Shown here in pieces: positions 1 to 30,283 of a stretch of DNA of 30,283 nucleotides. The stretch lies in assembly GCA_021534775.1 (NCBI GenBank), contig GCA_021534775.1_4809.1. One strand, written 5' to 3'. Source of the DNA: a phage. How positions within the stretch are numbered: the stretch's first letter is position 1; the number at the start of each line of letters is the position of its first letter. The notes beneath the pieces were generated by a model. It was given only the letters and a program-made list of their open reading frames with translations, was not told the DNA's origin and made no database searches. Position numbers and translations under genes: made by a program.

Positions 1-1628
1 TTCGTCCACAAGGTTCAACGCCGCTGGCTGGCGACCCAGTAAACGATTATGATGCCACAACAAAGCGTTGGGTGGAAAACTTAGTCAACACTGGCACTGT
101 CGGCCCAAGCATGAACGGTGTTATGAACTATGGCGTAGGTGATTTTCACCTTCGAAATGGTCGCTCATACATCCAGCCGTATGAAGTCGTTGCAGATGGT
201 CAACTATTAAACCGTGCCGATTGGCCTGAACTTTGGGCATATGCACAAATGCTTTCTCCCATCGCAGATGCCGATTGGCTTGCTGATAAGTTCAAACGTG
301 CGAAGTATTCTTTGGGCAACGGCACAACCACTTTCCGTGTACCAGACCTGAACGGTGTGCAAACAGGTTCTGTACGGGCGCTGTACGGGCGCGGCGACGG
401 CGGCAACTCGACTGCGAACGGACAAATATTTGAATCCGCTGCACCAAACATAACAGGTTCAGCTGCAGGCGTATCGGCAGGCACTTATGCGCAAATTTTT
501 GGCACAGCCGTCCGAGGTGCTTTTTACACAAACAACGATTTGTATCCTCAAGGCGCTGGAGACACAATACCCGTTGGAAGCGGCGCAGTAGAGGGGCGTT
601 TAAATACAATCAACATTGATGCATCACGCTCAAGTCCAATCTATGGCGCGGCAACAGATGAAATCATGGGCCGTAACTTTGTAGGCGTTTGGGTGATTCG
701 TGCATCGGGTGGATTTGTTGCCGCGAATACGTCTTGGAGTGTTATAAATGGCGATGGCACAAGGCCGCCTGGCGGGACGAGAGTTGAATCAGGGAAAGTA
801 AGCGTTGAATACAAGATTGGAACTGCCATCGAAGCGCAAGGAACGGTTTACACATCAGCAACGATGGGTGGGTCATATTCCACCCAGTTATCAGTAAAAA
901 ACGTCACTGCAGGTAAAGAAAAAGACATCAGCTTGACTGATGACGGTCTATTATGGTCTGACCGATTTGCGGCACGGTACGGAACGTTGATGTCATGGGC
1001 TGAGACGGGCTCAAAGTCAGGCACCTTCTCGATGACGAGACAGGCGCTTGGTCAAAACTATGGTTTCAACAGCCTTATCAGCGGTAGTCAATCTGTTAAT
1101 ACAGGATACGCAACTACTGTTCACCATGGCATGATCCACAACAACAATGGAAGTTTTGCGCAAGCTACGTGGATTGCTTCTGGTGATGATGATGCAAAGT
1201 ATCAAACAAAGATGCAAATCCAGCCTAACGTAGAGGATGTATTCTTTTCAGTATCCGTTCCAGGTTCTGACAGCTTCTTTACTCTTCAAAAGAATGCCAT
1301 CTCTGATGAGAATTTGAAGCATGACATACAACCAGGAACGGTTGAAAAAGCATGGCGCAACCTTTCATCACTGAATTATGTAACGTTCATATACAACAAT
1401 GATGAAAAGGAAAGGATAAGAAGGGGCATTATCGCTCAACAGGCAGAGATTATTGACCCGTTGTATGTTAAGACGATTAAATTCTATCCTAGTGAAGGTG
1501 TCGAAGTTGAACAAAAACAACTTGACACGACACCTATGCTTTTGGATACGATGCACGTGGTGCAGGAGTTGATGAAAAAGGTCGAGTCACTAGAGGCAGA
1601 GATAGCCGCGCTGAAAGCAGCAAAATAA
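1..1628 (+). CDS. Tail fibre protein, 5'-partial, with C-terminal S74-like intramolecular chaperone domain
   Basis: Reading frame is open from nt 3 to the stop at 1626-1628; the ORF-track start at 72 is a GTG, so the true start is upstream of the window. Gly/Ser/Thr/Asn-rich fibre-like segments (GRGDGGNSTANG, GSAAGVSAGTYAQIFG). C-terminal ISDENLKHDIQP...YVTFIYNNDEKERIRRGIIAQQAEIIDP resembles the SDxRLKxNI autocleavage signature of endosialidase/L-shaped tail fibre chaperone domains. Confidence 0.75.
   Translation, partial: RPQGSTPLAGDPVNDYDATTKRWVENLVNTGTVGPSMNGVMNYGVGDFHLRNGRSYIQPYEVVADGQLLNRADWPELWAYAQMLSPIADADWLADKFKRAKYSLGNGTTTFRVPDLNGVQTGSVRALYGRGDGGNSTANGQIFESAAPNITGSAAGVSAGTYAQIFGTAVRGAFYTNNDLYPQGAGDTIPVGSGAVEGRLNTINIDASRSSPIYGAATDEIMGRNFVGVWVIRASGGFVAANTSWSVINGDGTRPPGGTRVESGKVSVEYKIGTAIEAQGTVYTSATMGGSYSTQLSVKNVTAGKEKDISLTDDGLLWSDRFAARYGTLMSWAETGSKSGTFSMTRQALGQNYGFNSLISGSQSVNTGYATTVHHGMIHNNNGSFAQATWIASGDDDAKYQTKMQIQPNVEDVFFSVSVPGSDSFFTLQKNAISDENLKHDIQPGTVEKAWRNLSSLNYVTFIYNNDEKERIRRGIIAQQAEIIDPLYVKTIKFYPSEGVEVEQKQLDTTPMLLDTMHVVQELMKKVESLEAEIAALKAAK
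1302..1628 (+). other. Predicted autocleaved intramolecular chaperone domain of the tail fibre (domain-level annotation)
   Basis: Ser codon of SDENLK at 1302-1304, followed by about 108 aa with a coiled-coil-like tail (VESLEAEIAALKAAK). Confidence 0.5.
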
Positions 1629-1635
1629 TTCACTC

Positions 1636-1664
1636 AAGGCGCTGAAAAGCGCCTTTACTTTATG
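1636..1664 (+). terminator. Putative intrinsic terminator after tail fibre gene
   Basis: Inverted repeat aaggcgc / gcgcctt with a 6-nt loop, followed by a T-rich tract (tactttat). Confidence 0.45.
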
Positions 1665-1709
1665 CGCTATTAAGTTATACTCATTATACGTTAACAAGTG
1701 AGGTGATTT

Positions 1710-1997
1710 ATGAAATTTGAAGATATTGATAAAGCTCAGAAAGCAAAGGCTCTTCCAAAATACTTAATTTGCGGAATCGACCCTGCAGACAAACGCCTTG
1801 TCTTTTTGAAAGCCGTTACAGGCGATGAACATGGCAATGCAGTTGATTGGAGTATCCCGCTCTTTGAGACAAAGGGAGAAGCCGAACAGGCATTGTTAGA
1901 AAGCAAGATGCCTTCGCACTACAAAGTCAGGACTCAAGATGAAATTCCAACCTTGATTTTGGACAACATTAACAGCGGAGAAGGCTCTAATGGATAA
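1710..1997 (+). CDS. Hypothetical protein (95 aa)
   Basis: ORF with strong RBS (gtgaggtga) 5 nt upstream of ATG. Confidence 0.6.
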   Translation: MKFEDIDKAQKAKALPKYLICGIDPADKRLVFLKAVTGDEHGNAVDWSIPLFETKGEAEQALLESKMPSHYKVRTQDEIPTLILDNINSGEGSNG

Positions 1998-2088
1998 AGA
2001 GGCGCGACGCTTTGCATTTTGGGGCACGGTTTGTATTGTCGCCCTGTTTGGAATCGTTTACGCAATCATCCACGCTGCTGCGGCATGA
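1990..2088 (+). CDS. Possible small hydrophobic peptide (32 aa, MDKEARRFAFWGTVCIVALFGIVYAIIHAAAA)
   Basis: Short ORF below the track threshold, start overlapping the stop of the upstream gene; one predicted TM helix. Could be spurious. Confidence 0.25.
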   Translation: MDKEARRFAFWGTVCIVALFGIVYAIIHAAAA

Positions 2089-2091
2089 ATT

Positions 2092-2487
2092 ATGATCATC
2101 GATATTGAAAAGGCTCTCAAGCGCGAATTAACGCCAGGTGCGACTCCTGGTGAGGAAGCCTACTACCGACCGAAAGCGCAGCGCACCAATGAGATTCCGG
2201 TCGTTAAGCGGACAGTGAATAAGAATGGTCAGCGGTCGCGACCGCGCTCTATCCGGTCCGGTGAAAGGCTGAAAACGATTCGCCAGTGTCTACAACGGCT
2301 CGAAATCATGGGTTGTCGCGCTTATATCGACCCTGATGGAAAGGTCATGGTGAGAATTGGCAATAGTACACAACTACAAGACGGATTACCTTGCGGCGAA
2401 TCCAGACCCATAGCAAAGACCGACCGTGTGGCTACTGGCCGCGAGATTGAGGAAAGTTGGTTGGGTGCTTTCTTATTAAAATATTGA
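2092..2487 (+). CDS. Hypothetical protein (131 aa)
   Basis: ORF in the same orientation as the late operon; no recognisable motif. Confidence 0.55.
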   Translation: MIIDIEKALKRELTPGATPGEEAYYRPKAQRTNEIPVVKRTVNKNGQRSRPRSIRSGERLKTIRQCLQRLEIMGCRAYIDPDGKVMVRIGNSTQLQDGLPCGESRPIAKTDRVATGREIEESWLGAFLLKY

Positions 2488-2494
2488 GGTTAAC

Positions 2495-2743
2495 ATGAAT
2501 CAAAATGAATCAGTAGCATTCTTACAATGGCTGGAAGGTGTGGTGGAGTATTACGCTCCAAAAGACCGCTTCACCTTTCAAGGTAAAAGCTTCAAGCGCA
2601 AAGGCCAAGCTCAGAAAGCAGCTCGTAAATACTGGAAAGAAGTTTATTCAGAATTTTTCTCTCAGATGGGTATCATCGGCTCAACGGTATCCGGCGACCC
2701 TGCGCAATTGGTATCGATTGATGAATCCAATCGTCACAATTAA
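2495..2743 (+). CDS. Hypothetical protein (82 aa)
   Basis: ORF with RBS (tgagg) upstream of ATG. Confidence 0.55.
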   Translation: MNQNESVAFLQWLEGVVEYYAPKDRFTFQGKSFKRKGQAQKAARKYWKEVYSEFFSQMGIIGSTVSGDPAQLVSIDESNRHN

Positions 2744-2818
2744 TAAATCGATTTGAATGCCGTGCTATGCGGCTTTATTATAGTTATTGTTAATCACCCA
2801 AATATTAAAGGTAATGAT

Positions 2819-3199
2819 ATGTCAAATAAAAATGATTCTATGAGCCATACTTACACTAAAGGCAGCGGCACTGCTTTTGGTTCCAGCATCAAAATTGACG
2901 CTCCACCTTGCTATTCTGATGGATTGGAAGTTGGCAACCGTGACTTGACTTGGGTTTTACGTCGCCAATCCGATTTAGAAGAGAAGTTGGAAAATATTGC
3001 GCGTTCTCTTGAAAGTCTGCGCGACCAGCTTTTTGGTTGTTCTGAAGATGATTCTAAATCTCCAGAGTATTGTGTTAATCACGGTTTGATTGATAATATG
3101 CTCGCCATAACCGCTCGATCAATTGGTAAAACTGTGTCCATTGAGTCGTTGATCAGCCAGATTGCGGACGGCTTTGGTGATGCCCATAAGAGTGAATAG
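2819..3199 (+). CDS. Hypothetical protein (126 aa; ORF-track start 2753 is probably too far upstream)
   Basis: Internal in-frame ATG at 2819 preceded by aaagg; the N-terminal 22 codons of the track ORF are hydrophobic read-through of the intergenic region. Confidence 0.5.
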   Translation: MSNKNDSMSHTYTKGSGTAFGSSIKIDAPPCYSDGLEVGNRDLTWVLRRQSDLEEKLENIARSLESLRDQLFGCSEDDSKSPEYCVNHGLIDNMLAITARSIGKTVSIESLISQIADGFGDAHKSE

Positions 3200-3229
3200 T
3201 GGGTGGATGTTGCTTTAACCGTGAATCGT

Positions 3230-3256
3230 GGGTCGCTTAGGGCGGCCCTTTATTTT
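3230..3256 (+). terminator. Intrinsic terminator ending the plus-strand late operon
   Basis: Stem gggtcgc / gcggccc (one G-U pair), 5-nt loop, then tttatttt. Confidence 0.55.
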
Positions 3257-3842
3257 GCCTGCCGCGCAGGAGTGTACTGCAAATTTCCTGTGGGTACAAA
3301 ATAGTACGGTACTGTCTAGGACTTTTTCTTTGAAAAGTTAGTGGACCAAATGTGTCGTATTTTTGATTAGTGTACCGCAAATTCCATCAAGTAGCAAAAC
3401 GCACCAAAAGACCCATGCCATAAAAACCACACGAACGCAATAATCAATCGACGTTACAGTTTCCAGCGTTACAATTCGAAAGCGAATGATTCGACGCATA
3501 ATAATATGAAGCATAATGATTCGAAAGCGAGTGATTGCGTGTAGGATAATATCGGTGGGGATTATTCTAGATGCATGTAATTTCGCATGCGTACTATTTT
3601 CGGACGAAGGGTCGGCATATTCCTCGTTTTAGTTCGGAACGAAGGGAAAGTTTTGCGCCTTTATAAAACAACGACTTACGCGACCCGCCTTAACGGTCCG
3701 ATATAGGTGTCTATATAAAACAAGGACTTACGCGATGTTCTCCATTTAACGTAATACCTGTTATGCGAACTAAGGCGCATCTCGACGAAGATTATGCGAC
3801 GACGAAGGGAAGGATAAAGGAGTTTTCGCGGAGAAGCGCATC
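3257..3842. repeat. Repeat-rich non-coding region between convergent terminators
   Basis: No ORF of 60 aa or more on either strand. Direct repeats of gacgaaggg at 3603, 3638 and 3801; attcgaaagcga(a/g)tgatt twice (about 3474 and 3520); GTAC-containing motifs gtactgcaaattt (3274) and gtaccgcaaatt (3372). Confidence 0.6.
3662..3735. repeat. Pair of 22-bp direct repeats TATAAAACAA(C/G)GACTTACGCGA
   Basis: Copies at 3662-3683 and 3714-3735 with one mismatch, 52 bp apart. Confidence 0.7.
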
Positions 3843-3872
3843 GAGATAGGGGCGAAGAAAAGCCGCGACTAA
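3843..3872 (-). terminator. Intrinsic terminator for minus-strand gene 3900-4190
   Basis: On the minus strand: GCCGCG cttagt CGCGGC followed by ttttcttcg. Confidence 0.55.
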
Positions 3873-3899
3873 GCGCGGCCTATTAGTAACGGAAGGATA

Positions 3900-4190
3900 T
3901 TATAAGGAGACAATTTTAAAATAAGTTACTTCGCCGCCGAGTTGCGGTACAGCGAGATATTCGCCGCCGATTTCGGTAATCGTATAGACGAAGCCGTTAA
4001 TCGTTACGCGGGATGATACGATGTCCTCGTCGCGATACTTGTAAAGGTCGAGGAAGTTGATCGGCTCATAAATAGGTTCGATAGTTGCGTCTACGTTAGA
4101 GAGATAAACGCTCTCTAAGGTTTCGCCAAATACGTTAGAGTTTTCGGAAGTCTCGACGCGAGCGGAACGGATAGCGGCTAAAGTAATCAT
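3900..4190 (-). CDS. Small acidic protein (96 aa), hypothetical
   Basis: ORF with RBS aggag 7 nt upstream of ATG in the conserved context ccaactaggagattattATG; about 14 Asp/Glu versus 6 Lys/Arg. Confidence 0.65.
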   Translation of the reverse strand: MITLAAIRSARVETSENSNVFGETLESVYLSNVDATIEPIYEPINFLDLYKYRDEDIVSSRVTINGFVYTITEIGGEYLAVPQLGGEVTYFKIVSL

Positions 4191-4214
4191 AATAATCTCC
4201 TAGTTGGTCGGGCG

Positions 4215-4235
4215 GGTAGCGACCTATTCGCTACC
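4215..4235 (-). promoter_or_regulatory. 5'UTR stem-loop with conserved AAUAGGU loop (copy 1)
   Basis: Arms ggtagcg / cgctacc around a 7-nt loop, between the promoter and RBS of gene 3900-4190. Confidence 0.5.
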
Positions 4236-4257
4236 TCATCCCCTCTCGATATAAAAC

Positions 4258-4286
4258 ATTATAGTCTTAGTGTACGAAGAAGTAAA
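4258..4286 (-). promoter_or_regulatory. Sigma70-like promoter for gene 3900-4190
   Basis: Minus strand reads TTTACT, 17-nt spacer, TATAAT. Confidence 0.55.
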
Positions 4287-4297
4287 GCACTTTTTCG

Positions 4298-4600
4298 TTA
4301 TTCTGCAATAAAATATTTATAAGCCTTATCGCCTTCTACGTCGATATACTCGACGATAATTAACGCTTCGCCGCGCGGCGTAACCGTCTCGATAAGGGTA
4401 ACGGCTTCGTCGTCGGTCTTCGCGAAGCGGATGGCGCTACGTTCGGCGTACTTAATATCGTCGAAGGAAAGGCCGATGAAGGCGACCGCGCGGACCTTAA
4501 TGGCGCTAGATTCTAGTTCCGCGTTAACGGCGGCGATAAGAGAGCGAACGGTTAAGCGGTCTTCGTCGTAAGTAAGGATGGAAGAGATTAAAGTAGTCAT
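4298..4600 (-). CDS. Small acidic protein (100 aa), hypothetical; ORF-track start 4657 rejected
   Basis: Internal ATG (MTTLISS) preceded by gggag 7 nt upstream; the promoter -10 overlaps the track ATG at 4657, so the transcript starts downstream of it. Confidence 0.6.
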   Translation of the reverse strand: MTTLISSILTYDEDRLTVRSLIAAVNAELESSAIKVRAVAFIGLSFDDIKYAERSAIRFAKTDDEAVTLIETVTPRGEALIIVEYIDVEGDKAYKYFIAE

Positions 4601-4656
4601 AATAAAGCTCCCGATGCTAGTAGAAGAAAGGGCCATCGCCCGTCTCGATATAAACA

Positions 4657-4684
4657 AGTATACGCGAGTGTACGAAGAAGTAAA
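4657..4684 (-). promoter_or_regulatory. Sigma70-like promoter for gene 4298-4600
   Basis: Minus strand reads TTTACT, 16-nt spacer, TATACT; the upstream part (ctttacttcttcgtacact) is nearly identical to the promoter at 4258-4286. Confidence 0.5.
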
Positions 4685-4728
4685 GAAAAAAGATAAAATA
4701 ATTTATCGCATTTTTATCGAAAAAGTGC

Positions 4729-4756
4729 TTTACTTTTTTCTACACTATATTATAAT
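4729..4756 (+). promoter_or_regulatory. Sigma70-like promoter for gene 4825-5139
   Basis: TTTACT, 16-nt spacer, TATAAT. Confidence 0.55.
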
Positions 4757-4779
4757 GTACTCATATCGGGACGGGATGA

Positions 4780-4800
4780 GTTAACGAATAGGTCGTTAAC
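4780..4800 (+). promoter_or_regulatory. 5'UTR stem-loop with conserved AAUAGGU loop (copy 2)
   Basis: Arms gttaacg / cgttaac around the same 7-nt loop aataggt; the stem sequence differs from copy 1 but stays complementary. Confidence 0.5.
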
Positions 4801-4824
4801 GCCTCTCCCAACTAGGAGTTTATT

Positions 4825-5139
4825 ATGGCTATCGTTACCCGCTTTACCCTCGAAAACGCAACCGCCGAAGTCCAGGGCGTTACGCTTACTTACGGCGAAA
4901 TTCTCGCGAAATTCTCCGGCGTTCGCTTAGGCGAAGAAATTAACGACGCGACGGTAATCGAGCAACTCGCTGCTTCTCGCTTAGAGCGCGACGAAAACGG
5001 ATTCTTCGAAGTCGATGCGGAATTAAATTTATGCGGTAAAACGGCGTTTATTAACGAGTTCGAACTCGCCGTTTTAGTTAATTACGATAGCAAAGCTTAC
5101 GCCTTCGCCCTCGAATTAATCGAAGACGACGAAGAGTAA
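4825..5139 (+). CDS. Small strongly acidic protein (104 aa), hypothetical
   Basis: RBS in the context ccaactaggagtttattATG; about 22 Asp/Glu versus 7 Lys/Arg; C-terminus ELIEDDEE. Confidence 0.7.
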   Translation: MAIVTRFTLENATAEVQGVTLTYGEILAKFSGVRLGEEINDATVIEQLAASRLERDENGFFEVDAELNLCGKTAFINEFELAVLVNYDSKAYAFALELIEDDEE

Positions 5140-5219
5140 GAGAGGATTTTTAGAGCGTCGTGCGCGGCGCTTTAATAAAATTCTTTCGCGCCTAGCGCCC
5201 TAACAAATAGGAGTTTATT

Positions 5220-5846
5220 ATGGTTAGCTTAAATCGCTTTTCTACTAGCGGCGACGTTATCGCAACTAAGACCGCCGACCTCGTTGCATTCTATAATGCA
5301 AATTCCGGCTCAAAACCGATTAAGAAGTTTGCGGACCGCCGGACCGCCGAGACTCGCGTAATCGCGTTAATCGAGTCCTTAAACGCGCTCGATGAGCCGT
5401 CCAACGAATCGCCCATCCCCGACGCGAAGCCGCGCGAGGAAGTGTCCAGCGATGTAAAAACGCATAAGGCGCGTGCGGTCGTTAAAAAGGCCGAGCCGAC
5501 GCAGGAAGAACTCGACGCGATGACCGACGAAGAGTATGAAGCCTTCGTTAAGAGCGGTTTAAACGATAGTGCAAATTGCGTAGTGCAAAATGGAACTCCT
5601 TCCCATCGCCGTTCGAATAGCGAAGGCATTGCAAAAAGTTGGGATAATAAGGAAGTGGCGCAAAAGCGTCTTACCCGTAACGGCGTTATGGTCGAGGGTG
5701 TAGGCGAGTTCAAATCGGTCCGCGTAGCGTTCGCCGCGCTGGGCTTACCGGATAGCAAGCACATTCGCTTCCGCATGAAGCTTAAAGAAGCTGGACGCTT
5801 GAACTTCGAGTTCGGCAACAAGTCCTATACCTTCCAGATTATCTAA
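5220..5846 (+). CDS. Hypothetical protein (208 aa)
   Basis: Same RBS context aataggagtttattATG; contains two tandem ATAGTGCAAA motif copies at 5566-5591. Confidence 0.55.
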   Translation: MVSLNRFSTSGDVIATKTADLVAFYNANSGSKPIKKFADRRTAETRVIALIESLNALDEPSNESPIPDAKPREEVSSDVKTHKARAVVKKAEPTQEELDAMTDEEYEAFVKSGLNDSANCVVQNGTPSHRRSNSEGIAKSWDNKEVAQKRLTRNGVMVEGVGEFKSVRVAFAALGLPDSKHIRFRMKLKEAGRLNFEFGNKSYTFQII

Positions 5847-5852
5847 TCGAAT

Positions 5853-5876
5853 GGCGGCCCTTCGGGGTCGCTTTTC
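5853..5876 (+). terminator. Intrinsic terminator with UUCG tetraloop
   Basis: gcggccc ttcg gggtcgc followed by tttt. Confidence 0.6.
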
Positions 5877-5896
5877 ATAGTGCAAATTGGTGGCTT

Positions 5897-6160
5897 ATGA
5901 ATACGCTCATTCTCATCGCTACGTTGTCCATCGGAAGTGGTCGCACCTTATCCCTTTACGACCATAGTGCAAATTGTGCTTATCCTACGCGAGTTGCGGC
6001 AATAGTTAATAGTGCAAATCGAATGCTATTCGAGACTTGTTGGCGGGTCGATAACGAGAAAGGGCGCATCGTCTTAGGTTATAGTGCGAATCTGCTGGTG
6101 GAGTCGTTCGATTGGACGGTTGAAGGTCGTAAATTGTTACGTAAAGTGACTAAAAGATGA
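5897..6160 (+). CDS. Questionable ORF (87 aa)
   Basis: Short RBS spacing (ggtgg, 3 nt). Three in-frame motif copies translate as HSAN, NSAN and YSAN, so the frame may be a by-product of the DNA motif array. Confidence 0.3.
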   Translation: MNTLILIATLSIGSGRTLSLYDHSANCAYPTRVAAIVNSANRMLFETCWRVDNEKGRIVLGYSANLLVESFDWTVEGRKLLRKVTKR

Positions 6161-6274
6161 CTTATAATAATACACTTTCTAACGCGTTTATGGTTGTAAC
6201 CTTCCCCGTCGTATTACCGATGGCCCTAGAAGTGGAGAAAATGTGTTCCAGGGCCGTTTTATAGTGCAAATTGG

Positions 6275-6763
6275 CTAGTGGCGGGAGAATTGCTCACCTT
6301 CTTTGGCCGCCTCTCCAAAATCCTTGTAGAAATCGTCCATGGAACGGCCCATTTTACTATTGCCGTTTTCATCAATCATCGTGATGCCGTAGATGATATT
6401 CAGTTCACGAATAGCATTAAGCTTGGCTGACGCCGCGACTTCTGGATCACGCACAAGCTTGACCAAATTGTGAATTGCACCTTTTACGCTCCACAAATCC
6501 TTGAGTGGCATCTCTTCCATACGCTTTTTGAAGCGCATCTTGTAGTATGGATTGCGTTGCGTGCAAAGGATTCGCTGGCCAGTGTAGTTATCCGTTGCAA
6601 CTTCCATTCCAAATACTAGTGCAAAAGCTGCGCGCATGTCATGACCCTGAATAACAAGGTCAATGAACTCATCGAATAAAGCCTGATTGTGCTCTGCGAA
6701 TCGCGGGTCTTCAAAGTCTTCAGGCATCGCTACATAATCTTGACTCATAGTGCAAAATCCCAT
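6275..6763 (-). CDS. Hypothetical protein (162 aa; start may be 6748)
   Basis: Minus-strand ORF. Both candidate ATGs are created by the motif (the reverse complement of CAT in cATAGTGCAAAT). Confidence 0.55.
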   Translation of the reverse strand: MGFCTMSQDYVAMPEDFEDPRFAEHNQALFDEFIDLVIQGHDMRAAFALVFGMEVATDNYTGQRILCTQRNPYYKMRFKKRMEEMPLKDLWSVKGAIHNLVKLVRDPEVAASAKLNAIRELNIIYGITMIDENGNSKMGRSMDDFYKDFGEAAKEGEQFSRH

Positions 6764-6783
6764 AGTGCAAATTAATAGTGTGA

Positions 6784-6812
6784 ATTATACAATGGATGAA
6801 CATTATATTCAA
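6784..6812 (-). promoter_or_regulatory. Sigma70-like promoter for gene 6275-6763
   Basis: Minus strand reads TTGAAT, 17-nt spacer, TATAAT; the -10 and 5'UTR overlap the three tandem motif copies. Confidence 0.5.
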
Positions 6813-6976
6813 GTGCAGATTGATGTTCATTATGGCTATAAACGTACACAAATCATAATGCTGCGTGGATTGCGGACCGTGGTGCGTGGTGTACTGTTTG
6901 ATACGTATAAAAGAAATCCATCCCTTTCGCCGCTTGTTATGCAAATCAATGACTTAGCCGCTGCTGGCTGGTTGAA

Positions 6977-7341
6977 GCGTATCATGACGTATCATCCGTA
7001 TTGCCGCAAGTCTTTGTTTTTACTTATATCTTACGGATGATACGTTAAATATATAAATTAACATAAGTATGAGGATATGAAAAAAATTAATATAAATGTT
7101 TTTAAAATGGAGTTAATTAATTTTTCGAATTCTATATATAACGATGCTCAGTTTTATCCGTATCATCCGTAAGATTAATGTACAAGCCAGGCGCGGCAAG
7201 GGCTGTACACTCTTACGGATAGAAAACCATGACGTATCATGACGTAAGGGTGTACCACTTTTGAAAATAGGAATCCAGGAACGGCGCGGCCTGCGGCCAT
7301 GATACGCTTAATTTTTAACCGTATTTTAGGCGTATCAAATG
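6977..7341. repeat. Cluster of direct and inverted repeats flanking an AT-rich core
   Basis: Perfect 15-bp inverted repeat cttacggatgatacg (7030-7044) / cgtatcatccgtaag (7159-7173) around an AT-rich segment of about 110 bp. Further copies at 6987-7000 and 7212-7249; GC-rich islets ccaggcgcggcaagggctg and ccaggaacggcgcggcctgcggcc. Confidence 0.65.
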
Positions 7342-7606
7342 TGTTCAAAACCACGTTTCACGACCCAAGAAAATCCAATCCATAGATAGAATCTAACAAA
7401 CACCACGGACCAATAGCCATACACTATTAAAATATTAACAATCCTGTTTATATATATTTCTAAATATTTCCGCACAATTAATAAATAAAACATCACCTCA
7501 TAATTATTCCATCGCAAAACACGACCCAAACGACAAAAGGCCGCATAAAGCGACCCATTGCACACATTCCATTCTTCGAAACACGTAAACGAGTGTTCTT
7601 TATCCG

Positions 7607-8140
7607 CTACAATTTAGGCATAAATCCTTTGTCAGTCCGCCTTTTTATCTCTCCCTCTATCATTTTATTTGTGACTCTATAACCAATCCTTTCCAATTCC
7701 AGCAACACTTCCTTTTGGTATTTCTTTATTTTCACAATATCAACTGTGTCCCTCCAATAAGAAAATACCTTTTGAATTATTTTTTCATCCATTTTATATC
7801 TTGCAGTCGTCCTGTATTTCATTTTAAATATAGAGTTGATTGCGTCAGTCTTCAACCACTCGCCTCTCAACTCAGGGTGATCATCCCAAAGAGCTATGGC
7901 AAACTCTTGCGGGCTTTTACATCTTTTTCTAAGCTCAATTATATAGTCGACCGTTTTCGTTTTATTATCCAACCTTTCGCGGCAAACTGTGCACTCTTCC
8001 TTGAGCAGCCAGTCAACCTTGTTACTTCGCGACGTTGATTCACCATCCCTTCTGTACCTACCGCAAATGCTTATGCCTTCATTATCCAAGAAGTAATGCA
8101 AGTCTTTAGAGTATTTCGCTTTACGCCAAAAGCCGCCCAT
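7607..8140 (-). CDS. Hypothetical protein (177 aa), AT-rich composition
   Basis: Strong RBS aaggaggg; TGATG stop/start overlap with the upstream gene; Cys pairs (CGRY...CTVC) suggest possible zinc binding. Confidence 0.55.
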   Translation of the reverse strand: MGGFWRKAKYSKDLHYFLDNEGISICGRYRRDGESTSRSNKVDWLLKEECTVCRERLDNKTKTVDYIIELRKRCKSPQEFAIALWDDHPELRGEWLKTDAINSIFKMKYRTTARYKMDEKIIQKVFSYWRDTVDIVKIKKYQKEVLLELERIGYRVTNKMIEGEIKRRTDKGFMPKL

Positions 8141-8559
8141 CACCCCTCCTTAACGACCCGATAAGCAACAATCTTTGCACCAGTCGGGCTTGTGACTTTA
8201 TCCCATGTCAAACTATCCGAAGGAACGGCCTCTTTTGATTTATAACCGTTGAGTAATTCAAACTCAACCATCTTCCCAGGCACCGGATTTTCGCCGCCAA
8301 ACCACACGGTCCACGCATCCTCCTTAATCGGTACATTGCACTCCTTGTATTTCTCAACAGCCTCGCTAAAAAGCTTTATAACATCTTCAGCGGCTTTGAT
8401 GCGCTCGCGGTATTGCTCAATCTCTTTTGTTAGCGACTCATTAAGCTTGAGCAGTGATTCATAGTCCTCATATTCAACGTAGCCGCCTTCATCGTCCTTT
8501 ACAACTTCGCAGGTGCAAGCGTGCTGCGTGCAATAATCAACATCATAACGTTGTGTCAT
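8140..8559 (-). CDS. Hypothetical protein with a C-terminal GG-x-NPVPGK domain
   Basis: ORF with internal start MTQRYD overlapping the upstream stop; C-terminal about 55 aa paralogous to the C-terminus of 9714-10223. Confidence 0.6.
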   Translation of the reverse strand: MTQRYDVDYCTQHACTCEVVKDDEGGYVEYEDYESLLKLNESLTKEIEQYRERIKAAEDVIKLFSEAVEKYKECNVPIKEDAWTVWFGGENPVPGKMVEFELLNGYKSKEAVPSDSLTWDKVTSPTGAKIVAYRVVKEG

Positions 8560-9047
8560 TTTAAGCTCCAAGTATTTAACAGGGTGTTTCGTAAGTTCTG
8601 CACTTCTATCTTAAGCAGGTCAATTTGCAAGTCACGATGGGCCAGTTCAGCGGCGATGTCTGACTTGCTATAAAGTCCTTCATGCGTCATGGCATAGATG
8701 TGCCGCGTATAATAGCCGCCCTCGTCGAGTTGCTCGATGTCACGTTGCCCGACTGCGTATTGGTTATCGGTCGACGGCGCTTGGTCCTGGATTTTGATCG
8801 CTGCCACTTCCTTTAATGAATCGCGTGATGCGGGTCTGTTCTCTTCAAACATCTTTCCATCACCAATTTGCTTGCACCAAAGCGAATCGCCGATTGCGTA
8901 TCCCCACTGGCCGCGCCAATCGTTCCATGCAGGCTTCCCCTCATACGCCCAGATGGTTCCGTTAGAGTCACGCGCAACAAATCTTGCACGAGCGTCTATT
9001 TCGTATTCTTTACCTTCAAAATTGATGCGCTGCGTTTTGTTAGTCAT
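8556..9047 (-). CDS. Hypothetical protein (163 aa)
   Basis: ORF; start and stop overlaps with neighbours. Confidence 0.6.
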   Translation of the reverse strand: MTNKTQRINFEGKEYEIDARARFVARDSNGTIWAYEGKPAWNDWRGQWGYAIGDSLWCKQIGDGKMFEENRPASRDSLKEVAAIKIQDQAPSTDNQYAVGQRDIEQLDEGGYYTRHIYAMTHEGLYSKSDIAAELAHRDLQIDLLKIEVQNLRNTLLNTWSLK

Positions 9048-9376
9048 GATGCATCCTTAGTTGGATAGAATTTAGGGTTGTTCTTATAGAACGCCTTGAG
9101 CCATGCCTTTGCTTCGGCAATGCTGCTGAACTCTTCCTTGGAGAGTCCGGTGCGGTCCTCGCCTGCGACCTTGAAATGGATGCGCACCTTGAGCCGAAGG
9201 TTGGTTGCTCTCGCGTAGTGGCCTTCATAGCCGTCATGGTTAAGACTTACTATCTCGGCAAGTATCTCGCAGTCTTCTTTATTGGGATTGCCGCTGTAAC
9301 AAATCGGCCAGCCGCGACGTTGGAATGATCTGTATTGACCTGTTGGCTCAGGGTCCACGTACCATTTCAATTTCAT
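9044..9376 (-). CDS. Hypothetical protein (110 aa)
   Basis: ORF; ATGA overlap with upstream gene. Confidence 0.6.
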   Translation of the reverse strand: MKLKWYVDPEPTGQYRSFQRRGWPICYSGNPNKEDCEILAEIVSLNHDGYEGHYARATNLRLKVRIHFKVAGEDRTGLSKEEFSSIAEAKAWLKAFYKNNPKFYPTKDAS

Positions 9377-9714
9377 TTAACCTTCTCCAATTGGAATCTT
9401 GTTTCTGGAAAGCCTGCAACAAACATGTCACGGCCCTCGACATCACGCTTCACGAACCAGCGCATTCCGCTGACTACCGTGAAGACAATTTGCCTTCCAT
9501 CAATAATAAGTCCTTTTGCCTCATAAAGCAAATAGGTCTGACCGACCTTGAAGCTCGACAGCTCTTTGCTTGTGCTGGTGCACTTGAGCCGCCACTGGGT
9601 GAGATTGGATTCGCTCGCCTCGATGTCAACAACCTTACCGCGCAGCGGCGATGTGCGCTGAAGCTCTTGCATTTGCTCGTCGAACGTTAGCTCACGGCCT
9701 TCTTGCTCTTCCAT
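9373..9714 (-). CDS. Hypothetical protein (113 aa)
   Basis: ORF; overlap with neighbours. Confidence 0.6.
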   Translation of the reverse strand: MEEQEGRELTFDEQMQELQRTSPLRGKVVDIEASESNLTQWRLKCTSTSKELSSFKVGQTYLLYEAKGLIIDGRQIVFTVVSGMRWFVKRDVEGRDMFVAGFPETRFQLEKVK

Positions 9715-10223
9715 TATTCCTCCACGACTTTGTATTTGATGACATCGCCGTCGCGGTGGCGCTCAATCTTCTCCCAGCGCAATTCATTTGATGCAATCGG
9801 CTTTGTTGCTGTAGCGCCGTCGCGCAACATGTAAAGCACCTTCTTACCTGGGACTGGATTCAAGTCTCCACCATCCCAATCAATCCAACCGTCACTCGCC
9901 ATTGGCTTATCCTTCAAATGATCATACTTCTCACCGATGTGGGCGATTGGATGTTTGCTTTTGTAAAAGAATGCCAACGCGACGTCGTAGCACGGGTGAC
10001 TATGGGAAAGACAAACATCATCACACCAAAGCTCCATGGTGCGCGACTTAAGCGTCATCATATTAGTATACCACTCGATGGTGTAGTGGTCGTTAAGGTT
10101 GCCGACGATATAGAAGTTGCGACAAAACACCATATCGTTTTCCGACTTCTCGCGGCTATAACTTCTGATTGCGCCAGCCTTCACAGCCATTTCCAATACT
10201 GCTTCGAGTTGTTCGATTTTCAT
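9714..10223 (-). CDS. Hypothetical protein with a C-terminal GG-x-NPVPGK domain (paralogue of 8140-8559)
   Basis: C-terminus WDGGDLNPVPGKKVLYMLRDG...SNELRWEKI...IKYKVVEE aligns with WFGGENPVPGKMVEFELLNG...SDSLTWDKV...IVAYRVVKE. Confidence 0.6.
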   Translation of the reverse strand: MKIEQLEAVLEMAVKAGAIRSYSREKSENDMVFCRNFYIVGNLNDHYTIEWYTNMMTLKSRTMELWCDDVCLSHSHPCYDVALAFFYKSKHPIAHIGEKYDHLKDKPMASDGWIDWDGGDLNPVPGKKVLYMLRDGATATKPIASNELRWEKIERHRDGDVIKYKVVEE

Positions 10224-10239
10224 TGTTGCTTTCCCCTAT

Positions 10240-10404
10240 TTATTTGATGGATGTTGTGTAAGAATATACTTTCTTGCGTCGCTTTGCCTTGTACAAACAA
10301 CGGTCGCCGCTGCGATTGTAAATGTTAAGCCAGGTGCGTTTACTAATCTTATACGGTACATGCGGCTTAATGAATAACAAACGGGCCTTAAGATTTGATG
10401 TCAT
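10240..10404 (-). CDS. Small basic protein (54 aa, MTSNLKARLLF...KRRKKVYSYTTSIK)
   Basis: Hand-translated ORF below the track threshold; its ATG overlaps the stop of 10401-10706 (ATGA). Confidence 0.4.
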   Translation of the reverse strand: MTSNLKARLLFIKPHVPYKISKRTWLNIYNRSGDRCLYKAKRRKKVYSYTTSIK

Positions 10405-10706
10405 AACTTACCTCCAAACGTTGCAACACGGATTCCGCAACGTTCAAATGTTAACATAGGGTTAAGGCCGTCGGCGCAAGTAATGAATAAATCATCAACA
10501 ACAAGCTCATACCCTCCGACGTAAAGTATAAACTTATCATCGGTGTTATTTAATAAAAGGATTGCGGCGATGCCGCCTTGATTATTACTAAATCCTATTG
10601 CATTCTCTCCGCTGACTTGCGCCTCGTTAAACTCTTTAATTGCACCACAGTTAACGGCTTCTTGCAAAACGTTCAAAATCTTTTTCTTCATCGCTTCGGT
10701 ACTCAT
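10401..10706 (-). CDS. Hypothetical protein (101 aa)
   Basis: ORF in operon context. Confidence 0.6.
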   Translation of the reverse strand: MSTEAMKKKILNVLQEAVNCGAIKEFNEAQVSGENAIGFSNNQGGIAAILLLNNTDDKFILYVGGYELVVDDLFITCADGLNPMLTFERCGIRVATFGGKL

Positions 10707-10708
10707 AA

Positions 10709-11005
10709 TTAAATCCCCTTAAACATAAAGCCGCTGATGATGGATTGATAATAGGTGATGCCGCGTATCTCTACAACCTTGCACCGATGGGCTTGGCCCT
10801 TGTATTCTATCCACCATACCTCCATGTCAGGCAAATTGTGGCGACAAGTCAACCAGCCATGAAACAGCTCGTATGCCTCACCGATTTTGAACGGCTTAAG
10901 CACGCCGTAAGAGTCATTCCTCAATACGCAGACAACATCTTGGCTGTCTTTGTATACAGCATCATGAAACAATCCGCTTCTGCCAAACCTTTCGTCGCAA
11001 CTCAT
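10709..11005 (-). CDS. Hypothetical protein (98 aa; ORF-track N-terminal extension rejected)
   Basis: Strong RBS aaggagaggtga before the internal ATG (MSCDERF); the upstream 23 codons of the track ORF lie in a terminator/promoter element. Confidence 0.6.
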   Translation of the reverse strand: MSCDERFGRSGLFHDAVYKDSQDVVCVLRNDSYGVLKPFKIGEAYELFHGWLTCRHNLPDMEVWWIEYKGQAHRCKVVEIRGITYYQSIISGFMFKGI

Positions 11006-11033
11006 AATCACCTCTCCTTTGCTTGATGAACTA

Positions 11034-11061
11034 AGTATAATACAGGCAAATAAAAAGGCAA
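11034..11061 (-). promoter_or_regulatory. Sigma70-like promoter (TTGCCT, 16 nt, TATACT)
   Basis: Read on the minus strand; abuts the terminator hairpin. Confidence 0.5.
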
Positions 11062-11081
11062 GCATATAGCTCACCTTTTTG
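11053..11081 (-). terminator. Intrinsic terminator hairpin overlapping the promoter -35
   Basis: Minus-strand RNA: aaaaa GGUGAGC uauau GCUUGCC uuuuu (stem includes G-U pairs). Confidence 0.4.
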
Positions 11082-11083
11082 AA

Positions 11084-11344
11084 TTAAATATTCTTCGCCT
11101 CTTCGTGGAGGCCGACCGACCTTAGTTTGCGTCGCAAGTAAGCTTTCTTCTCGCTCTCCCGCCCGGCTGGAGTAACGCGCCATCGTAATGTGTTCTCCAG
11201 ATTCTTGCGTCTGTTGTGCTCGTCGAGTAGCTCTACCAATGCCTTTGCATCGTCGAGTGTTAACGCCACGGGCCGCGACCCATTAACGGCTTGTCGAAGC
11301 TTCCGCGCGGCAACGGCCAACTTATTCATCGGACCCTTGTTCAC
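11084..11344 (-). CDS. Hypothetical basic protein (86 aa)
   Basis: ORF; ATGA overlap with upstream gene. Confidence 0.6.
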   Translation of the reverse strand: MNKGPMNKLAVAARKLRQAVNGSRPVALTLDDAKALVELLDEHNRRKNLENTLRWRVTPAGRESEKKAYLRRKLRSVGLHEEAKNI

Positions 11345-11724
11345 GGCAACTCCTTATTCATCGGCGTTATGGATAAAACTTTTACTTCTGCAATACGCTT
11401 GTTATGTTCGCGCTTAATTTGTAGAATCTGAGATTGTATGCGCGATATTATGTGCGGTGTAATTCCCTCTTTTACATTTAGCCAGACAGAAATTTGAATT
11501 GAGTCAATGTCTGTTATCAATGTTGTTGTCGACCCAGAGTCGCATCGCTCTCCATAACTTAATTGGCGGTGATAAGATGACGTCTTGAATGCAATAAGTA
11601 ACATCCTCTGTTCAAGTTCGCTTTCGCTCTTAGGATTCTTATCACAGTTAATCATGTGCTGCACGAACTCTTCGTGTGGAAGGTGCATCACATCGTGGCA
11701 ATAAGGGCAACGCTTCATTCTCAT
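11341..11724 (-). CDS. Hypothetical protein with N-terminal Cys/His cluster (CPYCH...H...H...C)
   Basis: ORF; possible zinc-finger-like N-terminus. Confidence 0.6.
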   Translation of the reverse strand: MRMKRCPYCHDVMHLPHEEFVQHMINCDKNPKSESELEQRMLLIAFKTSSYHRQLSYGERCDSGSTTTLITDIDSIQISVWLNVKEGITPHIISRIQSQILQIKREHNKRIAEVKVLSITPMNKELP

Positions 11725-11939
11725 TTTGCATACTCCATAGCATATTGCTGCAGCTTAAATGCAGCCTTTTGTAATTGTTTACGACGCTCATTCAATTCTT
11801 TCCATTCTTCTTCAGGACAATTTAGAGAGTAGGCCTTGTTTGCAATCTTGATTAGTGATAAATGCGTTTGTTGAAAGCGCGACACCATACGCAACTCGTT
11901 GCGCTTGTTGAAAGACAGCTTACCCAGCGCGGCATTCAT
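11721..11939 (-). CDS. Hypothetical protein (72 aa; start at internal ATG)
   Basis: RBS gaggtg 6 nt upstream of ATG; ATGA overlap with the stop of 11936-12253. Confidence 0.55.
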   Translation of the reverse strand: MNAALGKLSFNKRNELRMVSRFQQTHLSLIKIANKAYSLNCPEEEWKELNERRKQLQKAAFKLQQYAMEYAK

Positions 11940-12253
11940 AATCGCACCTCGACACACGATTCACTAGCCTCGAAGCTCCAGCCTTCCAGACCGACTTCGC
12001 CGCAACAGCGCACCTTTGCCCATCCAGTCATGAGCCATTGGCGATACTTTTCGAAGTATGTCGGTTTTTCTGAATAACAATGGACAAGGCCGTCATCGTC
12101 AATGGCAACGTAACGCGTCCAAGGCGCAACGGGTACAACTACGTCGCAGTGGTCCTCTGGCCAAGGCTTGATGTGTACAGCTGTGTTCAAGTCTACGTTT
12201 AACACGCTTCCTAACCGCTCATCTTGTTCCTGGTCGATGCCTAAGTAAATCAT
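11936..12253 (-). CDS. Hypothetical protein (105 aa; ORF-track N-terminal extension rejected)
   Basis: Strong RBS aagtgaggtga before the internal ATG (MIYLGID); upstream codons lie in a terminator/promoter element. Confidence 0.6.
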   Translation of the reverse strand: MIYLGIDQEQDERLGSVLNVDLNTAVHIKPWPEDHCDVVVPVAPWTRYVAIDDDGLVHCYSEKPTYFEKYRQWLMTGWAKVRCCGEVGLEGWSFEASESCVEVRL

Positions 12254-12284
12254 AATCACCTCACTTGTTCGTCTTGATGAAAAG

Positions 12285-12313
12285 AGTATAAGTATTGATA
12301 AAAGAAAAGGCAA
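12285..12313 (-). promoter_or_regulatory. Sigma70-like promoter (TTGCCT, 17 nt, TATACT)
   Basis: Near-duplicate of the element at 11034-11061. Confidence 0.5.
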
Positions 12314-12334
12314 GCATTTAGCTCACCTTTTTGA
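12306..12334 (-). terminator. Intrinsic terminator hairpin overlapping the promoter -35
   Basis: Minus-strand RNA: aaaaa GGUGAGC uaaau GCUUGCC uuuucuuuu. Confidence 0.4.
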
Positions 12335-12337
12335 TAT

Positions 12338-12532
12338 TCATTTCTGCTTTATGTATTCATCAACTATGTCGATGATGTAACGATGTTCAACAAGCCACTC
12401 AAGCATGCTTTCCGGTCTTACGTCGCCGTTTGGAACGCTTCCATAAAGCGTGCAACTGGCATAACAATCCATGAAGTTCTTTATTGCAGCGGCCTTATCA
12501 AGAGTTTTCTGTATGTCTAGTTTAACACTCAT
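12338..12532 (-). CDS. Hypothetical protein (64 aa)
   Basis: ORF with RBS aaaggtga. Confidence 0.55.
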   Translation of the reverse strand: MSVKLDIQKTLDKAAAIKNFMDCYASCTLYGSVPNGDVRPESMLEWLVEHRYIIDIVDEYIKQK

Positions 12533-12550
12533 AAATCACCTTTTTGACAT

Positions 12551-12883
12551 TCATTTTACATAGTGGAGTAGGTCAATCTCTATCTCGTGCCTTGTCCTTG
12601 TTATCTTTGTATCACCCGTCCGGTGAGAGAATCGATAGATGGTCAACTCTCCGTCGCTGCCTGCATCAAACCTCATGCTTGCAAGGCGACAAGCATATAT
12701 TGCATTAAGCTTATTGCCATAAGACAAAAGGTTGAATGTCAAAACGGTATCGCCCATCCTCACATTCTCTTTTATGCACTTCTTTAAGAAGTAATAGGCT
12801 TCGGCAAAGGCGTTGTGTCTTTTCCAGATGTCTTTTACTGATCCGCGTCTGTGCGCGGCGAGTATCTGATCACGGGTCATCAC
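12551..12883 (-). CDS. Hypothetical protein (110 aa)
   Basis: ORF in operon context. Confidence 0.6.
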   Translation of the reverse strand: MMTRDQILAAHRRGSVKDIWKRHNAFAEAYYFLKKCIKENVRMGDTVLTFNLLSYGNKLNAIYACRLASMRFDAGSDGELTIYRFSHRTGDTKITRTRHEIEIDLLHYVK

Positions 12884-13116
12884 TGCACCTCTGTTATTCC
12901 GGTAATTCTAACGATGACTGTGTCATCCAAATTGAACTGCTGCCGCGCGACGCGTTTGATGTCGTCCTTAAGGTCAGCAATCAACTCCCTTGTTAACACT
13001 GTACGCTCTGAAACGTCATATTGAACGTCAAAGGTATACTCGCCATAGAATACCGCGCCATTCGGAAGTTGCACGACATAGAATGCCATATACATAGCGT
13101 TGATATAATCTTCCAT
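12880..13116 (-). CDS. Hypothetical protein (78 aa; start at internal ATG)
   Basis: RBS ggag before MEDYINA; TAATG overlap with the upstream stop. The track start at 13230 would overlap the upstream gene by 115 nt. Confidence 0.5.
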   Translation of the reverse strand: MEDYINAMYMAFYVVQLPNGAVFYGEYTFDVQYDVSERTVLTRELIADLKDDIKRVARQQFNLDDTVIVRITGITEVQ

Positions 13117-13463
13117 TATACATTCTCCACTGGTCGACGAATGAGTTTGCGTAATCCTTCGGGCCATACCTTCTTGATCACAGCTTTCGCTGGGCTGGAT
13201 GAAAGCTTCTTCAGTTTCAATAGAACACACCCCTCATCATCGTTCGGCTGCACCTGGATAACGACGCGCGCTTGTCGGTCTATGACCATGACATCGCCAA
13301 TGCGAATGTCTTTTACCAACACACCCATCTCCTTCGTGCCGGATACGCCATTGATGTGATCAAAACCTTTTCGCAGCGGCTTCATTCTTTCTTCTCCTGC
13401 CATTTCTCTGACACGTTTCTTGATCTCTGCGCCAAACAACACTTCGTCTTTAACATGAGCCAT
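13116..13463 (-). CDS. Hypothetical protein (115 aa; start at internal ATG)
   Basis: Internal ATG 10 nt downstream of the upstream gene's stop; the track start at 13541 would overlap by 90 nt. Confidence 0.5.
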   Translation of the reverse strand: MAHVKDEVLFGAEIKKRVREMAGEERMKPLRKGFDHINGVSGTKEMGVLVKDIRIGDVMVIDRQARVVIQVQPNDDEGCVLLKLKKLSSSPAKAVIKKVWPEGLRKLIRRPVENV

Positions 13464-13941
13464 GGTCGAGTACCTTATAGAATTTAGTGGTGAATCGCTC
13501 GTCGCCATAGTAGCGATACTTGCCGCCGCCTGTGTTATCAAACCTTACCCATTGAATTAAAGTCTGGTCAGCGTCGTGCGACACGTGAATCACTCGGCCA
13601 TTGACAGGAATTGCGCCCTCTTCCGCGTCCTTGCTTATGATTGAGTCGCCGTTCTTGATGTCAAATATGTCAATTGGCTTAAGGCGCGGCTTTTTATTAA
13701 CATAATTTTGAATAGGAACTTTTATGCAACGTGATTGATGGTGAATAGGTCTTGTTGCACCCTTGACGTTGCGCTTCAACAATTCATCAATGGCATAGTC
13801 AACATCATAACTTTTAAACTCATTTATGATAAAGTTTCTTACCTTTACACGAAGGTTGACGTCTGCCTCTGCACGTCTCAATGCGTGTAAAATTTCTTCA
13901 CACTCTTCTTTGTTTAACATTAAAGGGCGATGGATGATCAT
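13450..13941 (-). CDS. Hypothetical protein (163 aa)
   Basis: ORF in operon context. Confidence 0.6.
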   Translation of the reverse strand: MIIHRPLMLNKEECEEILHALRRAEADVNLRVKVRNFIINEFKSYDVDYAIDELLKRNVKGATRPIHHQSRCIKVPIQNYVNKKPRLKPIDIFDIKNGDSIISKDAEEGAIPVNGRVIHVSHDADQTLIQWVRFDNTGGGKYRYYGDERFTTKFYKVLDHGSC

Positions 13942-13943
13942 AA

Positions 13944-14099
13944 TTAACCTCTGATTTGTGACACAAAACGTTTATAATGTTCTTTGGCCAGGACGCGTGC
14001 GCGCTCTTTCGTGTGGCCGCTGGCTTCAAGTACGCGGCGAAGCTGCTTGATTGCGTCTGCCTTACTGATTTTGTTATTGCTAAATTGATATTTATTCAT
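13944..14099 (-). CDS. Small basic protein (51 aa, MNKYQFSNNKISKADAIKQLRRVLEASGHTKERARVLAKEHYKRFVSQIRG)
   Basis: Hand-translated ORF below the track threshold; ATGA overlap with the stop of 14096-14319; fills an otherwise unexplained 150-bp gap. Confidence 0.45.
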   Translation of the reverse strand: MNKYQFSNNKISKADAIKQLRRVLEASGHTKERARVLAKEHYKRFVSQIRG

Positions 14100-14319
14100 G
14101 CTTCACAAGCCGCCTTGATTTGACGTGGAGTTACGATGACGACTTCACCAACCAGTGACTTGTCATCTTCTTTTACCGTATCGATTCTTACACGGTAATG
14201 ATTGCGACCGCGTGAATCAGTAAGGTATTGGTCCAGCTCAAGGATGGTGCCTGCGCGCATATTCTGTCCTGACATCCAACGGATACGGTCGCCAGCCTTA
14301 AGGGTTTTCTTGCTCATTT
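14096..14319 (-). CDS. Hypothetical protein (73 aa; start at internal ATG)
   Basis: Internal ATG (MSKKTLKAGDRIRW); the track start at 14482 would overlap gene 14325-14603 entirely. Confidence 0.5.
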
Positions 14320-14324
14320 TCAAC

Positions 14325-14603
14325 TCACTTATAATATTTAAACATAGCCGCGCAAAAGTCTTGCATGGCATTCTTAATTTGCTTCTTGAACAACGGATCA
14401 TGCATCGTATCAACATTCGTCTTAATCCGAACGTGACCGATAACATCAAACGCAGTTGCTGGCATCGGCTCATAGATTTCATGATCGTTCAAGATTATAT
14501 CTAGCTTTGACTCAGAAATCACGGGATAATTCTTGCCAGCAGTAAATTGGTCATCAATAGATGATGTGCACTTGACAAAGAATACTTTGTATGTAGTAAT
14601 CAT
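14325..14603 (-). CDS. Hypothetical protein (92 aa)
   Basis: RBS aagga 7 nt upstream of ATG. Confidence 0.55.
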   Translation of the reverse strand: MITTYKVFFVKCTSSIDDQFTAGKNYPVISESKLDIILNDHEIYEPMPATAFDVIGHVRIKTNVDTMHDPLFKKQIKNAMQDFCAAMFKYYK

Positions 14604-14809
14604 AGAGAATCCTTCGGGCCGCAGTAGCGCCCGTCCAGGTAGCGGTCATATTGGATTAAAGCGAATGTTTTTAGCGAAAGGTTACGGCGCTTAAACAGAT
14701 GACCAGTTTCTGGATTCTGCTCGTGCGCCGTTGGATAAAGGCGTGAAAGGTAGTGGATGAGGACTTGTAAAGCCCTACGTTGATTTGTTATTCTCCCCTG
14801 TGTATTCAT
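14600..14809 (-). CDS. Possible hypothetical protein (69 aa)
   Basis: Stop overlaps the next ATG (ATGA), but there is no clear RBS and it overlaps 14775-14999 by 35 nt. Confidence 0.35.
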   Translation of the reverse strand: MNTQGRITNQRRALQVLIHYLSRLYPTAHEQNPETGHLFKRRNLSLKTFALIQYDRYLDGRYCGPKDSL

Positions 14810-14999
14810 GGCTGAATCTACCCTCTGTCAATATCCGGTCATGGATGACTATACCAGTGCAGCGCAGGCGGTTGGCATTGCTTCGCGCCTTTGCTGCTTG
14901 ATGAGGATTGAACAAGCCAAACAAACTAGCCTTAAAAGCAAACTGGTAATATTTGATTAAGGTACTAAGTGCCAACTCAATCCTGTCTAAATTAATCAT
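14775..14999 (-). CDS. Hypothetical protein (74 aa)
   Basis: Strong RBS gaggtga. Confidence 0.6.
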   Translation of the reverse strand: MINLDRIELALSTLIKYYQFAFKASLFGLFNPHQAAKARSNANRLRCTGIVIHDRILTEGRFSHEYTGENNKST

Positions 15000-15038
15000 A
15001 ATATCACCTCGTCAGAAAAGCAAATATTTTGATGATAA

Positions 15039-15686
15039 TTATCCTGTGGCCTGCATACTGCGTACATACTTCTGCTCTAATGAATAGATGAAGTCGGCGA
15101 CAGTCAATCCCTTCGTGTGCCATTCATACATGGTGAAGCCTGTATTCAGGAAATAGCCGCGCACCTTGTCCATCGCTTCAGCTTCCTCCATTGAAGCCAT
15201 CAGCGCGGCGACGTTGTCATAAGAAGGCACAAATCCCTTCTTGCGTAGCGCATTGCGCAAATCTTTAGTTCTGAATCCAATCTTGCAAGGGTCATCACGG
15301 CCCGTGGATGATGCAACCTTCGGTAGCGCAAGGAACTCTTTAAGGAACATTGCAATGTTCAAGTCTCCTGCGTCATCAAGCTTCTGGATTCGGTTGCGAC
15401 CGCGCCCCTTGAATTCACTCGCACGAGGGTGAGCGCCAAAACAGTGCGCCCCTTCCAGTTTAGGGTCAATGATCATTACATCTTTACCAATGCGCAGCTC
15501 TACGTAGTAAAGATAAGACTCATCGACAAGCTTTGTACGTTTGCAAGTGATTGAGTCCTTATCATAGCCAAAGCCACGCAACACTGTTGAAATCATCCGG
15601 TTCATTTCTTCGCCGTGAACATCACTTTCTTTGTTCAGTTCACCAAGATGTTGAAAGAATTTAGCGATGTTGATTGCTTTATTCAT
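15039..15686 (-). CDS. Hypothetical protein (215 aa)
   Basis: ORF; start overlaps the stop of the helicase-like gene. Confidence 0.65.
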   Translation of the reverse strand: MNKAINIAKFFQHLGELNKESDVHGEEMNRMISTVLRGFGYDKDSITCKRTKLVDESYLYYVELRIGKDVMIIDPKLEGAHCFGAHPRASEFKGRGRNRIQKLDDAGDLNIAMFLKEFLALPKVASSTGRDDPCKIGFRTKDLRNALRKKGFVPSYDNVAALMASMEEAEAMDKVRGYFLNTGFTMYEWHTKGLTVADFIYSLEQKYVRSMQATG

Positions 15687-17356
15687 CAGAATTCATCCTT
15701 ATCTCTTCCTAAAGAACGTTTGCGTTCAATAACCTTCTTCAAGAATTCAATATCTTCAGGGTCAGACTCATCGCGGATAAGATACGCTAAGATGGTCATT
15801 AAATCAGAAATGTATTCTCCTGCTTCATTCTTAATCAGCGGCGTAAAGTAACCGCGCTGGTTGCGATAGGTCGCAGGCTCAAAGCCAAGCTTTGACATGT
15901 GCGGCGCAAGGGTACGAGAGAAAGGCGACTTGCCGCACTTCGCTCTGAATCCCATAGCGATAGCACCACTGGTGATGTGCCAGCGTCCGCTGTGATGTCG
16001 GTCATAAGGCGCGGTGATGACGACTTCAACAAGGTCGTTGTCAACCATCTCATCACGGATAACGCCGCGCGCACGTTCCATTTCGTTCTTGCTGAACTCA
16101 GTAAGCATGCGAGATGTTTCACCAACAAACGCGTTATAGCCTGCTTCGCCGTGCTTCTCCATCCATGCAGCGCACTCAGCCATCAACTGCCAAACGTCTT
16201 CTTTCAAAGTAGAAAGGTCAGCTTGGAAGTCTTTCGACCAGTTCGGTTGCCCGTCCTTGTCAGCGAGTTGGCCAACAAATATGGGATACACACGACGGTT
16301 GCCCGTGTCATCACGCTGCATGCCTGCGTATTCGTTGCCGTCCATGATAGCAATCCACTGGCGTGGTTTTACCTGCGTATCTTCAAATTTGAAGTCCAGG
16401 TCATCTTCCGTCTTAGTCAGGAATGCTTTCATGTTTTCGATGTCGGCCTTTTTAAAGCCTGTCATCTCGCCAACGTTCGCTATGATTGAGCGGCCCGTAA
16501 TAGCTCGCAAGAACGGGTTGAAGTTCTGCGCGGCTAAGTTCAACGGAATCGGTGTTGCGTGGCGGTCGTTCATAATAGCTTCGCAAAGCAGCTTGCTAAA
16601 ATAACTCTTCCCTGCGTTCTGGCCGCCGATGAGCGCGATGGAGATTGGCGCTTGACAGCCAGGGTTGGTCAGGCGATTATAGAGCGATAGCCAAAAATAC
16701 ACACCGATTTGTCGGTTTAACTCTGTATCGAACGGTCGGAATAGCTCGATAAGGTATTTCTCAATGCGCGCAGTACCGTCCCATTCAGGCAGCTTCTTGT
16801 AGAAGAAGTCCATCAGGTCGTCGCGCTGATAACGCATGGCCCATTCCTTATAGGATTGAGCGACCTGACGTGAGTTTGGGTTGGACAGCCCTGCTGCGTC
16901 GACAGCGGCAACTATCTCTGTGACTTCCAAGGTACGGTCAGTGAATGTTTCGCCGCGATGGTCGACTAAGCGCCCACGAAAAGTATCTTTGTGAGGGAAT
17001 GGAACAACGCCACTTCCCTTATCAAACAACGCGTCGAAAACCGCATAACGGTTCATGTCACTCGTCCGGTCTGCTTGTAGAACGAAGTCATCTTTGGTCG
17101 GCTTGTAGTGAGGGAACTTGATTACCTGAAGTGAGGCGAGCAAGCGTGCTCTTTCAACCAAGTCTTCTTCACCGTAGCATTCCATGCGCTCTGAATCTTT
17201 TTCAACGGCTTTATGTTGAAGGCTGATTTTAGCTCTGGTGCCTTGTTGCTCTGCTGCCTGCATTTCTTCCGAAACGCCTGCATCTTGAATTTCGTCAAAG
17301 ATTGCACCAAATTCATCACCTGTATCCTCTGGAAGATTGTCATTATTAATTGACAT
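15686..17356 (-). CDS. P-loop NTPase, likely primase-associated (VirE/D5-like) replicative helicase
   Basis: 556-aa ORF with Walker A GGQNAGKS and a hydrophobic stretch ending in acidic residues (SIIANVGEM); lies directly downstream of the primase-like gene. Confidence 0.7.
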   Translation of the reverse strand: MSINNDNLPEDTGDEFGAIFDEIQDAGVSEEMQAAEQQGTRAKISLQHKAVEKDSERMECYGEEDLVERARLLASLQVIKFPHYKPTKDDFVLQADRTSDMNRYAVFDALFDKGSGVVPFPHKDTFRGRLVDHRGETFTDRTLEVTEIVAAVDAAGLSNPNSRQVAQSYKEWAMRYQRDDLMDFFYKKLPEWDGTARIEKYLIELFRPFDTELNRQIGVYFWLSLYNRLTNPGCQAPISIALIGGQNAGKSYFSKLLCEAIMNDRHATPIPLNLAAQNFNPFLRAITGRSIIANVGEMTGFKKADIENMKAFLTKTEDDLDFKFEDTQVKPRQWIAIMDGNEYAGMQRDDTGNRRVYPIFVGQLADKDGQPNWSKDFQADLSTLKEDVWQLMAECAAWMEKHGEAGYNAFVGETSRMLTEFSKNEMERARGVIRDEMVDNDLVEVVITAPYDRHHSGRWHITSGAIAMGFRAKCGKSPFSRTLAPHMSKLGFEPATYRNQRGYFTPLIKNEAGEYISDLMTILAYLIRDESDPEDIEFLKKVIERKRSLGRDKDEF

Positions 17357-17422
17357 TTAATCCTCCTGATACGGCTTTGTTATATTGTTGCATGGATATA
17401 TCCTTTCAGGGTGCGGTAAATA

Positions 17423-17442
17423 AACGCCAGAAATCTGGCGTT
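17423..17442 (-). terminator. Stem-loop, possible attenuator or terminator in the minus operon
   Basis: aacgccag aaat ctggcgtt; on the minus strand it is followed by ttattta. Confidence 0.35.
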
Positions 17443-17492
17443 GTATATTAATATAGTAAAACTCAATTTAAAGCAATATAACTGGTGAACTA

Positions 17493-17783
17493 TCAGCAAG
17501 GAAATTGGTTGGCGTATGCCTTTCTCAATTTGTTTACTGATTGAACAGCATGAAGGTATTGGCAATCGGTGAAGATGCGGCGCAAATGATCCATAGAAGA
17601 CAGGTCATCGTTAGTAACCACCAGAATCTCTTCCGAAGGGCAACCAGCTTCTTTGACAATCTCATTGAGATTTGCGCCACTAATTTCTTCAACACGTTTC
17701 ACCTCATCGATACCGTAAACATCAACGGCAACTTCGATGTCGTCATCGCTGATATTTTCACCATAAAGAATTACAATATTCAT
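17493..17783 (-). CDS. Hypothetical protein (96 aa)
   Basis: RBS ggggtgag. Confidence 0.6.
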   Translation of the reverse strand: MNIVILYGENISDDDIEVAVDVYGIDEVKRVEEISGANLNEIVKEAGCPSEEILVVTNDDLSSMDHLRRIFTDCQYLHAVQSVNKLRKAYANQFPC

Positions 17784-17902
17784 TTACTCACCCCTGCCAA
17801 ATAATATGCCATATCCAATACATATAATAGCCCCAGGATGATAACAAGGGAAATGATTAATGTGTATTTCTTTACGGCTTTCATAAGTATCTATACCTAA
17901 AT

Positions 17903-18166
17903 TTACTGTTGAGGATCACCAATGGAGTCTGTCGCATCCCATTCAACGCGTGCTGTGCGCTCTGCTGGTGGGCAACCTTCGCCAGCGTAAAGCTCAACAA
18001 CGCCTTCATGAGAGCAGCACTGGCACTCTACAAGGTCGCCATCTTCCCAGGCACCTTCCTCCGCGTTGCGATGCTGCCGCACCTTGATAACATCGCTCGC
18101 ACAGTTAGGACAAGTCGAGAGATTGCTAGTGACGTTCCAGATGAACTCGTTACGGAAAGCGCCCAT
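17903..18166 (-). CDS. Small Cys4 zinc-ribbon protein (87 aa; start at internal ATG)
   Basis: CPNC...CQCC; RBS agaggtg; the track start at 18247 would overlap the upstream gene. Confidence 0.55.
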   Translation of the reverse strand: MGAFRNEFIWNVTSNLSTCPNCASDVIKVRQHRNAEEGAWEDGDLVECQCCSHEGVVELYAGEGCPPAERTARVEWDATDSIGDPQQ

Positions 18167-18167
18167 G

Positions 18168-18458
18168 CTACACCTCTTGATCTCTTTGCTGTTGAATCGC
18201 GGCTGAAGCTTCGTCAAAATTGACTGGCTCAACGGTGAACGTTGCACTGACCGTAAGGTTTTTAATAGTCAGCAGTGTATTGAATCGTTCGGCCTGAAGA
18301 TTCATAGCGACATGTGTGGACACGTTAAGGATTGCACCAACAACTTCCTCCACTGCGTAGCCTGCAAACAAGGGAAGAATCTGGTTGACAAGCTTAAGCT
18401 CGTTTTCAACACGAAGCTTTTGCGCTTCTTCAACAGTCATCATTTTTGGTTCGTTCAT
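18168..18458 (-). CDS. Hypothetical protein (96 aa)
   Basis: ORF in operon context. Confidence 0.6.
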   Translation of the reverse strand: MNEPKMMTVEEAQKLRVENELKLVNQILPLFAGYAVEEVVGAILNVSTHVAMNLQAERFNTLLTIKNLTVSATFTVEPVNFDEASAAIQQQRDQEV

Positions 18459-18461
18459 CTT

Positions 18462-18608
18462 TTATTCCTTAACAAATTCAGAGTAGTATTGGGCCGCAGC
18501 CGCTTGATGGTGAGCCGTGACGCCTTGAAGGGTCGGAAGCTCTACTGGTTTAGGTTCTAACGACTTTAACAGACCTTCAACCTCGATGTTCAATTCTTCG
18601 CTTTGCAT
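18462..18608 (-). CDS. Small protein (48 aa, MQSEELNIEVEGLLKSLEPK...)
   Basis: Hand-translated ORF; RBS agaggtga 5 nt upstream of ATG; first gene after the promoter at 18638-18665. Confidence 0.45.
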   Translation of the reverse strand: MQSEELNIEVEGLLKSLEPKPVELPTLQGVTAHHQAAAAQYYSEFVKE

Positions 18609-18637
18609 AAATCACCTCTGCTTCAGTTCATAAAATG

Positions 18638-18665
18638 ATTATAGTTGCTATAAAAATAAAAGCAA
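18638..18665 (-). promoter_or_regulatory. Sigma70-like promoter (TTGCTT, 16 nt, TATAAT)
   Basis: Read on the minus strand immediately downstream of the primase-like gene. Confidence 0.5.
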
Positions 18666-18666
18666 A

Positions 18667-19749
18667 CTATTTTATGCCACCTGCACGACGATTTATCATG
18701 TCAAGTTGATTCTCAATATAAGGCATGACGATTGCTTCAACAAAAGCGGTCCAACCTTTCTTGCCTTCCCCTTTCCGGTGACAGTCGTGGGCGCAACCGA
18801 ACACAAACTCATGTTCTGCACCAGGAATAGGGCCACGAAAGTAAGCGCCATACGGGTCTCCGTTGGTGTGCTCTTCACCCCAAGGACAGATTATGCGGCA
18901 CTTGCCTGACATATTTTCAATAACGTCGCCATCAGACCCTTCACCCATCTTGTTGCGCGCTAGAATCTGCTGGGCTATTTTATACCAAACAGCATCGTAC
19001 TTGTATTCATCGACGTCAATTTGAATCTCACGCTTTTGCGGCATGACGACGTGAAAGCCGAATGCCTGACAAATGTCTTCGATGGTGTAGCGCAATGAGT
19101 AGTCTGCATGGACAAGTCGGCAGCGGAACGGGTCACCGTTCTCATCGACATATTTATAGGGGCCGTCATGAGTCACACGCTTGTTGTTGATGCACCCAGG
19201 AACACGGCCCACGCGCGTTACGTCTTTAATCGTGTTGTCGCCGCCCTTCTTGAGTACCATGTTAACGAAAGACCCAAGGAACGCTTTGAACTGAATAAGA
19301 TGGTCAATCGGTTCTTTAAAGAAGTACCAAAGCTGGTGGTTGTTCGGTGACGTCTCGACGATGACAGTTGGCTTCAGTCGCTCGAAAAAGAACTCCAAAT
19401 CTAAATCGCCTTTGGACCCTTTACCGTGACCGATGTCATCAACCATCATCGCCATGCCGTGACCAAAGGCCGACTCTGTACGCCAGTATCGCATCTCACC
19501 CGTCTTTGGGTTGGGAGACTTACGCATTGAACTGATGCAAGCATAGCCGTTTTGGTGCTGCATGAGCGGCTTGCCCAACTTCCAAGGCTTAGGCCAGAAA
19601 CTGCTGTTAATCTTCTTGCCGCGCTCGTCGGTCTGCACCGTTGCTTCAGGCGCAAACACCGTCATGACGCGTTCATCTTCTGGAATGCCTCTTTGGAGTT
19701 CTGTTAAAAACTCTTCGATTATTTTTGCTTCTTCTCTTAAACTAGCCAT
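18667..19749 (-). CDS. Putative DNA primase (archaeo-eukaryotic primase / prim-pol-like) with C-terminal Cys/His cluster
   Basis: MMVDDIGHG (DxD-type motif), SPNNHQLWYF (His motif), RVGRVPGCINNK, and C-terminal CRIICPWGEEH...FGCAHDCH; sits next to the P-loop helicase-like gene. Confidence 0.5.
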   Translation of the reverse strand: MASLREEAKIIEEFLTELQRGIPEDERVMTVFAPEATVQTDERGKKINSSFWPKPWKLGKPLMQHQNGYACISSMRKSPNPKTGEMRYWRTESAFGHGMAMMVDDIGHGKGSKGDLDLEFFFERLKPTVIVETSPNNHQLWYFFKEPIDHLIQFKAFLGSFVNMVLKKGGDNTIKDVTRVGRVPGCINNKRVTHDGPYKYVDENGDPFRCRLVHADYSLRYTIEDICQAFGFHVVMPQKREIQIDVDEYKYDAVWYKIAQQILARNKMGEGSDGDVIENMSGKCRIICPWGEEHTNGDPYGAYFRGPIPGAEHEFVFGCAHDCHRKGEGKKGWTAFVEAIVMPYIENQLDMINRRAGGIK

Positions 19750-19778
19750 CTTTCTTTCCTTCGGTGATCAATACCTGC

Positions 19779-19806
19779 AGTATAATATTGAGTGATACAA
19801 AGTCAA
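19779..19806 (-). promoter_or_regulatory. Sigma70-like promoter for the minus-strand operon (TTGACT, 16 nt, TATACT)
   Basis: Divergent intergenic region; followed by RBS aaggaaag and the ATG at 19749. Confidence 0.55.
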
Positions 19807-19842
19807 CAATATTTACCATTTAGTTCACAATTTCGATTTACT

Positions 19843-19871
19843 TTGCTTTATACTATATCTGCAATTATACT
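19843..19871 (+). promoter_or_regulatory. Sigma70-like promoter for the plus-strand operon (TTGCTT, 17 nt, TATACT)
   Basis: Lies 38 nt upstream of the ATG at 19910. Confidence 0.5.
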
Positions 19872-19909
19872 ATCAGAAAATATTTCCGCACTAACAAAGG
19901 TCGCCTGAA

Positions 19910-20236
19910 ATGAACGAAAAAGATACGAAGCAACGCGAACGTGCAACACACGTCGGCATCGTTGAGTCCTTCCTTAATACCCGAATGAACTCAAGCCTAA
20001 CAATCATGCGATTCTTGGGTCAACCAGACAGAATCAAATTTATTTTTGCCGCAAATCCGGTATCGCTGTACATCCCTGTTGAATCCATGGCATACTTAGT
20101 GCGCGGCGAGCAAGGATGGAAGATACCAAACACAACTGTTTTCTTTAGCCATGTTGATGGTGAGATGTTTGAAAGAAAAGAAGATTGCCATTTTATTCCA
20201 GTCTATCTGGACCTTGAAAGCGTAGTGGAGTTATAA
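19910..20236 (+). CDS. Hypothetical protein (108 aa)
   Basis: ORF; TAATG overlap with the helicase start. Confidence 0.6.
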   Translation: MNEKDTKQRERATHVGIVESFLNTRMNSSLTIMRFLGQPDRIKFIFAANPVSLYIPVESMAYLVRGEQGWKIPNTTVFFSHVDGEMFERKEDCHFIPVYLDLESVVEL

Positions 20237-21420
20237 TGAACATTCCAGAATTTTATGATGAGCCAGCGATTCAGTTTAACGCGCAACAAATTGATGCTAT
20301 CGAAAAGGCCGTTGCATGGTACAAGCGATTGCAGGACGGTAAAACGACGAAGCGCGTGTTTTTCATTGCTGGCTATGCAGGGACTGGTAAAACCTCTATT
20401 GCTCGCGAGATTGTGCGCCGTTGTGTCGGTGAGTATGGCGCTATCTATATTGCGCCGACCGGAAAGGCTGCAAGCCGATTAAAGCAAAAAGGATGTCGTG
20501 GCGCTAAGACACTTCACCAGTTCATCTATAACGTGCGCGGCGTAAATGACGACAATGAGCCAATCTTTTCGAGAAAGTCAAAACTGGACGAAAGGCCGCA
20601 CCTTGTTGTACTCGATGAAGCGTCGATGGTTGGCGAGTGGGACACAGAGCGACTTCTTGATCACCGCATCCCTGTTCTGGCATTAGGCGACATTGGACAA
20701 GTCCCTCCGGTAAAAGCCGCCGCCTACTTTACTGAAGAAGCTGTTGACGTTCTGTTAACAGAAATCATGCGGCAGGGGAAAGAGTCCAACATCATCCGTG
20801 CCTCCTTCTTCGTGCGCCAAGGCAACCGACTTCCTCCGCGTGAATACGATGACGTCAAAGTATTGGCAGAATCGCCGCGCGTTACTGCATTGAAGAAATT
20901 CATGGGCGAAGATGATCAAATTATTTGCTCCTATAATAGCACCAAAGATAAATGGAATTCATTATTACGGCAAGTGAGCGGACGTATAACGCCAATGCCA
21001 GGAATCGGCGAGAAGGTTATTTGCACCTTCAACCAACACGGTCCAGGATTCTGTAATGGCGAGCAAGGGATTGTTATTAGCTATGAGCCAGTGCCGGACT
21101 TTGAAAGGGATGAAGATGAGTCGAATGAAATAATGTATGTCAACTTGCGTTCATTGACTGATGGTAAAGATATAAAGGTAAAGATTAATCCTCTTTCCTT
21201 CTCTACTGATCAGGAAGTGCGCAAAGAAGCGCAACGTGCTGTTGGTGGGATGGACTATGGCTATGTCATCACGGTGCACAAATCGCAAGGCAGCGAGTGG
21301 GACAATGTGTGCGTGCTGGAAGAAATCTTGCGCGGCGTTCCGTACTCCAAGATGATGTACACCGCTATCACCCGTGCTAAGAAGAATCTGACCGTGTACC
21401 GTGATTTGAAAGCGCGTTAA
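20236..21420 (+). CDS. Dda/RecD-like superfamily 1 DNA helicase
   Basis: Walker A GYAGTGKTS, Walker B VVLDEASMV, and C-terminal ITVHKSQGSEWDNV / YTAITRAKKNL motifs. Confidence 0.85.
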   Translation: MNIPEFYDEPAIQFNAQQIDAIEKAVAWYKRLQDGKTTKRVFFIAGYAGTGKTSIAREIVRRCVGEYGAIYIAPTGKAASRLKQKGCRGAKTLHQFIYNVRGVNDDNEPIFSRKSKLDERPHLVVLDEASMVGEWDTERLLDHRIPVLALGDIGQVPPVKAAAYFTEEAVDVLLTEIMRQGKESNIIRASFFVRQGNRLPPREYDDVKVLAESPRVTALKKFMGEDDQIICSYNSTKDKWNSLLRQVSGRITPMPGIGEKVICTFNQHGPGFCNGEQGIVISYEPVPDFERDEDESNEIMYVNLRSLTDGKDIKVKINPLSFSTDQEVRKEAQRAVGGMDYGYVITVHKSQGSEWDNVCVLEEILRGVPYSKMMYTAITRAKKNLTVYRDLKAR

Positions 21421-21579
21421 TGTTGACGTAAATTTACGAAAAATAAAACTGAAAATCAGTTTAATTAAAGTGGCATTGCCGCCATAGTTTTTAGTTGCTA
21501 CTGGCGGCGACTGAAGGCATAATTAAGTTATCCCAAACGGGGAATATAAAATAAACTAATTTATTTAAGGACTGTGAAC

Positions 21580-22419
21580 ATGGCCGAAGCAATCAAAGTA
21601 TTATCCAAAGAAGAAAAACAAGCAGCTGCAGCAGAACGTCGTCGCGTGGCTGAAGAAAAACGCCTGGCTAAAAAGAAAGAAGCCGAAGAAAAACGCCAGA
21701 AGCGTGAGCAGGAAAAACAAGCCAAGCGTGAAGAAGCTGCACTGAAACGCAAGCAGGCCGCTGATGAGAAAGCACAGAAACGTGCTGAAGAAGCAGCGAA
21801 GAAAGCCAAAGAGCGTGCAGAAAAAGCTGCTGCTAAGAAAGCAGAGCGTGAAGCCGCTAAAGCAGCGAAAGAAATCGAAAAGGCAAAGGCTAAAGAAGAA
21901 GCCAAGCGCCTGAAAGCTGAACAAGCTGCTGCTAAGAAAGCAGAGCGTGATCAAGCCCGTGCTGCTGCTAAAGCAGAGAAGGAAAAGGCTAAAGAAGAAG
22001 CGAAAGCCAAACGCAAGGCAGAGCGTGAAGCTGCTAAGATTGCGGCGAAAGAAGCTGCAGAACAGCAGAAAGAACAGCGTAAGCAAGAAGCTGAAGAACG
22101 TCGCAAGGCTATCGCAGAGCGTAAGGCTGCTAAAAAGGCAAACGGTCAGCGTCGTGCAAAAGCTACTCACTTCATCTACACTGGCAACGGCCTGAGCCAG
22201 CCGCAAGAGCATTCCACCCGTGGACGCGTTCTGGCGGCGATCAAAGAAGGCGAAGTTGGCGTGGCGCAGTCTATCGATGAGCTGGGCGAAAAAGTTAAAG
22301 ATCAACTGTTTGGTGCTTCCGTTCGCTCCTACCTGAGCAAGCTGGAAGAGATGGGCCACATCGAGTTTGTCGATGTTGAATCCAACGACGATGCCGAAGA
22401 CGGTGATCAAGCGGAATAA
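21580..22419 (+). CDS. K/E/A-rich charged protein with a globular C-terminal domain (possible winged-helix)
   Basis: About 190 aa of KAEKEAAK-type low-complexity charged helix, then RGRVLAAIKEGEVGVAQSIDELGEKVKDQLFGASVRSYLSKLEEMGHIE; start taken at the ATG with RBS aagga rather than the track GTG at 21574. Confidence 0.65.
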   Translation: MAEAIKVLSKEEKQAAAAERRRVAEEKRLAKKKEAEEKRQKREQEKQAKREEAALKRKQAADEKAQKRAEEAAKKAKERAEKAAAKKAEREAAKAAKEIEKAKAKEEAKRLKAEQAAAKKAERDQARAAAKAEKEKAKEEAKAKRKAEREAAKIAAKEAAEQQKEQRKQEAEERRKAIAERKAAKKANGQRRAKATHFIYTGNGLSQPQEHSTRGRVLAAIKEGEVGVAQSIDELGEKVKDQLFGASVRSYLSKLEEMGHIEFVDVESNDDAEDGDQAE

Positions 22420-22447
22420 CCTGTAGGACGGTTATATAGCGGTAATT

Positions 22448-22475
22448 GACCCACACTTGTTGTGGGTCTTTTTTC
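22448..22475 (+). terminator. Intrinsic terminator
   Basis: gacccacac ttgt tgtgggtc followed by tttttt. Confidence 0.75.
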
Positions 22476-22500
22476 GTCTGTACTAAATAGAAATGACTTG

Positions 22501-22529
22501 TTGCTGTAAAATAATTTAGCTATTATACT
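22501..22529 (+). promoter_or_regulatory. Sigma70-like promoter (TTGCTG, 17 nt, TATACT) for the enzyme operon
   Basis: Lies between the terminator and the ATG at 22560. Confidence 0.5.
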
Positions 22530-22559
22530 TCTCATATCACCCACAAAGGACAAATGAAC

Positions 22560-23549
22560 ATGAAACAACCTGTAATGATTATCGGCGGCGGTTTGGCAGG
22601 ACTTATTACCGCGTGTCACTTCCCGAACTCTATTGTGTACGAAGCAGGGGAGCGAGCGCCACAGCACAAGGCGCTGCTACGCTTTCGCGGCGAAGAAGTA
22701 AGCCGTATTACCGGAATCCCTTTTAAGGCAGTGACAGTTGACAAGGCTGTGTATTTTCGCGGTAACTACTATCACGACCATTGCCCAATCAACCTTGCCA
22801 ATATGTATTCGATGAAGGTCACCAATCAGTTTGGCAGTCGCTCAATCATGAAGCTTAAAGCTGCAACGCGTTATATTGCGCCAGACGACTTCTATGATCA
22901 GCTTGTCGATAAACTGGGGGACCGTATATTCTTTAACACTCCGGTTGACACTCTTTGCGGCTATAGCGAGACGCCAATCATCAACACGTCGCCGCTGCCA
23001 GTTATGATGAAGCTGGCTGGGATTGATCAAAAGCTTGATTTTTCATTTGATAAAGCAAACATTCGTGTTTACCGCTTTAAGATTAAACGTAAGTGTGAGT
23101 TGTATCAGACAATTTACTTCCCTGACTACTCCGTCAGAACTTACCGCGCATCAATCACTGGTGACACACTTATCATCGAAACCATTCCTTTGGTCAGCGT
23201 AAGTGCAGCTGCAGTTGAAGCCGCTGGCGGCATCACTCGTTACCGCGACATGAAGCTTCGCGCAGAAGTCGACGAAGTGTTGACAGCCTTTGGCCTCTCA
23301 TGGAGTGACATTGCTCTTGAAGAAGTTGAAAAGGTCGACCAGAAATATGGCAAGATCGTCGACATTCCGAAGGACTTGCGACACGCCCTACTCCTGCAGC
23401 TGACTATGGATTTGAACGTGTTTAGTGTCGGTCGATTTGCTACCTGGCGCAACATTTTGCTTGATGATGTCGCTCATGACCTTGTTGAAGTTGAAAAACT
23501 CATCAAAGCAAATAACTATCAAAAATTTGCTTATATTGCTAATAAATAA
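22560..23549 (+). CDS. Rossmann-fold FAD/NAD(P)-binding oxidoreductase-like protein
   Basis: N-terminal dinucleotide-binding motif MIIGGGLAGL (GxGxxG); start at ATG 22560 fits the RBS aagga better than the track start at 22554. Confidence 0.65.
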   Translation: MKQPVMIIGGGLAGLITACHFPNSIVYEAGERAPQHKALLRFRGEEVSRITGIPFKAVTVDKAVYFRGNYYHDHCPINLANMYSMKVTNQFGSRSIMKLKAATRYIAPDDFYDQLVDKLGDRIFFNTPVDTLCGYSETPIINTSPLPVMMKLAGIDQKLDFSFDKANIRVYRFKIKRKCELYQTIYFPDYSVRTYRASITGDTLIIETIPLVSVSAAAVEAAGGITRYRDMKLRAEVDEVLTAFGLSWSDIALEEVEKVDQKYGKIVDIPKDLRHALLLQLTMDLNVFSVGRFATWRNILLDDVAHDLVEVEKLIKANNYQKFAYIANK

Positions 23550-23550
23550 T

Positions 23551-23578
23551 TTGCTTTCTGCTTCAATGGGCGTATACT
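23551..23578 (+). promoter_or_regulatory. Sigma70-like promoter (TTGCTT, 16 nt, TATACT) overlapped by an inverted repeat
   Basis: Inverted repeat ctgcttcaatg (23559-23569) / cattgaagcag (23585-23595) brackets the -10. Confidence 0.45.
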
Positions 23579-23614
23579 TTAATCATTGAAGCAGAACTCA
23601 TAGAGGAAACGAAA

Positions 23615-24061
23615 ATGAAACGAATCACTGGAATCGCGCTTGCCGCAACCGCTATTCTCGGCACCATGTATATGGAAGCTACTGAAGCAGCTGTCCGCAC
23701 TTCCGATTCAATCGCTGTGTATGATTGCGAAGCGATGGACGGTAAAACCGCAGCAGCCACTGGCGCAACTATCACGGCTTACATCGGCGTGAACGAGCAA
23801 GAAGGTCTGAATATTCAGATTCAAGGATTCACAGGCAAAGGTGCCAACCGCACTCCTTGGATGCAACGTTTCACTTTCGTTCAGCCTCGTTCAACTGGCG
23901 GCTTTATCAACCTGATTGGTGAAAACCGTTCTGGTGCAGAAATCTTTACATCAATGAGTTCTAATAATGAACCAAAGAAAAGTTTTCAGTTGCTTTATAA
24001 CGCACAATTCGTTTATCATTGCACCTTCTCTGGTGATCAGCAACTAGTAAATTACCGTTAA
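23615..24061 (+). CDS. Putative secreted or periplasmic protein (148 aa)
   Basis: N-terminal signal-peptide-like segment MKRITGIALAATAILG; no lipobox cysteine. Confidence 0.6.
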   Translation: MKRITGIALAATAILGTMYMEATEAAVRTSDSIAVYDCEAMDGKTAAATGATITAYIGVNEQEGLNIQIQGFTGKGANRTPWMQRFTFVQPRSTGGFINLIGENRSGAEIFTSMSSNNEPKKSFQLLYNAQFVYHCTFSGDQQLVNYR

Positions 24062-24074
24062 TAGGATAATTAAA

Positions 24075-24878
24075 ATGAAAGTTGAATTAATTCGATACAC
24101 CCAAGATGCACTTGACCTTCTGCTGGAAACAAAGAACACGCGCATGACTGGTAAGCCTGTCTCTGAGATGACGGAATCAGAGAAGCAAGAGCATTGGCGC
24201 TACATGCTTGACACCATCAAGTCGCCTTTTGACTTTGTGGACTATATCTTTGACATCACCGCTGTATCAAAGAATATGACTCATCAGATGGTACGCACAC
24301 GCACAGGCGCATATCAAGAACGCACCAGCCGCGCTCAGGAATCTTCTGCATTTGATGCGATTCGCCCGAAAGCGTTTGAGTATGACGACCCTGACAGGGT
24401 TATCGGCGAGCGAATCGACGAGCAGCGTTTGAAGTTGGCTAACACCTGGGATGATGCAATGGCAACCATTGATGCCCTATACCAAGAACTTCGCGCGGCT
24501 GGCGCAGAGATTCAGGATGCACGTGCTGTGTTGCCTTCTAATATGCAAACGCATATCATGGCAAAGTTCAACTTGCGCACTCTACAACAAATGGCATCAA
24601 ACCGCTTGTGCACGCGCACTCAAGGCGAATATCAGGAAGTTTTCCGTGCGATGGTAGCGGAAGTCCTCAAGGTGCACCCGTGGGCTAATCCTTTACTACA
24701 GCCGCAATGCATCGGTATGGGTAAGTGCGCATTTCCTCGTCACGGTAAGGCCCATTGCCCATGGTATCGTGGTTGGATGGATACCACTGCACAGCAAGAA
24801 GAGTTGCGCATCCAGTTTTGGAATGCCGCGCCAATCACCAACAATCCAGTTGCTAAAGATGGAGTATCAAAGGGATGA
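24075..24878 (+). CDS. Divergent ThyX-like (flavin-dependent thymidylate synthase family) protein
   Basis: SPFDF...THQMVRTRTGAYQERTSRAQ and ARAVLPSN...NLRTLQQMASNRL match the ThyX signature regions (TPFEH / RHRx7-8S / ARAVLP / NxRxxxxFxxLR as I recall them) but with substitutions at signature positions. Confidence 0.7.
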   Translation: MKVELIRYTQDALDLLLETKNTRMTGKPVSEMTESEKQEHWRYMLDTIKSPFDFVDYIFDITAVSKNMTHQMVRTRTGAYQERTSRAQESSAFDAIRPKAFEYDDPDRVIGERIDEQRLKLANTWDDAMATIDALYQELRAAGAEIQDARAVLPSNMQTHIMAKFNLRTLQQMASNRLCTRTQGEYQEVFRAMVAEVLKVHPWANPLLQPQCIGMGKCAFPRHGKAHCPWYRGWMDTTAQQEELRIQFWNAAPITNNPVAKDGVSKG

Positions 24879-25747
24879 GCATTAAAAACAGTGAAATCTT
24901 AAACGTATTTGACCTTGACGGAACGCTGTTTGATGACCGTTGGCGCTTAGACCGCATCAAGGTGGCAGGACCGCTGTCAGACTACGATGATTATCACTGC
25001 GGCATTGGTTATGATCAGTTCTATCCTAACATTGCATCCGCAGTAGAGGCTGCATCTCTTCGCGGTGAGGCGGTTGAATATTGGACTGCAAGGCCAGAAA
25101 AATACAGACAAGTGACTTTTGAACGTCTGGACAATGTTTTCCCTTTTGATGAATTTACAATCAAGATGAGAGACTCTGGCGACAAACGTCCATCAACTAT
25201 TATGAAGTCTGCATGGCTATCGCACGCATTGCGGCACGGCGATTATCGAATCATCAATGTATTCGACGACCGACAAGACGTACTCGCGCGGATGCAAGAT
25301 GAAGCATTGTATTATAATTCCGTTGCTCAAAATAAAATCGCTTTTACATTTAATCTTTGCAAGGCAGGTGAAGTGGTGCAACAATTAGCAATTGATCCAA
25401 GCGCAACAGGGCAAGAAGAGACTAAGGCTGTGGAAGTTGAACAACCTCCGGCAACCGCTGCTGATATTCTTGATGCGATGGCCGCGACCTTCCGTGAGCG
25501 CAACGCCGTTTATGGCGATAACGCTGTGATGGTAGGTCAGGTTATGCAGGTCCTGTTCCCTAATGGTGTGACGCTGAAAACGCCGGAAGACTACCACATG
25601 TGGCATCTTTTCGAGCTTAAGATTGTCAAGCTTACACGCTTCGCAATCAGCGGCCTGAAGCACGAAGATTCTATACACGACGATGGTGTTTACAGCGCCA
25701 TGTGTGAACGTCTCGTCAACACCCACAATATTAATTTCAATAAATAG
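24875..25747 (+). CDS. HAD-superfamily phosphatase-like domain fused to a C-terminal domain of unknown function
   Basis: Motif I FDLDGTLFD, a Thr in WTARPE, a Lys (MKSAW) and VFDDRQD; C-terminal about 115 aa (RERNAVYGDNAVMVGQV...) is unassigned. ATGA overlap with the ThyX-like gene. Confidence 0.65.
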   Translation: MSIKNSEILNVFDLDGTLFDDRWRLDRIKVAGPLSDYDDYHCGIGYDQFYPNIASAVEAASLRGEAVEYWTARPEKYRQVTFERLDNVFPFDEFTIKMRDSGDKRPSTIMKSAWLSHALRHGDYRIINVFDDRQDVLARMQDEALYYNSVAQNKIAFTFNLCKAGEVVQQLAIDPSATGQEETKAVEVEQPPATAADILDAMAATFRERNAVYGDNAVMVGQVMQVLFPNGVTLKTPEDYHMWHLFELKIVKLTRFAISGLKHEDSIHDDGVYSAMCERLVNTHNINFNK

Positions 25748-25776
25748 TTTACTTGTGCGTTTCGATGAGTTATATT
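25748..25776 (+). promoter_or_regulatory. Sigma70-like promoter (TTTACT, 17 nt, TATATT) overlapped by an inverted repeat
   Basis: Inverted repeat gtttcgatgag (25759-25769) / ctcatcgaaac (25780-25790) brackets the -10. Confidence 0.45.
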
Positions 25777-25812
25777 TATCTCATCGAAACGAAGTCCAAA
25801 AAGGATAAATAA

Positions 25813-26496
25813 ATGAAAAAAGTAATTGTTGTAACTGGCTGCAACTCCGGTCTTGGTAAATCAATTTTTGACACCCTTGGCGCTTACGGTCACGAAGTCG
25901 TCGGAATCGATTTAGACAATGGATATGACATCCGCAATGCTAAACAGATGAAAGAGCTTCTCTCTCAATACGACGTAGAAGGCTTGATCAACTGTGCTGG
26001 CGTCAACTCTAACAACTGGTTTGAAGATGTCAACTACGAAGAGTTCAACCGCGTTATGCACACCAACGCCTTCTCTTTCGTCAACACAACTCAAGCCGCG
26101 CTGAAAAGTCTTATCGACAACAAAGGTTTTGTGATCAACATCGTTTCCAACGCTGCGCATATTCCTATGACGTCCAGCTTGTGTTATAATGCATCCAAGG
26201 CCGCTGCACTGATGATCAGCAAGCAGATGGCCCACGAGCTTACGCCTAAGTACGGCATCACGGTATTCTCTATTAGTCCTAACAAGTTGCGCGGCACTGG
26301 TATGTCTAAGCAGATTGAAGATGCTGTTTGTGCGACTCGCGGCTGGACTCCTGAATACGCCGCTGAATACCAGAAAAAGGCGTTGATGAATGGATTGGAG
26401 ACTGAGCCGCAAGTAATTGCTGACTTCATTCGCCATATCTTAATTACGGGCGCATGGCGCTTTATGTCTGGGACTGATATTCCATTTGGGAAATAA
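25813..26496 (+). CDS. Short-chain dehydrogenase/reductase (SDR) family oxidoreductase
   Basis: TGCNSGLGK (TGxxxGxG), NAG-like INCAGV, catalytic S...YNASK (YxxxK). Confidence 0.85.
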   Translation: MKKVIVVTGCNSGLGKSIFDTLGAYGHEVVGIDLDNGYDIRNAKQMKELLSQYDVEGLINCAGVNSNNWFEDVNYEEFNRVMHTNAFSFVNTTQAALKSLIDNKGFVINIVSNAAHIPMTSSLCYNASKAAALMISKQMAHELTPKYGITVFSISPNKLRGTGMSKQIEDAVCATRGWTPEYAAEYQKKALMNGLETEPQVIADFIRHILITGAWRFMSGTDIPFGK

Positions 26497-26499
26497 ATC

Positions 26500-26667
26500 A
26501 TGACTATCAAAGTTGTTGTAGAAGTGATTGGCGACGTGGCAGAAGTGAAGATTGATCAAGAAGGCGTTGGATTTGAAGTAATAAGAATCGAAAACGCAAA
26601 GGTTAACCACGAGCGCGTCGGTTCCATTGAGACTTATTCCATAGAAGGCAAAGATAAGGGCGAATAA
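26500..26667 (+). CDS. Small protein (55 aa, MTIKVVVEVIGDVAEVKIDQEGVGFEVIRIENAKVNHERVGSIETYSIEGKDKGE)
   Basis: Hand-translated ORF packed between the SDR and the next gene with 3-nt spacers. Confidence 0.4.
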   Translation: MTIKVVVEVIGDVAEVKIDQEGVGFEVIRIENAKVNHERVGSIETYSIEGKDKGE

Positions 26668-26669
26668 CC

Positions 26670-26885
26670 ATGAACAAAGCCTGGATAGCGGTAATCGGTT
26701 TAGTGCTTCTTGTTGTATTAGGATACACAATCAAATTTGAAGTTCCAAATCCTGTTGAGCCTGACAAAAAGATTGTCGTTGAAGTCCCAGGCGCTAAAGG
26801 TGAATTGCCCAAACCTAAATTTGAAGTTGTCACACCAGCTCCTGAAAAGAAACAGGACGAAGACAACACAGTAATTAATCAATAA
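26670..26885 (+). CDS. Small membrane-anchored protein (71 aa)
   Basis: N-terminal TM helix WIAVIGLVLLVVLGY followed by a Pro/Lys/Glu-rich tail. Confidence 0.55.
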   Translation: MNKAWIAVIGLVLLVVLGYTIKFEVPNPVEPDKKIVVEVPGAKGELPKPKFEVVTPAPEKKQDEDNTVINQ

Positions 26886-26905
26886 TATTTAATTAAGGAA
26901 ACAAA

Positions 26906-27457
26906 ATGCCACATTTTAAAATTGAACAAATCGCCCTGTCCATTCCAGATGCTCAACGCGCTCAGGACTTCCTGGCTAAAATCGGCCTGACAGAGTGGTT
27001 CCATGATCATGTTGTTGCTACTGGTCGCGTATTTGAAGCTGATGACTTTAAAGGTCGTCGCGACGATTGCACCAATGAAGCTGACTTGCGCTTCAACTAT
27101 CAGGCTGGCAACGGCACCGATGTCGGCGCTGGTAAGCCTCTTGAGCTTGAAATCCTTGACTACACAATGGGCTGCAACTGGATTAATGAAAACATCGAAT
27201 ATATCGATGCGCACGATAATCAGGTCAGCCACCTTGGCATGCACGTGACTGCCGCTGAACTCGCTGAATGGCGTAAGTTCTTTAGTGAAGAAGGCATTCA
27301 GGTTGCACAGGAAGTTGTAACCGACTCTCACACCAACCCAAATATTGCTGGTCAGCGTCGTTACAACTATGTGATCTTTGATACTCGTGAAATCATCGGT
27401 GTCGACCTTAAGTTCATTGTGCGGTTGAATCAAGACGGTACTCCGTACACTGTATAA
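26906..27457 (+). CDS. VOC (glyoxalase / bleomycin-resistance / dioxygenase) fold protein, tentative
   Basis: RBS aagga; overall pattern including SHLGMHV suggests a metal-binding VOC-type fold, but the assignment is weak. Confidence 0.5.
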   Translation: MPHFKIEQIALSIPDAQRAQDFLAKIGLTEWFHDHVVATGRVFEADDFKGRRDDCTNEADLRFNYQAGNGTDVGAGKPLELEILDYTMGCNWINENIEYIDAHDNQVSHLGMHVTAAELAEWRKFFSEEGIQVAQEVVTDSHTNPNIAGQRRYNYVIFDTREIIGVDLKFIVRLNQDGTPYTV

Positions 27458-27473
27458 AGAATCTTAAATCTGT

Positions 27474-27498
27474 GGCCGTCCTAATGGGCGGCCTTTTT
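27474..27498 (+). terminator. Intrinsic terminator
   Basis: ggccgtcc taat gggcggcc followed by ttttt. Confidence 0.7.
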
Positions 27499-27511
27499 GT
27501 AGGAGGCTAAT

Positions 27512-28054
27512 GTGTTATTTCTCCCTTATGACTTCGAAACAACCGGATTGACCGTGCACCCGAAAGCGCCGCTTGGAATGCAGCCGCGCCCTATTGAATT
27601 TGCAGGCCTGTTGACAGACGGCAAAGAGATTCTTGAAACGTTCGAGTTCATAATTAATCCTGAAATTGTGATTGAAGAAATCATCACAAAGATTACCGGA
27701 TTAACCAATGAAGACCTTGAGTGCAATCCACCATTCATCAACTTCGTCCCGCAGCTAAAAGAAATCTTCAAGAAGACGGATGCAACTATTGCGCACAACC
27801 ATGCGTTCGATAAGAACATTCTTGATTATGCACTACAGCGCGAAGGACTTACGCTTGATGATGTTAATTTTCCAGAAATAAACATATGTACAGTTGAGCA
27901 AACCTTGCCTATTTTTGGCCGAAGAGTTAAGCTTCAAGAGTTGTATGAATTATATTTCGGAAAATATGAACAGAAGCACCGTGCATTAGACGACGTAATA
28001 TTACTGCACAAAGTCTGCCAACAAATTGGCGTATATGACATCTGGAGTAAATAA
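27512..28054 (+). CDS. DnaQ-like DEDDh 3'-5' exonuclease (proofreading subunit-like)
   Basis: GTG start 5 nt after aggagg; Exo I YDFETTG, Exo II AHNHAFD, Exo III HRALDD. Confidence 0.85.
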   Translation: MLFLPYDFETTGLTVHPKAPLGMQPRPIEFAGLLTDGKEILETFEFIINPEIVIEEIITKITGLTNEDLECNPPFINFVPQLKEIFKKTDATIAHNHAFDKNILDYALQREGLTLDDVNFPEINICTVEQTLPIFGRRVKLQELYELYFGKYEQKHRALDDVILLHKVCQQIGVYDIWSK

Positions 28055-30283
28055 TGTTTCCACAATTGAGAGTTCGCAGCGGTTACACGTTCAAAGAAGT
28101 TTATGGACGGCATCCTGAAATTATAGCACGGCTCAAAGAGTTGGGCTGCGAAGTCGCGGCATTAGTTGATAACAATACATGGGGTCACGTTCGCTGGGAA
28201 AAGGAATGCCAGAAAAATGATATTAAGCCTATGTTTGGGATGGAGATTCCAATCATCGACCCTGATGCGGACCCGAAAAAGGGATTCAAACCGAAGGCTT
28301 GGATATTGGCCCTTGACTTAAAATCTTTTTACAACGCTACAACACTTGCAACGCAGCGCGGTGGACTTACCCGTGCAGAGTTCGGGGCGCTCGATGGCGT
28401 CGTTAAATTCTGTGGCGGTGCCGTGGAGCTGCTGCGGCCAGAGGACTACGACTATATAGACGTCAACCCATCATCGTTCCTTTTGGCAAAGCGCCAGGCA
28501 TTGGCTCATCGTAGCGGTGGAAGGCCGCTGGTTTTAACCGGATACAATCACATGCCTTCTCCTGAGCACGTTGACTTCGCTTATGCTTGGGAAGTTCGCG
28601 ACACTGTGAAGCCGCATTGCATCGTTGACGTGGAAGACTTGCGCAAACAGCTTAAAGGCATCTTGACTGAAGATGAGCTCAATCAGGCAACGGCCAATGC
28701 TGTTGACATAGCAAACGGCATAGTCGGACTTGACTTGAAATTGCGTAAGGCACCGATTATTCACCTTGCTGGTGACATGGTAAAGCTTGCTCGCGAGGGG
28801 ATGGAGTACCGTCTAAAAGCAGGTCACATCAAAGAATGGACTCAGGAATATGAGGACCGCTTCAACGAAGAAATTCACCAGATTCAGCTGAAAGATTTCG
28901 ACTCATACTTTCTGGTAGTAGCCGACCTTGTACGATTCGCAAAAACAAAAATGCTTGTCGGTCCTGCGCGCGGCTCATCGGCTGGTTCACTTGTTTGCTA
29001 TTGCCTCGGCATCACGGAAGTGGACCCAATACCGTATAAGCTGCTGTTTGCCCGATTCATCGACGTAAGCCGCGCCGACCTTCCTGACATCGACATCGAC
29101 TTTGAAGATACCAAACGCTATATGGTGTTTGATTATCTTAAAGAGAAATACGGCGAAATGAACGTTGCAAAGCTTGGCAACATCAACACGCTTAAGGCCA
29201 ACTCAGTAATGGCGCAGGTTGGTAAGAAGTTCAACATTGGATACCACGAAACGGCCAACATTAAAAACGCACTGCTTGAATACTCATCCGGTGACGCCCG
29301 TTATGGTCACGGCCTGGAGGATACCTTTGCAACAACGACCACGGGTCAAGAGTTCGTGGCGAAATATCCTGACGCCGCGCGTTGCATGGGTGACCTTGAG
29401 ATTCACCCGTCTCACACAGGTGTTCACGCAGCGGGAATCATTGTGTGTAATGACCCAATCTCTGATTACTGTACTGTAACTGCAGAAGGGATTGCGCAAA
29501 TTGATAAGCCTGACAGCGAATACCTTAACCTTTTGAAGCTTGATGCGTTGGGCCTTCGTACCCTCGGCATCATTTCTGATACTGGCGTGATAGATGCTGA
29601 AACGCTGTACGGAATCAAGCTTGATGATCAAAGCGTCCTTGACATCCTTAACGAAAACAAAATGTCAGGCATCTTCCAGTTTGAAGGTGACGCTGTACGC
29701 TCAGTAACCAACTTTGTGCACGTTGATAACTTTAACAAAATCGATAACCTGACAGCACTTGGTCGACCTGGCCCGTTGTCATCCGGTATGGCCCAGAAAT
29801 ACATCGAACGCGCGGCAGGGCGTGCACCGATTGAGTATGATGTGCCGCAGCTTGAGCCGTACTTAAAAGAGACTTACGGCGTGTTTCTTTACCAAGAGCA
29901 AATCATGGCCGTGGTTAAAGAGATTGGTTCATTTGACTGGGCGAAAACATCCGCTGTACGTAAGGCGATGTCAGGCCGTAAGGGTGAGGAATACTTTAAC
30001 AAGCTTGGCGAAGACTTCGTTGCAGGCGCAATAAATAATGGCGTACCGGAAGCGGATGCAAGAAAGCTTTGGCAGGCGATGGCGACGTTCGGGTCATGGG
30101 GCTTTAACAAGTCACACTCCGTGTCATACGCGGTCGTGACCTACTGGACCTTGTGGCTTAAACGACACTACCCGTTGGAATTTGCCGCTGCTTGCTTACG
30201 CGCTGCTAAGGACGAAGACCAGACGATTGCGATATTACGTGAACTTGCGAAGGAAGGCGTGGATTACGTTCCAATCGACCCTG
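28054..30283 (+). CDS. dnaE: DNA polymerase III alpha (DnaE-type) catalytic subunit, 3'-partial
   Basis: ATG overlaps the exonuclease stop (TAATG) and the frame stays open to the window end. Palm motifs GSSAGSLVCYCLGITEVDP and FARFIDVSRADLPDIDIDFEDTKR; N-terminal PHP region with degenerate His motif (QLRVRSGYTF). Confidence 0.9.
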   Translation, partial: MFPQLRVRSGYTFKEVYGRHPEIIARLKELGCEVAALVDNNTWGHVRWEKECQKNDIKPMFGMEIPIIDPDADPKKGFKPKAWILALDLKSFYNATTLATQRGGLTRAEFGALDGVVKFCGGAVELLRPEDYDYIDVNPSSFLLAKRQALAHRSGGRPLVLTGYNHMPSPEHVDFAYAWEVRDTVKPHCIVDVEDLRKQLKGILTEDELNQATANAVDIANGIVGLDLKLRKAPIIHLAGDMVKLAREGMEYRLKAGHIKEWTQEYEDRFNEEIHQIQLKDFDSYFLVVADLVRFAKTKMLVGPARGSSAGSLVCYCLGITEVDPIPYKLLFARFIDVSRADLPDIDIDFEDTKRYMVFDYLKEKYGEMNVAKLGNINTLKANSVMAQVGKKFNIGYHETANIKNALLEYSSGDARYGHGLEDTFATTTTGQEFVAKYPDAARCMGDLEIHPSHTGVHAAGIIVCNDPISDYCTVTAEGIAQIDKPDSEYLNLLKLDALGLRTLGIISDTGVIDAETLYGIKLDDQSVLDILNENKMSGIFQFEGDAVRSVTNFVHVDNFNKIDNLTALGRPGPLSSGMAQKYIERAAGRAPIEYDVPQLEPYLKETYGVFLYQEQIMAVVKEIGSFDWAKTSAVRKAMSGRKGEEYFNKLGEDFVAGAINNGVPEADARKLWQAMATFGSWGFNKSHSVSYAVVTYWTLWLKRHYPLEFAAACLRAAKDEDQTIAILRELAKEGVDYVPIDP

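What the first reader, a model, noticed from the sequence alone, without database searches (positions are those of the whole stretch)
21580..22419. Long charged K/E/A helix fused to a winged-helix-like C-terminal domain
About 190 residues of near-pure Lys/Glu/Ala/Arg/Gln sequence precede a globular C-terminal domain whose pattern (RGRVLAAIKEGEVGVAQSIDELGEKV...SVRSYLSKLEEMGHIE) resembles a winged-helix DNA-binding domain. The gene has its own terminator. It could be a nucleoid- or DNA-associated protein expressed with the replication genes. The reverse strand carries a long Phe/Leu/Ser-rich ORF that is a compositional mirror artefact.
Basis: partly seen in the sequence, partly recalled or inferred. 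Interest (0 to 1): 0.45.

Follow-up and report, generated by a model that had tools for sequence, protein, structure and literature searches.

The report
Abundant phage protein: charge-striped helix plus winged helix
This is a real, probably very highly expressed gene of a Wifcevirus coliphage that fuses a roughly 26-nm α-helix, basic on one face and acidic on the other, to a small winged-helix-like domain; its function is untested, it is most likely a DNA-associated architectural protein, and the database label "TolA" is a composition artefact.

Summary
The CDS at 21580-22419 (+) encodes 279 aa. Residues 10-188 are 94% K/E/A/R/Q. They are followed by a globular domain, an acidic tail, and a terminator at 22448-22468. 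The reverse-strand ORF is an artefact.

The window is a Wifcevirus, 97% identical to Bas100 and WFC. The protein belongs to PHROG 4765 (unknown function). That family is confined to PB1-like myoviruses and always sits at the head of the flavoprotein-ThyX-PNK-polymerase module.

New points:
- The helix has 11/3 periodicity, not heptads, with K/R on one face and E/D about 180° away. This holds in all six genera tested and is absent from E. coli TolA.
- The gene has the highest codon adaptation in the genome (0.60, against 0.56 for the major capsid gene).
- 30 of 31 differences from Bas100 are synonymous.
- Published MS finds the protein in CsCl-purified Wifcevirus preparations. It is not among the proteins listed for DNA-stripped Pbunavirus ghosts.

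Best reading (confidence about 0.4): an abundant, linker-histone-like protein associated with phage DNA. DNA binding is untested.

The parts
21421..21579 (+). Upstream intergenic region. It holds a terminator-like hairpin after the helicase gene (21470-21485), weak sigma-70-like matches (21406-21434, 21495-21523), a unique palindrome CGTAAATTTACG (21427-21438), and the Shine-Dalgarno AAGGA at 21567-21571.
   Evidence: The promoter matches are no more frequent than in shuffles, so a dedicated promoter is inferred, not shown.
21580..22419 (+). CDS of the K/E/A-helix / winged-helix protein (279 aa, 31.1 kDa, pI 9.6); member of PHROG 4765.
   Evidence: Against Bas100 there are 30 synonymous changes and 1 non-synonymous. 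CAI is 0.607, the highest of 33 window ORFs.
21607..22134 (+). Region coding for the single uninterrupted alpha-helix, residues 10-185 (about 26 nm if fully helical). Net charge is about +24. K/R sit at hendecad positions 0, 3, 7, 10 and E/D at positions 2, 5, 8, 9.
   Evidence: AlphaFold model, (helix 10-185, pLDDT 65-97). Periodicity: K/R period 3.7, reached by 0 of 2000 shuffles; resultant 0.43 at 11/3 against 0.11 at 7/2; E/D lie 181 degrees away.
21820..22001 (+). Tandem duplication inside the helix: a 99-nt unit, 1.8 copies, 80% match. One unit is 33 aa, or three hendecads.
22150..22170 (+). Junction motif RRAKATH (residues 191-197). RR is near-invariant across the family. The motif leads into the N-terminal strand that occupies the place of the wing strand.
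   Evidence: Alignments; models.
22168..22371 (+). Winged-helix-like globular domain, residues 197-264. Element order: strand 197-200, H1 213-222, strand 229-231, H2 232-243, H3 248-257, strand 261-264.
22321..22350 (+). Third helix, VRSYLSKLEE, at the position of a recognition helix. It is the most conserved segment of the family (R249, K254 and L255 invariant).
22375..22416 (+). Acidic C-terminal tail VESNDDAEDGDQAE (net -7), predicted disordered. Its acidic character and variable length are conserved in most relatives.
22448..22478 (+). Intrinsic terminator-like hairpin (8-bp stem with 5 GC pairs, 5-nt loop) followed by a T-run.
   Evidence: Terminators are annotated at the equivalent position in MTx, LBL3 and LMA2.
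21601..22410 (-). Mirror ORF (269 aa, F/L/S-rich). It is not a gene.
   Evidence: All 31 differences from Bas100 are non-synonymous in this frame.
22554..23549 (+). Invariably linked downstream gene (331 aa, PHROG 4828). It has an N-terminal GxGxxG dinucleotide-binding motif and is otherwise unclassified. It is included as conserved context, not as a proven partner.

Best explanation
The gene encodes an abundant, elongated, basic architectural protein of PB1-like myoviruses. It probably associates with phage DNA during replication and may partly stay with DNA in virion preparations. In the proposed mechanism, the small C-terminal winged-helix-like module docks on DNA. The docking surface would be its conserved RR junction motif, the PQxxSxRG cap and the RSYLSKLEE third helix. 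The 176-residue straight helix would then lay its continuous Lys/Arg stripe along the polyanion. The opposite Glu/Asp stripe and the acidic tail would limit cross-linking or mediate side-by-side pairing with neighbouring copies, giving stoichiometric, cooperative coating. This is linker-histone-like or phi29-p6-like in logic, not in ancestry. Shown here: the gene is real and under strong purifying selection; the architecture; the conserved charge stripes; the codon bias; and, from published work, protein-level detection. Inferred: DNA as the ligand, the docking surfaces, and cooperative coating.
For: - **Charge.** The helix carries net +24, and the whole protein has pI 9.6.
- **Stripe.** K/R keep one phase at 11/3 periodicity over 110-180 residues in six genera (resultant 0.35-0.56; shuffle maxima 0.29-0.38; five of the six exceed every shuffle, and the shortest helix, Burkholderia BCSR52, falls just short at 0.35 against 0.38). 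E/D lie 177-195 degrees away, although the sequences themselves are not conserved. That indicates selection for a straight basic face.
- **Expression.** CAI is the highest in the window (0.607) and in Bas100 (0.599, against 0.559 for the major capsid). The helix and WH parts score equally. 25 of 25 Arg codons are CGT/CGC. The gene has a good SD and its own terminator. This fits a stoichiometric role rather than a catalytic or regulatory one.
- **Selection.** dN/dS is very low even within the low-complexity part.
- **Position.** The gene sits at the head of the nucleotide-metabolism/replication module in every relative, including distant IMG/VR contigs.
- **Proteomics.** The 31.1-kDa 'TolA protein' ranks 6th of 33 by score in CsCl-purified vB_Eco4M-7 (PMC7048862). 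The orthologue ORF69 is absent from the 31 proteins of LiCl/DNase-treated, DNA-free SCUT-S1 ghosts, while the neighbouring ORF70 and ORF72 are present (PMC6521218). This is as expected if the protein leaves with the DNA.
- **No rival candidate.** No other nucleoid-type protein or SSB is annotated in the Bas100 genome.
Against: - No DNA-binding assay exists and there is no sequence match to any DNA-binding family.
- Foldseek against the PDB gives no significant hit (best E = 0.3).
- The best structural matches are the MetAP2/Ebp1/Arx1 insert domain, which contacts ribosomes. Several other neighbours are protein-binding WH domains.
- The WH domain itself is not basic (pI 6.3) and its conserved third helix carries invariant acidic residues.
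- A straight stripe cannot follow a DNA groove.
- Other non-structural proteins (helicase, FabG-like, glyoxalase-like) were also found in the same CsCl preparation, so simple carry-over of an abundant protein explains the MS result. ECML-117 gave only 2 peptides.
- Distant positional orthologues lack the charged helix, so the helix is not essential to the core function of the module.
Confidence: 0.4

Rival explanations
1. Protein-protein adaptor or spacer of the replication / nucleotide-synthesis machinery. The winged-helix-like module would bind a partner protein, for example the always-adjacent flavoprotein-like gp, the polymerase or a helicase. This is how RPA32C, ORC2-WH, archaeal PBP2 and kleisin WH domains work. 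The rigid charged helix would act as a 26-nm tether or self-association element.
Against: Expression apparently exceeding that of the capsid gene is unusual for an adaptor to enzymes with CAI about 0.3. A terminator separates the gene from the supposed partner gene. The coherent basic stripe suggests a polyanionic ligand. No interaction data exist.
Confidence: 0.22
2. Virion-internal protein, packaged in the head (with or without DNA contact) or acting as an ejected protein or ruler.
For: It was detected with a high score in CsCl-purified vB_Eco4M-7 and weakly in ECML-117. Some Pbunavirus records label the orthologue 'putative structural protein'.
Against: The 'structural' label traces to a similarity note ('putative cell wall associated protein/hydrolase') in LBL3 and LMA2, not to proteomics. 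The orthologue is not listed among the 31 ghost-particle proteins of SCUT-S1. The gene lies in the replication module, far from head and tail genes. Clearly non-structural enzymes were found in the same preparation. The main text of the Pa193 cryo-EM paper, searched only for 'TolA', 'helicase', 'non-structural' and 'DNA-binding', gave no hit; a gene number for the orthologue was not searched and its MS tables are not held.
Confidence: 0.15
3. Sequence-specific transcription factor for phage-specific (non-sigma-70) promoters, or an autoregulator of the adjacent operon.
For: It has a WH-type fold and sits at the head of an operon. Pbunavirus 14-1 has 11 promoters with a non-sigma-70 motif whose factor is unknown (PMC10914365). 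A palindrome overlaps a -35-like hexamer upstream.
Against: Capsid-level codon adaptation and high MS abundance are atypical for a transcription factor. The palindrome is unique in the window and matches with mismatches are at the chance level. 176 residues of charged helix have no precedent in such regulators. The authors of the 14-1 study favour gp12 as the factor.
Confidence: 0.1
4. TolA-like envelope protein, as annotated in several GenBank records.
For: BLAST without composition correction aligns the helix to E. coli TolA domain II at E = 1e-32. The 'TolA protein' label appears in ECML-117, FEC19, vB_Eco4M-7, BcepF1 and Epa7.
Against: There is no transmembrane segment (maximum Kyte-Doolittle 19-residue window 0.61). 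No TolA model matches in Pfam or NCBIfam. All BLAST hits vanish with SEG and composition-based statistics. TolA domain II lacks the 11/3 charge stripes (resultant 0.12 against 0.43). The C-terminal fold is different and there is no tolQRB-pal context.
Confidence: 0.01

Closest known systems
PHROG 4765 (orthologues: Pbunavirus ORF66/gp67-68 of 14-1, E217, LBL3, LMA2; Serratia MTx gp078; Burkholderia BcepF1 'TolA'; Aeromonas Gekk3-15 'TolA-like')
   Same: Full-length homology (E = 2.7e-84). Same architecture: charged helix, WH module, acidic tail. Same position after the Dda-like helicase and before the PHROG 4828 gene, ThyX and PNK. Same downstream terminator.
   Different: Nothing essential differs; this is the family it belongs to. 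No member has an assigned or tested function.
Linker histones H1/H5 and bacterial H1-like proteins such as Chlamydia Hc1 (analogy, from own knowledge)
   Same: A small winged-helix-type globular domain joined to a long lysine-rich extension. Abundant and basic. The yeast H1 globular domain appears among the weak Foldseek hits (E = 1.9).
   Different: No sequence or significant structural homology. The extension here is N-terminal, predicted as a rigid helix, and contains 22% acidic residues arranged as an opposite stripe. The H1 tail is disordered and almost purely K/A/P. The WH domain here is permuted.
Methionine aminopeptidase-2 / Ebp1 / Arx1 insert domain
   Different: 4-17% identity and not significant by Foldseek E-value. 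In MetAP2 it is an insertion in an enzyme that contacts the ribosome. No enzyme domain is present here.
E. coli TolA domain II
   Same: K/E/A-rich composition and a long predicted helix.
   Different: No TM anchor and no TolA C-terminal domain. Similarity is purely compositional. TolA lacks the 11/3 charge segregation.
ER/K single alpha-helix (SAH) domains and 11-mer amphipathic repeats (LEA group 3, apolipoproteins, alpha-synuclein), from own knowledge
   Same: Very few hydrophobic residues, high E/K/R content, and prediction as one continuous helix (SAH-like). The 11/3 periodicity gives straight, non-supercoiled faces, as in 11-mer repeat proteins.
   Different: Classical SAHs rely on alternating E/K blocks with i to i+4 pairs, which are only weakly enriched here (z about 2). 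11-mer amphipathic repeats have an apolar face, which is absent here: the Ala resultant is 0.01.
Phage phi29 p6 and other abundant phage DNA-coating proteins such as SPO1 TF1 (functional analogy, own knowledge)
   Same: An early or middle gene in the replication region, very high expression, and a small basic protein proposed to coat phage DNA.
   Different: Unrelated folds, and no experimental link.

Membership tests
PHROG 4765 (unknown function) | Significant full-length profile match | tested here: met
   E = 2.7e-84 over residues 1-279; the C-terminal domain alone gives E = 7.7e-44.
Winged-helix (wHTH) fold | H1-S1-H2-H3-S2-wing-S3 topology | tested here: inconclusive
   H1-S1-H2-H3-S2 is present with high pLDDT. 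There is no C-terminal wing or S3; an N-terminal strand (197-200) is present instead, and its pairing with the sheet is inferred because model coordinates were not inspected. This gives a permuted variant.
Winged-helix (wHTH) fold | Significant structural similarity to solved WH domains | tested here: inconclusive
Winged-helix (wHTH) fold | Nucleic-acid binding through helix 3 and the wing | not testable with these tools
   Only conservation of R249, K254 and the RR191-192 motif can be reported.
TolA | N-terminal transmembrane anchor | tested here: not met
   The maximum Kyte-Doolittle 19-residue window is 0.61.
TolA | TolA C-terminal domain / profile match | tested here: not met
   No TolA model matches in Pfam or NCBIfam.
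TolA | Sequence similarity beyond composition | tested here: not met
   BLAST E = 1e-32 without correction; no hit with SEG and composition-based statistics.
Canonical heptad coiled coil | 3.5-residue periodicity of a hydrophobic core | tested here: not met
   7 strong hydrophobic residues in 179. Power at period 3.5 is about 0.05-0.3. The Ala resultant is 0.01.
ER/K single alpha-helix (SAH) | Charged, hydrophobic-poor sequence predicted as one helix | tested here: met
ER/K single alpha-helix (SAH) | Enrichment of i to i+3/4 opposite-charge pairs; monomeric stability in solution | tested here: inconclusive
   68 opposite-charge pairs against 56 ± 5.7 in shuffles (z = 2.05). Oligomeric state cannot be tested here.
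Linker histone H1/H5 | Homology of the globular domain (H15 family) | tested here: not met
   No Pfam hit. The yeast H1 GII domain appears only at Foldseek E = 1.9.
Virion structural protein | Reproducible detection in purified particles | tested here: inconclusive
   From the literature: high score in vB_Eco4M-7, 2 peptides in ECML-117, and not listed for SCUT-S1 ghosts. The 'structural' label derives from a similarity note.

The most novel reading that the evidence does not exclude
The protein is a new kind of viral chromatin or condensate organiser. Its 26-nm Janus helix would pair basic face to acidic face with neighbouring copies (a charge zipper) while the permuted winged helix anchors the array on phage DNA. 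The result would be an ordered coat or replication scaffold that is partly co-packaged. Such a coat could contribute to the very short latent period reported for wifceviruses or to shielding DNA from host defences.
Probability: 0.12. Interest if true: 0.75.

Novelty: new variant of a known kind. Interest (0 to 1): 0.5.

Why it matters
PB1-like phages (Pbunavirus) are among the Pseudomonas phages most used in therapy, and Wifcevirus is now genetically tractable in E. coli K-12 through the BASEL collection. This gene appears to be the most codon-adapted gene in the genome, is conserved across the whole group, and has no known function. It is mislabelled 'TolA' or 'structural protein' in many records. 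If it coats or organises phage DNA, it would be a missing core component of the replication cycle of these phages. It would also be a new architecture for a DNA-organising protein: a rigid helix with segregated charge stripes joined to a permuted winged helix. Even if it does not, correcting the annotation and recording the conserved 11/3 charge pattern gives a clear, testable handle.

Tried and rejected
- Pfam, NCBIfam and PDB sequence searches of the whole protein, the C-terminal domain and a family profile gave nothing significant.
- Foldseek against the PDB was not significant. BFVD returned only family members. The AFDB library was unavailable.
- The word-indexed homologue search returned only 4-10 mostly fragmentary proteins. 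The exhaustive representative search gave 45 clusters.
- The 'structural protein' lead traced to a similarity note, not proteomics. The Ceyssens 2009 paper is not held. No supplementary files are held for the Pa193 or ONT-cappable-seq papers, so the MS tables of the former and the TSS tables of the latter could not be checked.
- Operator search: the palindrome CGTAAATTTACG is unique, and near-matches occur at the chance level.
- There is no 22-residue or other super-period matching the DNA pitch.
- ORF66 in the Gabija preprint belongs to phage D3 and is unrelated.
- tblastn of a distant orthologue against GenBank phages found nothing. Those orthologues were found only in IMG/VR contigs.
- A profile search of the neighbouring flavoprotein-like gene against the PDB matched only the dinucleotide-binding motif, and not significantly.

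Full report
**What is there.** The finding's coordinates match a real CDS, from ATG 21580 to TAA 22419 on the + strand. It encodes 279 aa (31.1 kDa, pI 9.6) and is preceded by an AAGGA Shine-Dalgarno 8 nt upstream. Residues 11-190 are 94% K/E/A/R/Q. Only seven strong hydrophobic residues occur in the 179 residues 10-188. Residues 191-265 have ordinary globular composition, and the last 14 residues are acidic (net -7). A clean hairpin plus T-run follows at 22448-22468, and another hairpin lies between the upstream helicase gene and this gene. The 269-aa F/L/S-rich ORF on the reverse strand exists but is not a gene. Against phage Bas100 there are 31 nucleotide differences. Thirty are third-position synonymous changes in the + frame, with one amino-acid change (Q169K). 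All 31 would change the mirror protein. That result also shows the low-complexity helix is under strong purifying selection at the sequence level within the genus.

**Where it comes from.** The region is 97% identical to Wifcevirus coliphages such as Bas98-101, WFC, ECML-117, FEC19 and vB_Eco4M-7. The records call the gene 'hypothetical protein' or 'TolA protein'. It matches PHROG 4765 (unknown function) at E = 2.7e-84 and has no Pfam or NCBIfam match. tblastn with the C-terminal 89 aa finds 357 phage records. Of these, 293 are Pseudomonas phages, the sampled ones being Pbunavirus. The rest include Serratia MTx, Burkholderia Bcepfunavirus, Luteibacter Pluto, Aeromonas Gekk3-15 and Xanthomonas phages. 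An exhaustive HMM search of 1.84 billion representative proteins finds only 45 clusters, so the family is narrow.

**Gene order.** In Pbunavirus, MTx, Pluto and Gekk3-15 the order is Dda-like helicase, this gene, a roughly 330-aa PHROG 4828 gene, ThyX, then PNK. Burkholderia BCSR52 keeps the helicase upstream, but a small PNK-like gene follows directly and no flavoprotein-like or ThyX gene is annotated nearby.

**Distant orthologues keep the C-terminal module only.** The weakest family members (P0036-P0044) carry the same C-terminal module (RRxK...GTSKPQAGSxRG...RGYLQKLxEKGH). Their N-terminal half is a different small domain (PHROG 4730) instead of the charged helix. Their IMG/VR contigs have this gene at the same place, followed by the flavoprotein-like gene, ThyX, PNK, usually the FabG-like gene and orf183, and the exonuclease subunit. 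The Dda helicase is not found on these loci. The C-terminal module is therefore the conserved core, and the K/E/A helix is a lineage-specific replacement of the N-terminal half.

**Structure.**
- With a small alignment, AlphaFold2 models the C-terminal 94 residues at pLDDT about 90 in the core.
- For the full protein it gives one uninterrupted helix, 10-185, followed by the domain at pLDDT 93-97.
- The order of elements is strand (197-200), H1 (213-222), strand, H2, H3 (248-257), strand (261-264).
- This is a winged-helix-type three-helix and sheet unit with no C-terminal wing strand; an N-terminal strand probably fills that place. The strand pairing is inferred from the order of elements, since model coordinates were not inspected.
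- Foldseek against the PDB ranks the same proteins first but gives no significant E-value. BFVD returns only family members.
- The fold assignment is therefore reasonable. DNA binding does not follow from it.

**The helix is ordered, not just low-complexity.**
- There is no heptad signal, and Ala shows no preferred face. A classical or Ala-zipper coiled coil is therefore unlikely.
- K/R have a period of 3.7, reached by 0 of 2000 shuffles. They occupy hendecad positions 0, 3, 7 and 10 (43 of about 63 K/R), and E/D occupy positions 2, 5, 8 and 9.
- On an 11/3 wheel the K/R resultant is 0.43 (shuffle maximum 0.29). The E/D resultant is 0.44 and points 181° away.
- The same pattern holds in E217, MTx, BCSR52, Pluto and Gekk3-15: K/R resultants of 0.35-0.56 with E/D at 177-195°. 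The helix sequences themselves are not alignable beyond composition. The shortest helix, BCSR52, scores 0.35 against a shuffle maximum of 0.38, so it alone does not exceed every shuffle.
- The helix is thus a straight 'Janus' rod about 26 nm long, with a continuous basic stripe opposite a continuous acidic stripe and a net charge of about +24.
- A 99-nt tandem duplication (33 aa, three hendecads) shows how the helix grows.
- E. coli TolA domain II has no such pattern (resultant 0.12). BLAST similarity to TolA disappears with composition correction, there is no TM segment, and no TolA domain is found. The TolA label is a composition artefact.

**Expression.**
With these, the gene has CAI 0.607, the highest of 33 window ORFs. 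The next is 0.46 and the median is about 0.29.
- The helix part and the WH part score equally (0.60 and 0.615).
- In Bas100 the orthologue is the highest of 46 genes scored (0.599), above the major capsid gene (0.559).
- Independently of the recalled table, codon choice is extreme: 25 of 25 Arg codons are CGT/CGC, 9 of 10 Leu are CTG, and 7 of 8 Ile are ATC.
- With its SD and bracketing hairpins, the gene looks like a separate, very strongly expressed unit.

**Published proteomics.**
- The 31.1-kDa 'TolA protein' was found in CsCl-purified vB_Eco4M-7 with 7 peptides and 25.8% coverage. Its score of 1198 ranks 6th of 33, above capsid and sheath.
- It was found only weakly in ECML-117. Several non-structural enzymes were detected in the same samples (PMC7048862).
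- In Pbunavirus SCUT-S1, 'ghost' particles stripped of DNA with LiCl and DNase gave 31 proteins. These include the neighbouring ORF70 (helicase) and ORF72 but not the orthologue ORF69 (PMC6521218).
- The 'putative structural protein' label in Pbunavirus records goes back to a similarity note in LBL3 and LMA2, not to MS.

**Interpretation.** The best-supported reading is an abundant, basic, elongated architectural protein that associates with phage DNA. The WH-like module, with its RR junction motif and the highly conserved RSYLSKLEE helix, would be the anchor. The basic stripe would be the extended contact. The acidic stripe and tail would limit cross-linking or mediate lateral pairing. I give this a confidence of 0.4 because the ligand is inferred. 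The rivals are:
- a protein-protein adaptor or tether in the replication/nucleotide module (0.22);
- a packaged internal virion protein (0.15);
- a transcription factor for the unexplained non-sigma-70 promoters of these phages (0.10; PMC10914365);
- TolA-like function (0.01, rejected).

**Novelty and score.** The family is uncharacterised and mis-annotated. The combination of a permuted winged helix with a conserved charge-striped 11/3 helix, and codon bias above that of the capsid gene, has, as far as I could find, not been described. It is most simply a new variant of the known kind 'small abundant phage DNA-architectural protein'. Interest is 0.5. It is a solid, testable lead in a therapeutically important and now tractable phage group, but its mechanism rests on inference.

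Noticed in passing
window 22554-23549 (+): A 331-aa protein (PHROG 4828) with an N-terminal GGGLAGL dinucleotide-binding motif and an invariant C-terminal GRFATWRNILLDD motif. It has no Pfam, NCBIfam or PDB sequence match. It lies directly downstream of the K/E/A-WH gene in every relative checked except Burkholderia BCSR52, including distant IMG/VR contigs. It is probably an unclassified flavoprotein. From memory, the C-terminal motif resembles that of UDP-galactopyranose mutase; this was not tested.
   Followed up: partly
window 24075-24878 (+): The gene annotated 'thymidylate synthase' in Bas100 aligns to the same places as the FAD-dependent ThyX of E217 in distant contigs, so it is ThyX-type.
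   Followed up: partly
window 21427-21438: A perfect 12-bp palindrome, CGTAAATTTACG, overlaps a TTGACG -35-like hexamer just after the helicase stop codon. It is unique in the window, and near-matches occur at the chance level.
   Followed up: partly
window 21820-22001: A 99-nt tandem duplication (1.8 copies, 80% match) inside the helix-coding region. One unit is 33 aa, exactly three hendecads. It indicates length change by unit duplication.
   Followed up: yes
window 26906-27457 (+): A 183-aa ORF, called 'glyoxalase family protein' in vB_Eco4M-7. It has the second-highest CAI in the window (0.464) and a high MS score (718) in CsCl-purified phage. It is conserved next to the FabG-like gene in distant contigs.
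   Followed up: no
L013 31638-32498 (-) (Bas100_0039, outside the window): A 286-aa hypothetical protein with CAI 0.55, third in the genome. By size and gene order, its probable orthologues are detected by MS in vB_Eco4M-7 (_70, 31.2 kDa) and in SCUT-S1 ghosts (ORF54, 32.2 kDa). It is a second highly expressed unknown, possibly virion-associated.
   Followed up: no
L015-L021 (IMG/VR contigs), e.g. L017 6001-6627: Positional orthologues of the target keep the C-terminal winged-helix module but carry a different N-terminal domain (PHROG 4730; motif LVxTYNALTGKxIKKFxSRxxAExRV) instead of the charged helix.
   Followed up: partly
window 18667-19749 (-) and 15686-17356 (-): Two primase-type genes lie on the opposite strand upstream: a RepB-primase-domain protein (Pfam E = 4.5e-36) and a 556-aa gene whose Bas100 counterpart is annotated DNA primase. 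The target therefore sits at a divergent junction of the replication region.
   Followed up: no

What the first reader, a model, noticed from the sequence alone, without database searches (positions are those of the whole stretch)
22501..27498. Operon of small-molecule-type enzymes inside the replication module: candidate nucleotide or DNA-base modification pathway
Between a terminator (22448-22475) and another (27474-27498), one promoter-led block encodes a Rossmann FAD/NAD-binding protein, a secreted protein, a divergent ThyX-like protein, a HAD-type phosphatase fused to an unknown domain, an SDR oxidoreductase, two small proteins and a tentative VOC-fold protein. It sits directly between the Dda-like helicase and the DnaQ/DnaE genes. 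Phage nucleotide-modification genes are typically placed with replication genes, and a folate/flavin enzyme plus phosphatase plus redox enzymes is the kind of set that could make and process a modified dNMP. I do not recognise this gene combination as any described hypermodification pathway, but I cannot search, so novelty is unverified. An alternative is an auxiliary metabolic or resistance cassette (moron).
Basis: partly seen in the sequence, partly recalled or inferred. Interest (0 to 1): 0.8.

Follow-up and report, generated by a model that had tools for sequence, protein, structure and literature searches.

The report
Candidate thymidine-hypermodification operon in coliphage
This phage operon holds an unusual thymidylate-synthase-like enzyme that always travels with a partner flavoprotein and a phosphatase beside the phage DNA polymerase. 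It is the best candidate for the still-unassigned genes that attach sugar-like groups to thymine in the DNA of related therapeutic Pseudomonas phages.

Summary
Between two strong terminators lie eight tightly packed plus-strand genes. The window is a Wifcevirus-type E. coli myovirus.

- **Conserved module:** flavoprotein → divergent ThyX → HAD phosphatase + DUF6378-like four-helix domain → (SDR → VOC) → DnaQ → DnaE. Among 48 viral loci with enough flanking sequence, ThyX was present in 48, HAD plus the helix domain in 45, and DnaQ/DnaE in 46. SDR and VOC were both present in 33 and both absent in 14.
- **Lineage-specific inserts:** the "secreted" protein and the two small proteins.
- **A distinct ThyX subfamily:** it keeps every dUMP-binding arginine but replaces H53, H59, H79 and Y91 in all 79 sequences. 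It also falls below NCBI's thyX cutoff.
- **Published link:** the module's core also occurs in Pbunavirus, whose DNA was recently shown to carry sugar- or polyol-modified thymidines made by unidentified genes. [quoted passage not shown]
- **By elimination:** no other enzyme-like genes were found in these genomes.

I conclude, with moderate confidence (0.55), that this is a new thymidine-hypermodification module. The chemistry is inferred, and no nucleoside analysis or restriction digest of Wifcevirus DNA was found in the searched literature.

The parts
22448..22475 (+). Intrinsic terminator closing the upstream K/E/A-rich gene; 5' boundary of the block
   Evidence: 8-bp stem (5 GC pairs) plus T run, a top-scoring site; annotated as a terminator at the equivalent place in Mansfield
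22554..23549 (+). Compact (331 aa) FAD-dependent flavoprotein of the UGM / protoporphyrinogen-oxidase / amine-oxidase superfamily (phrog_4828); obligate partner of the ThyX subfamily
23615..24061 (+). 148-aa protein with a signal-peptide-like N-terminus; a lineage-specific insert in the variable slot between the flavoprotein and ThyX, not part of the conserved module
   Evidence: No family hit. Found only in Wifcevirus proper (L009-L012) among 80 loci. Hydrophobic N-terminus.
24075..24878 (+). Divergent ThyX-family (flavin-dependent thymidylate synthase fold) enzyme of a distinct subfamily
   Evidence: Pfam Thy1 E = 1.6e-29. Below the NCBIfam thyX equivalog cutoff, 80.1 against 87.9 bits. Signature I53, F59, [T/S/N]79, non-aromatic 91 and R178, with R78, R80, R90, R147 and R174 retained, in 79 sequences. 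Only 21-31% identical to other phage ThyX.
24875..25408 (+). HAD phosphatase domain (T4 Pnkp phosphatase type, no kinase domain) with intact catalytic motifs
   Evidence: Pfam HAD_PNKP 35.8 bits, above the 27.6 cutoff. Profile against PDB: T4 Pnkp phosphatase E = 1e-7. Invariant D13, D15, T71, K111, D131 and D132. Start codon overlaps the ThyX stop by 4 nt.
25445..25747 (+). C-terminal four-helix-bundle domain, a divergent DUF6378; a separate gene in some lineages
   Evidence: AF2 shows four helices at pLDDT above 90. 16 of 23 members hit PF19905, best E = 3e-6. No PDB relative, and not related to the phage's MazG-like protein. Encoded as a separate ORF in 3 flavoprotein clusters.
25813..26496 (+). 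Classical short-chain dehydrogenase/reductase; optional sub-module paired with the VOC gene
   Evidence: adh_short E = 1e-31. All NCBIfam equivalogs far below cutoff. Nearest PDB relatives are FabG-type, E = 6e-13. Co-present or co-absent with VOC in 47 of 48 loci.
26500..26667 (+). 55-aa protein, lineage-specific
   Evidence: No family hit. Detected only in L009 and L011.
26670..26885 (+). 71-aa single-pass membrane protein, lineage-specific
   Evidence: Kyte-Doolittle 19-residue maximum 2.24 at residues 5-23. Not detected in other loci.
26906..27457 (+). Probable VOC-fold (glyoxalase / epimerase / dioxygenase superfamily) protein; paired with the SDR
   Evidence: Glyoxalase_4 sub-threshold; 11 of 22 members match, best E = 9e-6. 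Invariant H109, H142 and E82; H113 nearly invariant. No PDB sequence relative.
27474..27498 (+). Intrinsic terminator; 3' boundary of the block
   Evidence: 8-bp stem (7 GC pairs) plus T run, the best site in the region; annotated in Mansfield, WFH and WFC
27512..30283 (+). DnaQ-like 3'-5' exonuclease (27512-28054) and DnaE-type polymerase (28054 to the window end, incomplete); the invariably linked downstream neighbours of the module
   Evidence: RNase_T E = 1e-21. DnaQ plus DnaE follow the module in 46 of 48 loci.

Best explanation
The block is the Wifcevirus version of a widely conserved phage module that makes a C5-substituted uracil, that is, a thymidine hypermodification, for the phage's own DNA.

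**Shown:**
- The module and its gene order, and its near-obligate linkage to a DnaQ-DnaE replicase.
- The distinct ThyX subfamily signature.
- Intact catalytic motifs in the HAD and SDR proteins.
- The presence of the core trio in Pbunavirus, whose DNA is experimentally hypermodified at thymidine.

**Inferred mechanism:**
1. The ThyX-subfamily enzyme still binds dUMP, because all the dUMP-contacting arginines are kept, and performs flavin-N5-mediated carbon transfer to C5. Its altered folate/NADPH and FAD-contact positions (H53I, H59F, H79T, Y91A) divert the reaction. The exocyclic-methylene intermediate is captured, as 5-hydroxymethyl-dUMP or directly as a sugar/polyol adduct, instead of being simply reduced to dTMP.
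2. The partner flavoprotein supplies either the redox step or the sugar-activating step.
3. The HAD phosphatase, together with its DUF6378 domain, removes a phosphate from a phosphorylated intermediate, for example a sugar-phosphate side chain.
4. Where present, the SDR and VOC pair tailors the appended group by keto-reduction or epimerisation. Wifcevirus should therefore carry a derivative different from the 362-Da and 390-Da nucleosides of Pbunavirus F8 and 14-1.
5. The product protects the DNA from restriction enzymes.

The 148-, 55- and 71-aa genes are passengers.
For: - **Module conservation.** In 48 viral loci with at least 7.5 kb downstream of the flavoprotein, ThyX was present in 48, HAD plus the 4-helix domain in 45, and DnaQ plus DnaE in 46. 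The loci span 19 flavoprotein clusters at about 55% identity, including lineages without the Pbunavirus-type helicase.
- **Unrelated phages.** The trio also occurs in a Rhizobium jumbo phage, next to dUTPase and RNR, and the flavoprotein-ThyX pair in a Vibrio podophage.
- **Matching distribution.** In GenBank phages the flavoprotein (362 records) and the ThyX subfamily (about 354 records at 37% identity or more) occur in the same taxa. All other phage ThyX are only 21-31% identical.
- **ThyX signature.** Found in 79 of 79 sequences, with the dUMP-binding arginines invariant. The protein falls below the NCBI thyX equivalog cutoff.
- **Motif role and chemical plausibility.** The RHR motif is the highly conserved FAD-contacting motif of the family (PMC6514825). 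ThyX intermediates give 5-hydroxymethyl-dUMP when trapped by water (PMC4913046).
- **Pbunavirus DNA is modified.** About a quarter of thymidines are replaced by 362-Da and 390-Da nucleosides, TG-containing sites resist cleavage, and the authors note that no known modification genes are present (PMC12191111). Native Nanopore sequencing fails specifically for Pbunavirus.
[quoted passage not shown] Bas98 has 18 EcoRI sites against 19 expected.
- **By elimination.** No glycosyltransferase, kinase, dioxygenase or ThyA homolog is annotated or detectable elsewhere in the genome.
- **Operon structure.** Translational coupling and operon-like packing.
Against: - No nucleoside analysis or restriction digest of DNA from any Wifcevirus was found in the searched papers.
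- The Pbunavirus modification is reported as TG-specific. That implies a DNA-level, sequence-reading enzyme, and none of the module's proteins has a recognisable DNA-binding or base-flipping domain.
- No sugar-nucleotide synthesis gene or glycosyltransferase is present.
- F8 and 14-1 carry different adducts, yet their flavoprotein (97%) and ThyX (94%) are nearly identical. Only the HAD protein (81%) and small ORFs differ.
- F8 DNA is cut by EcoRI, whereas Wifcevirus resists EcoRI in vivo, so the two cannot have the same pattern.
- Actinophage 'ThyX-like' proteins also deviate from the canonical motif, so deviation alone does not prove a new activity.
- The module's conservation together with DnaE could reflect shared descent of a replication block, not functional coupling.
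Confidence: 0.55

Rival explanations
1. An ordinary nucleotide-supply module. The ThyX is a genuine, merely divergent, flavin-dependent thymidylate synthase that boosts dTMP for very fast replication. The flavoprotein is its dedicated NAD(P)H:flavin reductase or oxidase partner, and the HAD enzyme is a nucleotidase. Any DNA modification in these phages would be made by other, unrecognised genes.
For: - Pfam Thy1 hit well above threshold, with all dUMP-binding arginines conserved.
- Placement among replication genes, and next to dUTPase and RNR in the Rhizobium phage.
- Loss of H53, which by my recollection is the residue that stacks on folate and NADPH, could explain the need for an external reductase.
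- About 75% of thymidines in Pbunavirus DNA are canonical and must be supplied somehow.
- Public records annotate it as a thymidylate synthase.
Against: - It fails the NCBI thyX equivalog cutoff.
- The family-defining RHR histidine and Y91 are replaced in all 79 members.
- It does not explain the strictly paired SDR and VOC genes, or the HAD-DUF6378 protein conserved in 45 of 48 loci.
- No other candidate enzymes for the demonstrated Pbunavirus modification were found.
- E. coli and Pseudomonas hosts already have ThyA (my background knowledge).
Confidence: 0.25
2. An auxiliary metabolic or resistance cassette (moron) acting on host small molecules or the envelope, for example sugar or O-antigen chemistry through a UGM-like mutase, an SDR and a secreted protein. 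It would be unrelated to phage DNA.
For: - Some records annotate the first gene as UDP-galactopyranose mutase.
- PHROGs files the SDR under 'moron, auxiliary metabolic gene'.
- These phages depend on O-antigen receptors.
- A signal-peptide protein sits inside the block.
Against: - The module is ancient, syntenic and welded to DnaQ-DnaE across at least 19 clusters and many host genera.
- Its base composition is native.
- The secreted protein is a Wifcevirus-only insert.
- The module always contains a nucleotide enzyme, ThyX.
Confidence: 0.07
3. A nucleic-acid repair or anti-defence module. The Pnkp-type phosphatase would heal 3'-phosphate ends made by host anticodon nucleases or other nucleases, with the other enzymes serving unrelated roles.
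For: The HAD domain is closest to the T4 Pnkp phosphatase domain. PHROGs and GenBank label it 'polynucleotide kinase/phosphorylase'.
Against: - No kinase domain, and no RNA ligase partner in the block. The one annotated ATP-dependent DNA ligase lies about 9 kb away.
- The HAD gene is translationally coupled to ThyX and co-conserved with it and the flavoprotein. A repair role does not explain that.
Confidence: 0.05

Closest known systems
Thymidine hypermodification pathways built on 5-hydroxymethyl-dU (phages PhiW-14, SP10, ViI, M6, PaMx11; Lee et al. 2018, 2021)
   Same: The outcome in the Pbunavirus relatives is the same kind: a bulky C5 substituent on part of the thymidines that blocks restriction enzymes. 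The genes sit with nucleotide and replication genes, and flavoenzymes can take part, as with PaMx11 gp47.
   Different: Those pathways use a ThyA-family dUMP hydroxymethylase, a P-loop 5-hmdU DNA kinase and aGPT-Pplase transferases, and append amino acids or polyamines. None of these is present here. Here the C5 enzyme is ThyX-fold and the appended groups in relatives are sugar- or polyol-like.
Canonical flavin-dependent thymidylate synthase ThyX/FDTS (T. maritima, M. tuberculosis)
   Same: Same fold and family (Pfam Thy1, E = 1.6e-29). Q75, R78, R80, R90, R147, R174, Q180 and E182 are retained.
   Different: The RHRx7S motif reads RTRx7T. H53 is I, H59 is F, Y91 is A or V, and position 178 is R, in 79 of 79 subfamily members. 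It scores below the NCBI equivalog cutoff. It is always accompanied by a dedicated second flavoprotein. The myovirus clade adds a Cys-rich C-terminal extension.
UDP-galactopyranose mutase (Glf/UGM)
Bacillus phage SP-15 5-(4',5'-dihydroxypentyl)uracil
   Same: A polyol-type chain on C5 of uracil partly replaces thymine. It is labelled from ribose and made as a nucleoside triphosphate (titles cited in PMC5977210). SP-15 encodes a divergent second Thy1-family protein (gp130) immediately downstream of an SDR (gp129), which its authors proposed to be a modified-uridylate synthase.
   Different: gp129 and gp130 are not specifically related to the window's SDR and ThyX (BLAST E = 0.27; hhalign probability 50%). 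No flavoprotein homolog lies next to them. The resemblance is a chemical precedent, not homology.
5-hydroxycytosine arabinosylation in RB69 and DLP3 (Lee et al. 2026)
   Same: A thymidylate-synthase homolog has been repurposed, with a flavin, to install a new C5 group at the mononucleotide stage, and a sugar is added afterwards.
   Different: That enzyme is ThyA-fold and acts on dCMP. The pathway includes NDP-arabinose synthesis genes, DNA glycosyltransferases and a dNMP kinase. None of these is found here.
T4 polynucleotide kinase-phosphatase (Pnkp)
   Same: The HAD domain is of the Pnkp phosphatase type, with all catalytic motifs.
   Different: No kinase domain. It is fused instead to a DUF6378-like four-helix bundle.

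Membership tests
ThyX / flavin-dependent thymidylate synthase | Thy1 fold and family profile match | tested here: met
   Pfam PF02511 E = 1.6e-29, 103.5 bits against a 24.8 cutoff; aligns to T. maritima and M. tuberculosis ThyX
ThyX / flavin-dependent thymidylate synthase | ThyX motif RHRx7S | tested here: not met
   Reads R-T-R-x7-T in the window. Position 79 is T, S or N in 79 of 79 subfamily members. Position 88 is T in 55, S in 21 and A in 3. The motif's role in FAD contact is from PMC6514825.
ThyX / flavin-dependent thymidylate synthase | Score above the curated equivalog cutoff (same function expected) | tested here: not met
   NCBIfam TIGR02170 thyX: 80.1 bits against a cutoff of 87.9
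ThyX / flavin-dependent thymidylate synthase | dUMP-binding arginines (R78, R80, R90, R147, R174) | tested here: met
   Invariant in the 79 subfamily sequences and the 6 canonical sequences
ThyX / flavin-dependent thymidylate synthase | Makes dTMP from dUMP, CH2-THF and NADPH | not testable with these tools
   Needs an enzyme assay or thyA-deletion complementation
UDP-galactopyranose mutase | FAD-binding Rossmann domain and overall UGM-like fold | tested here: inconclusive
UDP-galactopyranose mutase | GLF substrate-binding domain profile | tested here: not met
   No Pfam family at E <= 0.1 and no NCBIfam family at E <= 0.01; the profile finds no UGM in PDB sequences
HAD phosphatase (Pnkp phosphatase type) | Motif I DxDxT, motif II T/S, motif III K, motif IV DD | tested here: met
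   D13-L-D15-G-T, T71, K111 and D131-D132 are invariant in 49 sequences. Pfam HAD_PNKP 35.8 bits against a 27.6 cutoff.
Polynucleotide kinase-phosphatase (as annotated in GenBank and PHROGs) | P-loop 5'-kinase domain | tested here: not met
   Only the phosphatase domain matches. The C-terminal part is a four-helix DUF6378-like domain.
Classical SDR | TGxxxGxG cofactor motif and the catalytic Ser-Tyr-Lys | tested here: met
   T8-G-C-N-S-G-L-G, S111 and Y125-x3-K129, read from the translation. adh_short E = 1e-31.
FabG 3-oxoacyl-ACP reductase (as annotated) | Score above the curated FabG cutoffs | tested here: not met
   Best FabG models score 75 bits against cutoffs of 222-269
VOC (glyoxalase / dioxygenase) superfamily | Profile match to a VOC family | tested here: inconclusive
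   Glyoxalase_4 scores 18.3 bits against a cutoff of 27. 11 of 22 homologs match, best E = 9e-6. No structure model could be made.
DUF6378 | Profile match | tested here: inconclusive
   16 of 23 homologs match PF19905, best E = 3e-6. The one homolog with a bit score on record is below the gathering score, and the window copy does not match at E <= 0.1.
5-hmdU-based thymidine hypermodification systems | ThyA-family dUMP hydroxymethylase, 5-hmdU DNA kinase and aGPT-Pplase | tested here: not met
   None is annotated in the complete Bas98 genome. Pfam and PHROGs scans of the larger unknown proteins found none.
Phage DNA hypermodification system (generic) | Non-canonical nucleoside in virion DNA that depends on these genes | not testable with these tools
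   Shown only for the Pbunavirus relatives, and without a genetic link. No such data for Wifcevirus were found.

The most novel reading that the evidence does not exclude
The ThyX-subfamily enzyme and its UGM/PPO-like partner together perform a new kind of flavin chemistry. A flavin-N5 iminium is formed with an open-chain sugar phosphate (as in UGM) instead of with methylene (as in ThyX). C5 of dUMP attacks it, forming a C-C bond, followed by reduction. This would give 5-(polyhydroxyalkyl)-dUMP.

The HAD enzyme would then remove the terminal phosphate, and the SDR and VOC pair would tailor the chain. The 362-Da Pbunavirus nucleoside has the same elemental formula (C14H22N2O9, my arithmetic) as 5-(tetrahydroxypentyl)-dU. 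That compound would be an oxygenated analogue of SP-15's ribose-derived dihydroxypentyluracil, whose biosynthesis has been unknown for 50 years.
Probability: 0.15. Interest if true: 0.92.

Novelty: new variant of a known kind. Interest (0 to 1): 0.78.

Why it matters
Pbunavirus phages are among the most used therapeutic phages against Pseudomonas aeruginosa. Their DNA was only recently found to be hypermodified, and the genes responsible are unknown.

This analysis nominates a specific and very widespread gene module. The flavoprotein family alone has more than 1000 clusters at 50% identity. The analysis also predicts that the Wifcevirus coliphages, which are now available in the BASEL collection on E. 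coli K-12, carry a related but distinct modification. That would explain their unexplained restriction resistance.

If confirmed, it would:
- define a thymidine-hypermodification route based on a ThyX-fold enzyme instead of a ThyA-fold enzyme;
- give a sequence marker for predicting modified genomes, which matters for sequencing, cloning, defence evasion and choosing phages for therapy;
- possibly reveal new flavin-dependent nucleobase chemistry.

Tried and rejected
- **Sequence searches of the flavoprotein and HAD protein against PDB.** Nothing useful, so structure prediction was needed.
- **Are the SP-15 gp129, gp130 and gp131 proteins homologous to the block?** Only at the broad family level. 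gp131 is unrelated to the flavoprotein.
- **Is the C-terminal helix domain MazG-like?** Rejected: hhalign probability 1% against the phage's own MazG-like protein, and no PDB hit.
- **Could a phage T-dioxygenase explain TG-specific modification?** The T-dioxygenase paper does not cover these phages, and no such domain was found.
- **Could restriction-site avoidance explain Wifcevirus RM resistance?** Rejected for EcoRI (18 sites against 19 expected), although GATC, XbaI, BsaI and EcoRV sites are depleted.
- **Is there published restriction-digest or LC-MS data on Wifcevirus DNA?** None found.
- **Do F8 and 14-1 differ in the core enzymes?** No, not in the flavoprotein or ThyX.
- **AFDB fold search.** The library was unavailable.
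- **Locus L009.** It encodes an identical flavoprotein but is not identical to the window at the DNA level.

Full report
**What is there.**

The window belongs to a Wifcevirus-type E. coli myovirus. The 5-kb region is 92-95% identical at the DNA level to 29 phage records, including HermannAdler/Bas98, Mansfield, FEC19, ECML-117, WFC and WFH.

They are packed with gaps of -4 to 65 nt, and most have RBS-like sequences upstream. The ThyX stop overlaps the HAD start.

The two flanking terminator-like hairpins are the best-scoring ones in the region. They are also annotated in relatives.

The sigma-70-like site upstream matches only 9 of 12 positions, and such sites are no more frequent here than in shuffled sequence. 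The 'promoter-led' claim is therefore unsupported.

A 281-aa K/E/A-rich gene lies between the Dda-like helicase and the block, so the block is not directly adjacent to the helicase. Base composition is the same as in the rest of the window.

**What each protein is.**

- **ORF 22554-23549** has no Pfam or NCBIfam hit. It belongs to a large, tight family (phrog_4828; 1139 representative clusters at 50% identity, all about 300-330 aa).
  - A confident AF2 model (pLDDT 87.9) places it in the UGM / protoporphyrinogen-oxidase / amine-oxidase flavoprotein superfamily.
  - The 'UDP-galactopyranose mutase' label in some records is therefore not established.
  - The family has a GxGxxG FAD motif and many invariant basic residues.
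- **ORF 24075-24878** is a ThyX-fold protein (Pfam Thy1, E = 1.6e-29). It scores below NCBI's thyX equivalog cutoff (80.1 against 87.9 bits).
- **ORF 24875-25747** has two parts.
  - The first is a HAD phosphatase of the T4 Pnkp phosphatase type, with all catalytic motifs invariant and no kinase domain.
  - The second is a well-predicted four-helix bundle. It is a divergent DUF6378 (16 of 23 homologs match), has no solved relative, and shows no similarity to the phage's MazG-like protein.
- **ORF 25813-26496** is a classical SDR with intact motifs but no specific subfamily assignment.
- **ORF 26906-27457** is probably VOC-fold, on weak evidence.
- **The 148-aa protein** has a signal-peptide-like N-terminus, and the 71-aa protein has one membrane helix.

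**The key finding: a conserved module.**

tblastn against GenBank phages finds the flavoprotein in 362 records. These are about 290 Pseudomonas Pbunavirus genomes, the Wifcevirus group, phages of Serratia, Pantoea, Xanthomonas and Luteibacter, a Vibrio podophage and Rhizobium jumbo phages. The HAD/DUF6378 protein is found in essentially the same set.

In PB1 the homologs are gp68, gp61 (ThyX) and gp59. In the unrelated Rhizobium phage RHph_TM2_3B the three genes lie within 7 kb, next to dUTPase and RNR. In Vibrio phage VA-RY-3 the flavoprotein and ThyX genes are adjacent, upstream of DnaE.

I fetched 80 IMG/VR loci encoding the flavoprotein and searched their ORFs with profiles of each window protein. 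Results for the 48 loci with at least 7.5 kb downstream:

| Feature | Loci (of 48) |
|---|---|
| ThyX subfamily present | 48 |
| HAD domain plus four-helix domain | 45 |
| DnaQ plus DnaE | 46 |
| SDR and VOC both present | 33 |
| SDR and VOC both absent | 14 |
| VOC only | 1 |

- The gene order is almost always flavoprotein, ThyX, HAD/4-helix, (SDR, VOC), DnaQ, DnaE.
- The loci fall into 19 flavoprotein clusters at about 55% identity. Many lack the Pbunavirus-type Dda helicase and K/E/A-rich gene.
- In three clusters the HAD and four-helix domains are separate genes.
- The 148-aa, 55-aa and 71-aa genes occur only in Wifcevirus proper, so they are passengers. The stretch between the flavoprotein and ThyX is a variable slot of 0.8-3.9 kb.
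- Pbunavirus proper lacks SDR and VOC.

**The ThyX is a distinct subfamily.**

Among GenBank phages, about 354 records hold a ThyX at least 37% identical over nearly its full length, in the same taxa as the flavoprotein. Every other phage ThyX is only 21-31% identical.

I aligned 79 subfamily sequences with T. maritima and M. tuberculosis ThyX and four ordinary phage ThyX. In T. maritima numbering:

| Position | Proven ThyX and typical phage ThyX | Subfamily |
|---|---|---|
| Q75, R78, R80, R90, R147, R174, Q180, E182 | conserved | invariant or nearly so |
| 53 | H | I in 79 of 79 |
| 59 | H | F in 79 of 79 |
| 79 | H | T, S or N in 79 of 79 |
| 88 | S | T in 55, S in 21, A in 3 |
| 91 | Y | V or A, never aromatic |
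| 178 | H or Q | R in 78 of 78 |

- The Rhizobium and Vibrio phage proteins share this signature.
- The RHR motif is the family's highly conserved FAD-contacting motif (PMC6514825).
- Two actinophage 'ThyX-like' proteins also deviate from the motif (RQR, F91). Deviation alone therefore does not prove a new activity.
- ThyX reaction intermediates give 5-hydroxymethyl-dUMP when trapped by water (PMC4913046). A hydroxymethylating or adduct-forming ThyX variant is therefore chemically plausible.

**Link to experimental observations.**

- A 2025 preprint on END nucleases reports several findings for Pbunavirus F8 and 14-1 (PMC12191111).
  - Their DNA was long thought unmodified, but about a quarter of thymidines are replaced by novel nucleosides of 362 and 390 Da.
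  - All tested restriction sites containing TG resist cleavage.
  - The authors note that these phages lack the genes previously implicated in genome modification. They do not mention ThyX or the flavoprotein.
- A 2026 preprint independently reports that native Nanopore sequencing fails specifically for Pbunavirus and is rescued by PCR.
- I calculate that 26-27% of T's in the F8 segment are followed by G, which fits 'one quarter'.
[quoted passage not shown] The exception is EcoP1_I (PMC11990801).
- Bas98 has 18 EcoRI sites against 19 expected, so site avoidance does not explain the resistance.
- Neither the full Bas98 annotation nor Pfam and PHROGs scans of the larger unknown proteins reveal a glycosyltransferase, kinase, dioxygenase or ThyA homolog. 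This block therefore holds essentially all the non-replicative enzymes of the genome.
- No paper in the searched library connects these genes to the modification.

**Interpretation.**

The best-supported reading (confidence about 0.55) is that the block is the Wifcevirus version of a widespread module that makes a C5-substituted uracil for phage DNA.

- The module, its linkage and the subfamily signature are shown.
- The assignment of steps is inferred:
  - ThyX variant: C5 functionalisation of dUMP.
  - Partner flavoprotein: a redox or sugar-activating step.
  - HAD/DUF6378: dephosphorylation of an intermediate.
  - SDR and VOC: tailoring of the appended group.
- Because Pbunavirus lacks SDR and VOC, Wifcevirus should carry a different derivative. 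This would fit its broader restriction resistance: F8 is cut by EcoRI, whereas Wifcevirus resists EcoRI in vivo.

**Weak points.**

- No nucleoside or restriction data on Wifcevirus DNA were found in the searched papers.
- The TG specificity in Pbunavirus implies a DNA-level enzyme, and no such enzyme is recognisable in the module.
- No sugar donor pathway or glycosyltransferase is present.
- F8 and 14-1 differ in their adducts, yet their flavoprotein (97%) and ThyX (94%) are nearly identical. The HAD protein (81%) and neighbouring small ORFs (78-82%) differ more.

**Rivals.**

- The main rival (about 0.25) is that this is an ordinary dTMP-supply module, in which a divergent but genuine ThyX needs an external flavin reductase.
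- A moron or auxiliary metabolic role (about 0.07) is unlikely, given the ancient synteny with the replicase.
- A Pnkp-type repair role (about 0.05) is unlikely for the same reason.

**Most novel reading not excluded (about 0.15).**

UGM and ThyX both work through flavin-N5 iminium adducts. A combined system could couple C1 of an open-chain sugar phosphate to C5 of dUMP by a C-C bond.

- The 362-Da nucleoside has the same formula as 5-(tetrahydroxypentyl)-dU (my arithmetic).
- That compound would be an oxygenated analogue of SP-15's 5-(4',5'-dihydroxypentyl)uracil. The SP-15 base is labelled from ribose and made as a triphosphate (reference titles in PMC5977210).
- SP-15 places a divergent Thy1-family gene directly after an SDR gene. 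Those proteins are not specifically related to the window's, so this is a precedent only.

**Verdict.**

This is a new variant of a known kind, phage DNA hypermodification. It shares no component with the described thymidine-hypermodification pathways, and it is directly testable in the BASEL Wifcevirus isolates and in Pbunavirus.

Noticed in passing
window 21574-22419 (+): A 281-aa protein with a long K/E/A-rich low-complexity N-terminal part and a conserved C-terminal globular part (phrog_4765). It sits directly upstream of the flavoprotein in every locus that also has the Dda-like helicase, including PB1 gp69 and F8 ORF66. The reverse strand carries long spurious ORFs because of the repeat-like composition.
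   Followed up: partly
whole window (and the Bas98 genome, L002 + L006): Marked skews in short palindromes, given as observed against expected. Window: GATC 43/117, EcoRV 0/8.5, XbaI 1/8.5, BsaI 1/12, while HindIII AAGCTT is enriched at 28/8.5. Bas98: GATC 109/264, XbaI 0/19, BsaI 2/28, EcoRV 3/19, CAGCAG 72/28.
   Followed up: no
window 23549-24075; loci L009-L088: The stretch between the flavoprotein and ThyX genes is a variable insertion slot of 0.8 to 3.9 kb across loci. In the window it holds the 148-aa signal-peptide protein, which is found only in Wifcevirus proper.
   Followed up: partly
window 24075-24878, residues ~212-228 of the ThyX-like protein: A C-terminal extension with a conserved Cys motif (C-x5-C-A-F-P-R ... 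C-P-x-[Y/W]-R-x-W-M). It is present in 36 of 79 subfamily members, including all helicase-linked myovirus lineages, and absent from canonical ThyX. It may be a metal site. The other members have a different tail.
   Followed up: partly
window ~19750-19910: Divergent transcription point. Genes from about 7.6 to 19.75 kb are on the - strand and genes from 19.91 kb onward are on the + strand. GC skew changes sign at about 7 kb and about 20 kb.
   Followed up: no
L039-L045, L048, L059, L065, L069-L070, L077-L078, L083, L086: In several lineages the HAD phosphatase and the DUF6378-like four-helix domain are separate adjacent genes. This shows that the helix domain is an independent functional unit.
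   Followed up: partly
L090, L091 (Gordonia phage Lila22, Mycobacterium phage PBI1): Actinophage 'ThyX-like thymidylate synthases' (about 370-400 aa) also depart from the canonical motif (RQR, L53, A59, F91) in a pattern different from the subfamily described here. They may be another functionally divergent ThyX group.
   Followed up: no
L089 40026-44045 (Bacillus phage SP-15 genes 129-131): In the dihydroxypentyluracil phage SP-15, an SDR gene (gp129) abuts a 413-aa, very divergent Thy1-family gene (gp130). This is followed by a 691-aa protein with no Pfam domain.
   Followed up: partly
L007/L008 (F8 vs 14-1), ORF70: The gene that differs most between F8 and 14-1 in the compared 18-kb segment is ORF70 (57% identity). 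It is a protein with a CxxCxGxG-type zinc-ribbon motif and a coiled-coil-like middle. The two phages carry different thymidine adducts.
   Followed up: no
L002 31636-33113 (Bas98_0039/0040, outside the window): Two 'hypothetical' proteins downstream of the replication genes match Pfam Pam3_Gp34 (E = 4e-86) and Pam3 gp33-like DUF7307 (E = 3e-37).
   Followed up: no

What the first reader, a model, noticed from the sequence alone, without database searches (positions are those of the whole stretch)
23551..23595. Promoter bracketed by an 11-bp inverted repeat upstream of the secreted-protein gene
A TTGCTT / TATACT promoter is embedded in the perfect inverted repeat ctgcttcaatg ... cattgaagcag, with the -10 in the loop. 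This is an operator-like arrangement suggesting repression by a dimeric regulator, or an RNA hairpin in the leader.
Basis: seen in the sequence. Interest (0 to 1): 0.4.

Follow-up and report, generated by a model that had tools for sequence, protein, structure and literature searches.

The report
Phage promoter nested in a stem-loop
This is a host-type phage promoter wrapped in a perfect 13-bp inverted repeat, at the front edge of a genus-specific inserted gene in a Wifcevirus coliphage; it resembles the promoter/stem-loop cassettes (PeSLs) known from T4-like phages and is of modest interest.

Summary
A perfect inverted repeat, 13 nt rather than 11 (23556-23568 / 23584-23596, 15-nt loop), brackets TATACT (23573-23578), and TTGCTT (23551-23556) abuts its 5' arm. 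No repeat this long appears in 100 shuffles.

The window is a Wifcevirus coliphage. The promoter belongs to a genome-wide sigma70-like family: 26 sites against 4.1 expected, with 16 fully intergenic, most 24-39 nt upstream of a start codon.

Only three of about 18 family promoters have a long repeat straddling the -10. These are this site, a second at 25748-25791, and a third outside the window. All three follow a co-directional gene with no terminator.

The predicted start (about A23585) lies in the 3' arm. RNA made from this promoter therefore cannot form the hairpin; only read-through RNA from the upstream gene can. The hairpin is not a canonical terminator and does not bury the ribosome-binding site.

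Distant relatives carry different lineage-specific genes in this slot, each preceded by a promoter plus hairpin. The 148-aa gene is a genus-restricted ORFan.

The closest known kind is the PeSL composite promoter/attenuator cassette. An operator role is not excluded but has only marginal support. No covariation test was possible because the element is invariant across the genus.

The parts
22554..23549 (+). Upstream gene: a 331-aa flavoprotein-like protein (phrog_4828; annotated 'UDP-galactopyranose mutase' in phage Mansfield). Transcripts reading out of it cross the element, and no terminator lies between them.
   Evidence: the terminator scan lists nothing between 22468 and 27474 on the + strand that has a U-tract
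23493..23550 (+). AT-rich tract upstream of the -35 (23500-23549 is 80% A+T). It is invariant in 15 genomes even though it is the 3' end of a coding sequence, and it is UP-element-like. It contains a second ATTTGCTT (23525-23532) and its complement AAGCAAAT (23506-23513).
   Evidence: P(0 variable of 57 at the background rate) = 1.7e-5
23551..23556 (+). -35 hexamer TTGCTT
   Evidence: TTGCTT is the -35 hexamer in 8 of the 26 family sites
23556..23568 (+). 5' arm of the inverted repeat, TTCTGCTTCAATG (about -30 to -18 relative to the predicted start)
23569..23583 (+). 15-nt loop. The two substitutions inside the hairpin among validated genus genomes fall here, both in TH35: G23569A, which turns a G.U closing pair with T23583 into A-U, and C23571A.
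23573..23578 (+). -10 hexamer TATACT
23584..23596 (+). 3' arm CATTGAAGCAGAA. It contains the predicted transcription start A23585, within the TCAT motif at 23583-23586.
   Evidence: 14 of 18 family promoters have A seven nt after the -10; 5 of 18 have TCAT there, against 0.3 expected
23602..23617 (+). Shine-Dalgarno AGAGGA and start codon ATG (23615) of the 148-aa gene. This region is not inside the stem.
23615..24061 (+). Downstream gene: a 148-aa protein with an N-terminal signal-peptide-like segment. It is a genus-restricted ORFan, followed 13 nt later by thyX.
25748..25791 (+). Second instance of the same design (site B). It has -35 TTTACT (25748-25753), arms CGTTTCGATGAG / CTCATCGAAACG (25758-25769 / 25780-25791, extendable to 15 nt with one T.T mismatch), and -10 TATATT (25771-25776) at the apex. 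It lies upstream of the short-chain dehydrogenase gene (ATG at 25813).

Best explanation
The element is a composite promoter/stem-loop cassette of the PeSL type.

(1) It contains a host-RNA-polymerase (sigma70) promoter: an AT-rich upstream tract, TTGCTT, a 16-nt spacer and TATACT, with the start near A23585. This promoter drives the 148-aa ORFan, thyX and the phosphatase gene.

(2) A 13-bp stem-loop is laid over the promoter, with arms at about -30..-18 and -2..+12. Because the start falls in the 3' arm, the hairpin exists only in RNA that reads through from the upstream flavoprotein gene.

(3) In that read-through RNA the hairpin forms 7 nt after the stop codon. It most likely attenuates read-through or acts as a 3'-end barrier, insulating the upstream unit, while the promoter re-initiates downstream.

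(4) The element marks the 5' edge of a slot in which related phages carry different inserted genes. It therefore also behaves as the boundary of a portable gene cassette.

Shown here: the repeat, membership of the promoter family, conservation, recurrence of the design, and the variable slot. Inferred: the start position. Not shown: what the hairpin does to the RNA.
For: Promoter: the family is enriched about 6-fold over shuffles. Of the 26 sites, 16 are fully intergenic and most of those end 24-39 nt upstream of a same-strand ATG; site A ends 37 nt upstream. The tract upstream of the -35 is 80% A+T.

Related PB1-like phage 14-1 has 26 experimentally mapped sigma70-like promoters and short, overlapping transcription units (PMC10914365).

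Recurrence: 3 of the 5 perfect hairpins of 12 nt or more in the 68.5-kb genome straddle the -10 of a family promoter (P = 5e-6 genome-wide, 0.019 within intergenic DNA). All three follow a co-directional gene with no terminator.

Structure rather than sequence: the arms of sites A and C are unrelated. Relatives at 41-53% protein identity have sigma70 promoters with unrelated hairpins at the same junction (WR01, PA1, L024, L026, L028, L072).

Cassette behaviour: marine relatives have the flavoprotein gene abutting thyX. Enterobacterial-phage relatives each have a different insert there. The 148-aa gene occurs only in Wifcevirus. Sister contigs L026 and L028 diverge immediately after their shared -35, and L028 has an extra unit of hairpin/-10, 50-aa ORF and terminator.

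[quoted passage not shown] Both promoter and terminator activities were shown in reporter assays (PMC2839356, PMC4122927).
Against: There is no U-tract after the stem (CTCATAGAGG). The loop is 15 nt, only 5 of 13 pairs are G-C, and the terminator scan does not list the hairpin. Efficient intrinsic termination is therefore not expected from sequence.

No compensatory changes are available. The element is invariant across 29 genomes and no relatives of intermediate divergence were found, so pairing is not demonstrated by covariation.

Only 3 of about 18 promoters carry a long stem, unlike the dozens of conserved PeSLs in RB49/phi1. No indel occurs at this site within the genus. No transcript mapping exists for any Wifcevirus.
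Confidence: 0.5

Rival explanations
1. Operator: a dimeric or tetrameric phage-encoded (or host) regulator binds the two arms on duplex DNA and represses the promoter by occupying -30..-18 and -2..+12. It co-regulates sites A and B in the nucleotide-metabolism cluster.
For: The arms overlap the core promoter and the start. Sites A and B share GYTTCRATG...CATYGAARC, with core centres 22 and 21 bp apart, about two helical turns. These are the only such pairs in the 68.5-kb genome. A near-identical arm (GTTTCGATGAGTT...CTCATCAAAAC) occurs in contig L028, whose flavoprotein is 42% identical, and CTCATCGAAAC alone sits 3 nt after the -10 in L030. This shows sequence conservation beyond what pairing alone requires.
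Against: The A/B similarity is marginal (7 of 9, p about 0.045; 4 of 6 after the shared CAT, p about 0.05). The TCAT part is the start-site motif, found also in three family promoters without any repeat. L030 keeps the 3' element without a complementary 5' arm, which fits a conserved initial-transcribed sequence better than a two-half-site operator. The arms of site C and of relatives at the same junction are unrelated. Perfect 13/13, 12/12 and 14/14 complementarity extending beyond the shared core is more typical of a hairpin than of an operator. The full-arm centre-to-centre distance at A is 28 bp, so the arms are not on one helical face. No transcription regulator is annotated among the 111 CDS of Bas100, although most are hypothetical.
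Confidence: 0.17
2. Isoform-specific translation control, as for T4 gene e and soc. Read-through RNA folds into the hairpin and is poorly translated for the 148-aa gene, while RNA started inside the hairpin is open and well translated.
For: The geometry guarantees two RNA isoforms that differ in the hairpin. At the third site (Bas100, L015 21281-21337) the 3' arm contains the SD AAGGAG. There the SD..AUG opening energy is 20.9 kcal/mol in read-through RNA against 5.1 in promoter-initiated RNA.
Against: At site A the stem ends 6 nt before the SD. The opening energy differs only from 4.5 to 1.5 kcal/mol, much of which is a length effect; site B gives 4.5 against 2.5. Sequestration is therefore not predicted for the element in question.
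Confidence: 0.12
3. RNA processing or stability site. The 13-14-bp helix in the polycistronic read-through RNA is cut by RNase III, or blocks 3' exonucleases after cleavage elsewhere, giving the upstream and downstream cistrons different half-lives.
For: The hairpin is stable (about -20 kcal/mol), sits 7 nt after a stop codon, lies between co-transcribed genes, and has no U-tract. This overlaps with the '3'-end barrier' branch of the best explanation.
Against: The helix is shorter than the roughly two turns typical of RNase III substrates (established knowledge). There is no Rfam match and no data.
Confidence: 0.1
4. The repeat has no role in expression. It is a DNA-level recombination hotspot or scar at a cassette boundary, or a cruciform-prone sequence retained by hitch-hiking within a conserved promoter block.
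For: The whole 117-nt block is conserved, not the arms specifically. L026 and L028 break homology at the promoter/hairpin. The PeSL authors proposed a recombination role.
Against: A perfect 13-bp repeat is very unlikely by chance. The same design occurs three times at promoters. One of the two hairpin substitutions in validated genus genomes improves pairing (G.U to A-U in TH35).
Confidence: 0.08

Closest known systems
PeSLs (promoter-early stem-loops), the composite promoter-terminator cassettes of T4-like phages RB49/phi1, T4/PST and KVP40/nt-1 (Arbiol et al. 2010, PMC2839356; Comeau et al. 2014, PMC4122927)
   Same: Both are intergenic and have an AT-rich tract, sigma70 -35 and -10 boxes, a stem-loop lying within or over the promoter (including the 'overlapping the -10 box' class), and SD plus ATG at the 3' end. 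Both sit in front of ORFans in a variable slot, and homology between related phages breaks at the element.
   Different: The phage lineage is different (Wifcevirus, related to Pbunavirus). There are only three long-stem copies per genome rather than dozens. The stem is A/T-rich (5 of 13 G-C pairs) with a 15-nt loop, not GGGG...CCCC. No indel occurs at this site within the genus. Terminator activity is untested and not predicted by canonical rules.
T4 gene e (lysozyme), soc and I-TevI: a late promoter inside a hairpin that sequesters the ribosome-binding site in early read-through RNA (McPheeters et al. 1986 and later work; recalled from my own knowledge, not checked here)
   Same: A promoter nested in a hairpin, so that locally initiated RNA lacks the 5' arm while read-through RNA folds. 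The third site in this phage family (upstream of the baseplate spike gene) matches this design fully.
   Different: At the site under review the SD and AUG lie outside the stem, and the predicted accessibility difference is small. The promoter is sigma70-type, not a T4 late promoter.
Morons of lambdoid phages: inserted genes carrying their own sigma70 promoter and terminator (Juhala et al. 2000; recalled from my own knowledge)
   Same: A lineage-specific extra gene with its own promoter, inserted between two conserved neighbours (the flavoprotein gene and thyX).
   Different: There is no terminator after the 148-aa gene, and thyX follows 13 nt later, so the insert feeds into the downstream operon. 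The phage is virulent.
Repressor operators that flank or overlap the -10, such as P22 Arc/Mnt operators and P2 C half-sites about two turns apart (recalled from my own knowledge)
   Same: Symmetric sequence elements on either side of the -10, and a core spacing of 21-22 bp at sites A and B.
   Different: No cognate regulator was identified. Complementarity is perfect and extends beyond any shared core. Arms at equivalent sites are unrelated.

Membership tests
PeSL composite promoter/stem-loop cassette | Intergenic sigma70-like -35/-10 promoter with SD and start codon at the 3' end | tested here: met
   TTGCTT-16-TATACT, with SD at 23602-23607 and ATG at 23615. The site belongs to a family enriched 6-fold over shuffles and placed 24-39 nt before start codons.
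PeSL composite promoter/stem-loop cassette | [quoted passage not shown] | tested here: met
   23500-23549 has GC 0.20 and is invariant in 15 genomes.
PeSL composite promoter/stem-loop cassette | Stable stem-loop between the -35 and -10 or overlapping the -10 | tested here: met
   13-bp perfect arms flank the -10. RNA fold -21.6 kcal/mol, DNA fold -11.9 kcal/mol.
PeSL composite promoter/stem-loop cassette | The stem-loop terminates or attenuates transcription from upstream (shown by reporter assay for PeSL211/210) | not testable with these tools
   The sequence lacks a U-tract and is not listed by the terminator scan. A read-through reporter or 3'-end mapping is needed.
PeSL composite promoter/stem-loop cassette | Many conserved copies per genome, concentrated in hyperplastic regions | tested here: not met
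   Only 3 of about 18 family promoters have long stems. The arms of A and C are unrelated, and A and B share only 7 of 9 positions.
PeSL composite promoter/stem-loop cassette | Flanks ORFans that are inserted, deleted or replaced between related phages | tested here: inconclusive
   Met between genera: the slot is variable, the ORFan is genus-restricted, and L026/L028 differ by a cassette at this position. Not met within the genus: all 29 genomes carry the same element and gene.
Repressor operator | Palindromic half-sites overlapping the core promoter | tested here: met
   The arms lie at about -30..-18 and -2..+12.
Repressor operator | The same half-site sequence recurs at co-regulated promoters | tested here: inconclusive
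   A and B share 7 of 9 positions, p about 0.045. The TCAT portion also occurs in repeat-free promoters. Site C is unrelated.
Repressor operator | A cognate DNA-binding regulator is present | not tested
   None is annotated among the 111 CDS of Bas100, but most are hypothetical. No protein search was made.
Intrinsic (Rho-independent) terminator | G+C-rich stem with a short loop (3-8 nt) | tested here: not met
   5 of 13 pairs are G-C and the loop is 15 nt.
Intrinsic (Rho-independent) terminator | U-tract immediately 3' of the stem | tested here: not met
   The 3' flank is CTCATAGAGG, and the hairpin is absent from the scan output.
T4 gene e / soc-type translational sequestration hairpin with internal promoter | The promoter lies inside the hairpin, so locally initiated RNA lacks the 5' arm | tested here: met
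   The -10 is in the loop and the predicted start A23585 is in the 3' arm. The start position is inferred, not mapped.
T4 gene e / soc-type translational sequestration hairpin with internal promoter | The 3' arm pairs with the SD or start codon | tested here: not met
   The stem ends at 23596 and the SD starts at 23602. Opening energy is 4.5 against 1.5 kcal/mol, compared with 20.9 against 5.1 at site C.
Any curated RNA family (Rfam 15) | Covariance-model match | tested here: not met
   No match at E <= 1 in 23300-26000, and none at gathering score in the whole window.

The most novel reading that the evidence does not exclude
The repeats at 23556-23596 and 25758-25791 are operators for an unidentified regulator encoded by this phage group. 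The regulator would recognise GYTTCRATG-N14/15-CATYGAARC and time expression of the nucleotide-metabolism and DNA-modification-like cluster. The near-identical arm in a contig whose flavoprotein is only 42% identical (L028) would then reflect a conserved regulator-operator pair rather than a hairpin.
Probability: 0.15. Interest if true: 0.4.

Novelty: new member of a known kind. Interest (0 to 1): 0.25.

Why it matters
Wifceviruses are candidate therapeutic and biocontrol coliphages and are reported to replicate unusually fast (statement in PMC11990801). Their transcription has never been mapped.

This analysis gives a testable promoter catalogue of about 18 sigma70-type sites. It identifies three promoters nested in hairpins, a design that produces two RNA isoforms from one junction.

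It also suggests that promoter/stem-loop cassettes, described so far only in T4-like phages, mark gene-insertion slots in the unrelated Wifcevirus/Pbunavirus-like lineage as well.

For the specific element the gain is incremental: an ordinary kind of phage regulatory module, well placed and well conserved.

Tried and rejected
- Covariation test. I aligned 15 genus members and then surveyed all 29. The stem is invariant. The only stem change at site A is a single disruptive substitution in an UNVERIFIED record.
- Search for intermediate-divergence relatives. I used tblastn on the phage collection (29 records at 95% or more, then all below 60%), IMG/VR (4 near-identical loci), and one metagenome scan with a 3-protein profile (62 loci, all at 53% or less except one near-identical contig). 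None were found, so no structure model was built.
- Canonical terminator: rejected, because there is no U-tract and the loop is large.
- Known RNA family: none.
- Recurrence of the arm sequence as a dispersed motif: 17 matches with up to 3 mismatches against 13.4 expected, so there is no family.
- SD sequestration at site A: rejected on opening energies.
- Host transcription-factor boxes (Fur, LexA, CRP/FNR, ArgR, NrdR), compared by eye from memory: no convincing match. This was not a formal test.
- Pfam and PHROG searches of the 148-aa protein: nothing found.
- Literature: no promoter or transcript mapping for Wifcevirus.

Full report
**What is there**

The window is part of a Wifcevirus-type E. 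coli myophage. Twenty-nine GenBank phages match 22500-25000 at 90-96% identity, and one metagenome contig is near-identical.

The reported repeat is real and a little longer than stated. The arms are TTCTGCTTCAATG (23556-23568) and CATTGAAGCAGAA (23584-23596): 13 perfect pairs with a 15-nt loop. TTGCTT (23551-23556) abuts the 5' arm. TATACT (23573-23578) lies in the loop, and the spacer is 16 nt.

The element sits in a 65-nt spacer. It starts 7 nt after the stop codon of a 331-aa flavoprotein-like gene (22554-23549; phrog_4828; annotated 'UDP-galactopyranose mutase' in phage Mansfield). It ends 18 nt before the start codon of a 148-aa gene with a signal-peptide-like N-terminus (23615-24061). 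After that come thyX, a HAD phosphatase/kinase gene, a short-chain dehydrogenase gene and a glyoxalase-fold gene.

**Is it more than chance?**

No perfect hairpin of 13 nt or more with a loop of 24 nt or less arose in 100 shuffles of the window, and only four distinct perfect hairpins of 9 nt or more exist in 30 kb. The RNA fold is -21.6 kcal/mol (z = -2.8 in a 101-nt context). The 53-nt element as DNA folds at -11.9 kcal/mol (z = -6.5).

**Is the promoter credible?**

The generic sigma70 scan misses it because TTGCTT matches TTGACA at only 3 of 6 positions. The phage has its own clear promoter family, TT[GT][AC][CT]N-N16-18-TATA[ACT]T:
- It occurs 26 times in the complete 68.5-kb genome of the closest relative, Bas100, against 4.1 +/- 2.0 in shuffles.
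- Sixteen of the sites lie wholly within the 5.9% of the genome that is intergenic.
- Most of those 16 end 24-39 nt upstream of a start codon on the same strand.

Site A (TTGCTT-16-TATACT, 37 nt from the ATG) is a typical member. The 50 nt upstream of its -35 are 80% A+T.

Fourteen of 18 family promoters have an A seven nt after the -10. Five have TCAT there, against 0.3 expected, and site A is one of them. The predicted start is therefore A23585. In the distantly related PB1-like phage 14-1, 26 sigma70-like promoters were mapped experimentally, and several of those tested were also active in E. coli (PMC10914365). I rate the promoter call at about 0.85. It remains a prediction, because no Wifcevirus transcript mapping exists.

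**Conservation**

In a 15-genome alignment of 2.5 kb, 23493-23609 is the longest conserved block. It has 2 variable columns in 117, against 16-23% variable columns in the flanking genes. The last 57 nt of the upstream coding sequence are invariant (P = 1.7e-5 at the background rate).

All 29 records are at least 96% identical over 23490-23640. The two substitutions inside the hairpin in validated genomes are both in the loop and both in TH35. One of them, G23569A, converts a closing G.U pair into A-U. An UNVERIFIED record has one disruptive stem change.

There are no compensatory pairs, and no relatives of intermediate divergence were found in the phage collection, IMG/VR or the metagenome scan. 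Covariation therefore cannot be used. Because the whole block is conserved, conservation does not single out the arms.

**The design recurs**

Among about 18 family promoters, three have a long repeat straddling the -10:
- Site A.
- Site B in the window: -35 TTTACT at 25748-25753, arms CGTTTCGATGAG / CTCATCGAAACG at 25758-25769 / 25780-25791, and TATATT at the apex. It lies upstream of the dehydrogenase gene.
- Site C, outside the window (Bas100, L015 21281-21337): TTGCTT, then arm ATAGACTCCTTATA, then gatTATAATttgttgatcaga, then arm TATAAGGAGTCTAT, then g-ATG of the baseplate spike gene.

Three of the five perfect hairpins of 12 nt or more in the genome therefore sit on a promoter -10 (P = 5e-6 genome-wide; 0.019 if only intergenic DNA is counted). 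All three promoters are internal: each follows a co-directional gene without a terminator. Promoters that are preceded by canonical terminators, such as the one at 22448-22468, have no such repeat.

**Consequence of the geometry**

The -10 is in the loop and the start is in the 3' arm. RNA initiated at these promoters therefore lacks the 5' arm, and only RNA reading through from the upstream gene can fold.

I computed the energy needed to open SD..AUG in the two isoforms:

| Site | Read-through RNA (kcal/mol) | Promoter-initiated RNA (kcal/mol) |
|---|---|---|
| C | 20.9 | 5.1 |
| A | 4.5 | 1.5 |
| B | 4.5 | 2.5 |

At site C the 3' arm contains the SD, and the design matches the one known from T4 gene e and soc. 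At sites A and B the hairpin ends 6-9 nt before the SD, so translational masking is not the likely role there.

The hairpin is also not a canonical terminator. There is no U-tract, the loop is 15 nt, 5 of 13 pairs are G-C, and the scan does not list it. It matches no Rfam family.

**Operator or structure?**

Sites A and B share GYTTCRATG...CATYGAARC with core centres 22 and 21 bp apart. That geometry would suit a protein binding one face of the helix.

The similarity is marginal, however: 7 of 9 positions, p about 0.045, found post hoc. Its TCAT part is the start-site motif, which three promoters without any repeat also share. The arms of site C are unrelated.

Outgroups at 41-53% protein identity also have sigma70 promoters overlapped by hairpins at the same junction, with unrelated arms:
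- Serratia WR01: ATGGCGCT/AGCGCCAT
- Pantoea PA1 and L024: GCTCA/TGAGC
- L026: GGTCTGATT/AATCAGACC
- L072: ATTCGACGGGTC/GACCCGTCGAAT

This favours selection for pairing. Two facts point the other way. L028 carries GTTTCGATGAGTT...CTCATCAAAAC, nearly the site-B arms, although it is only 42% identical in the neighbouring protein. L030 carries CTCATCGAAAC 3 nt after its -10 with no complementary 5' arm. The L030 case suggests that the 3' arm is a conserved initial-transcribed sequence to which a 5' complement is added. It does not rule out a protein site. I give the operator reading about 0.17.

**A cassette boundary**

In marine relatives the flavoprotein gene abuts or overlaps thyX. In the enterobacterial-phage relatives a different gene occupies the slot in each lineage. 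The 148-aa gene occurs only in the 29 Wifcevirus records and has no Pfam or PHROG family.

Sister contigs L026 and L028 are 89% identical up to and including the -35 (tagtgcTTGACG) and then diverge. L028 has an extra unit consisting of a repeat-wrapped -10, a leader, a 50-aa ORF and a terminator, after which homology resumes.

**Comparison with what is known**

[quoted passage not shown] PeSLs were shown by reporter assays to act as promoters and as terminators/attenuators, and were proposed to mediate modular shuffling of ORFans (PMC2839356, PMC4122927).

Four anatomical and contextual features are met here, the last only in part: the promoter, the AT tract, the stem-loop position, and association with a variable ORFan slot (seen between genera only).

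Two features are not met: many conserved copies per genome, and indels at the site among close relatives. Terminator activity cannot be tested with these tools and is not predicted by canonical rules.

I therefore describe the element as working like a PeSL and file it as a new member of that kind in another phage lineage. This is not a demonstrated PeSL.

**Verdict**

The most likely mechanism (confidence about 0.5) has two parts. A host-type promoter re-initiates transcription for the 148-aa ORFan-thyX unit. The overlapping stem-loop forms only in read-through RNA from the upstream gene, where it attenuates read-through or caps that RNA.

Interest is modest. This is a tidy example of a known design in an unstudied but practically relevant phage genus.

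Noticed in passing
L015:21281-21337 (Bas100; outside the window): A TTGCTT-17-TATAAT promoter lies inside a 14-16-bp hairpin whose 3' arm contains the SD AAGGAG of the baseplate-spike gene. The SD..AUG opening energy is 20.9 kcal/mol in read-through RNA against 5.1 in promoter-initiated RNA. This matches the T4 gene e / soc design and is invariant in the 7 genus members I checked, apart from one inner-pair change in Eco4M-7 and one loop change in the UNVERIFIED record ECP_WGS_SA1.
   Followed up: partly
window 25748-25791: A second promoter is wrapped in an inverted repeat (TTTACT, CGTTTCGATGAG, apex TATATT, CTCATCGAAACG), upstream of the short-chain dehydrogenase gene. Nearly the same arms occur in metagenome contig L028 at a different gene junction.
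   Followed up: partly
window 6990-7171: Three copies of TATCATCCGTA (6990 +, 7032 -, 7161 +; 0.46 expected) flank an extremely AT-rich stretch at 7046-7140. A related GATACGGAT/ATCCGTATC hairpin lies upstream of the head protease gene in Bas100 (L015 6813-6860). These are possibly an origin or a regulator-binding array.
   Followed up: no
window 24330-24480 (inside thyX): There is a hypervariable, indel-bearing block among Wifceviruses: up to 53 of 60 columns vary, and annotated thyX lengths are 774, 804, 810 or 831 nt in different isolates. The rest of the gene is about 93% identical, so this looks like a mosaic replacement inside an essential-looking enzyme gene.
   Followed up: no
window 22554-23549 to 24075; loci L021-L084: The flavoprotein-like gene (phrog_4828, no Pfam hit) is tightly linked to thyX in 60+ phage and metagenome loci. 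The two genes often overlap by ATGA, and a HAD phosphatase/kinase gene and a short-chain dehydrogenase gene often follow. This is a conserved nucleotide-metabolism or possible DNA-modification module whose chemistry is unknown.
   Followed up: partly
window 1637-1680 and 21470-21523: Terminator hairpins lie immediately upstream of promoters. At 1637-1660 the T-rich tail of GGCGCTgaaaAGCGCC-TTTACTTT doubles as the -35 TTTACT of the next promoter (TTTACT-16-TATACT). This is a second way in which this phage compacts a terminator and a promoter.
   Followed up: no
window 4667-4746 and 4191-4297: A repeated early-promoter module, GTGCTTTACTT(C/T)TT...TACACT, is present in divergent orientation, which produces a 19-nt imperfect inverted repeat. 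A further copy lies in the next spacer.
   Followed up: no
window 21574-22419: A 281-aa protein whose N-terminal two-thirds is a low-complexity Lys/Glu/Ala-rich region (annotated 'TolA protein' in vB_Eco4M-7). It is followed by a strong canonical terminator at 22448-22468.
   Followed up: no

What the first reader, a model, noticed from the sequence alone, without database searches (positions are those of the whole stretch)
24075..24878. ThyX-family protein with substitutions at signature positions
The protein aligns with the ThyX core (THQ(L/M)(I/V)R-x-R...Y...S...; ARAVLP; N-x-R-x-L) as I recall it from Thermotoga and Mycobacterium ThyX. However the RHR motif reads RTR, the region equivalent to SQRY reads TSRA, the TPFEH region reads SPFDF, and the YRAWRH region reads NLRTLQ. 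Changes at such positions would be expected to alter substrate or chemistry, or to inactivate classical dUMP methylation. This is consistent with a ThyX-derived enzyme acting on a different nucleotide. The reference alignment is from memory, not computed.
Basis: partly seen in the sequence, partly recalled or inferred. Interest (0 to 1): 0.7.

Follow-up and report, generated by a model that had tools for sequence, protein, structure and literature searches.

The report
Latch-less phage ThyX paired with mutase-like flavoenzyme
This phage gene encodes a real ThyX-type flavoenzyme that keeps the parts binding dUMP but lacks residues thought essential for making thymidylate, and its fixed pairing with a sugar-mutase-like flavoprotein makes it a testable candidate for starting the sugar-bearing thymidine modification recently found in related Pseudomonas phages.

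Summary
The ORF at 24075-24878 is real. It has the ThyX fold and matches Pfam Thy1, but it scores below NCBI's thyX equivalog cut-off.

TPFEH->SPFDF and 'YRAWRH' are not true signature changes.

The altered residues (Tm His53, Asn85, Tyr91, His178; Ser88 relaxed) form the folate-stacking/latch/acid set. Every nucleotide-activating arginine is kept (R78, R80, R90, R147, R174, plus Q75). A different nucleotide substrate, or inactivation, is therefore unlikely.

The pattern is invariant in 121 relatives and defines a monophyletic, phage-borne clade (117 of 137 sampled relatives).

The gene sits in a terminator-bracketed cassette: UGM-like FAD protein, ThyX-like, HAD phosphatase, DUF6378-like domain, SDR and a VOC-like protein, upstream of the DNA polymerase. 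The FAD-ThyX pair recurs in 59 of 60 informative metagenomic loci, in PB1, in a Rhizobium jumbo phage and in a 42-kb Cronobacter podovirus.

A 2025 preprint reports sugar-bearing hypermodified thymidine of unknown biosynthesis in Pbunavirus. Wifceviruses resist restriction unexplained.

Best reading (0.5): it makes a C5-substituted dUMP that feeds this modification. Main rival (0.38): a divergent but ordinary thymidylate synthase.

The parts
22448..22468 (+). Intrinsic-terminator-like hairpin closing the upstream gene; 5' boundary of the cassette
   Evidence: 8-bp stem with 5 GC pairs followed by TTTTTT
22554..23549 (+). 331-aa FAD-dependent flavoprotein, most similar in fold to UDP-galactopyranose mutase; constant partner of the ThyX-like gene
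23615..24061 (+). 148-aa protein with a signal-peptide-like N-terminus; lineage-specific insertion, probably not part of the pathway
   Evidence: No family hit. No homolog in PB1, TM40 or the 80 IMG/VR loci.
24075..24878 (+). ThyX-like flavoenzyme (267 aa), the finding itself
   Evidence: Pfam Thy1 103.5 bits. phrog_85. TIGR02170 scores 80.1, below the 87.9 cut-off. ThyX fold.
24216..24218 (+). Ile48 codon, at the position of T. maritima His53 (folate/flavin-stacking latch histidine)
   Evidence: Alignments. Ile is invariant in 121 relatives. Role of His53 from PMC11940539.
24285..24335 (+). Core ThyX motif Q71...R74-T75-R76...A79-Y80-Q81-E82...T84-S85-R86-A87 (Tm Q75, R78 H79 R80, S83, N85, E86, S88 G89 R90 Y91)
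   Evidence: R74, R76 and R86 are kept. H79->T, S83->A, N85->Q, S88->T and Y91->A.
24522..24617 (+). Second half of the active site: R150 (Tm R147), N166, R168, R177 (Tm R174, dUMP activator), C179, R181 (Tm H178)
   Evidence: Role of R174 from PMC8316439.
24609..24758 (+). Four invariant cysteines (C179, C212, C218, C228) in a subfamily-specific C-terminal insertion; probable metal site
   Evidence: Invariant in 121 relatives. All-or-none in 137 relatives: 77 have all four, 59 have none, 1 is partial. Also present in the canonical ThyX of Clostridium phage phiCP39-O.
24875..25408 (+). HAD-superfamily phosphatase domain (DxDGT motif) of the 290-aa downstream protein
   Evidence: Pfam HAD_PNKP 35.8 bits. 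phrog_4889. Found downstream of ThyX-like in 63 of 80 loci by phmmer.
25409..25747 (+). C-terminal ~110-aa domain (RERNxVYGDN...WHLFE...KLTRF...HxDSIHD), DUF6378-like; usually a separate gene elsewhere
   Evidence: 58.6% median identity in 70 of 80 loci; separate from HAD in most of them. The F8 homolog weakly hits DUF6378, E 0.022. A TM40 homolog exists.
25813..26496 (+). Classical short-chain dehydrogenase/reductase (227 aa)
   Evidence: Pfam adh_short 110 bits. PDB best hits are generic FabG and carbonyl reductases. Present in 42 of 56 informative loci. Absent at this place in PB1.
26906..27457 (+). 183-aa protein with a weak VOC/glyoxalase-like match; last gene of the unit
   Evidence: Glyoxalase_4 E 0.0028, below cut-off. 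Homolog in 38 of 56 informative loci.
27474..27493 (+). Strong intrinsic-terminator-like hairpin; 3' boundary of the cassette
   Evidence: 8-bp stem with 7 GC pairs followed by TTTTT
27512..30283 (+). 3'-5' exonuclease and DnaE-type DNA polymerase (runs off the window); conserved downstream context
   Evidence: phrog_192 and RNase_T. Homologs follow the cassette in 59-61 of 80 loci and in Ss1.

Best explanation
The ORF encodes an active flavoenzyme of a distinct, phage-borne ThyX subfamily that I call 'latch-less'.

Shown:
- It has the ThyX fold.
- It keeps every arginine and the glutamine that bind the phosphate and polarise the uracil of dUMP.
- It has lost the His53-Tyr91-Asn85 set that in canonical ThyX stacks on the folate pterin, latches the reduced flavin and acts as the acid in methylene transfer. 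Ser88 is no longer constrained.
- It is co-inherited with a UGM-like FAD protein, and usually with a HAD phosphatase, a DUF6378-like protein, an SDR and a VOC-like protein. Together they form one terminator-bracketed unit upstream of the phage DNA polymerase.

Inferred:
- It still stacks dUMP on reduced FAD and uses flavin N5 as a covalent carrier to put a carbon substituent on C5.
- The carbon donor or the fate of the exocyclic-methylene intermediate differs from that in thymidylate synthesis.
- The product is therefore a C5-substituted deoxyuridylate (5-hydroxymethyl-, alkoxymethyl- or sugar-derived alkyl-dUMP) rather than plain dTMP.
- This would be the first committed step of the sugar-bearing thymidine hypermodification reported for the related Pbunaviruses, and a plausible cause of the unexplained restriction resistance of Wifceviruses.
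For: Family and fold.

Residue pattern: it is invariant in 121 relatives. Among 137 sampled relatives, 117 lack both His53 and Tyr91, and they form one clade with all canonical sequences outside it. Ser88 is S/T/A = 66/32/18 in that clade but S in 16 of 16 canonical sequences. R78, R90, R147 and R174 are essentially invariant in both groups.

Literature on canonical ThyX: Tyr91 and Ser88 are 'strictly conserved'. Y91A/F slows the reaction 100- to 1000-fold. His53 stacks on the pterin and H-bonds Tyr91 and Asn85. R174 activates dUMP. ThyX flavin can also take its carbon from a free aldehyde (formaldehyde) via an N5-carbinolamine (PMC8316439).

Equivalog test: fails the TIGR02170 cut-off.

Cassette:
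- Terminators bracket 22468-27493.
- The same order FAD -> ThyX-like -> HAD -> CTD -> SDR -> orf183 -> exo -> pol is seen in IMG/VR loci: FAD in 59/60, CTD in 53/56, SDR in 42/56.
- The FAD + ThyX-like pair also occurs in PB1, in the 207-kb Rhizobium phage TM40 and in the 42-kb podovirus Ss1.
- It is absent next to the canonical ThyX of L5, phiCP39-O and Mgbh1.

No ThyA or second ThyX was found in the window or in 55 kb of the sister genome.

Pbunavirus virion DNA carries thymidine derivatives of 362 and 390 Da at TG sites. The biosynthesis is unknown and there are no homologs of known modification genes.

F8 and 14-1 carry different adducts. The genes around ThyX (HAD 81%, orf58 78%, orf60 78%, ThyX 94%) are more divergent between them than the polymerase, helicase and primase (96-99%).

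My arithmetic: dU + pentose - H2O + 2H = 362, and dU + hexose - H2O = 390.
Against: - No enzyme of this clade has been assayed, and no Wifcevirus DNA has been analysed chemically.
- The Pbunavirus modification is confined to TG and leaves three quarters of T canonical. That needs a sequence-reading step on DNA, which a mononucleotide enzyme cannot supply.
- No kinase for a bulky dNMP and no glycosyl- or base-transferase was recognised in the cassette or in F8 neighbours.
- A folate-dependent hydroxymethylase would still need the His53 and Tyr91 functions, so the residue loss fits only the folate-independent variants of this idea.
- Latch-less ThyX in Gordonia phages has no UGM-like, HAD or SDR neighbour within 4 kb, so the clade can work without the cassette.
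- The cassette's conservation could partly reflect vertical inheritance of one replication module, because the exonuclease and polymerase are conserved too.
- In TM40 the gene sits near dUTPase and ribonucleotide reductase, as an ordinary thymidylate synthase would.
Confidence: 0.5

Rival explanations
1. It is a bona fide flavin-dependent thymidylate synthase (dUMP -> dTMP) with a divergent folate/flavin side. Other residues, such as R181, T84/S85 or the Cys-rich C-terminal extension, would replace His53 and Tyr91, possibly with the neighbouring flavoprotein acting as a dedicated redox partner. The cassette neighbours would do something unrelated, or would make the hypermodification without it.
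For: - Clear ThyX family and fold.
- All dUMP-binding and dUMP-activating residues, and most FAD-contact residues (T55->S, E58, R78, R80, N163, R165), are conserved.
- It sits in the replication module next to the polymerase.
- TM40 has it within 4 kb of dUTPase and RNR.
- It is the only thymidylate-synthase-like gene in the genome.
- Three quarters of Pbunavirus T is canonical, and the TG specificity points to DNA-level modification that does not need a special nucleotide.
- Gordonia phages carry latch-less ThyX without the cassette.
- Every database annotator calls it thymidylate synthase.
Against: - Tyr91 and Ser88 are described as strictly conserved, and Y91A/F costs 100- to 1000-fold.
- In this clade position 91 is any of V/F/A/T/I/L, and Ser88 is Ala in 18 members. 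No fixed substitute is visible at those positions.
- The folate-stacking His53 is aliphatic throughout the clade.
- It scores below the NCBIfam equivalog cut-off.
- Nothing explains a UGM-like flavoprotein in 59 of 60 loci, including a 42-kb podovirus with no other nucleotide-metabolism gene.
Confidence: 0.38
2. One reading: a ThyX-derived enzyme acting on a different nucleotide, for example dCMP or a purine nucleotide.
For: - Signature positions are altered.
- ThyA-family enzymes have repeatedly switched to dCMP in phages, for example the 5-hydroxy-dCMP synthase.
- The ThyX paralog PolB accepts UMP.
Against: - The arginines that hydrogen-bond the uracil carbonyls and N3 (Tm R90, R174), Q75 and the phosphate clamp (R147, R78) are invariant. 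An exocyclic amino group of cytosine would clash with them. This last point is an inference from the mechanism.
- The changed residues sit on the folate/latch side.
- The modification known in relatives is on thymine, not cytosine.
Confidence: 0.05
3. A catalytically dead ThyX relic kept as a structural, regulatory or nucleotide-binding subunit.
For: It has lost three residues considered catalytic.
Against: - 70-odd positions are invariant, including the complete arginine shell of the active site, over 51-99% identity.
- The clade is large and old: 363 representatives at E<=1e-10.
- Inteins are inserted in relatives, as is typical of essential active enzymes.
Confidence: 0.04

Closest known systems
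Canonical flavin-dependent thymidylate synthase ThyX/FDTS (T. maritima TM0449, M. tuberculosis Rv2754c, mycobacteriophage L5 gp48)
   Same: - Same Pfam family and fold.
- Same R-x-R...R core, ARxxLP arginine and N-x-R...R segment.
- Same dUMP-activating R174 and R90.
- Presumably the same FAD-stacked nucleotide site.
   Different: - His53->Ile, His79->Thr, Ser83->Ala, Asn85->Gln, Ser88->Thr, Tyr91->Ala, His178->Arg.
- A 60-residue C-terminal extension with four Cys.
- Below the TIGR02170 equivalog cut-off.
- Always next to a UGM-like flavoprotein. L5 gp48 has the canonical residues and no such neighbour.
PolB of Streptomyces cacaoi / S. viridochromogenes (ThyX paralog, UMP/dUMP C5-methylase in polyoxin biosynthesis; PDB 4P5A/4P5B)
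   Same: It is the only described neofunctionalised ThyX-family enzyme. The fold matches the model (TM 0.69). It is embedded in a biosynthetic gene cluster rather than in housekeeping metabolism.
   Different: PolB still methylates with folate, and as I recall it keeps the ThyX motif. It is a weak sequence match here (E 0.002-0.028). It is bacterial rather than phage-borne, and has no UGM-like partner.
Phage ThyA-family neofunctionalised enzymes (dUMP and dCMP hydroxymethylases; flavin-binding 5-hydroxy-dCMP synthase of RB69/DLP3)
   Same: They do the job proposed here: a thymidylate-synthase homolog makes a C5-functionalised pyrimidine mononucleotide that becomes the handle for sugar or amino-acid hypermodification of phage DNA.
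   Different: They have an unrelated fold (ThyA, not ThyX). No ThyA homolog is present here. Their products enter DNA through the dNTP pool, whereas the Pbunavirus adduct is TG-specific.
UDP-galactopyranose mutase (for the partner protein at 22554-23549)
Thymidine hypermodification pathways of phages M6, ViI, SP10 and PhiW-14 (Lee et al. 2018, 2021)
   Same: The result in relatives is alike: part of T is replaced by a bulky C5-methyl-substituted derivative that blocks restriction enzymes.
   Different: Those pathways start with a ThyA-type dUMP hydroxymethylase and use 5-hmdU DNA kinase and aGPT-Pplase enzymes. The authors who found the Pbunavirus modification say these are not present in Pbunavirus. 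I did not search for these two enzyme families myself.

Membership tests
ThyX / Thy1 protein family (Pfam PF02511) | Significant match to the family profile above the curated gathering score | tested here: met
   103.5 bits against a cut-off of 24.8, covering profile positions 2-191 of 191
ThyX / Thy1 protein family (Pfam PF02511) | ThyX fold | tested here: met
   AF2 model with pLDDT 85. Foldseek against T. maritima, M. tuberculosis, T. thermophilus and PolB structures gives probability 1.00 and TM up to 0.76.
Flavin-dependent thymidylate synthase, functional equivalog (NCBIfam TIGR02170 thyX) | Score at or above the curated equivalog cut-off | tested here: not met
   80.1 bits against a cut-off of 87.9
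Flavin-dependent thymidylate synthase, functional equivalog (NCBIfam TIGR02170 thyX) | ThyX motif R-H-R-x-x-S-x-x-x-x-S-x-R | tested here: not met
   Reads R-T-R-T-G-A-Y-Q-E-R-T-S-R. All three Arg are kept; His->Thr, first Ser->Ala, second Ser->Thr.
Flavin-dependent thymidylate synthase, functional equivalog (NCBIfam TIGR02170 thyX) | Active-site-loop Tyr91 (general acid; 'strictly conserved') and latch/folate-stacking His53 | tested here: not met
   Ala87 and Ile48, invariant in 121 relatives. Roles taken.
Flavin-dependent thymidylate synthase, functional equivalog (NCBIfam TIGR02170 thyX) | dUMP-binding and dUMP-activating residues (Tm Q75, R78, R90, R147, R174) | tested here: met
   Q71, R74, R86, R150 and R177 are invariant
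Flavin-dependent thymidylate synthase, functional equivalog (NCBIfam TIGR02170 thyX) | FAD bound; NADPH- and CH2-THF-dependent conversion of dUMP to dTMP; complementation of thyA | not testable with these tools
   Needs biochemistry or genetics. No assay of any clade member was found in the literature searches.
Known phage thymidine-hypermodification systems (ThyA-type hydroxymethylase + 5-HMUDK + aGPT-Pplase) | ThyA-family dUMP hydroxymethylase | tested here: not met
Known phage thymidine-hypermodification systems (ThyA-type hydroxymethylase + 5-HMUDK + aGPT-Pplase) | 5-hmdU DNA kinase and aGPT-Pplase-type transferases | not tested
   No reference sequences were at hand. Pfam and PHROG scans of the cassette and of F8 neighbours showed none. 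The END-nuclease preprint states Pbunavirus lacks known modification genes.
UDP-galactopyranose mutase (partner protein) | Sequence-family membership (Pfam GLF / NAD_binding_8) and a UDP-sugar binding site | tested here: inconclusive

The most novel reading that the evidence does not exclude
The ThyX-like enzyme and its UGM-like partner could form a folate-independent, two-flavoenzyme system.

In this reading, reduced-flavin N5 covalent catalysis couples the carbonyl (anomeric) carbon of a sugar, rather than the methylene of CH2-THF, to C5 of dUMP. Reduction or ring closure of the resulting exocyclic alkylidene then follows.

This would give 5-(polyhydroxyalkyl)- or C-glycosyl-type deoxyuridylates. 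Their nucleoside masses are dU + pentose - H2O + 2H = 362 and dU + hexose - H2O = 390, exactly the two unknown thymidine derivatives of Pbunavirus F8 and 14-1.

The HAD phosphatase, SDR, VOC-like and DUF6378-like genes would prepare the sugar or process the nucleotide. An unidentified DNA-level enzyme would place the base at TG sites.

This would be a new reaction class for the ThyX family and a new route to hypermodified DNA. It would occur in a clade spanning hundreds of phage lineages, including the main Pseudomonas therapy phages.
Probability: 0.25. Interest if true: 0.95.

Novelty: new variant of a known kind. Interest (0 to 1): 0.78.

Why it matters
ThyX is studied as an antibiotic target and as a textbook case of flavin covalent catalysis, and Tyr91, Ser88 and His53 are treated as indispensable. 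A large, strongly conserved natural clade that lacks them has one of two meanings:
- The accepted mechanism is not the only way to make dTMP on this scaffold.
- The scaffold has been recruited for new C5 chemistry.

The second case would supply the missing biosynthetic entry point for the sugar-bearing thymidine found in 2025 in Pbunaviruses. These are the phages most used against Pseudomonas aeruginosa, and their modification determines sensitivity to END nucleases and restriction enzymes. It could also explain why Wifceviruses ignore almost all E. coli restriction systems.

In both cases hundreds of phage genes annotated 'thymidylate synthase' may be mis-annotated. The cassette (UGM-like + ThyX-like ± HAD, DUF6378, SDR) gives a simple genomic marker for predicting modified phage DNA.

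Tried and rejected
- **Domain fusions as functional clues.** The long relatives (360-637 aa) contain only inteins, a GIY-YIG homing endonuclease or unknown N-termini. These were not informative about function.
- **Naming the metagenomic relatives.** All ten clusters looked up were unnamed metagenome proteins.
- **A Pbunavirus carrying an extra ThyA.** 'Pseudomonas phage Y10' (66.7 kb) hit E. coli ThyA at 70% identity. However, it is 67% GC, marked UNVERIFIED, and shares nothing with PB1 or the window. I dropped it.
- **A phage T-dioxygenase route.** The PNAS 2026 paper mentions neither Pbunavirus nor Wifcevirus.
- **Finer typing of neighbours.**
  - SDR: only generic FabG and carbonyl-reductase hits.
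  - HAD protein: no PDB sequence hit.
  - C-terminal domain: no Pfam hit in the window protein.
  - F8 orf50-52 and orf68-71: no glycosyltransferase, kinase or dioxygenase domain.
- **DNA-binding character of the ThyX-like protein.** Its pI is 6.6, so nothing suggests it.
- **Papers I could not obtain.** Koehn 2012 (folate site), Mishanina 2016 and Ceyssens 2009. The full lists of FAD and dUMP contact residues therefore rest on my memory of the 1O26 structure.
- **Model coordinates.** They are not exposed, so I could not measure whether the four Cys cluster in space or whether Ile48 and Ala87 open a cavity.
- **Searches not run.** I did not scan genome contigs for cellular genomes that rely solely on a latch-less ThyX. 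I also did not check the whole TM40 genome for a second thymidylate synthase.
Full report
**What the window is.** The 30-kb window comes from a Wifcevirus-type E. coli myovirus. Its 22.5-26.5 kb stretch is 94% identical in DNA to Escherichia phages HansTraber_Bas100, ECML-117, WFH and others. These phages are distant relatives of the Pseudomonas PB1-like phages (Pbunavirus), whose ThyX homolog is about 50% identical.

**Checking the observation.**
- The ORF at 24075-24878 (+) is real. It is 267 aa and overlaps the next gene by 4 nt.
- It matches Pfam Thy1 at 103.5 bits and phrog_85.
- An AlphaFold model built on 71 homologs (pLDDT 85, pTM 0.80) matches T. maritima ThyX structures with Foldseek probability 1.00 and TM about 0.74. 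It also matches PolB and the M. tuberculosis and T. thermophilus enzymes.

I also used MAFFT alignments that included T. maritima ThyX.
- Two of the four claimed changes are right and meaningful: RHR -> R74-T75-R76, and S-x-R-Y -> T84-S85-R86-A87.
- 'TPFEH -> SPFDF' is literally true but weak. That histidine (Tm H59) is Met in the solved T. thermophilus enzyme.
- 'YRAWRH -> NLRTLQ' is not a signature change. The stretch already differs between T. maritima and M. tuberculosis, and the conserved Asn and Arg residues around it are retained.
Tm His53, six residues upstream of TPFEH, is Ile48. Asn85 is Gln81 and His178 is Arg181.

**What the changed and unchanged residues do.** Two open-access papers on T. 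maritima ThyX give the roles.
- Tyr91 and Ser88 are called 'strictly conserved'. They are proposed as the acids that help the flavin-N5 carbinolamine transfer its methylene to dUMP. Y91A/F slows the reaction by two to three orders of magnitude.
- His53 stacks on the folate pterin and on the reduced isoalloxazine, and is held by hydrogen bonds from Tyr91 and Asn85.
- R174 activates dUMP, and R90 lies next to Tyr91.

In the window protein the whole His53-Asn85-Tyr91 set is replaced. Ser88 becomes Thr. Q75, R78, R80, R90, R147, R165 and R174 are all kept. The alterations therefore lie on the folate/latch side of the active site, not in the nucleotide pocket.

The protein also fails the curated NCBIfam thyX equivalog threshold, at 80.1 against 87.9 bits.

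**Is it a decaying gene?** No.
- Among 120 homologs of 51-99% identity, all on phage-sized contigs of roughly 68-74 kb, the unusual residues are invariant. So are about 70 other positions, including the whole arginine shell.
- An exhaustive search of 1.84 billion cluster representatives found 363 relatives at E<=1e-10.
- In an alignment of the best 150 plus named phage proteins, 117 of 137 lack both His53 and Tyr91 and 16 have both. Only 4 are mixed.
- In a neighbour-joining tree the 117 form one clade that contains no fully canonical sequence.
- Within that clade position 91 is V/F/A/T/I/L. Position 53 is I/L/V. Ser88 is relaxed (S 66, T 32, A 18), against 16 of 16 Ser in canonical relatives.
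- Relatives carry inteins and a homing endonuclease, as active and important genes often do.
- Mycobacteriophage L5 gp48, Clostridium phage phiCP39-O and Bacillus phage Mgbh1 have the canonical residues. PB1, Rhizobium phage RHph_TM40 and Gordonia phage MoiGyank have the latch-less pattern.

**Four cysteines.** C179, C212, C218 and C228 are invariant in the close clade. They are present or absent as a set across all relatives (77 with all four, 59 with none, 1 partial). The set also occurs in canonical ThyX of the Clostridium phage. This looks like a metal site that predates the loss of the latch.

**Surroundings in the window.** Two strong terminator-like hairpins, at 22448-22468 and 27474-27493, bracket six co-oriented genes:
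- A 331-aa FAD protein.
- A 148-aa secreted-looking protein that is lineage-specific.
- The ThyX-like gene.
- A HAD phosphatase fused to a ~110-aa domain. Its F8 homolog weakly resembles DUF6378.
- A classical SDR.
- A 183-aa weakly VOC-like protein.

A 3'-5' exonuclease and a DnaE-type polymerase follow.

**Conservation of the neighbourhood.**
- PB1 has the FAD protein, the ThyX-like gene and the HAD protein in the same order.
- The unrelated 207-kb Rhizobium phage TM40 has homologs of the FAD protein (34% identity, E 1e-54) and of the C-terminal domain within 4 kb of its latch-less ThyX.
- I scanned IMG/VR with a profile of the more distant, Cys-less branch. This returned 80 loci with the same same-strand order: FAD, ThyX-like, HAD, C-terminal domain, SDR, orf183, exonuclease, polymerase.
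- Among loci with enough flanking sequence, 59 of 60 have the FAD gene, 53 of 56 the C-terminal domain, 42 of 56 the SDR and 38 of 56 orf183.
- None of the 80 loci has a ThyA homolog at E<=1e-4.
- The 42-kb Cronobacter podovirus Ss1 has only the FAD + ThyX-like pair in front of its exonuclease and polymerase. It has no other nucleotide-metabolism gene.
- Phages with canonical ThyX, and the Gordonia phage, lack these neighbours.
- The sister genome Bas100 has no other thymidylate synthase, ribonucleotide reductase, dUTPase or dCMP deaminase annotated. No ThyA-like sequence is detectable there.

**Literature that changes the picture.**
- A March 2025 preprint on END nucleases reports that Pbunavirus virion DNA, long thought unmodified, carries hypermodified thymidine at TG sites. 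It replaces about a quarter of T.
- The new nucleosides have masses of 362 Da (F8, 'erythrose/threose sugar alcohol derivative') and 390 Da (14-1, 'circularized aldopentose derivative').
- The authors state that Pbunaviruses lack homologs of known modification genes.
- I found no later paper on its biosynthesis.
- By my arithmetic both masses equal 5-hmdU plus erythritol or pentose minus water. Equally, they equal dU plus an aldopentose minus water plus 2H (362), and dU plus an aldohexose minus water (390).
- Between F8 and 14-1, which carry different adducts, the genes around ThyX are the most divergent in the 22-kb replication region apart from orf70: HAD 81%, orf58 78%, orf60 78%, orf61 82%, ThyX 94%, orf70 57%. 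Polymerase, helicases and primase are 96-99% identical.
- In the window 25% of T is followed by G.

**Interpretation.** Shown:
- This is an active-looking, strongly selected ThyX-fold protein.
- It retains the dUMP-activating machinery.
- It lacks the folate-stacking/latch/acid residues.
- It is co-inherited with a UGM-like flavoprotein and other small-molecule enzymes.

Inferred: the enzyme still uses reduced FAD stacked on dUMP to install a carbon substituent at C5. However, the donor, or the fate of the exocyclic methylene intermediate, differs from that in thymidylate synthesis. The product would then feed the sugar-bearing thymidine modification.

ThyX can load its flavin from a free aldehyde, formaldehyde. 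As I recall, UGM forms a flavin-N5 adduct with a sugar's anomeric carbon. Coupling a sugar carbon to C5 is therefore chemically conceivable, and it fits the masses. That is my most novel reading (probability about 0.25).

I give the broader statement, that the enzyme makes something other than plain dTMP for the hypermodification pathway, about 0.5.

**Main objections.**
- The TG specificity and the persistence of canonical T require a DNA-level step that a mononucleotide enzyme cannot provide.
- No kinase or transferase is recognisable.
- A folate-dependent hydroxymethylase would still need the lost residues.
- Gordonia phages have latch-less ThyX without the cassette.
- Part of the synteny may be inherited together with the polymerase module.

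The chief rival (0.38) is a genuine but mechanistically divergent thymidylate synthase, with its neighbours doing the modification chemistry without it. A switch to another nucleotide (0.05) and a dead enzyme (0.04) are unlikely, for the reasons given above.

**Comparison with known systems.**
- It is a member of the ThyX/Thy1 family by sequence and fold. It fails three tested defining features of the thymidylate-synthase equivalog: the curated score, the RHRxxSxxxxSxR motif, and Tyr91/His53. I therefore do not file it as a proven ThyX thymidylate synthase.
- The nearest precedent for a repurposed ThyX is PolB of polyoxin biosynthesis.
- The nearest functional analogues are ThyA-family phage enzymes that make hydroxymethyl- or hydroxy-pyrimidine nucleotides as handles for hypermodification.
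- I rate it a new variant of a known kind. It would be a new reaction class if the sugar-coupling idea holds.

Noticed in passing
window 21574-22419 (+): A 281-aa protein whose first ~200 residues are K/A/E-rich repeats (AKKAEREAAK...), resembling histone H1 or AlgP, followed by a small globular C-terminal domain. The overall pI is 9.6. It is conserved in PB1 (ORF66) and sits just upstream of the cassette. It could coat DNA and contribute to restriction resistance.
   Followed up: partly
window 24609-24758 (C179, C212, C218, C228 of the ThyX-like protein): Four cysteines are invariant in the close clade. Across 137 relatives they are present or absent strictly as a set, and the set also occurs in a canonical ThyX of Clostridium phage phiCP39-O. 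This is a probable Zn or Fe-S site that I have not seen described for ThyX.
   Followed up: partly
window 23615-24061 (+): A 148-aa ORF with a signal-peptide-like N-terminus is inserted between the FAD gene and the ThyX-like gene. It has no family hit and no homolog in PB1, TM40 or the 80 metagenomic loci.
   Followed up: partly
window 25409-25747 (+); L009-L088: The C-terminal ~110 residues of the HAD protein form an independent, very conserved module (RERNxVYGDN ... WHLFE ... KLTRF ... HxDSIHD). It is a separate gene in most related loci, at 58.6% median identity, which is higher than any other cassette protein. It only weakly resembles DUF6378. Its function is unknown.
   Followed up: partly
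L092 17894-19090 (F8 orf70) versus L093 17997-19301 (14-1 gp71): This is by far the most divergent protein between F8 and 14-1 in the replication region: 56.5% identity, 398 versus 434 aa. The two phages carry different thymidine adducts. It has only weak CxxC-type matches. It is a candidate for the step that reads the sugar or the DNA site.
   Followed up: partly
window 22448-22468 and 27474-27493 (+): Two strong GC-rich hairpins followed by T-runs bracket exactly the six-gene cassette, which suggests it is one transcription unit.
   Followed up: no
L091 (Cronobacter phage vB_CsaP_Ss1) 26655-27811, orf31 and orf32: In this 42-kb podovirus two unrelated ORFs (148 and 226 aa) occupy the place of HAD/CTD/SDR between the ThyX-like gene and the exonuclease. 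They may be non-homologous replacements for the accessory enzymes.
   Followed up: no
L005 (Gordonia phage MoiGyank) 2658-4813; L007 (Bacillus phage Mgbh1) 2500-4627; L001 24458-25051: MazG-like pyrophosphatase genes sit close to the ThyX gene in MoiGyank and Mgbh1, covering both the latch-less and the canonical type. In the Wifcevirus genome Bas100 the MazG-like gene lies about 10 kb downstream of the ThyX-like gene. This may be a general nucleotide-pool pairing.
   Followed up: no

What the first reader, a model, noticed from the sequence alone, without database searches (positions are those of the whole stretch)
24875..25747. HAD phosphatase fused to an unassigned C-terminal domain and translationally coupled to the ThyX-like gene
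The N-terminal half has the four HAD motifs with short spacing typical of small nucleotidase/phosphatase-type HAD enzymes. The C-terminal 115 aa (from about 25400) has no motif I can assign. The ATG overlaps the ThyX-like stop (ATGA), implying co-expression and probably a sequential reaction, such as dephosphorylation of a modified nucleotide.
Basis: partly seen in the sequence, partly recalled or inferred. Interest (0 to 1): 0.5.

Follow-up and report, generated by a model that had tools for sequence, protein, structure and literature searches.

The report
Phage phosphatase fused to DUF6378 domain
This is a real phage gene that joins a T4-type 3'-phosphatase to a small helical domain of unknown function (DUF6378); it always sits beside an unusual thymidylate-synthase gene, is already catalogued but mislabelled as a kinase, and has never been characterised.

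Summary
The window is a Wifcevirus, an E. coli myovirus related to Pseudomonas PB1. The 290-aa ORF at 24875-25747 is real, and its ATG overlaps the ThyX stop (ATGA). Residues ~8-150 are a T4 Pnkp-type HAD phosphatase. All catalytic residues are invariant in 75 homologues, and there is no kinase domain or Walker A motif, so the database label "polynucleotide kinase/phosphorylase" is unsupported. Residues ~195-282 are a four-helix domain of the DUF6378 superfamily and are about twice as conserved as the HAD half. This is not a frameshift artefact. In 88 related loci the two domains are fused in 26 and are separate ORFs, HAD upstream of DUF6378, in 59. A ThyX-like gene lay upstream in all 68 loci that could be evaluated. 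The ThyX clade is atypical (RHR becomes RTR). It travels with a Rossmann-like protein (phrog_4828) and with HAD and DUF6378, even in an unrelated 207-kb Rhizobium phage, where they lie next to dUTPase and RNR. In other phages, DUF6378 genes recur beside ThyA, ThyX, MazG and PurZ-DatZ clusters. The best reading is an accessory enzyme of the phage deoxynucleotide supply. The chemistry is untested, and end-healing of DNA 3'-phosphates is the main rival. It is a known family of unknown function, of moderate interest.

The parts
24875..25747 (+). HAD_PNKP-DUF6378 fusion gene (290 aa), a member of phrog_4889
   Evidence: ORF. phrog_4889 E 8e-118 across both halves. Full-length homologues 35-96% identical. 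AF2 mean pLDDT 91.7.
24896..25324 (+). N-terminal T4 Pnkp-type HAD phosphatase domain (residues ~8-150). Motif I is D13-x-D15-G-T, motif II T71 (with R73), motif III K111, motif IV D131-D132-R133..D135
   Evidence: PF25109 at 35.8 bits. The family profile hits the T4 Pnkp phosphatase 5uj0 at E 1.1e-7 and Pnkp1 4xrp at 6e-7. Foldseek PDB top hits include 5uj0 and 4xru. The listed residues are invariant or nearly invariant (at least 74 of 75 homologues).
25325..25456 (+). Beta-hairpin extension followed by a low-confidence linker (residues ~151-194). Its length varies across the family and it sometimes carries Cys-rich inserts
   Evidence: pLDDT falls to 61-79 at residues 171-200. Family members range from 240 to 474 aa, with unrelated inserts at this position.
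25457..25720 (+). C-terminal four-helix DUF6378-superfamily domain (residues ~195-282). Signature: ERNxxYG(D)N ... HLFELxIVKLTRF ... HxDSIHDxxVYxAM
   Evidence: 65-70% identical to standalone ~96-aa proteins, many carrying PF19905. 29 of 35 subfamily members hit PF19905. hhalign against canonical DUF6378 gives probability 94%, E 1.4e-7. AF2 pLDDT 94.2. Y213, K252, R255, H263, D265, S266, D269 and Y273 are invariant in 84 sequences.
24875..24878 (+). ATGA start/stop overlap with the upstream ThyX-like gene
   Evidence: Read directly from the sequence. The same overlap occurs in FEC19 and in the split-gene Pam3-like loci.
24075..24878 (+). Atypical ThyX-like flavin-dependent thymidylate synthase. 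It is the constant upstream partner
   Evidence: PF02511 at 103 bits, but below the NCBIfam thyX equivalog cut-off (80.1 against 87.9). RHR becomes RTR, and T. maritima His53 becomes Phe and Tyr91 becomes Ala. Present upstream in 68 of 68 evaluable loci.
22554..23549 (+). phrog_4828 protein (331 aa) with an N-terminal GxGxxG dinucleotide-binding motif. It is the first gene of the conserved block
   Evidence: phrog_4828 E 8e-148 with no Pfam hit. Co-occurs with ThyX, HAD and DUF6378 in most of the 88 loci (68 listed) and in Rhizobium phage RHph_Y65. The only PDB similarity is a weak match of the FAD-type Rossmann motif.
25813..26496 (+). Short-chain dehydrogenase/reductase. Conserved downstream neighbour, but absent from Pbunavirus
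   Evidence: PF00106 E 1e-31. Synteny.
26906..27457 (+). Glyoxalase/VOC-like protein. Conserved downstream neighbour and the last gene before a terminator-like hairpin
   Evidence: Weak PF13669 match, E 0.0028. Annotated as glyoxalase-like in MTx. Synteny. Terminator-like site at 27474-27493.

Best explanation
The gene encodes a two-module accessory enzyme of the phage's deoxynucleotide-supply block, centred on thymidylate. SHOWN: the N-terminal module is an intact T4 Pnkp-type HAD phosphatase. INFERRED from that family: it is Mg2+-dependent, forms an aspartyl-phosphate intermediate on D13, and is specific for 3'-phosphomonoesters. A variable flexible linker tethers it to a DUF6378 four-helix domain. 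INFERRED: the invariant R209/Y213, K252/R255 and D265/S266/D269/Y273 of that domain form a phosphate- or nucleotide-binding site, possibly a catalytic one. SHOWN: the gene's start codon overlaps the stop of an atypical ThyX, which suggests translational coupling, and it belongs to a block, phrog_4828 - ThyX - HAD - DUF6378 (- SDR - VOC), that is inherited as a unit just upstream of the proofreading exonuclease and PolIII-alpha genes. INFERRED working model: the two modules act on the same mononucleotide pool as ThyX. The phosphatase would trim 3'-phosphorylated (deoxy)nucleotides. The DUF6378 module would bind, or further convert, the dNMP substrate or product. Fusion or gene overlap would keep the two in 1:1 stoichiometry.
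For: HAD identity and integrity are supported. No kinase domain or Walker A motif occurs in any of 84 family sequences. The C-terminal domain belongs to the DUF6378 superfamily. It is about twice as conserved as the HAD half, 65% against 31% median identity. The Rosetta-stone pattern is clear: fused in 26 loci, separate ORFs in 59 of 88, and ThyX upstream in 68 of 68. The link is also seen in a different genomic background. Rhizobium phage RHph_Y65 (Kleczkowskaviridae, 207 kb) carries phrog_4828, the same RTR-type ThyX clade and a HAD-DUF6378 fusion, followed by dUTPase, RNR beta and alpha, and an SNase-like nuclease. Canonical DUF6378 genes in unrelated phages sit beside enzymes acting at the dNMP or dNTP level: ThyA-MazG-DUF6378 in Vibrio phage VPMS1, and DUF6378-ThyA-like in Achromobacter phage maay. 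ThyX or ThyA is adjacent in metagenomic loci L275 and L265. ThyX-DUF6378 occurs in Faecalibacterium phage FP01 (PMC13432834). PurZ-MazZ-DatZ-146aa-DUF6378 occurs in Burkholderia Bm1 and Vibrio K294/J2. In Caulobacter phage BL198 a non-homologous metallophosphatase gene overlaps the DUF6378 gene, which repeats the phosphatase-plus-DUF6378 pairing.
Confidence: 0.42

Rival explanations
1. It is a DNA or RNA end-healing enzyme of the replisome. The Pnkp-type HAD would remove blocking 3'-phosphates, or 2',3'-cyclic phosphates, from nicked or damaged phage DNA or RNA so that the PolIII-alpha/exonuclease pair and the phage ATP-dependent ligase can act. The DUF6378 domain would be a nucleic-acid- or replisome-binding tether. 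The position next to ThyX would then be mere synteny within the replication module.
For: The closest solved relatives are T4 Pnkp and Pnkp1 of the Pnkp1-Rnl-Hen1 repair complex. The gene lies 1-3 genes upstream of the DnaQ-like exonuclease and PolIII-alpha in all PB1-like, Wifcevirus and Pam3-like loci. The close relative FEC19 encodes an ATP-dependent DNA ligase about 11 kb downstream of this gene. Canonical DUF6378 genes sit mostly among nucleases, helicases, polymerases and ligases.
Against: There is no 5'-kinase or RNA ligase partner. In RHph_Y65 the fusion sits among ThyX, dUTPase and RNR rather than next to a polymerase. The DUF6378 links to ThyA, ThyX, MazG and PurZ clusters are not explained. 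The domain's invariant residues (R, K, R, D, S, D, Y) look more like a small-ligand site than a DNA-binding surface; that is inference only.
Confidence: 0.3
2. The block phrog_4828 - atypical ThyX - HAD - DUF6378 - SDR - VOC makes a non-canonical pyrimidine nucleotide. The HAD-DUF6378 protein would process that intermediate, giving a DNA modification that protects Wifcevirus DNA.
For: The ThyX clade has lost three active-site residues of characterised ThyX and scores below the NCBIfam thyX equivalog cut-off. [quoted passage not shown] A Foldseek hit and shared motifs link the domain loosely to 'Nucleotide modification associated domain 1'. Uncharacterised oxidoreductase-like genes flank it.
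Against: No modification has been reported. The same core (without SDR and VOC) is present in Pbunaviruses, whose DNA, as far as I recall from published restriction digests (not checked here), is cleaved by ordinary restriction enzymes. The NMAD1 relationship is not supported by profile comparison (E 0.014 against 0.04-0.05 for reversed controls). There is no glycosyl-, amino-acid- or kinase-type transferase in the block.
Confidence: 0.1
3. The C-terminal domain is a non-catalytic oligomerisation or regulatory module, and only the HAD half does chemistry.
For: It is a small four-helix bundle with no detectable relationship to any enzyme fold. T4 Pnkp itself needs oligomerisation (my knowledge). 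The linker is variable.
Against: It is more conserved than the enzyme it would serve (65% against 31%). About 20 invariant residues are polar or charged, which is atypical of a pure interface. It occurs widely as a standalone gene without any HAD partner.
Confidence: 0.13
4. It is a frameshift or assembly artefact that joins two genes.
For: The two halves are separate genes in many related phages.
Against: The same uninterrupted 290-291-aa ORF is present in about 29 independently sequenced Wifceviruses, and the fusion occurs in hundreds of Pbunavirus records and in Myosmarvirus, Xanthomonas, Luteibacter and Rhizobium phages.
Confidence: 0.01

Closest known systems
T4 polynucleotide kinase-phosphatase (Pnkp), C-terminal 3'-phosphatase domain (PDB 5uj0, 1ltq), and bacterial Pnkp1 (4xrp/4xru); Pfam PF25109 HAD_PNKP
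   Same: It shares the capless HAD fold and the motifs DxDG(T/C), an Arg at position +11, (T/S)xR, a conserved Lys, and DDRxxV. The family profile aligns over about 140 residues at E 1e-7.
   Different: There is no P-loop 5'-kinase domain. The domain order is phosphatase first, followed by an unrelated four-helix domain. There is no RNA ligase partner. The genomic partner is a ThyX-like gene instead.
DUF6378 (Pfam PF19905), small standalone phage proteins of unknown function
   Same: It shares the four-helix architecture and the signature R...YG / KxxR / D(S/N)xxDxxxY. hhalign gives 94% probability, 29 of 35 subfamily members pass or approach the Pfam threshold, and the BFVD structural neighbours are DUF6378 proteins.
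   Different: The window's own domain does not reach the Pfam model (no hit at E up to 10). It belongs to a distinct, very conserved subfamily with at least 2,074 50%-identity clusters. That subfamily is always paired with a Pnkp-type HAD and a ThyX-like gene.
Nucleotide modification associated domain 1 (NMAD1 / DUF1599, PF07659)
   Same: It has a similar size and helical pattern, and look-alike motifs: KNADYG against ERNAVYG, DKxxR against KLTR, and ESxxD...NY against DSxxD...Y. One NMAD1 protein appears among the BFVD structural hits (probability 0.99, E 0.098). NMAD1 is reported in a dUTPase-ThyX-NMAD1 block in Asgard archaeal viruses.
   Different: No HMM or profile-profile support was found: 0 of 35 members hit PF07659, and the hhalign E of 0.014-0.04 is similar to the reversed-sequence controls. 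Homology is therefore unproven.
T7 gp1.7 nucleotide kinase (DUF3310, PF11753), a P-loop-less dTMP/dGMP kinase
   Same: It is a small helical phage domain in the DNA-metabolism gene class, with a KxxR ... D...Y-like pattern. It would fit the TS and PurZ contexts functionally (the function is from my knowledge of Tran and Richardson's work).
   Different: The profile-profile comparison is no better than the reversed controls, and it is not among the structural hits. It is an analogy only.
MazG-like all-alpha NTP pyrophosphohydrolases (including MazZ)
   Same: Both are small all-alpha domains encoded in phage nucleotide-metabolism clusters.

Membership tests
HAD superfamily, T4 Pnkp-type phosphatase (PF25109) | Motif I DxDx(T/V), with the nucleophile Asp and the general acid/base Asp two residues further on | tested here: met
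   F12-D13-L-D15-G-T17. D13 and D15 are invariant in 75 of 75 homologues.
HAD superfamily, T4 Pnkp-type phosphatase (PF25109) | Motif II Ser/Thr, motif III Lys, and motif IV acidic pair (DD) | tested here: met
   T71, K111 and D131-D132 are invariant. They align with T4 S211, K258 and D277-D278 in the profile alignment.
HAD superfamily, T4 Pnkp-type phosphatase (PF25109) | Score above the curated Pfam threshold, and a fold match to solved members | tested here: met
   35.8 bits against 27.6. Foldseek gives 5uj0 at E 4e-5 and 4xru at 6e-5. hmmsearch against PDB gives 5uj0 at E 1.1e-7.
HAD superfamily, T4 Pnkp-type phosphatase (PF25109) | 3'-phosphomonoesterase activity on nucleic-acid ends or 3'-dNMP | not testable with these tools
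   Requires an enzyme assay.
Bifunctional polynucleotide kinase/phosphatase (the RefSeq and PHROG label 'polynucleotide kinase/phosphorylase') | P-loop (Walker A) 5'-kinase domain | tested here: not met
   There is no kinase family hit in Pfam, NCBIfam or PHROG outside the HAD part. The pattern [AG]xxxxGK[ST] is absent from all 84 family sequences.
DUF6378 (PF19905) | Match to the Pfam model | tested here: inconclusive
   The window domain itself has no hit at E up to 10. Proteins 65-70% identical to it score 21-27.5 bits against a cut-off of 27.1. 29 of 35 subfamily members match, best E 3.9e-6.
DUF6378 (PF19905) | Profile-level homology and shared signature residues with bona fide members | tested here: met
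   hhalign of the subfamily against 15 canonical DUF6378 sequences (11 phage lineages plus four close relatives of one of them) gives probability 94%, E 1.4e-7 over 88 columns. The R / YG / KxxR / DxxxD...Y residues are conserved in both sets. The BFVD structural neighbours are DUF6378 proteins.
NMAD1 / DUF1599 (PF07659) | Match to the Pfam model or a profile-profile match | tested here: inconclusive
   0 of 35 members hit PF07659. hhalign E is 0.014-0.04 against 0.04-0.05 for the reversed controls, but the NMAD1 profile was narrow. There is one Foldseek hit at E 0.098.
MazG-like all-alpha NTP pyrophosphohydrolase | EExxE...ExxD metal-binding motifs and a MazG four-helix fold match | tested here: not met
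T7 gp1.7-type nucleotide kinase (DUF3310) | Match to PF11753 or a profile-profile match | tested here: not met
   No Pfam hit. hhalign is no better than the reversed control.

The most novel reading that the evidence does not exclude
The HAD-DUF6378 protein is a functional analogue of T4 Pnkp that works on mononucleotides. The DUF6378 domain would be a new, P-loop-less nucleotide (dNMP) kinase or phosphotransferase fold. That would explain why DUF6378 genes recur next to enzymes that create dNMPs (ThyX, ThyA, PurZ) or liberate them (MazG/MazZ, dUTPase), and next to phosphatases of two unrelated folds. Together with the Pnkp-type 3'-phosphatase it would convert 3'-(d)NMPs and newly made dTMP into polymerisable nucleotides for a very fast-replicating phage.
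Probability: 0.1. Interest if true: 0.75.

Novelty: new member of a known kind. Interest (0 to 1): 0.4.

Why it matters
[quoted passage not shown] It is widely annotated as a "polynucleotide kinase", which the sequence does not support. DUF6378 is one of the commonest unassigned small domains in phage replication modules. This locus offers a Rosetta-stone clue, pairing it with a phosphatase. It also offers a defined four-gene block (phrog_4828, atypical ThyX, HAD, DUF6378) that can be tested directly. Solving it would clarify how these phages feed their PolIII-alpha replisome. It could also bear on the unexplained insensitivity of Wifceviruses to restriction.

Tried and rejected
- Direct domain searches of residues 175-290 against Pfam, NCBIfam and PHROGs found nothing beyond phrog_4889.
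- PDB sequence searches found nothing for the C-terminal domain, whether with the single sequence or with family profiles.
- I rejected a MazG-like NTP-PPase assignment.
- I rejected homology to T7 gp1.7/DUF3310: hhalign was no better than the reversed controls.
- NMAD1/DUF1599 homology is left open. The motifs look alike and there is one Foldseek hit, but there is no profile support.
- I looked for a hidden kinase in the long-linker family members. There are only variable inserts, some Cys-rich, and no Walker A motif.
- I tried to assign phrog_4828 by profile search of the PDB. Only the GxGxxG motif matched, weakly.
- My third large homology search, seeded with Klebsiella phage gp66, returned only near-identical Webervirus proteins and added no diversity.
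- A neighbourhood census of 60 canonical DUF6378 loci showed no strong general enrichment for thymidylate synthases. I did not run a control gene set, so I do not claim that DUF6378 is specific to the TS pathway.
- Literature searches found no functional study of this protein or of DUF6378.
Full report
**What the window is**

The region 24075-26500 is 91-94% identical to about 29 Wifcevirus genomes, including ECML-117, FEC19, WFH, WFC and BASEL Bas99-101. These are E. coli/Shigella myoviruses of 66-72 kb and are distantly related to Pseudomonas Pbunavirus (PB1-like) phages (PMC11990801).

**Checking the observation**

- ORF 24875..25747 (+) encodes 290 aa.
- Its ATG overlaps the TGA of the upstream ThyX-like ORF (24075..24878) in the sequence ATGA, and a GGAG lies 10 nt upstream.
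- The whole protein matches phrog_4889 over both halves (E 8e-118).
- It has full-length homologues at 35-96% identity.
- AlphaFold2 with an 84-sequence alignment gives mean pLDDT 91.7. The model has an alpha/beta N-terminal domain, a lower-confidence stretch at about residues 171-200, and a four-helix C-terminal domain.

**The N-terminal domain**

- It matches PF25109 (HAD_PNKP) above the curated threshold, 35.8 against 27.6 bits.
- A profile of the family hits the T4 Pnkp phosphatase domain (5uj0, E 1.1e-7; 1ltq) and Pnkp1 of the bacterial Pnkp1-Rnl-Hen1 complex (4xrp, E 6e-7). Motif-for-motif correspondence covers DxDG, the Arg at +11, (S/T)xR, the Lys, and DDRxxVVEM.
- Foldseek of the model against PDB gives the same relatives, plus class B acid phosphatases.
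- D13, D15, R24, T71, R99, K111, D131 and D132 are invariant in all 75 homologues. R73, R133 and D135 are conserved in 74 of 75.
- This is an intact enzyme under purifying selection.
- No kinase domain is present. No kinase family is hit, and no Walker A pattern occurs in any of 84 family sequences.
- The widespread label "polynucleotide kinase/phosphorylase" or "3'-phosphatase, 5'-polynucleotide kinase" is therefore an over-annotation carried over from the Pnkp phosphatase similarity.

**The C-terminal domain**

- On its own it hits nothing in Pfam, NCBIfam or the PDB.
- It is 65-70% identical to hundreds of standalone proteins of about 96-100 aa, many carrying PF19905 (DUF6378) at or near threshold.
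- 29 of 35 members of this subfamily match PF19905.
- Against 15 canonical DUF6378 sequences (11 phage lineages plus four close relatives of one of them), the subfamily profile gives hhalign probability 94%, E 1.4e-7.
- The shared signature is R...YG, KxxR and D(S/N)xxDxxxY.
- The AF2 model of the domain (pLDDT 94.2) is a four-helix bundle.
- The subfamily is large, with 2,074 clusters at 50% identity.
- The domain is about twice as conserved as the HAD half, 65% against 31% median identity to the window protein.
- I tested three possible relationships. None is supported by profile comparison beyond reversed-sequence controls:
  - MazG-like NTP pyrophosphatases.
  - T7 gp1.7 (DUF3310).
  - NMAD1/DUF1599.
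- The NMAD1 resemblance, based on motifs and one structural hit, stays a lead.

**Fusion against split genes, and synteny**

- In Pam3-like metagenomic phages the two halves are separate genes with overlapping start and stop codons. The order is ThyX - HAD (160 aa) - DUF6378 (100 aa) - SDR - 157 aa - RNase T-like exonuclease - PolIII-alpha.
- I scanned 88 loci with HMMs built here.
  - The domains are fused in 26 and are separate ORFs in 59.
  - In the other three no HAD was seen within 1.5 kb upstream; in two of these the contig begins just upstream of the DUF6378 gene, and in one (L038) the HAD gene lies further upstream.
  - A ThyX-like gene lies within 2.6 kb upstream in 68 of 68 evaluable loci.
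  - The commonest order (53 loci, plus 30 truncated or partial variants) is phrog_4828 - ThyX - HAD - DUF6378 - SDR - VOC - exonuclease.
- Pbunaviruses lack SDR and VOC but keep ThyX - (64 aa) - fusion - exonuclease - PolIII-alpha.
- Myosmarvirus MTx has a 474-aa version with a long Cys-rich linker.
- In the window, terminator-like hairpins at 22448-22468 and 27474-27493 bracket the block.

**Independence from shared ancestry**

- The best evidence that the linkage is functional comes from Rhizobium phage RHph_Y65 (Kleczkowskaviridae, 207 kb).
- It has a phrog_4828 homologue (E 1e-91), a ThyX of the same clade and a 240-aa HAD-DUF6378 fusion.
- These are followed by a 120-aa hypothetical protein, dUTPase, RNR beta and alpha, and an SNase-like nuclease. 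That is a nucleotide-metabolism neighbourhood rather than a polymerase neighbourhood.
- The ThyX proteins that accompany HAD-DUF6378 form a distinct clade:
  - The RHR motif is R(T/N)R.
  - T. maritima His53 is Phe or Trp.
  - Tyr91 is Ala or Val.
  - The window's protein falls below the NCBIfam thyX equivalog cut-off.

**What DUF6378 keeps company with elsewhere**

| Phage or locus | Gene context | Calls |
|---|---|---|
| Vibrio VPMS1 | PolA - ThyA-type TS - MazG - DUF6378 - nuclease | 80 |
| Achromobacter maay | DUF6378 - ThyA-like | 81, 113 |
| Burkholderia Bm1; Vibrio K294 and J2 (aminoadenine/PurZ phages) | PurZ - MazZ - DatZ - 146-aa protein - DUF6378 | 66, 67, 83, 84, 113 |
| Caulobacter BL198 | Metallophosphatase gene overlapping the DUF6378 gene | 79, 88 |
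| BcepNY3, Brucella Tb, AP22, Mannheimia phage | Polymerase, helicase or SSB genes | 63-65, 82 |
| Faecalibacterium phage FP01 | ThyX - DUF6378 | PMC13432834; |
| Asgard wyrdviruses | dUTPase - ThyX - NMAD1 | bioRxiv 10.1101/2021.07.29.453957; |

- A census of 60 metagenomic canonical DUF6378 loci was sobering.
- Only 3 had a TS or dUTPase gene within three genes.
- Among the 141 proteins within two genes that were scanned against Pfam, MazG matched 4. The commonest families were PD-(D/E)XK nucleases, PolA, SNF2 and AAA_24.
- DUF6378 is thus a general resident of replication and nucleotide-metabolism modules. It shows recurrent but not exclusive links to dNMP-level enzymes.

**Interpretation**

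- These points are shown:
  - An intact Pnkp-type phosphatase.
  - A DUF6378-superfamily domain.
  - A genuine fusion with split counterparts.
  - Conserved coupling to an atypical ThyX within a four-gene core.
- I infer that the protein is an accessory enzyme of the phage's deoxynucleotide supply. The phosphatase would act on 3'-phosphorylated (deoxy)nucleotides, and DUF6378 would bind or convert nucleotides (confidence about 0.4).
- The main rival is a 3'-end-healing role at the replisome (about 0.3). It fits the enzymology of known PF25109 members and the position next to the exonuclease and PolIII-alpha genes.
- A role in making a modified nucleotide is possible but thinly supported (about 0.1).
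  - The points in its favour are the atypical ThyX, flanking oxidoreductase-like genes, and the reported insensitivity of Wifceviruses to RM systems without a known protection mechanism.

**Novelty and score**

- The protein family is already catalogued, as phrog_4889 and in UniProt entries such as that of phage EC150.
- The window's copy is up to 96% identical to catalogued proteins. I class it as a new member of a known kind whose function is unknown.
- Three things make it moderately interesting:
  - The corrected annotation.
  - The Rosetta-stone link between a phosphatase and one of the commonest unassigned phage domains.
  - The definition of a portable phrog_4828 - ThyX - HAD - DUF6378 core.
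- My interest score is 0.4.

Noticed in passing
window 24075-24878 (+): The ThyX-like protein belongs to an atypical clade. The RHR signature is RTR, T. maritima His53 is Phe and Tyr91 is Ala. It scores below the NCBIfam thyX equivalog cut-off (80.1 against 87.9). The same variant accompanies HAD-DUF6378 in Pbunavirus, Myosmarvirus, Pam3-like phages and Rhizobium phage RHph_Y65. Whether it still makes dTMP is untested.
   Followed up: partly
window 22554-23549 (+): A 331-aa protein (phrog_4828, unknown function) has an N-terminal GxGxxG dinucleotide-binding motif and no Pfam or PDB relative. It is the first gene of the conserved block and co-occurs with ThyX and HAD-DUF6378 even in RHph_Y65 (E 1e-91).
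   Followed up: partly
window 25758-25791 (+): A perfect 12-bp hairpin lies in the 65-nt spacer between the fusion gene and the SDR gene. Its energy is -22.1 kcal/mol, z = -5.5 against shuffles, and no U-tract follows. It may be an RNA processing or attenuation element. The SDR Shine-Dalgarno sequence lies just downstream in a second small hairpin.
   Followed up: partly
window 22448-22468 and 27474-27493 (+): Two strong terminator-like hairpins with T-runs bracket the block phrog_4828 ... VOC. This suggests one transcription unit separate from the exonuclease and polymerase genes.
   Followed up: no
window 23615-24061 (+): A 148-aa ORF with a signal-peptide-like N-terminus (MKRITGIALAATAILG...) sits between phrog_4828 and ThyX. 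It has no Pfam or PHROG match, which is odd for a nucleotide-metabolism operon.
   Followed up: no
window 25813-26496 and 26906-27457 (+): SDR (FabG-like) and glyoxalase/VOC-like genes follow the fusion in Wifcevirus, Myosmarvirus and Pam3-like loci (about 80 loci). They are missing from Pbunavirus. Two small ORFs (26500-26667 and 26670-26885, the latter hydrophobic) lie between them in the window.
   Followed up: partly
L095 (Burkholderia phage Bm1) 1065-4154; L181 (Vibrio K294) 680-3255; L182 (Vibrio J2) 463-3249: In aminoadenine (PurZ) phages of two different groups, a DUF6378 gene and a conserved gene of about 146 aa (no Pfam, annotated 'DNA helicase') directly follow PurZ-MazZ-DatZ. To my knowledge they have not been discussed as members of the Z-genome cluster. 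The 146-aa family also appears near DUF6378 and a ThyA-like gene in Achromobacter phage maay (L179).
   Followed up: partly
L177 (Caulobacter phage BL198) 1707-3252: A 361-aa gene annotated as a metallo-dependent phosphatase overlaps the start of a DUF6378 gene. Its only Pfam match is a very weak one to Metallophos (E 0.15). This is a second phosphatase-DUF6378 pairing with a non-homologous phosphatase fold.
   Followed up: no
P0197 (Serratia phage MTx, 474 aa), P0137 (429 aa): Long-linker members of the fusion family carry Cys-rich inserts that look like zinc ribbons (CxC...CPxHG; CxxC...CPYCG) between the HAD and DUF6378 domains.
   Followed up: no
window 21574-22419 (+): A 281-aa Lys/Ala/Glu-rich low-complexity protein is annotated 'TolA protein' in FEC19, and its positional counterpart is annotated 'structural protein' in phiKTN6. 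It lies between the Dda-like helicase gene and the block. A long antisense ORF across it is probably a compositional artefact.
   Followed up: no
L028 and L083 (IMG/VR contigs of about 70 kb): Some relatives carry a second HAD-like gene upstream of ThyX in addition to the HAD-DUF6378 fusion. In L038 the only HAD gene found lies upstream of phrog_4828, about 2.3 kb from the DUF6378 gene.
   Followed up: no

What the first reader, a model, noticed from the sequence alone, without database searches (positions are those of the whole stretch)
25748..25790. Second promoter bracketed by a different 11-bp inverted repeat upstream of the SDR gene
A TTTACT / TATATT promoter with inverted repeat gtttcgatgag ... 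ctcatcgaaac around the -10. This is the same architecture as at 23551-23595 but with an unrelated repeat sequence, which suggests separate regulation of the second half of the enzyme operon.
Basis: seen in the sequence. Interest (0 to 1): 0.4.

Follow-up and report, generated by a model that had tools for sequence, protein, structure and literature searches.

The report
Promoter with built-in hairpin in phage operon
A 65-base gap between two enzyme genes of an E. coli phage holds a likely promoter whose -10 box sits inside a perfect 12-bp inverted repeat; this design resembles the promoter/stem-loop cassettes described in T4-like phages, and it is conserved but not very surprising.

Summary
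TTTACT (25748-25753), a 17-nt spacer and TATATT (25771-25776) lie directly after the stop codon of a HAD/PNKP-like gene and 36 nt before the SDR gene. A perfect inverted repeat, 12 bp rather than 11 (25758-25769 / 25780-25791), encloses the -10 box. The hexamers alone are at chance level. The repeat is not: about 0.03 are expected per 30 kb, and the RNA fold has z = -5.8.

The window is a Wifcevirus-type E. coli myovirus. Its helicase-to-polymerase operon has three such elements (E1 at 21476-21523, E2 at 23550-23596, E3 here). Across eight Wifcevirus genomes the E2 and E3 gaps have 0/65 and 1/65 variable columns, against 34-41% at neighbouring third-codon positions.

Kylevirus and Myosmarvirus phages keep a 17-spaced sigma70-type promoter at the same junctions. 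Each has a hairpin of different sequence and position, with three compensatory pair changes and plus-sense G·U pairs.

The best reading is a composite promoter plus stem-loop, like the PeSLs of T4-like phages. The hairpin can form only in read-through RNA and probably insulates or stabilises the upstream transcript, while the promoter restarts transcription. An operator for a repressor is poorly supported. Nothing here has been tested experimentally.

The parts
24875..25747 (+). Upstream gene for a HAD/PNKP-type phosphatase-like protein. Its stop codon TAG at 25745-25747 abuts the -35 box.
   Evidence: ORF list. Pfam PF25109 HAD_PNKP, E = 1.1e-8. Annotated as phosphatase or polynucleotide kinase/phosphorylase in relatives.
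25730..25747 (+). AT-rich tract (ATTAATTTCAATAAATAG, 16 of 18 A/T) upstream of the -35 box, containing the upstream stop codon. It may act as an UP element.
   Evidence: Read directly from the sequence. The same AATAAATA(A/G)TTT(G/A)CTT block precedes the E2 promoter.
25748..25753 (+). -35-like hexamer TTTACT.
   Evidence: Promoter scan. It belongs to the phage's own motif family.
25758..25769 (+). Left arm CGTTTCGATGAG of the 12-bp perfect inverted repeat. It lies inside the promoter spacer.
   Evidence: Invariant in eight Wifcevirus genomes.
25771..25776 (+). -10-like hexamer TATATT, in the loop or apical part of the hairpin.
25780..25791 (+). Right arm CTCATCGAAACG. It is homologous to leader sequence in Kylevirus (CTCATCTTAAACG) and Myosmarvirus (ATTTCAACG), where it is not part of a hairpin.
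25783..25783 (+). Predicted transcription start (an A, 7 nt after the -10 box). This is an inference, not a measurement. A transcript starting here lacks the left arm and cannot form the hairpin.
   Evidence: Inferred from sigma70 promoter geometry on the sequence. The folds used this start point.
25800..25805 (+). Shine-Dalgarno sequence AAAGGA, 7 nt before the ATG.
   Evidence: Sequence. A ribosome-binding site is annotated at the equivalent place in phage Mansfield.
25813..26496 (+). Downstream gene for a short-chain dehydrogenase/reductase.
   Evidence: Pfam adh_short, E = 1.2e-31. Annotated as FabG-like reductase in relatives.
23550..23596 (+). Sister element E2: TTTGCT (23550-23555), 17-nt spacer, TATACT (23573-23578), with a 13-bp perfect repeat TTCTGCTTCAATG / CATTGAAGCAGAA (23556-23568 / 23584-23596) enclosing the -10 box. 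It starts directly after the stop codon of the UGM-like gene.
   Evidence: The intergenic region has 0 of 65 variable columns in eight genomes.
21476..21523 (+). Related element E1: a 10-bp repeat TTGCCGCCAT / CTGGCGGCGA (21476-21485 / 21501-21510) encloses the -35 box TTGCTA (21495-21500); the -10 box CATAAT is at 21518-21523. The window has a U·G pair and a loop-side mismatch where FEC19 has a perfect TCGCCGCCAG.
22448..22474 (+). Canonical intrinsic terminator (GACCCACA...TGTGGGTC followed by T6) in the same operon. A hairpin-free promoter, TTGCTG-17-TATACT, follows at 22501-22529.
   Evidence: Annotated as a terminator in the WFH and Mansfield records.
27474..27498 (+). Canonical intrinsic terminator (GGCCGTCC...GGGCGGCC followed by T5) that closes the SDR/glyoxalase-like unit.
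   Evidence: Annotated as a terminator in the WFH and Mansfield records.

Best explanation
This is a composite promoter plus stem-loop element in a Wifcevirus-type E. coli myovirus. It works like the PeSL (promoter-early stem-loop) cassettes of T4-like phages.

The 65-nt gap holds five parts in order: the upstream stop codon within an AT-rich tract, a host sigma70-type promoter (TTTACT, 17 nt, TATATT), a 12-bp inverted repeat wrapped around the -10 box, a Shine-Dalgarno sequence, and the SDR start codon.

Proposed mechanism. RNA polymerase coming from upstream (the 148-aa / ThyX / HAD-PNKP unit) transcribes both arms. The read-through RNA then folds into a hairpin of about -19 kcal/mol, 10 nt after the stop codon. 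The hairpin has no U-tract, so it probably pauses or partly terminates transcription, and/or protects the 3' end of the upstream message. It marks the end of that transcription unit. Host polymerase starts afresh at the embedded promoter, at about A25783. That is inside the right arm, so the new transcript has no hairpin and an open leader.

What is shown: the anatomy, its non-randomness, its conservation, and the selection for pairing seen in relatives. What is inferred: promoter activity, the start point, and what the hairpin does to RNA.
For: Anatomy and statistics.

Recurrence within the phage: of 13 candidate promoters in the window, only the three internal promoters of the plus-strand helicase-to-polymerase operon (E1, E2, E3) carry a hairpin with z of -3.2 or lower. 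The others have z of -1.3 or higher. The one internal promoter of that operon that is preceded by a canonical terminator (22448-22474) has no hairpin. In the whole 68-kb FEC19 genome the only long repeats embedded in promoters are these three.

Conservation: the E2 and E3 gaps have 0/65 and 1/65 variable columns in eight genomes, against 34-41% at third-codon positions of the flanking genes. This includes the spacers, which are normally free to vary.

Comparative evidence at the same junctions: Kylevirus has TTG[ACGCCTCTT cca AAGGGGCGT]ATTCT in Kyle and TTG[ACGCCGTA gaaaa TACGGCGT]ATCTT in PA1. That is three double compensatory changes inside identical flanks, with one U·G pair in Kyle. Myosmarvirus has TTGACTgca[GGCCA agga TGGCC]GATAAT and TTGACG[ATGGCGCT atta AGCGCCAT]AAT. 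All have 17-nt spacers.

Strand: the G·U pairs in Kyle, in Myosmarvirus TTATTTCGT/ACGAGATAA, and in window E1 versus FEC19 pair only in plus-sense RNA.

Absence in distant relatives: relatives from Xanthomonas phages and metagenomes have the two genes abutting, with no promoter and no hairpin.

Literature: the PeSL description (stop codon in an AT-rich tract; -35 and -10 boxes; a stem-loop between the boxes or overlapping them; then SD and ATG; one stem-loop shown to terminate and one full element shown to promote) matches this anatomy (PMC2839356; PMC4122927). The distant relative Pbunavirus 14-1 uses 26 sigma70-like promoters and short transcription units of 0.8-1.2 kb (PMC10914365).
Against: There are no transcript data, so neither the start site nor a 3' end is shown.

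The hexamers are only 9 of 12, and such matches are at chance frequency in this sequence.

The hairpin lacks a U-tract, whereas the same operon uses textbook terminators elsewhere. Efficient intrinsic termination is therefore doubtful.

Folding energy is equally good on the minus strand. The plus-strand argument rests on three G·U pairs, none of which is in this element itself.

This element shows no variation in its stem within Wifcevirus, so there is no covariation at the site itself.

Two internal promoters in the minus-strand cluster (12313 and 11061) have neither a hairpin nor an obvious terminator, so the design is not a general rule of this phage.

The whole gap is conserved, not only the arms, so conservation does not single out the pairing.
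Confidence: 0.55

Rival explanations
1. Operator. The inverted repeat is a binding site on double-stranded DNA for a dimeric phage or host regulator that covers the -10 box and switches this promoter off or on. This would give the separate regulation that the first reader suggested.
For: A perfect palindrome that overlaps the core promoter is the classical operator layout. The element is invariant among eight genomes. Folding energy cannot tell DNA-level from RNA-level function, nor the strand. A small 'transcriptional regulator' gene is annotated elsewhere in the FEC19 genome.
Against: E1, E2 and E3 have unrelated arm sequences and different centre-to-centre distances (25, 28 and 22 bp), so three different regulators would be needed. 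No further copies of either arm occur beyond chance. At the orthologous promoters in Kylevirus and Myosmarvirus the stem sequence and position differ while pairing is kept, with compensatory changes and G·T pairs that would be mismatches in a DNA palindrome.
Confidence: 0.12
2. No promoter. The hexamers are a chance match, and the element is only an intercistronic RNA hairpin in a long polycistronic message. It would act as a processing site or a barrier to 3' exonucleases, setting different stability for the upstream and downstream halves.
For: Consensus matches of this quality occur at chance frequency. The hairpin sits 10 nt after a stop codon, as REP-like stabiliser hairpins do (my own knowledge, not tested here). 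There is no U-tract.
Against: The hexamers fit the phage's own recurrent promoter motif, with a 17-nt spacer and a shared AATAAATAnTTTnCTT upstream block. Three genera keep 17-spaced -35 and -10 boxes at this junction, with a better match to consensus in the sister genera. In E2 and E3 the -10 box sits in the loop and in E1 the -35 box does, which is unlikely to arise three times by accident.
Confidence: 0.15
3. DNA-level structural switch. On negatively supercoiled phage DNA the repeat extrudes as a cruciform whose AT-rich centre carries the -10 box. Promoter strength would then depend on superhelical density or on replication state.
For: The repeat is perfect, has an AT-rich centre (TTATATTTAT) and encloses the -10 box. 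An engineered E. coli promoter that is repressed by cruciform extrusion has been described (Horwitz and Loeb 1988; recalled from memory, not checked here).
Against: Short arms (12-13 bp) with spacers of 10-15 nt are poor candidates for cruciform extrusion (general knowledge). Orthologous hairpins contain G·T pairs and some stems are only 5 bp, which do not fit a DNA cruciform. Hairpin position relative to the boxes varies between genera.
Confidence: 0.06
4. The repeat has no function. It arose in one step by a template-switch mutation that copied the leader into the spacer, and it persists because it is harmless inside a conserved promoter.
For: The right arm is ancestral leader sequence shared with other genera, while the left arm is specific to Wifcevirus. 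This is what a template switch would produce.
Against: Spacer positions that are normally unconstrained are invariant, with 0 variable columns in the two 17-nt spacers against a neutral proxy of about 36%. Hairpins recur at all three junctions in three genera. Compensatory changes occur in Kylevirus.
Confidence: 0.07

Closest known systems
PeSLs (promoter-early stem-loops) of T4-like phages RB49/phi1, T4/PST and KVP40/nt-1 (Arbiol et al. 2010, PMC2839356; Comeau et al. 2014, PMC4122927)
   Same: The order of parts in one short intergenic cassette is the same: upstream stop codon in an AT-rich tract, sigma70-type -35 and -10 boxes, a stem-loop between the boxes or overlapping them, then SD and ATG. 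The published subclasses 'overlapping -10', 'overlapping -35' and 'between the boxes' correspond to E2/E3, to E1, and to the Kylevirus/Myosmarvirus versions. G·T pairs occur in the stems. The proposed role is also the same: end or attenuate upstream transcription and restart it.
   Different: The host phage is an unrelated myovirus (Wifcevirus, a distant relative of Pbunavirus). There are only three copies per genome, with unrelated stem sequences, rather than a repeated family about 100 bp long. They lie in a conserved replication and nucleotide-metabolism operon, not in hyperplastic ORFan regions. The stems are mixed-sequence, not polyG/polyC. I saw no sign of recombination or indels at the elements among eight genomes. 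No experiments exist.
Rho-independent (intrinsic) terminators
   Same: A stable hairpin lies a few nucleotides after a stop codon. Folding is about 12 kcal/mol better than shuffles.
   Different: There is no U-tract after the stem (AAGTCCAAAAAGG follows). The loop is 10 nt, or 4 nt with a T·T mismatch. The consensus terminator scan does not list it, although it does list the two true terminators of this operon.
Palindromic operators that overlap core promoters (lac, lambda and LexA types)
   Same: A perfect dyad covers the -10 box.
   Different: No shared half-site among the three elements, no other copies in the genome, no cognate regulator identified, and pairing rather than sequence is what is conserved in relatives.
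REP-like or intercistronic stabiliser hairpins in polycistronic mRNAs
   Same: A U-tract-less hairpin directly downstream of a cistron could block 3' exonucleases and set differential stability.
   Different: Here the hairpin is interleaved with promoter hexamers and is unique in sequence, not a dispersed repeat.

Membership tests
PeSL (T4-type promoter-early stem-loop) | An intergenic sigma70-like promoter (-35 and -10 boxes, spacing of about 17) directly before a gene. | tested here: met
   TTTACT, 17 nt, TATATT, 36 nt before the ATG. It matches the phage's own motif family. This holds at the level of sequence only.
PeSL (T4-type promoter-early stem-loop) | [quoted passage not shown] | tested here: met
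   A 12-bp perfect stem encloses the -10 box; dG = -18.9 kcal/mol, z = -5.8.
PeSL (T4-type promoter-early stem-loop) | The upstream stop codon lies in an AT-rich tract before the -35 box, and SD plus a start codon lie at the 3' end. | tested here: met
   ATTAATTTCAATAAATAG (16 of 18 A/T) ends in the stop codon TAG at 25745-25747. AAAGGA is at 25800-25805 and the ATG at 25813.
PeSL (T4-type promoter-early stem-loop) | A repeated, sequence-conserved motif family (about 100 bp) found in many copies, concentrated in hyperplastic regions and flanking ORFans. | tested here: not met
   There are only three promoter-embedded hairpins in the 68-kb FEC19 genome, all in the core helicase-to-polymerase operon. 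The stems are unrelated and not repeated. E2 and E3 share only about 16 nt upstream.
PeSL (T4-type promoter-early stem-loop) | Acts as a point of recombination, so that indels and gene swaps between close relatives end at the elements. | tested here: not met
   Eight Wifcevirus genomes are collinear across E2 and E3. The indel regions (inside thyX, and 26497-26905) do not border the elements. In Kylevirus one gene is flanked by two similar elements, which is suggestive but lies outside this window.
PeSL (T4-type promoter-early stem-loop) | Promoter and terminator activities demonstrated experimentally. | not testable with these tools
   This needs reporter fusions or transcript-end mapping.
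PeSL (T4-type promoter-early stem-loop) | Carried by a T4-like phage. | tested here: not met
   The window is 92-95% identical to Wifcevirus genomes (taxonomy).
Intrinsic terminator | A GC-rich stem with a short loop. | tested here: inconclusive
   The stem is 12 bp with 6 G-C pairs. The loop is 10 nt, or 4 nt after a T·T mismatch.
Intrinsic terminator | A U-tract immediately 3' of the stem. | tested here: not met
   The stem is followed by AAGTCCAAAAAGG. The site is absent from the terminator scan, which does find 22448 and 27474.
Repressor operator | A dyad-symmetric site that overlaps the core promoter. | tested here: met
Repressor operator | The same half-site is reused at other regulated promoters, or its sequence is conserved at orthologous promoters. 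| tested here: not met
   There are no extra copies. E1, E2 and E3 are unrelated. Orthologous promoters in other genera have different stems.
Repressor operator | A cognate DNA-binding protein. | not tested
   I did not search for one. It would need binding assays.
Rfam RNA families | A match to any curated covariance model. | tested here: not met
   0 matches at E up to 1 in 21000-28500.

The most novel reading that the evidence does not exclude
Hairpin-in-promoter cassettes may be a convergent, selected design shared by a whole clade of PB1-like enterobacterial myoviruses (Wifcevirus, Kylevirus, Myosmarvirus), independently of T4-like phages. In this reading, base pairing is maintained by compensatory evolution. 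The U-tract-less hairpin is made only in read-through RNA and acts as an isoform-specific insulator, through termination, pausing or 3'-end protection, or alternatively as a supercoil-sensitive DNA switch. It would be a compact 65-nt bifunctional regulatory part with a mechanism different from classical intrinsic termination.
Probability: 0.2. Interest if true: 0.5.

Novelty: new variant of a known kind. Interest (0 to 1): 0.3.

Why it matters
If confirmed, promoter/stem-loop cassettes would not be a peculiarity of T4-like phages. They would be a more general way for virulent phages that rely on host RNA polymerase to divide long operons into short, insulated transcription units. The public Wifcevirus records I inspected (WFH, Mansfield, Bas98, FEC19) annotate only the canonical terminators of this operon, so the elements would refine the transcription maps of a phage genus that has been little studied but is reported to replicate very fast (bioRxiv 10.1101/2024.09.12.612763). 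The cassettes are also small, self-contained parts (stop codon, hairpin, promoter, RBS in 65 nt) that could be tested for synthetic biology. The practical gain is modest: it adds a case to a known design and does not settle an open question.

Tried and rejected
1. Translation control by the hairpin. Predicted pairing of the SD and ATG is the same in read-through transcripts and in transcripts from the embedded promoter, for both E3 and E2. Rejected.

2. The 8-bp complementarity between the loop (25773-25780) and the stretch before the ATG (25804-25811). By my estimate about 0.4 such pairs are expected by chance in the 351-nt region scanned, before allowing for the AT-rich composition. Dismissed.

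3. A regulon of the arm sequences. Matches with up to 2 mismatches are not above chance (8 found against 3.2 +/- 2.0, with 4 of 100 shuffles reaching 8; and 4 found against 1.3), and none forms a dyad.

4. A known RNA family. There is no Rfam match.

5. More relatives through the conserved leader AACGAAGTNCANAAAAGGA in IMG/VR. This returned only the phages already in hand plus two chance hits inside unrelated sequence.

6. A PeSL-like repeated family. The core CAAGGATGRSCGATAAT shared by Kylevirus and Myosmarvirus occurs only once or twice per genome and is absent from the window's promoters.

7. A canonical terminator reading. It is ruled out by the missing U-tract.

8. Published transcript maps for Wifcevirus. 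None was found; the vB_Eco4M-7 paper used only in-silico promoter and terminator prediction (PMC7048862).

Not attempted: searching for a cognate DNA-binding protein, or comparing the arms with E. coli transcription-factor sites.

Full report
**What is at the coordinates.** The 65-nt gap 25748-25812 lies between a HAD/PNKP-type phosphatase-like gene (24875-25747; Pfam PF25109) and a short-chain dehydrogenase gene (25813-26496; Pfam adh_short).

The sequence reads TAG TTTACT tgtg CGTTTCGATGAG t TATATT tat CTCATCGAAACG aagtccaaaAAGGAtaaataa ATG. The consensus scan lists TTTACT (25748), a 17-nt spacer and TATATT (ending at 25776) as a 9-of-12 match. It extends to 15 nt at 93%.

The sister element is also as described: TTTGCT 23550-23555, 17 nt, TATACT 23573-23578, inside a 13-bp perfect repeat at 23556-23568 / 23584-23596.

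**Chance.** The hexamers alone prove nothing: 24 promoter-like sites were found against 21.2 +/- 4.8 in shuffles. The repeat is another matter. About 0.03 perfect repeats of at least 12 bp with a 3-20 nt loop are expected in 30 kb (my arithmetic). The window has only three perfect repeats of at least 9 bp, and two of them are these promoter-wrapping ones. As RNA the element folds at -18.9 kcal/mol, against -6.4 +/- 2.2 for shuffles (z = -5.8, 0 of 200). E2 gives z = -4.4. The minus strand folds equally well, so energy alone does not give the strand.

**Where the window comes from.** The region is 92-95% identical to about 29 Wifcevirus genomes that infect E. coli or Shigella (FEC19, WFH, WFC, ECML-117, Mansfield, Bas98-101).

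The surrounding plus-strand operon reads as follows:
- a small ORF and a Dda-like helicase
- [E1]
- a 281-aa protein
- [terminator 22448 plus a promoter]
- a UGM-like protein
- [E2]
- a 148-aa protein, ThyX and the HAD/PNKP-like protein
- [E3, this finding]
- the SDR, small ORFs and a glyoxalase-like protein
- [terminator 27474]
- the DnaQ-like exonuclease and DnaE

The WFH and Mansfield records annotate only the two canonical terminators. Nothing is annotated at E2 or E3.

**Is it a promoter?** The phage has its own recurrent motif, TTTACT/TTTGCT/TTGCCT, N16-18, TATA(A/C)T. It occurs about a dozen times in the window in the right orientation before genes, and E2 and E3 belong to it. E2 and E3 also share an AT-rich upstream block, AATAAATA(A/G)TTT(G/A)CTT, which holds the upstream stop codon.

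The same junction (phosphatase | SDR) in sister genera carries better-consensus promoters with the same 17-nt spacing:
- Kylevirus Kyle: TTGACG, 17 nt, TATTCT
- Kylevirus PA1: TTGACG, 17 nt, TATCTT
- Myosmarvirus (MTx, MyoSmar, WR01, TropicalSun, KKP 3709, Hera): TTGACT, 17 nt, GATAAT

In more distant relatives (Xanthomonas phage Carpasina and several metagenomic contigs) the two genes abut, with neither promoter nor hairpin.

Among eight Wifcevirus genomes the E2 and E3 gaps have 0 of 65 and 1 of 65 variable columns. Third-codon positions of the flanking genes vary at 34-41% of columns.

Together this makes an internal promoter likely, but it remains unproven. I found no transcript map for this genus; the vB_Eco4M-7 paper used only prediction programs (PMC7048862). 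In the distantly related Pbunavirus 14-1, ONT-cappable-seq found 26 sigma70-like promoters and transcription units of only 0.8-1.2 kb. Frequent internal promoters are therefore normal for this kind of phage (PMC10914365).

**What is the repeat for?** Four observations bear on this.

1. *Distribution.* Of 13 candidate promoters in the window, only E1, E2 and E3 have a hairpin with z of -3.2 or lower. All three follow a co-oriented gene without a canonical terminator. The internal promoter at 22501, which follows the canonical terminator at 22448, has none. In the complete FEC19 genome the only long repeats embedded in promoters are the same three.

2. *Geometry.* With sigma70 spacing, the start points fall at about A25783 and A23585, at the 5' edge of the right arms. 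Transcripts made from these promoters therefore lack the left arm and cannot form the hairpin. Only read-through RNA from upstream, or DNA, can (inference).

3. *Relatives.* Every orthologous junction promoter examined in Kylevirus and Myosmarvirus also contains a hairpin, but in another place (mostly inside the spacer) and with another sequence. Kyle and PA1 differ by three double, pairing-preserving changes inside identical flanks: ACGCC-TCTT/AAGG-GGCGT against ACGCC-GTA/TAC-GGCGT. The right arm of the Wifcevirus stem is ancestral leader sequence (compare CTCATCTTAAACG in Kyle). The left arm therefore evolved to match it.

4. *Wobble pairs.* Three stems contain G·U pairs that pair only in plus-sense RNA: Kyle; Myosmarvirus TTATTTCGT/ACGAGATAA; and window E1, where most Wifcevirus genomes have U·G and FEC19 has C-G.

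These points favour selection for RNA pairing in read-through transcripts over a sequence-specific protein site.

**Mechanism proposed.** This is a composite element. The hairpin marks the end of the upstream unit, and the embedded promoter restarts transcription for the SDR/glyoxalase-like unit, which ends at the canonical terminator at 27474.

The hairpin has no U-tract (AAGTCCAAAAAGG follows), and the scan that finds the true terminators of this operon does not list it. I therefore expect pausing, partial termination and/or protection of the 3' end, rather than efficient intrinsic termination. This step is inferred.

**Comparison with what is known.** The anatomy matches the published description of PeSLs in T4-like phages. 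[quoted passage not shown] One stem-loop reduced lacZ expression about as much as the rrnB T1 terminator, and one full element drove strong expression (PMC2839356; PMC4122927).

Membership in that family fails on three defining features that I tested:
- The elements are not a repeated, sequence-conserved family in hyperplastic regions.
- No indels or swaps end at them among eight genomes.
- The phage is not T4-like.

So it works like a PeSL but is a separate, probably convergent, variant.

**Rivals.**
- *Operator* (0.12). It fits the dyad over the -10 box. It is weakened by three unrelated stems with different geometries, no reuse of half-sites, and pairing-preserving change in relatives.
- *Hairpin but no promoter* (0.15). 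It fits the chance-level hexamers. It is weakened by the motif family and by the conserved 17-spaced boxes in three genera.
- *Cruciform or supercoil switch* (0.06) and *neutral product of a template switch* (0.07). Both remain possible but are disfavoured by the G·T pairs, the short stems in relatives and the invariant spacers.

**Things that led nowhere.**
- Translation control: the predicted accessibility of the ribosome-binding site is the same in both transcript forms.
- Rfam gave no match.
- The IMG/VR scan with a leader pattern returned only known phages and chance hits.
- The scan for a repeated hairpin-promoter core in IMG/VR found only 1-2 copies per genome.

**Verdict.** The promoter interpretation is plausible. 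The 'separate regulation through the repeat' interpretation is better replaced by a promoter plus stem-loop composite. Novelty is moderate: a new variant of a known design in a phage group where it has not been described. Interest is about 0.3.

Noticed in passing
window 21476-21523: A third promoter-embedded hairpin (E1) lies before the 281-aa gene. The repeat TTGCCGCCAT / CTGGCGGCGA encloses the -35 box TTGCTA. Wifcevirus genomes vary at two left-arm positions (U·G against C-G, and a loop-side mismatch against G-C). A small alternative hairpin, GTGGC/GCCGC followed by a T5 run, overlaps it.
   Followed up: partly
window 4188-4300 vs 4715-4827 (and 4639-4684): A promoter of about 110 nt (TTTACT-N17-TATAAT) plus its leader is duplicated in inverted orientation (65 nt at 82% and 33 nt at 88% complementarity), with a third partial copy. 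These look like divergent early promoters that share a possibly structured leader.
   Followed up: no
window 24340-24460 (inside thyX): This is a hypervariable patch among eight Wifcevirus genomes, with 34-42 variable columns per 60 against about 9 elsewhere. The FEC19 ThyX is 9 codons longer. It may be a recombination or indel patch inside a conserved gene.
   Followed up: no
window 26497-26905: The small-ORF region between the SDR and the glyoxalase-like gene is present or absent among Wifcevirus genomes: no ORF in WFH, one in Mansfield, two in Bas98 and in this window.
   Followed up: no
window 22554-27457: The gene set UGM-like / 148-aa protein / ThyX / HAD-PNKP phosphatase / SDR / glyoxalase-like lies next to DnaQ-DnaE. 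It is syntenic in Wifcevirus, Kylevirus, Myosmarvirus and Carpasinavirus. This could be a nucleotide or DNA-modification pathway. Its function is untested.
   Followed up: no
L020 1136-1152 and 1586-1602; L019 698-714; L008/L009 2940-2956: Kylevirus and Myosmarvirus share a promoter-hairpin core, CAAGGATGRSCGATAAT, at non-orthologous junctions. In Kyle two copies flank a single 148-aa gene, which resembles a PeSL cassette. There are only 1-2 copies per genome in IMG/VR.
   Followed up: partly
FEC19 genome 54248-54283 (L018 about 20248-20283), outside the window: A 13-bp perfect inverted repeat, GATACGGATAAAA / TTTTATCCGTATC with a 10-nt loop, lies in the long gap after the head maturation protease gene.
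   Followed up: no
window 5037-5076: A 10-bp perfect inverted repeat, TAAAACGGCG / CGCCGTTTTA with a 20-nt loop, is the only other perfect repeat of at least 9 bp in the window.
   Followed up: no
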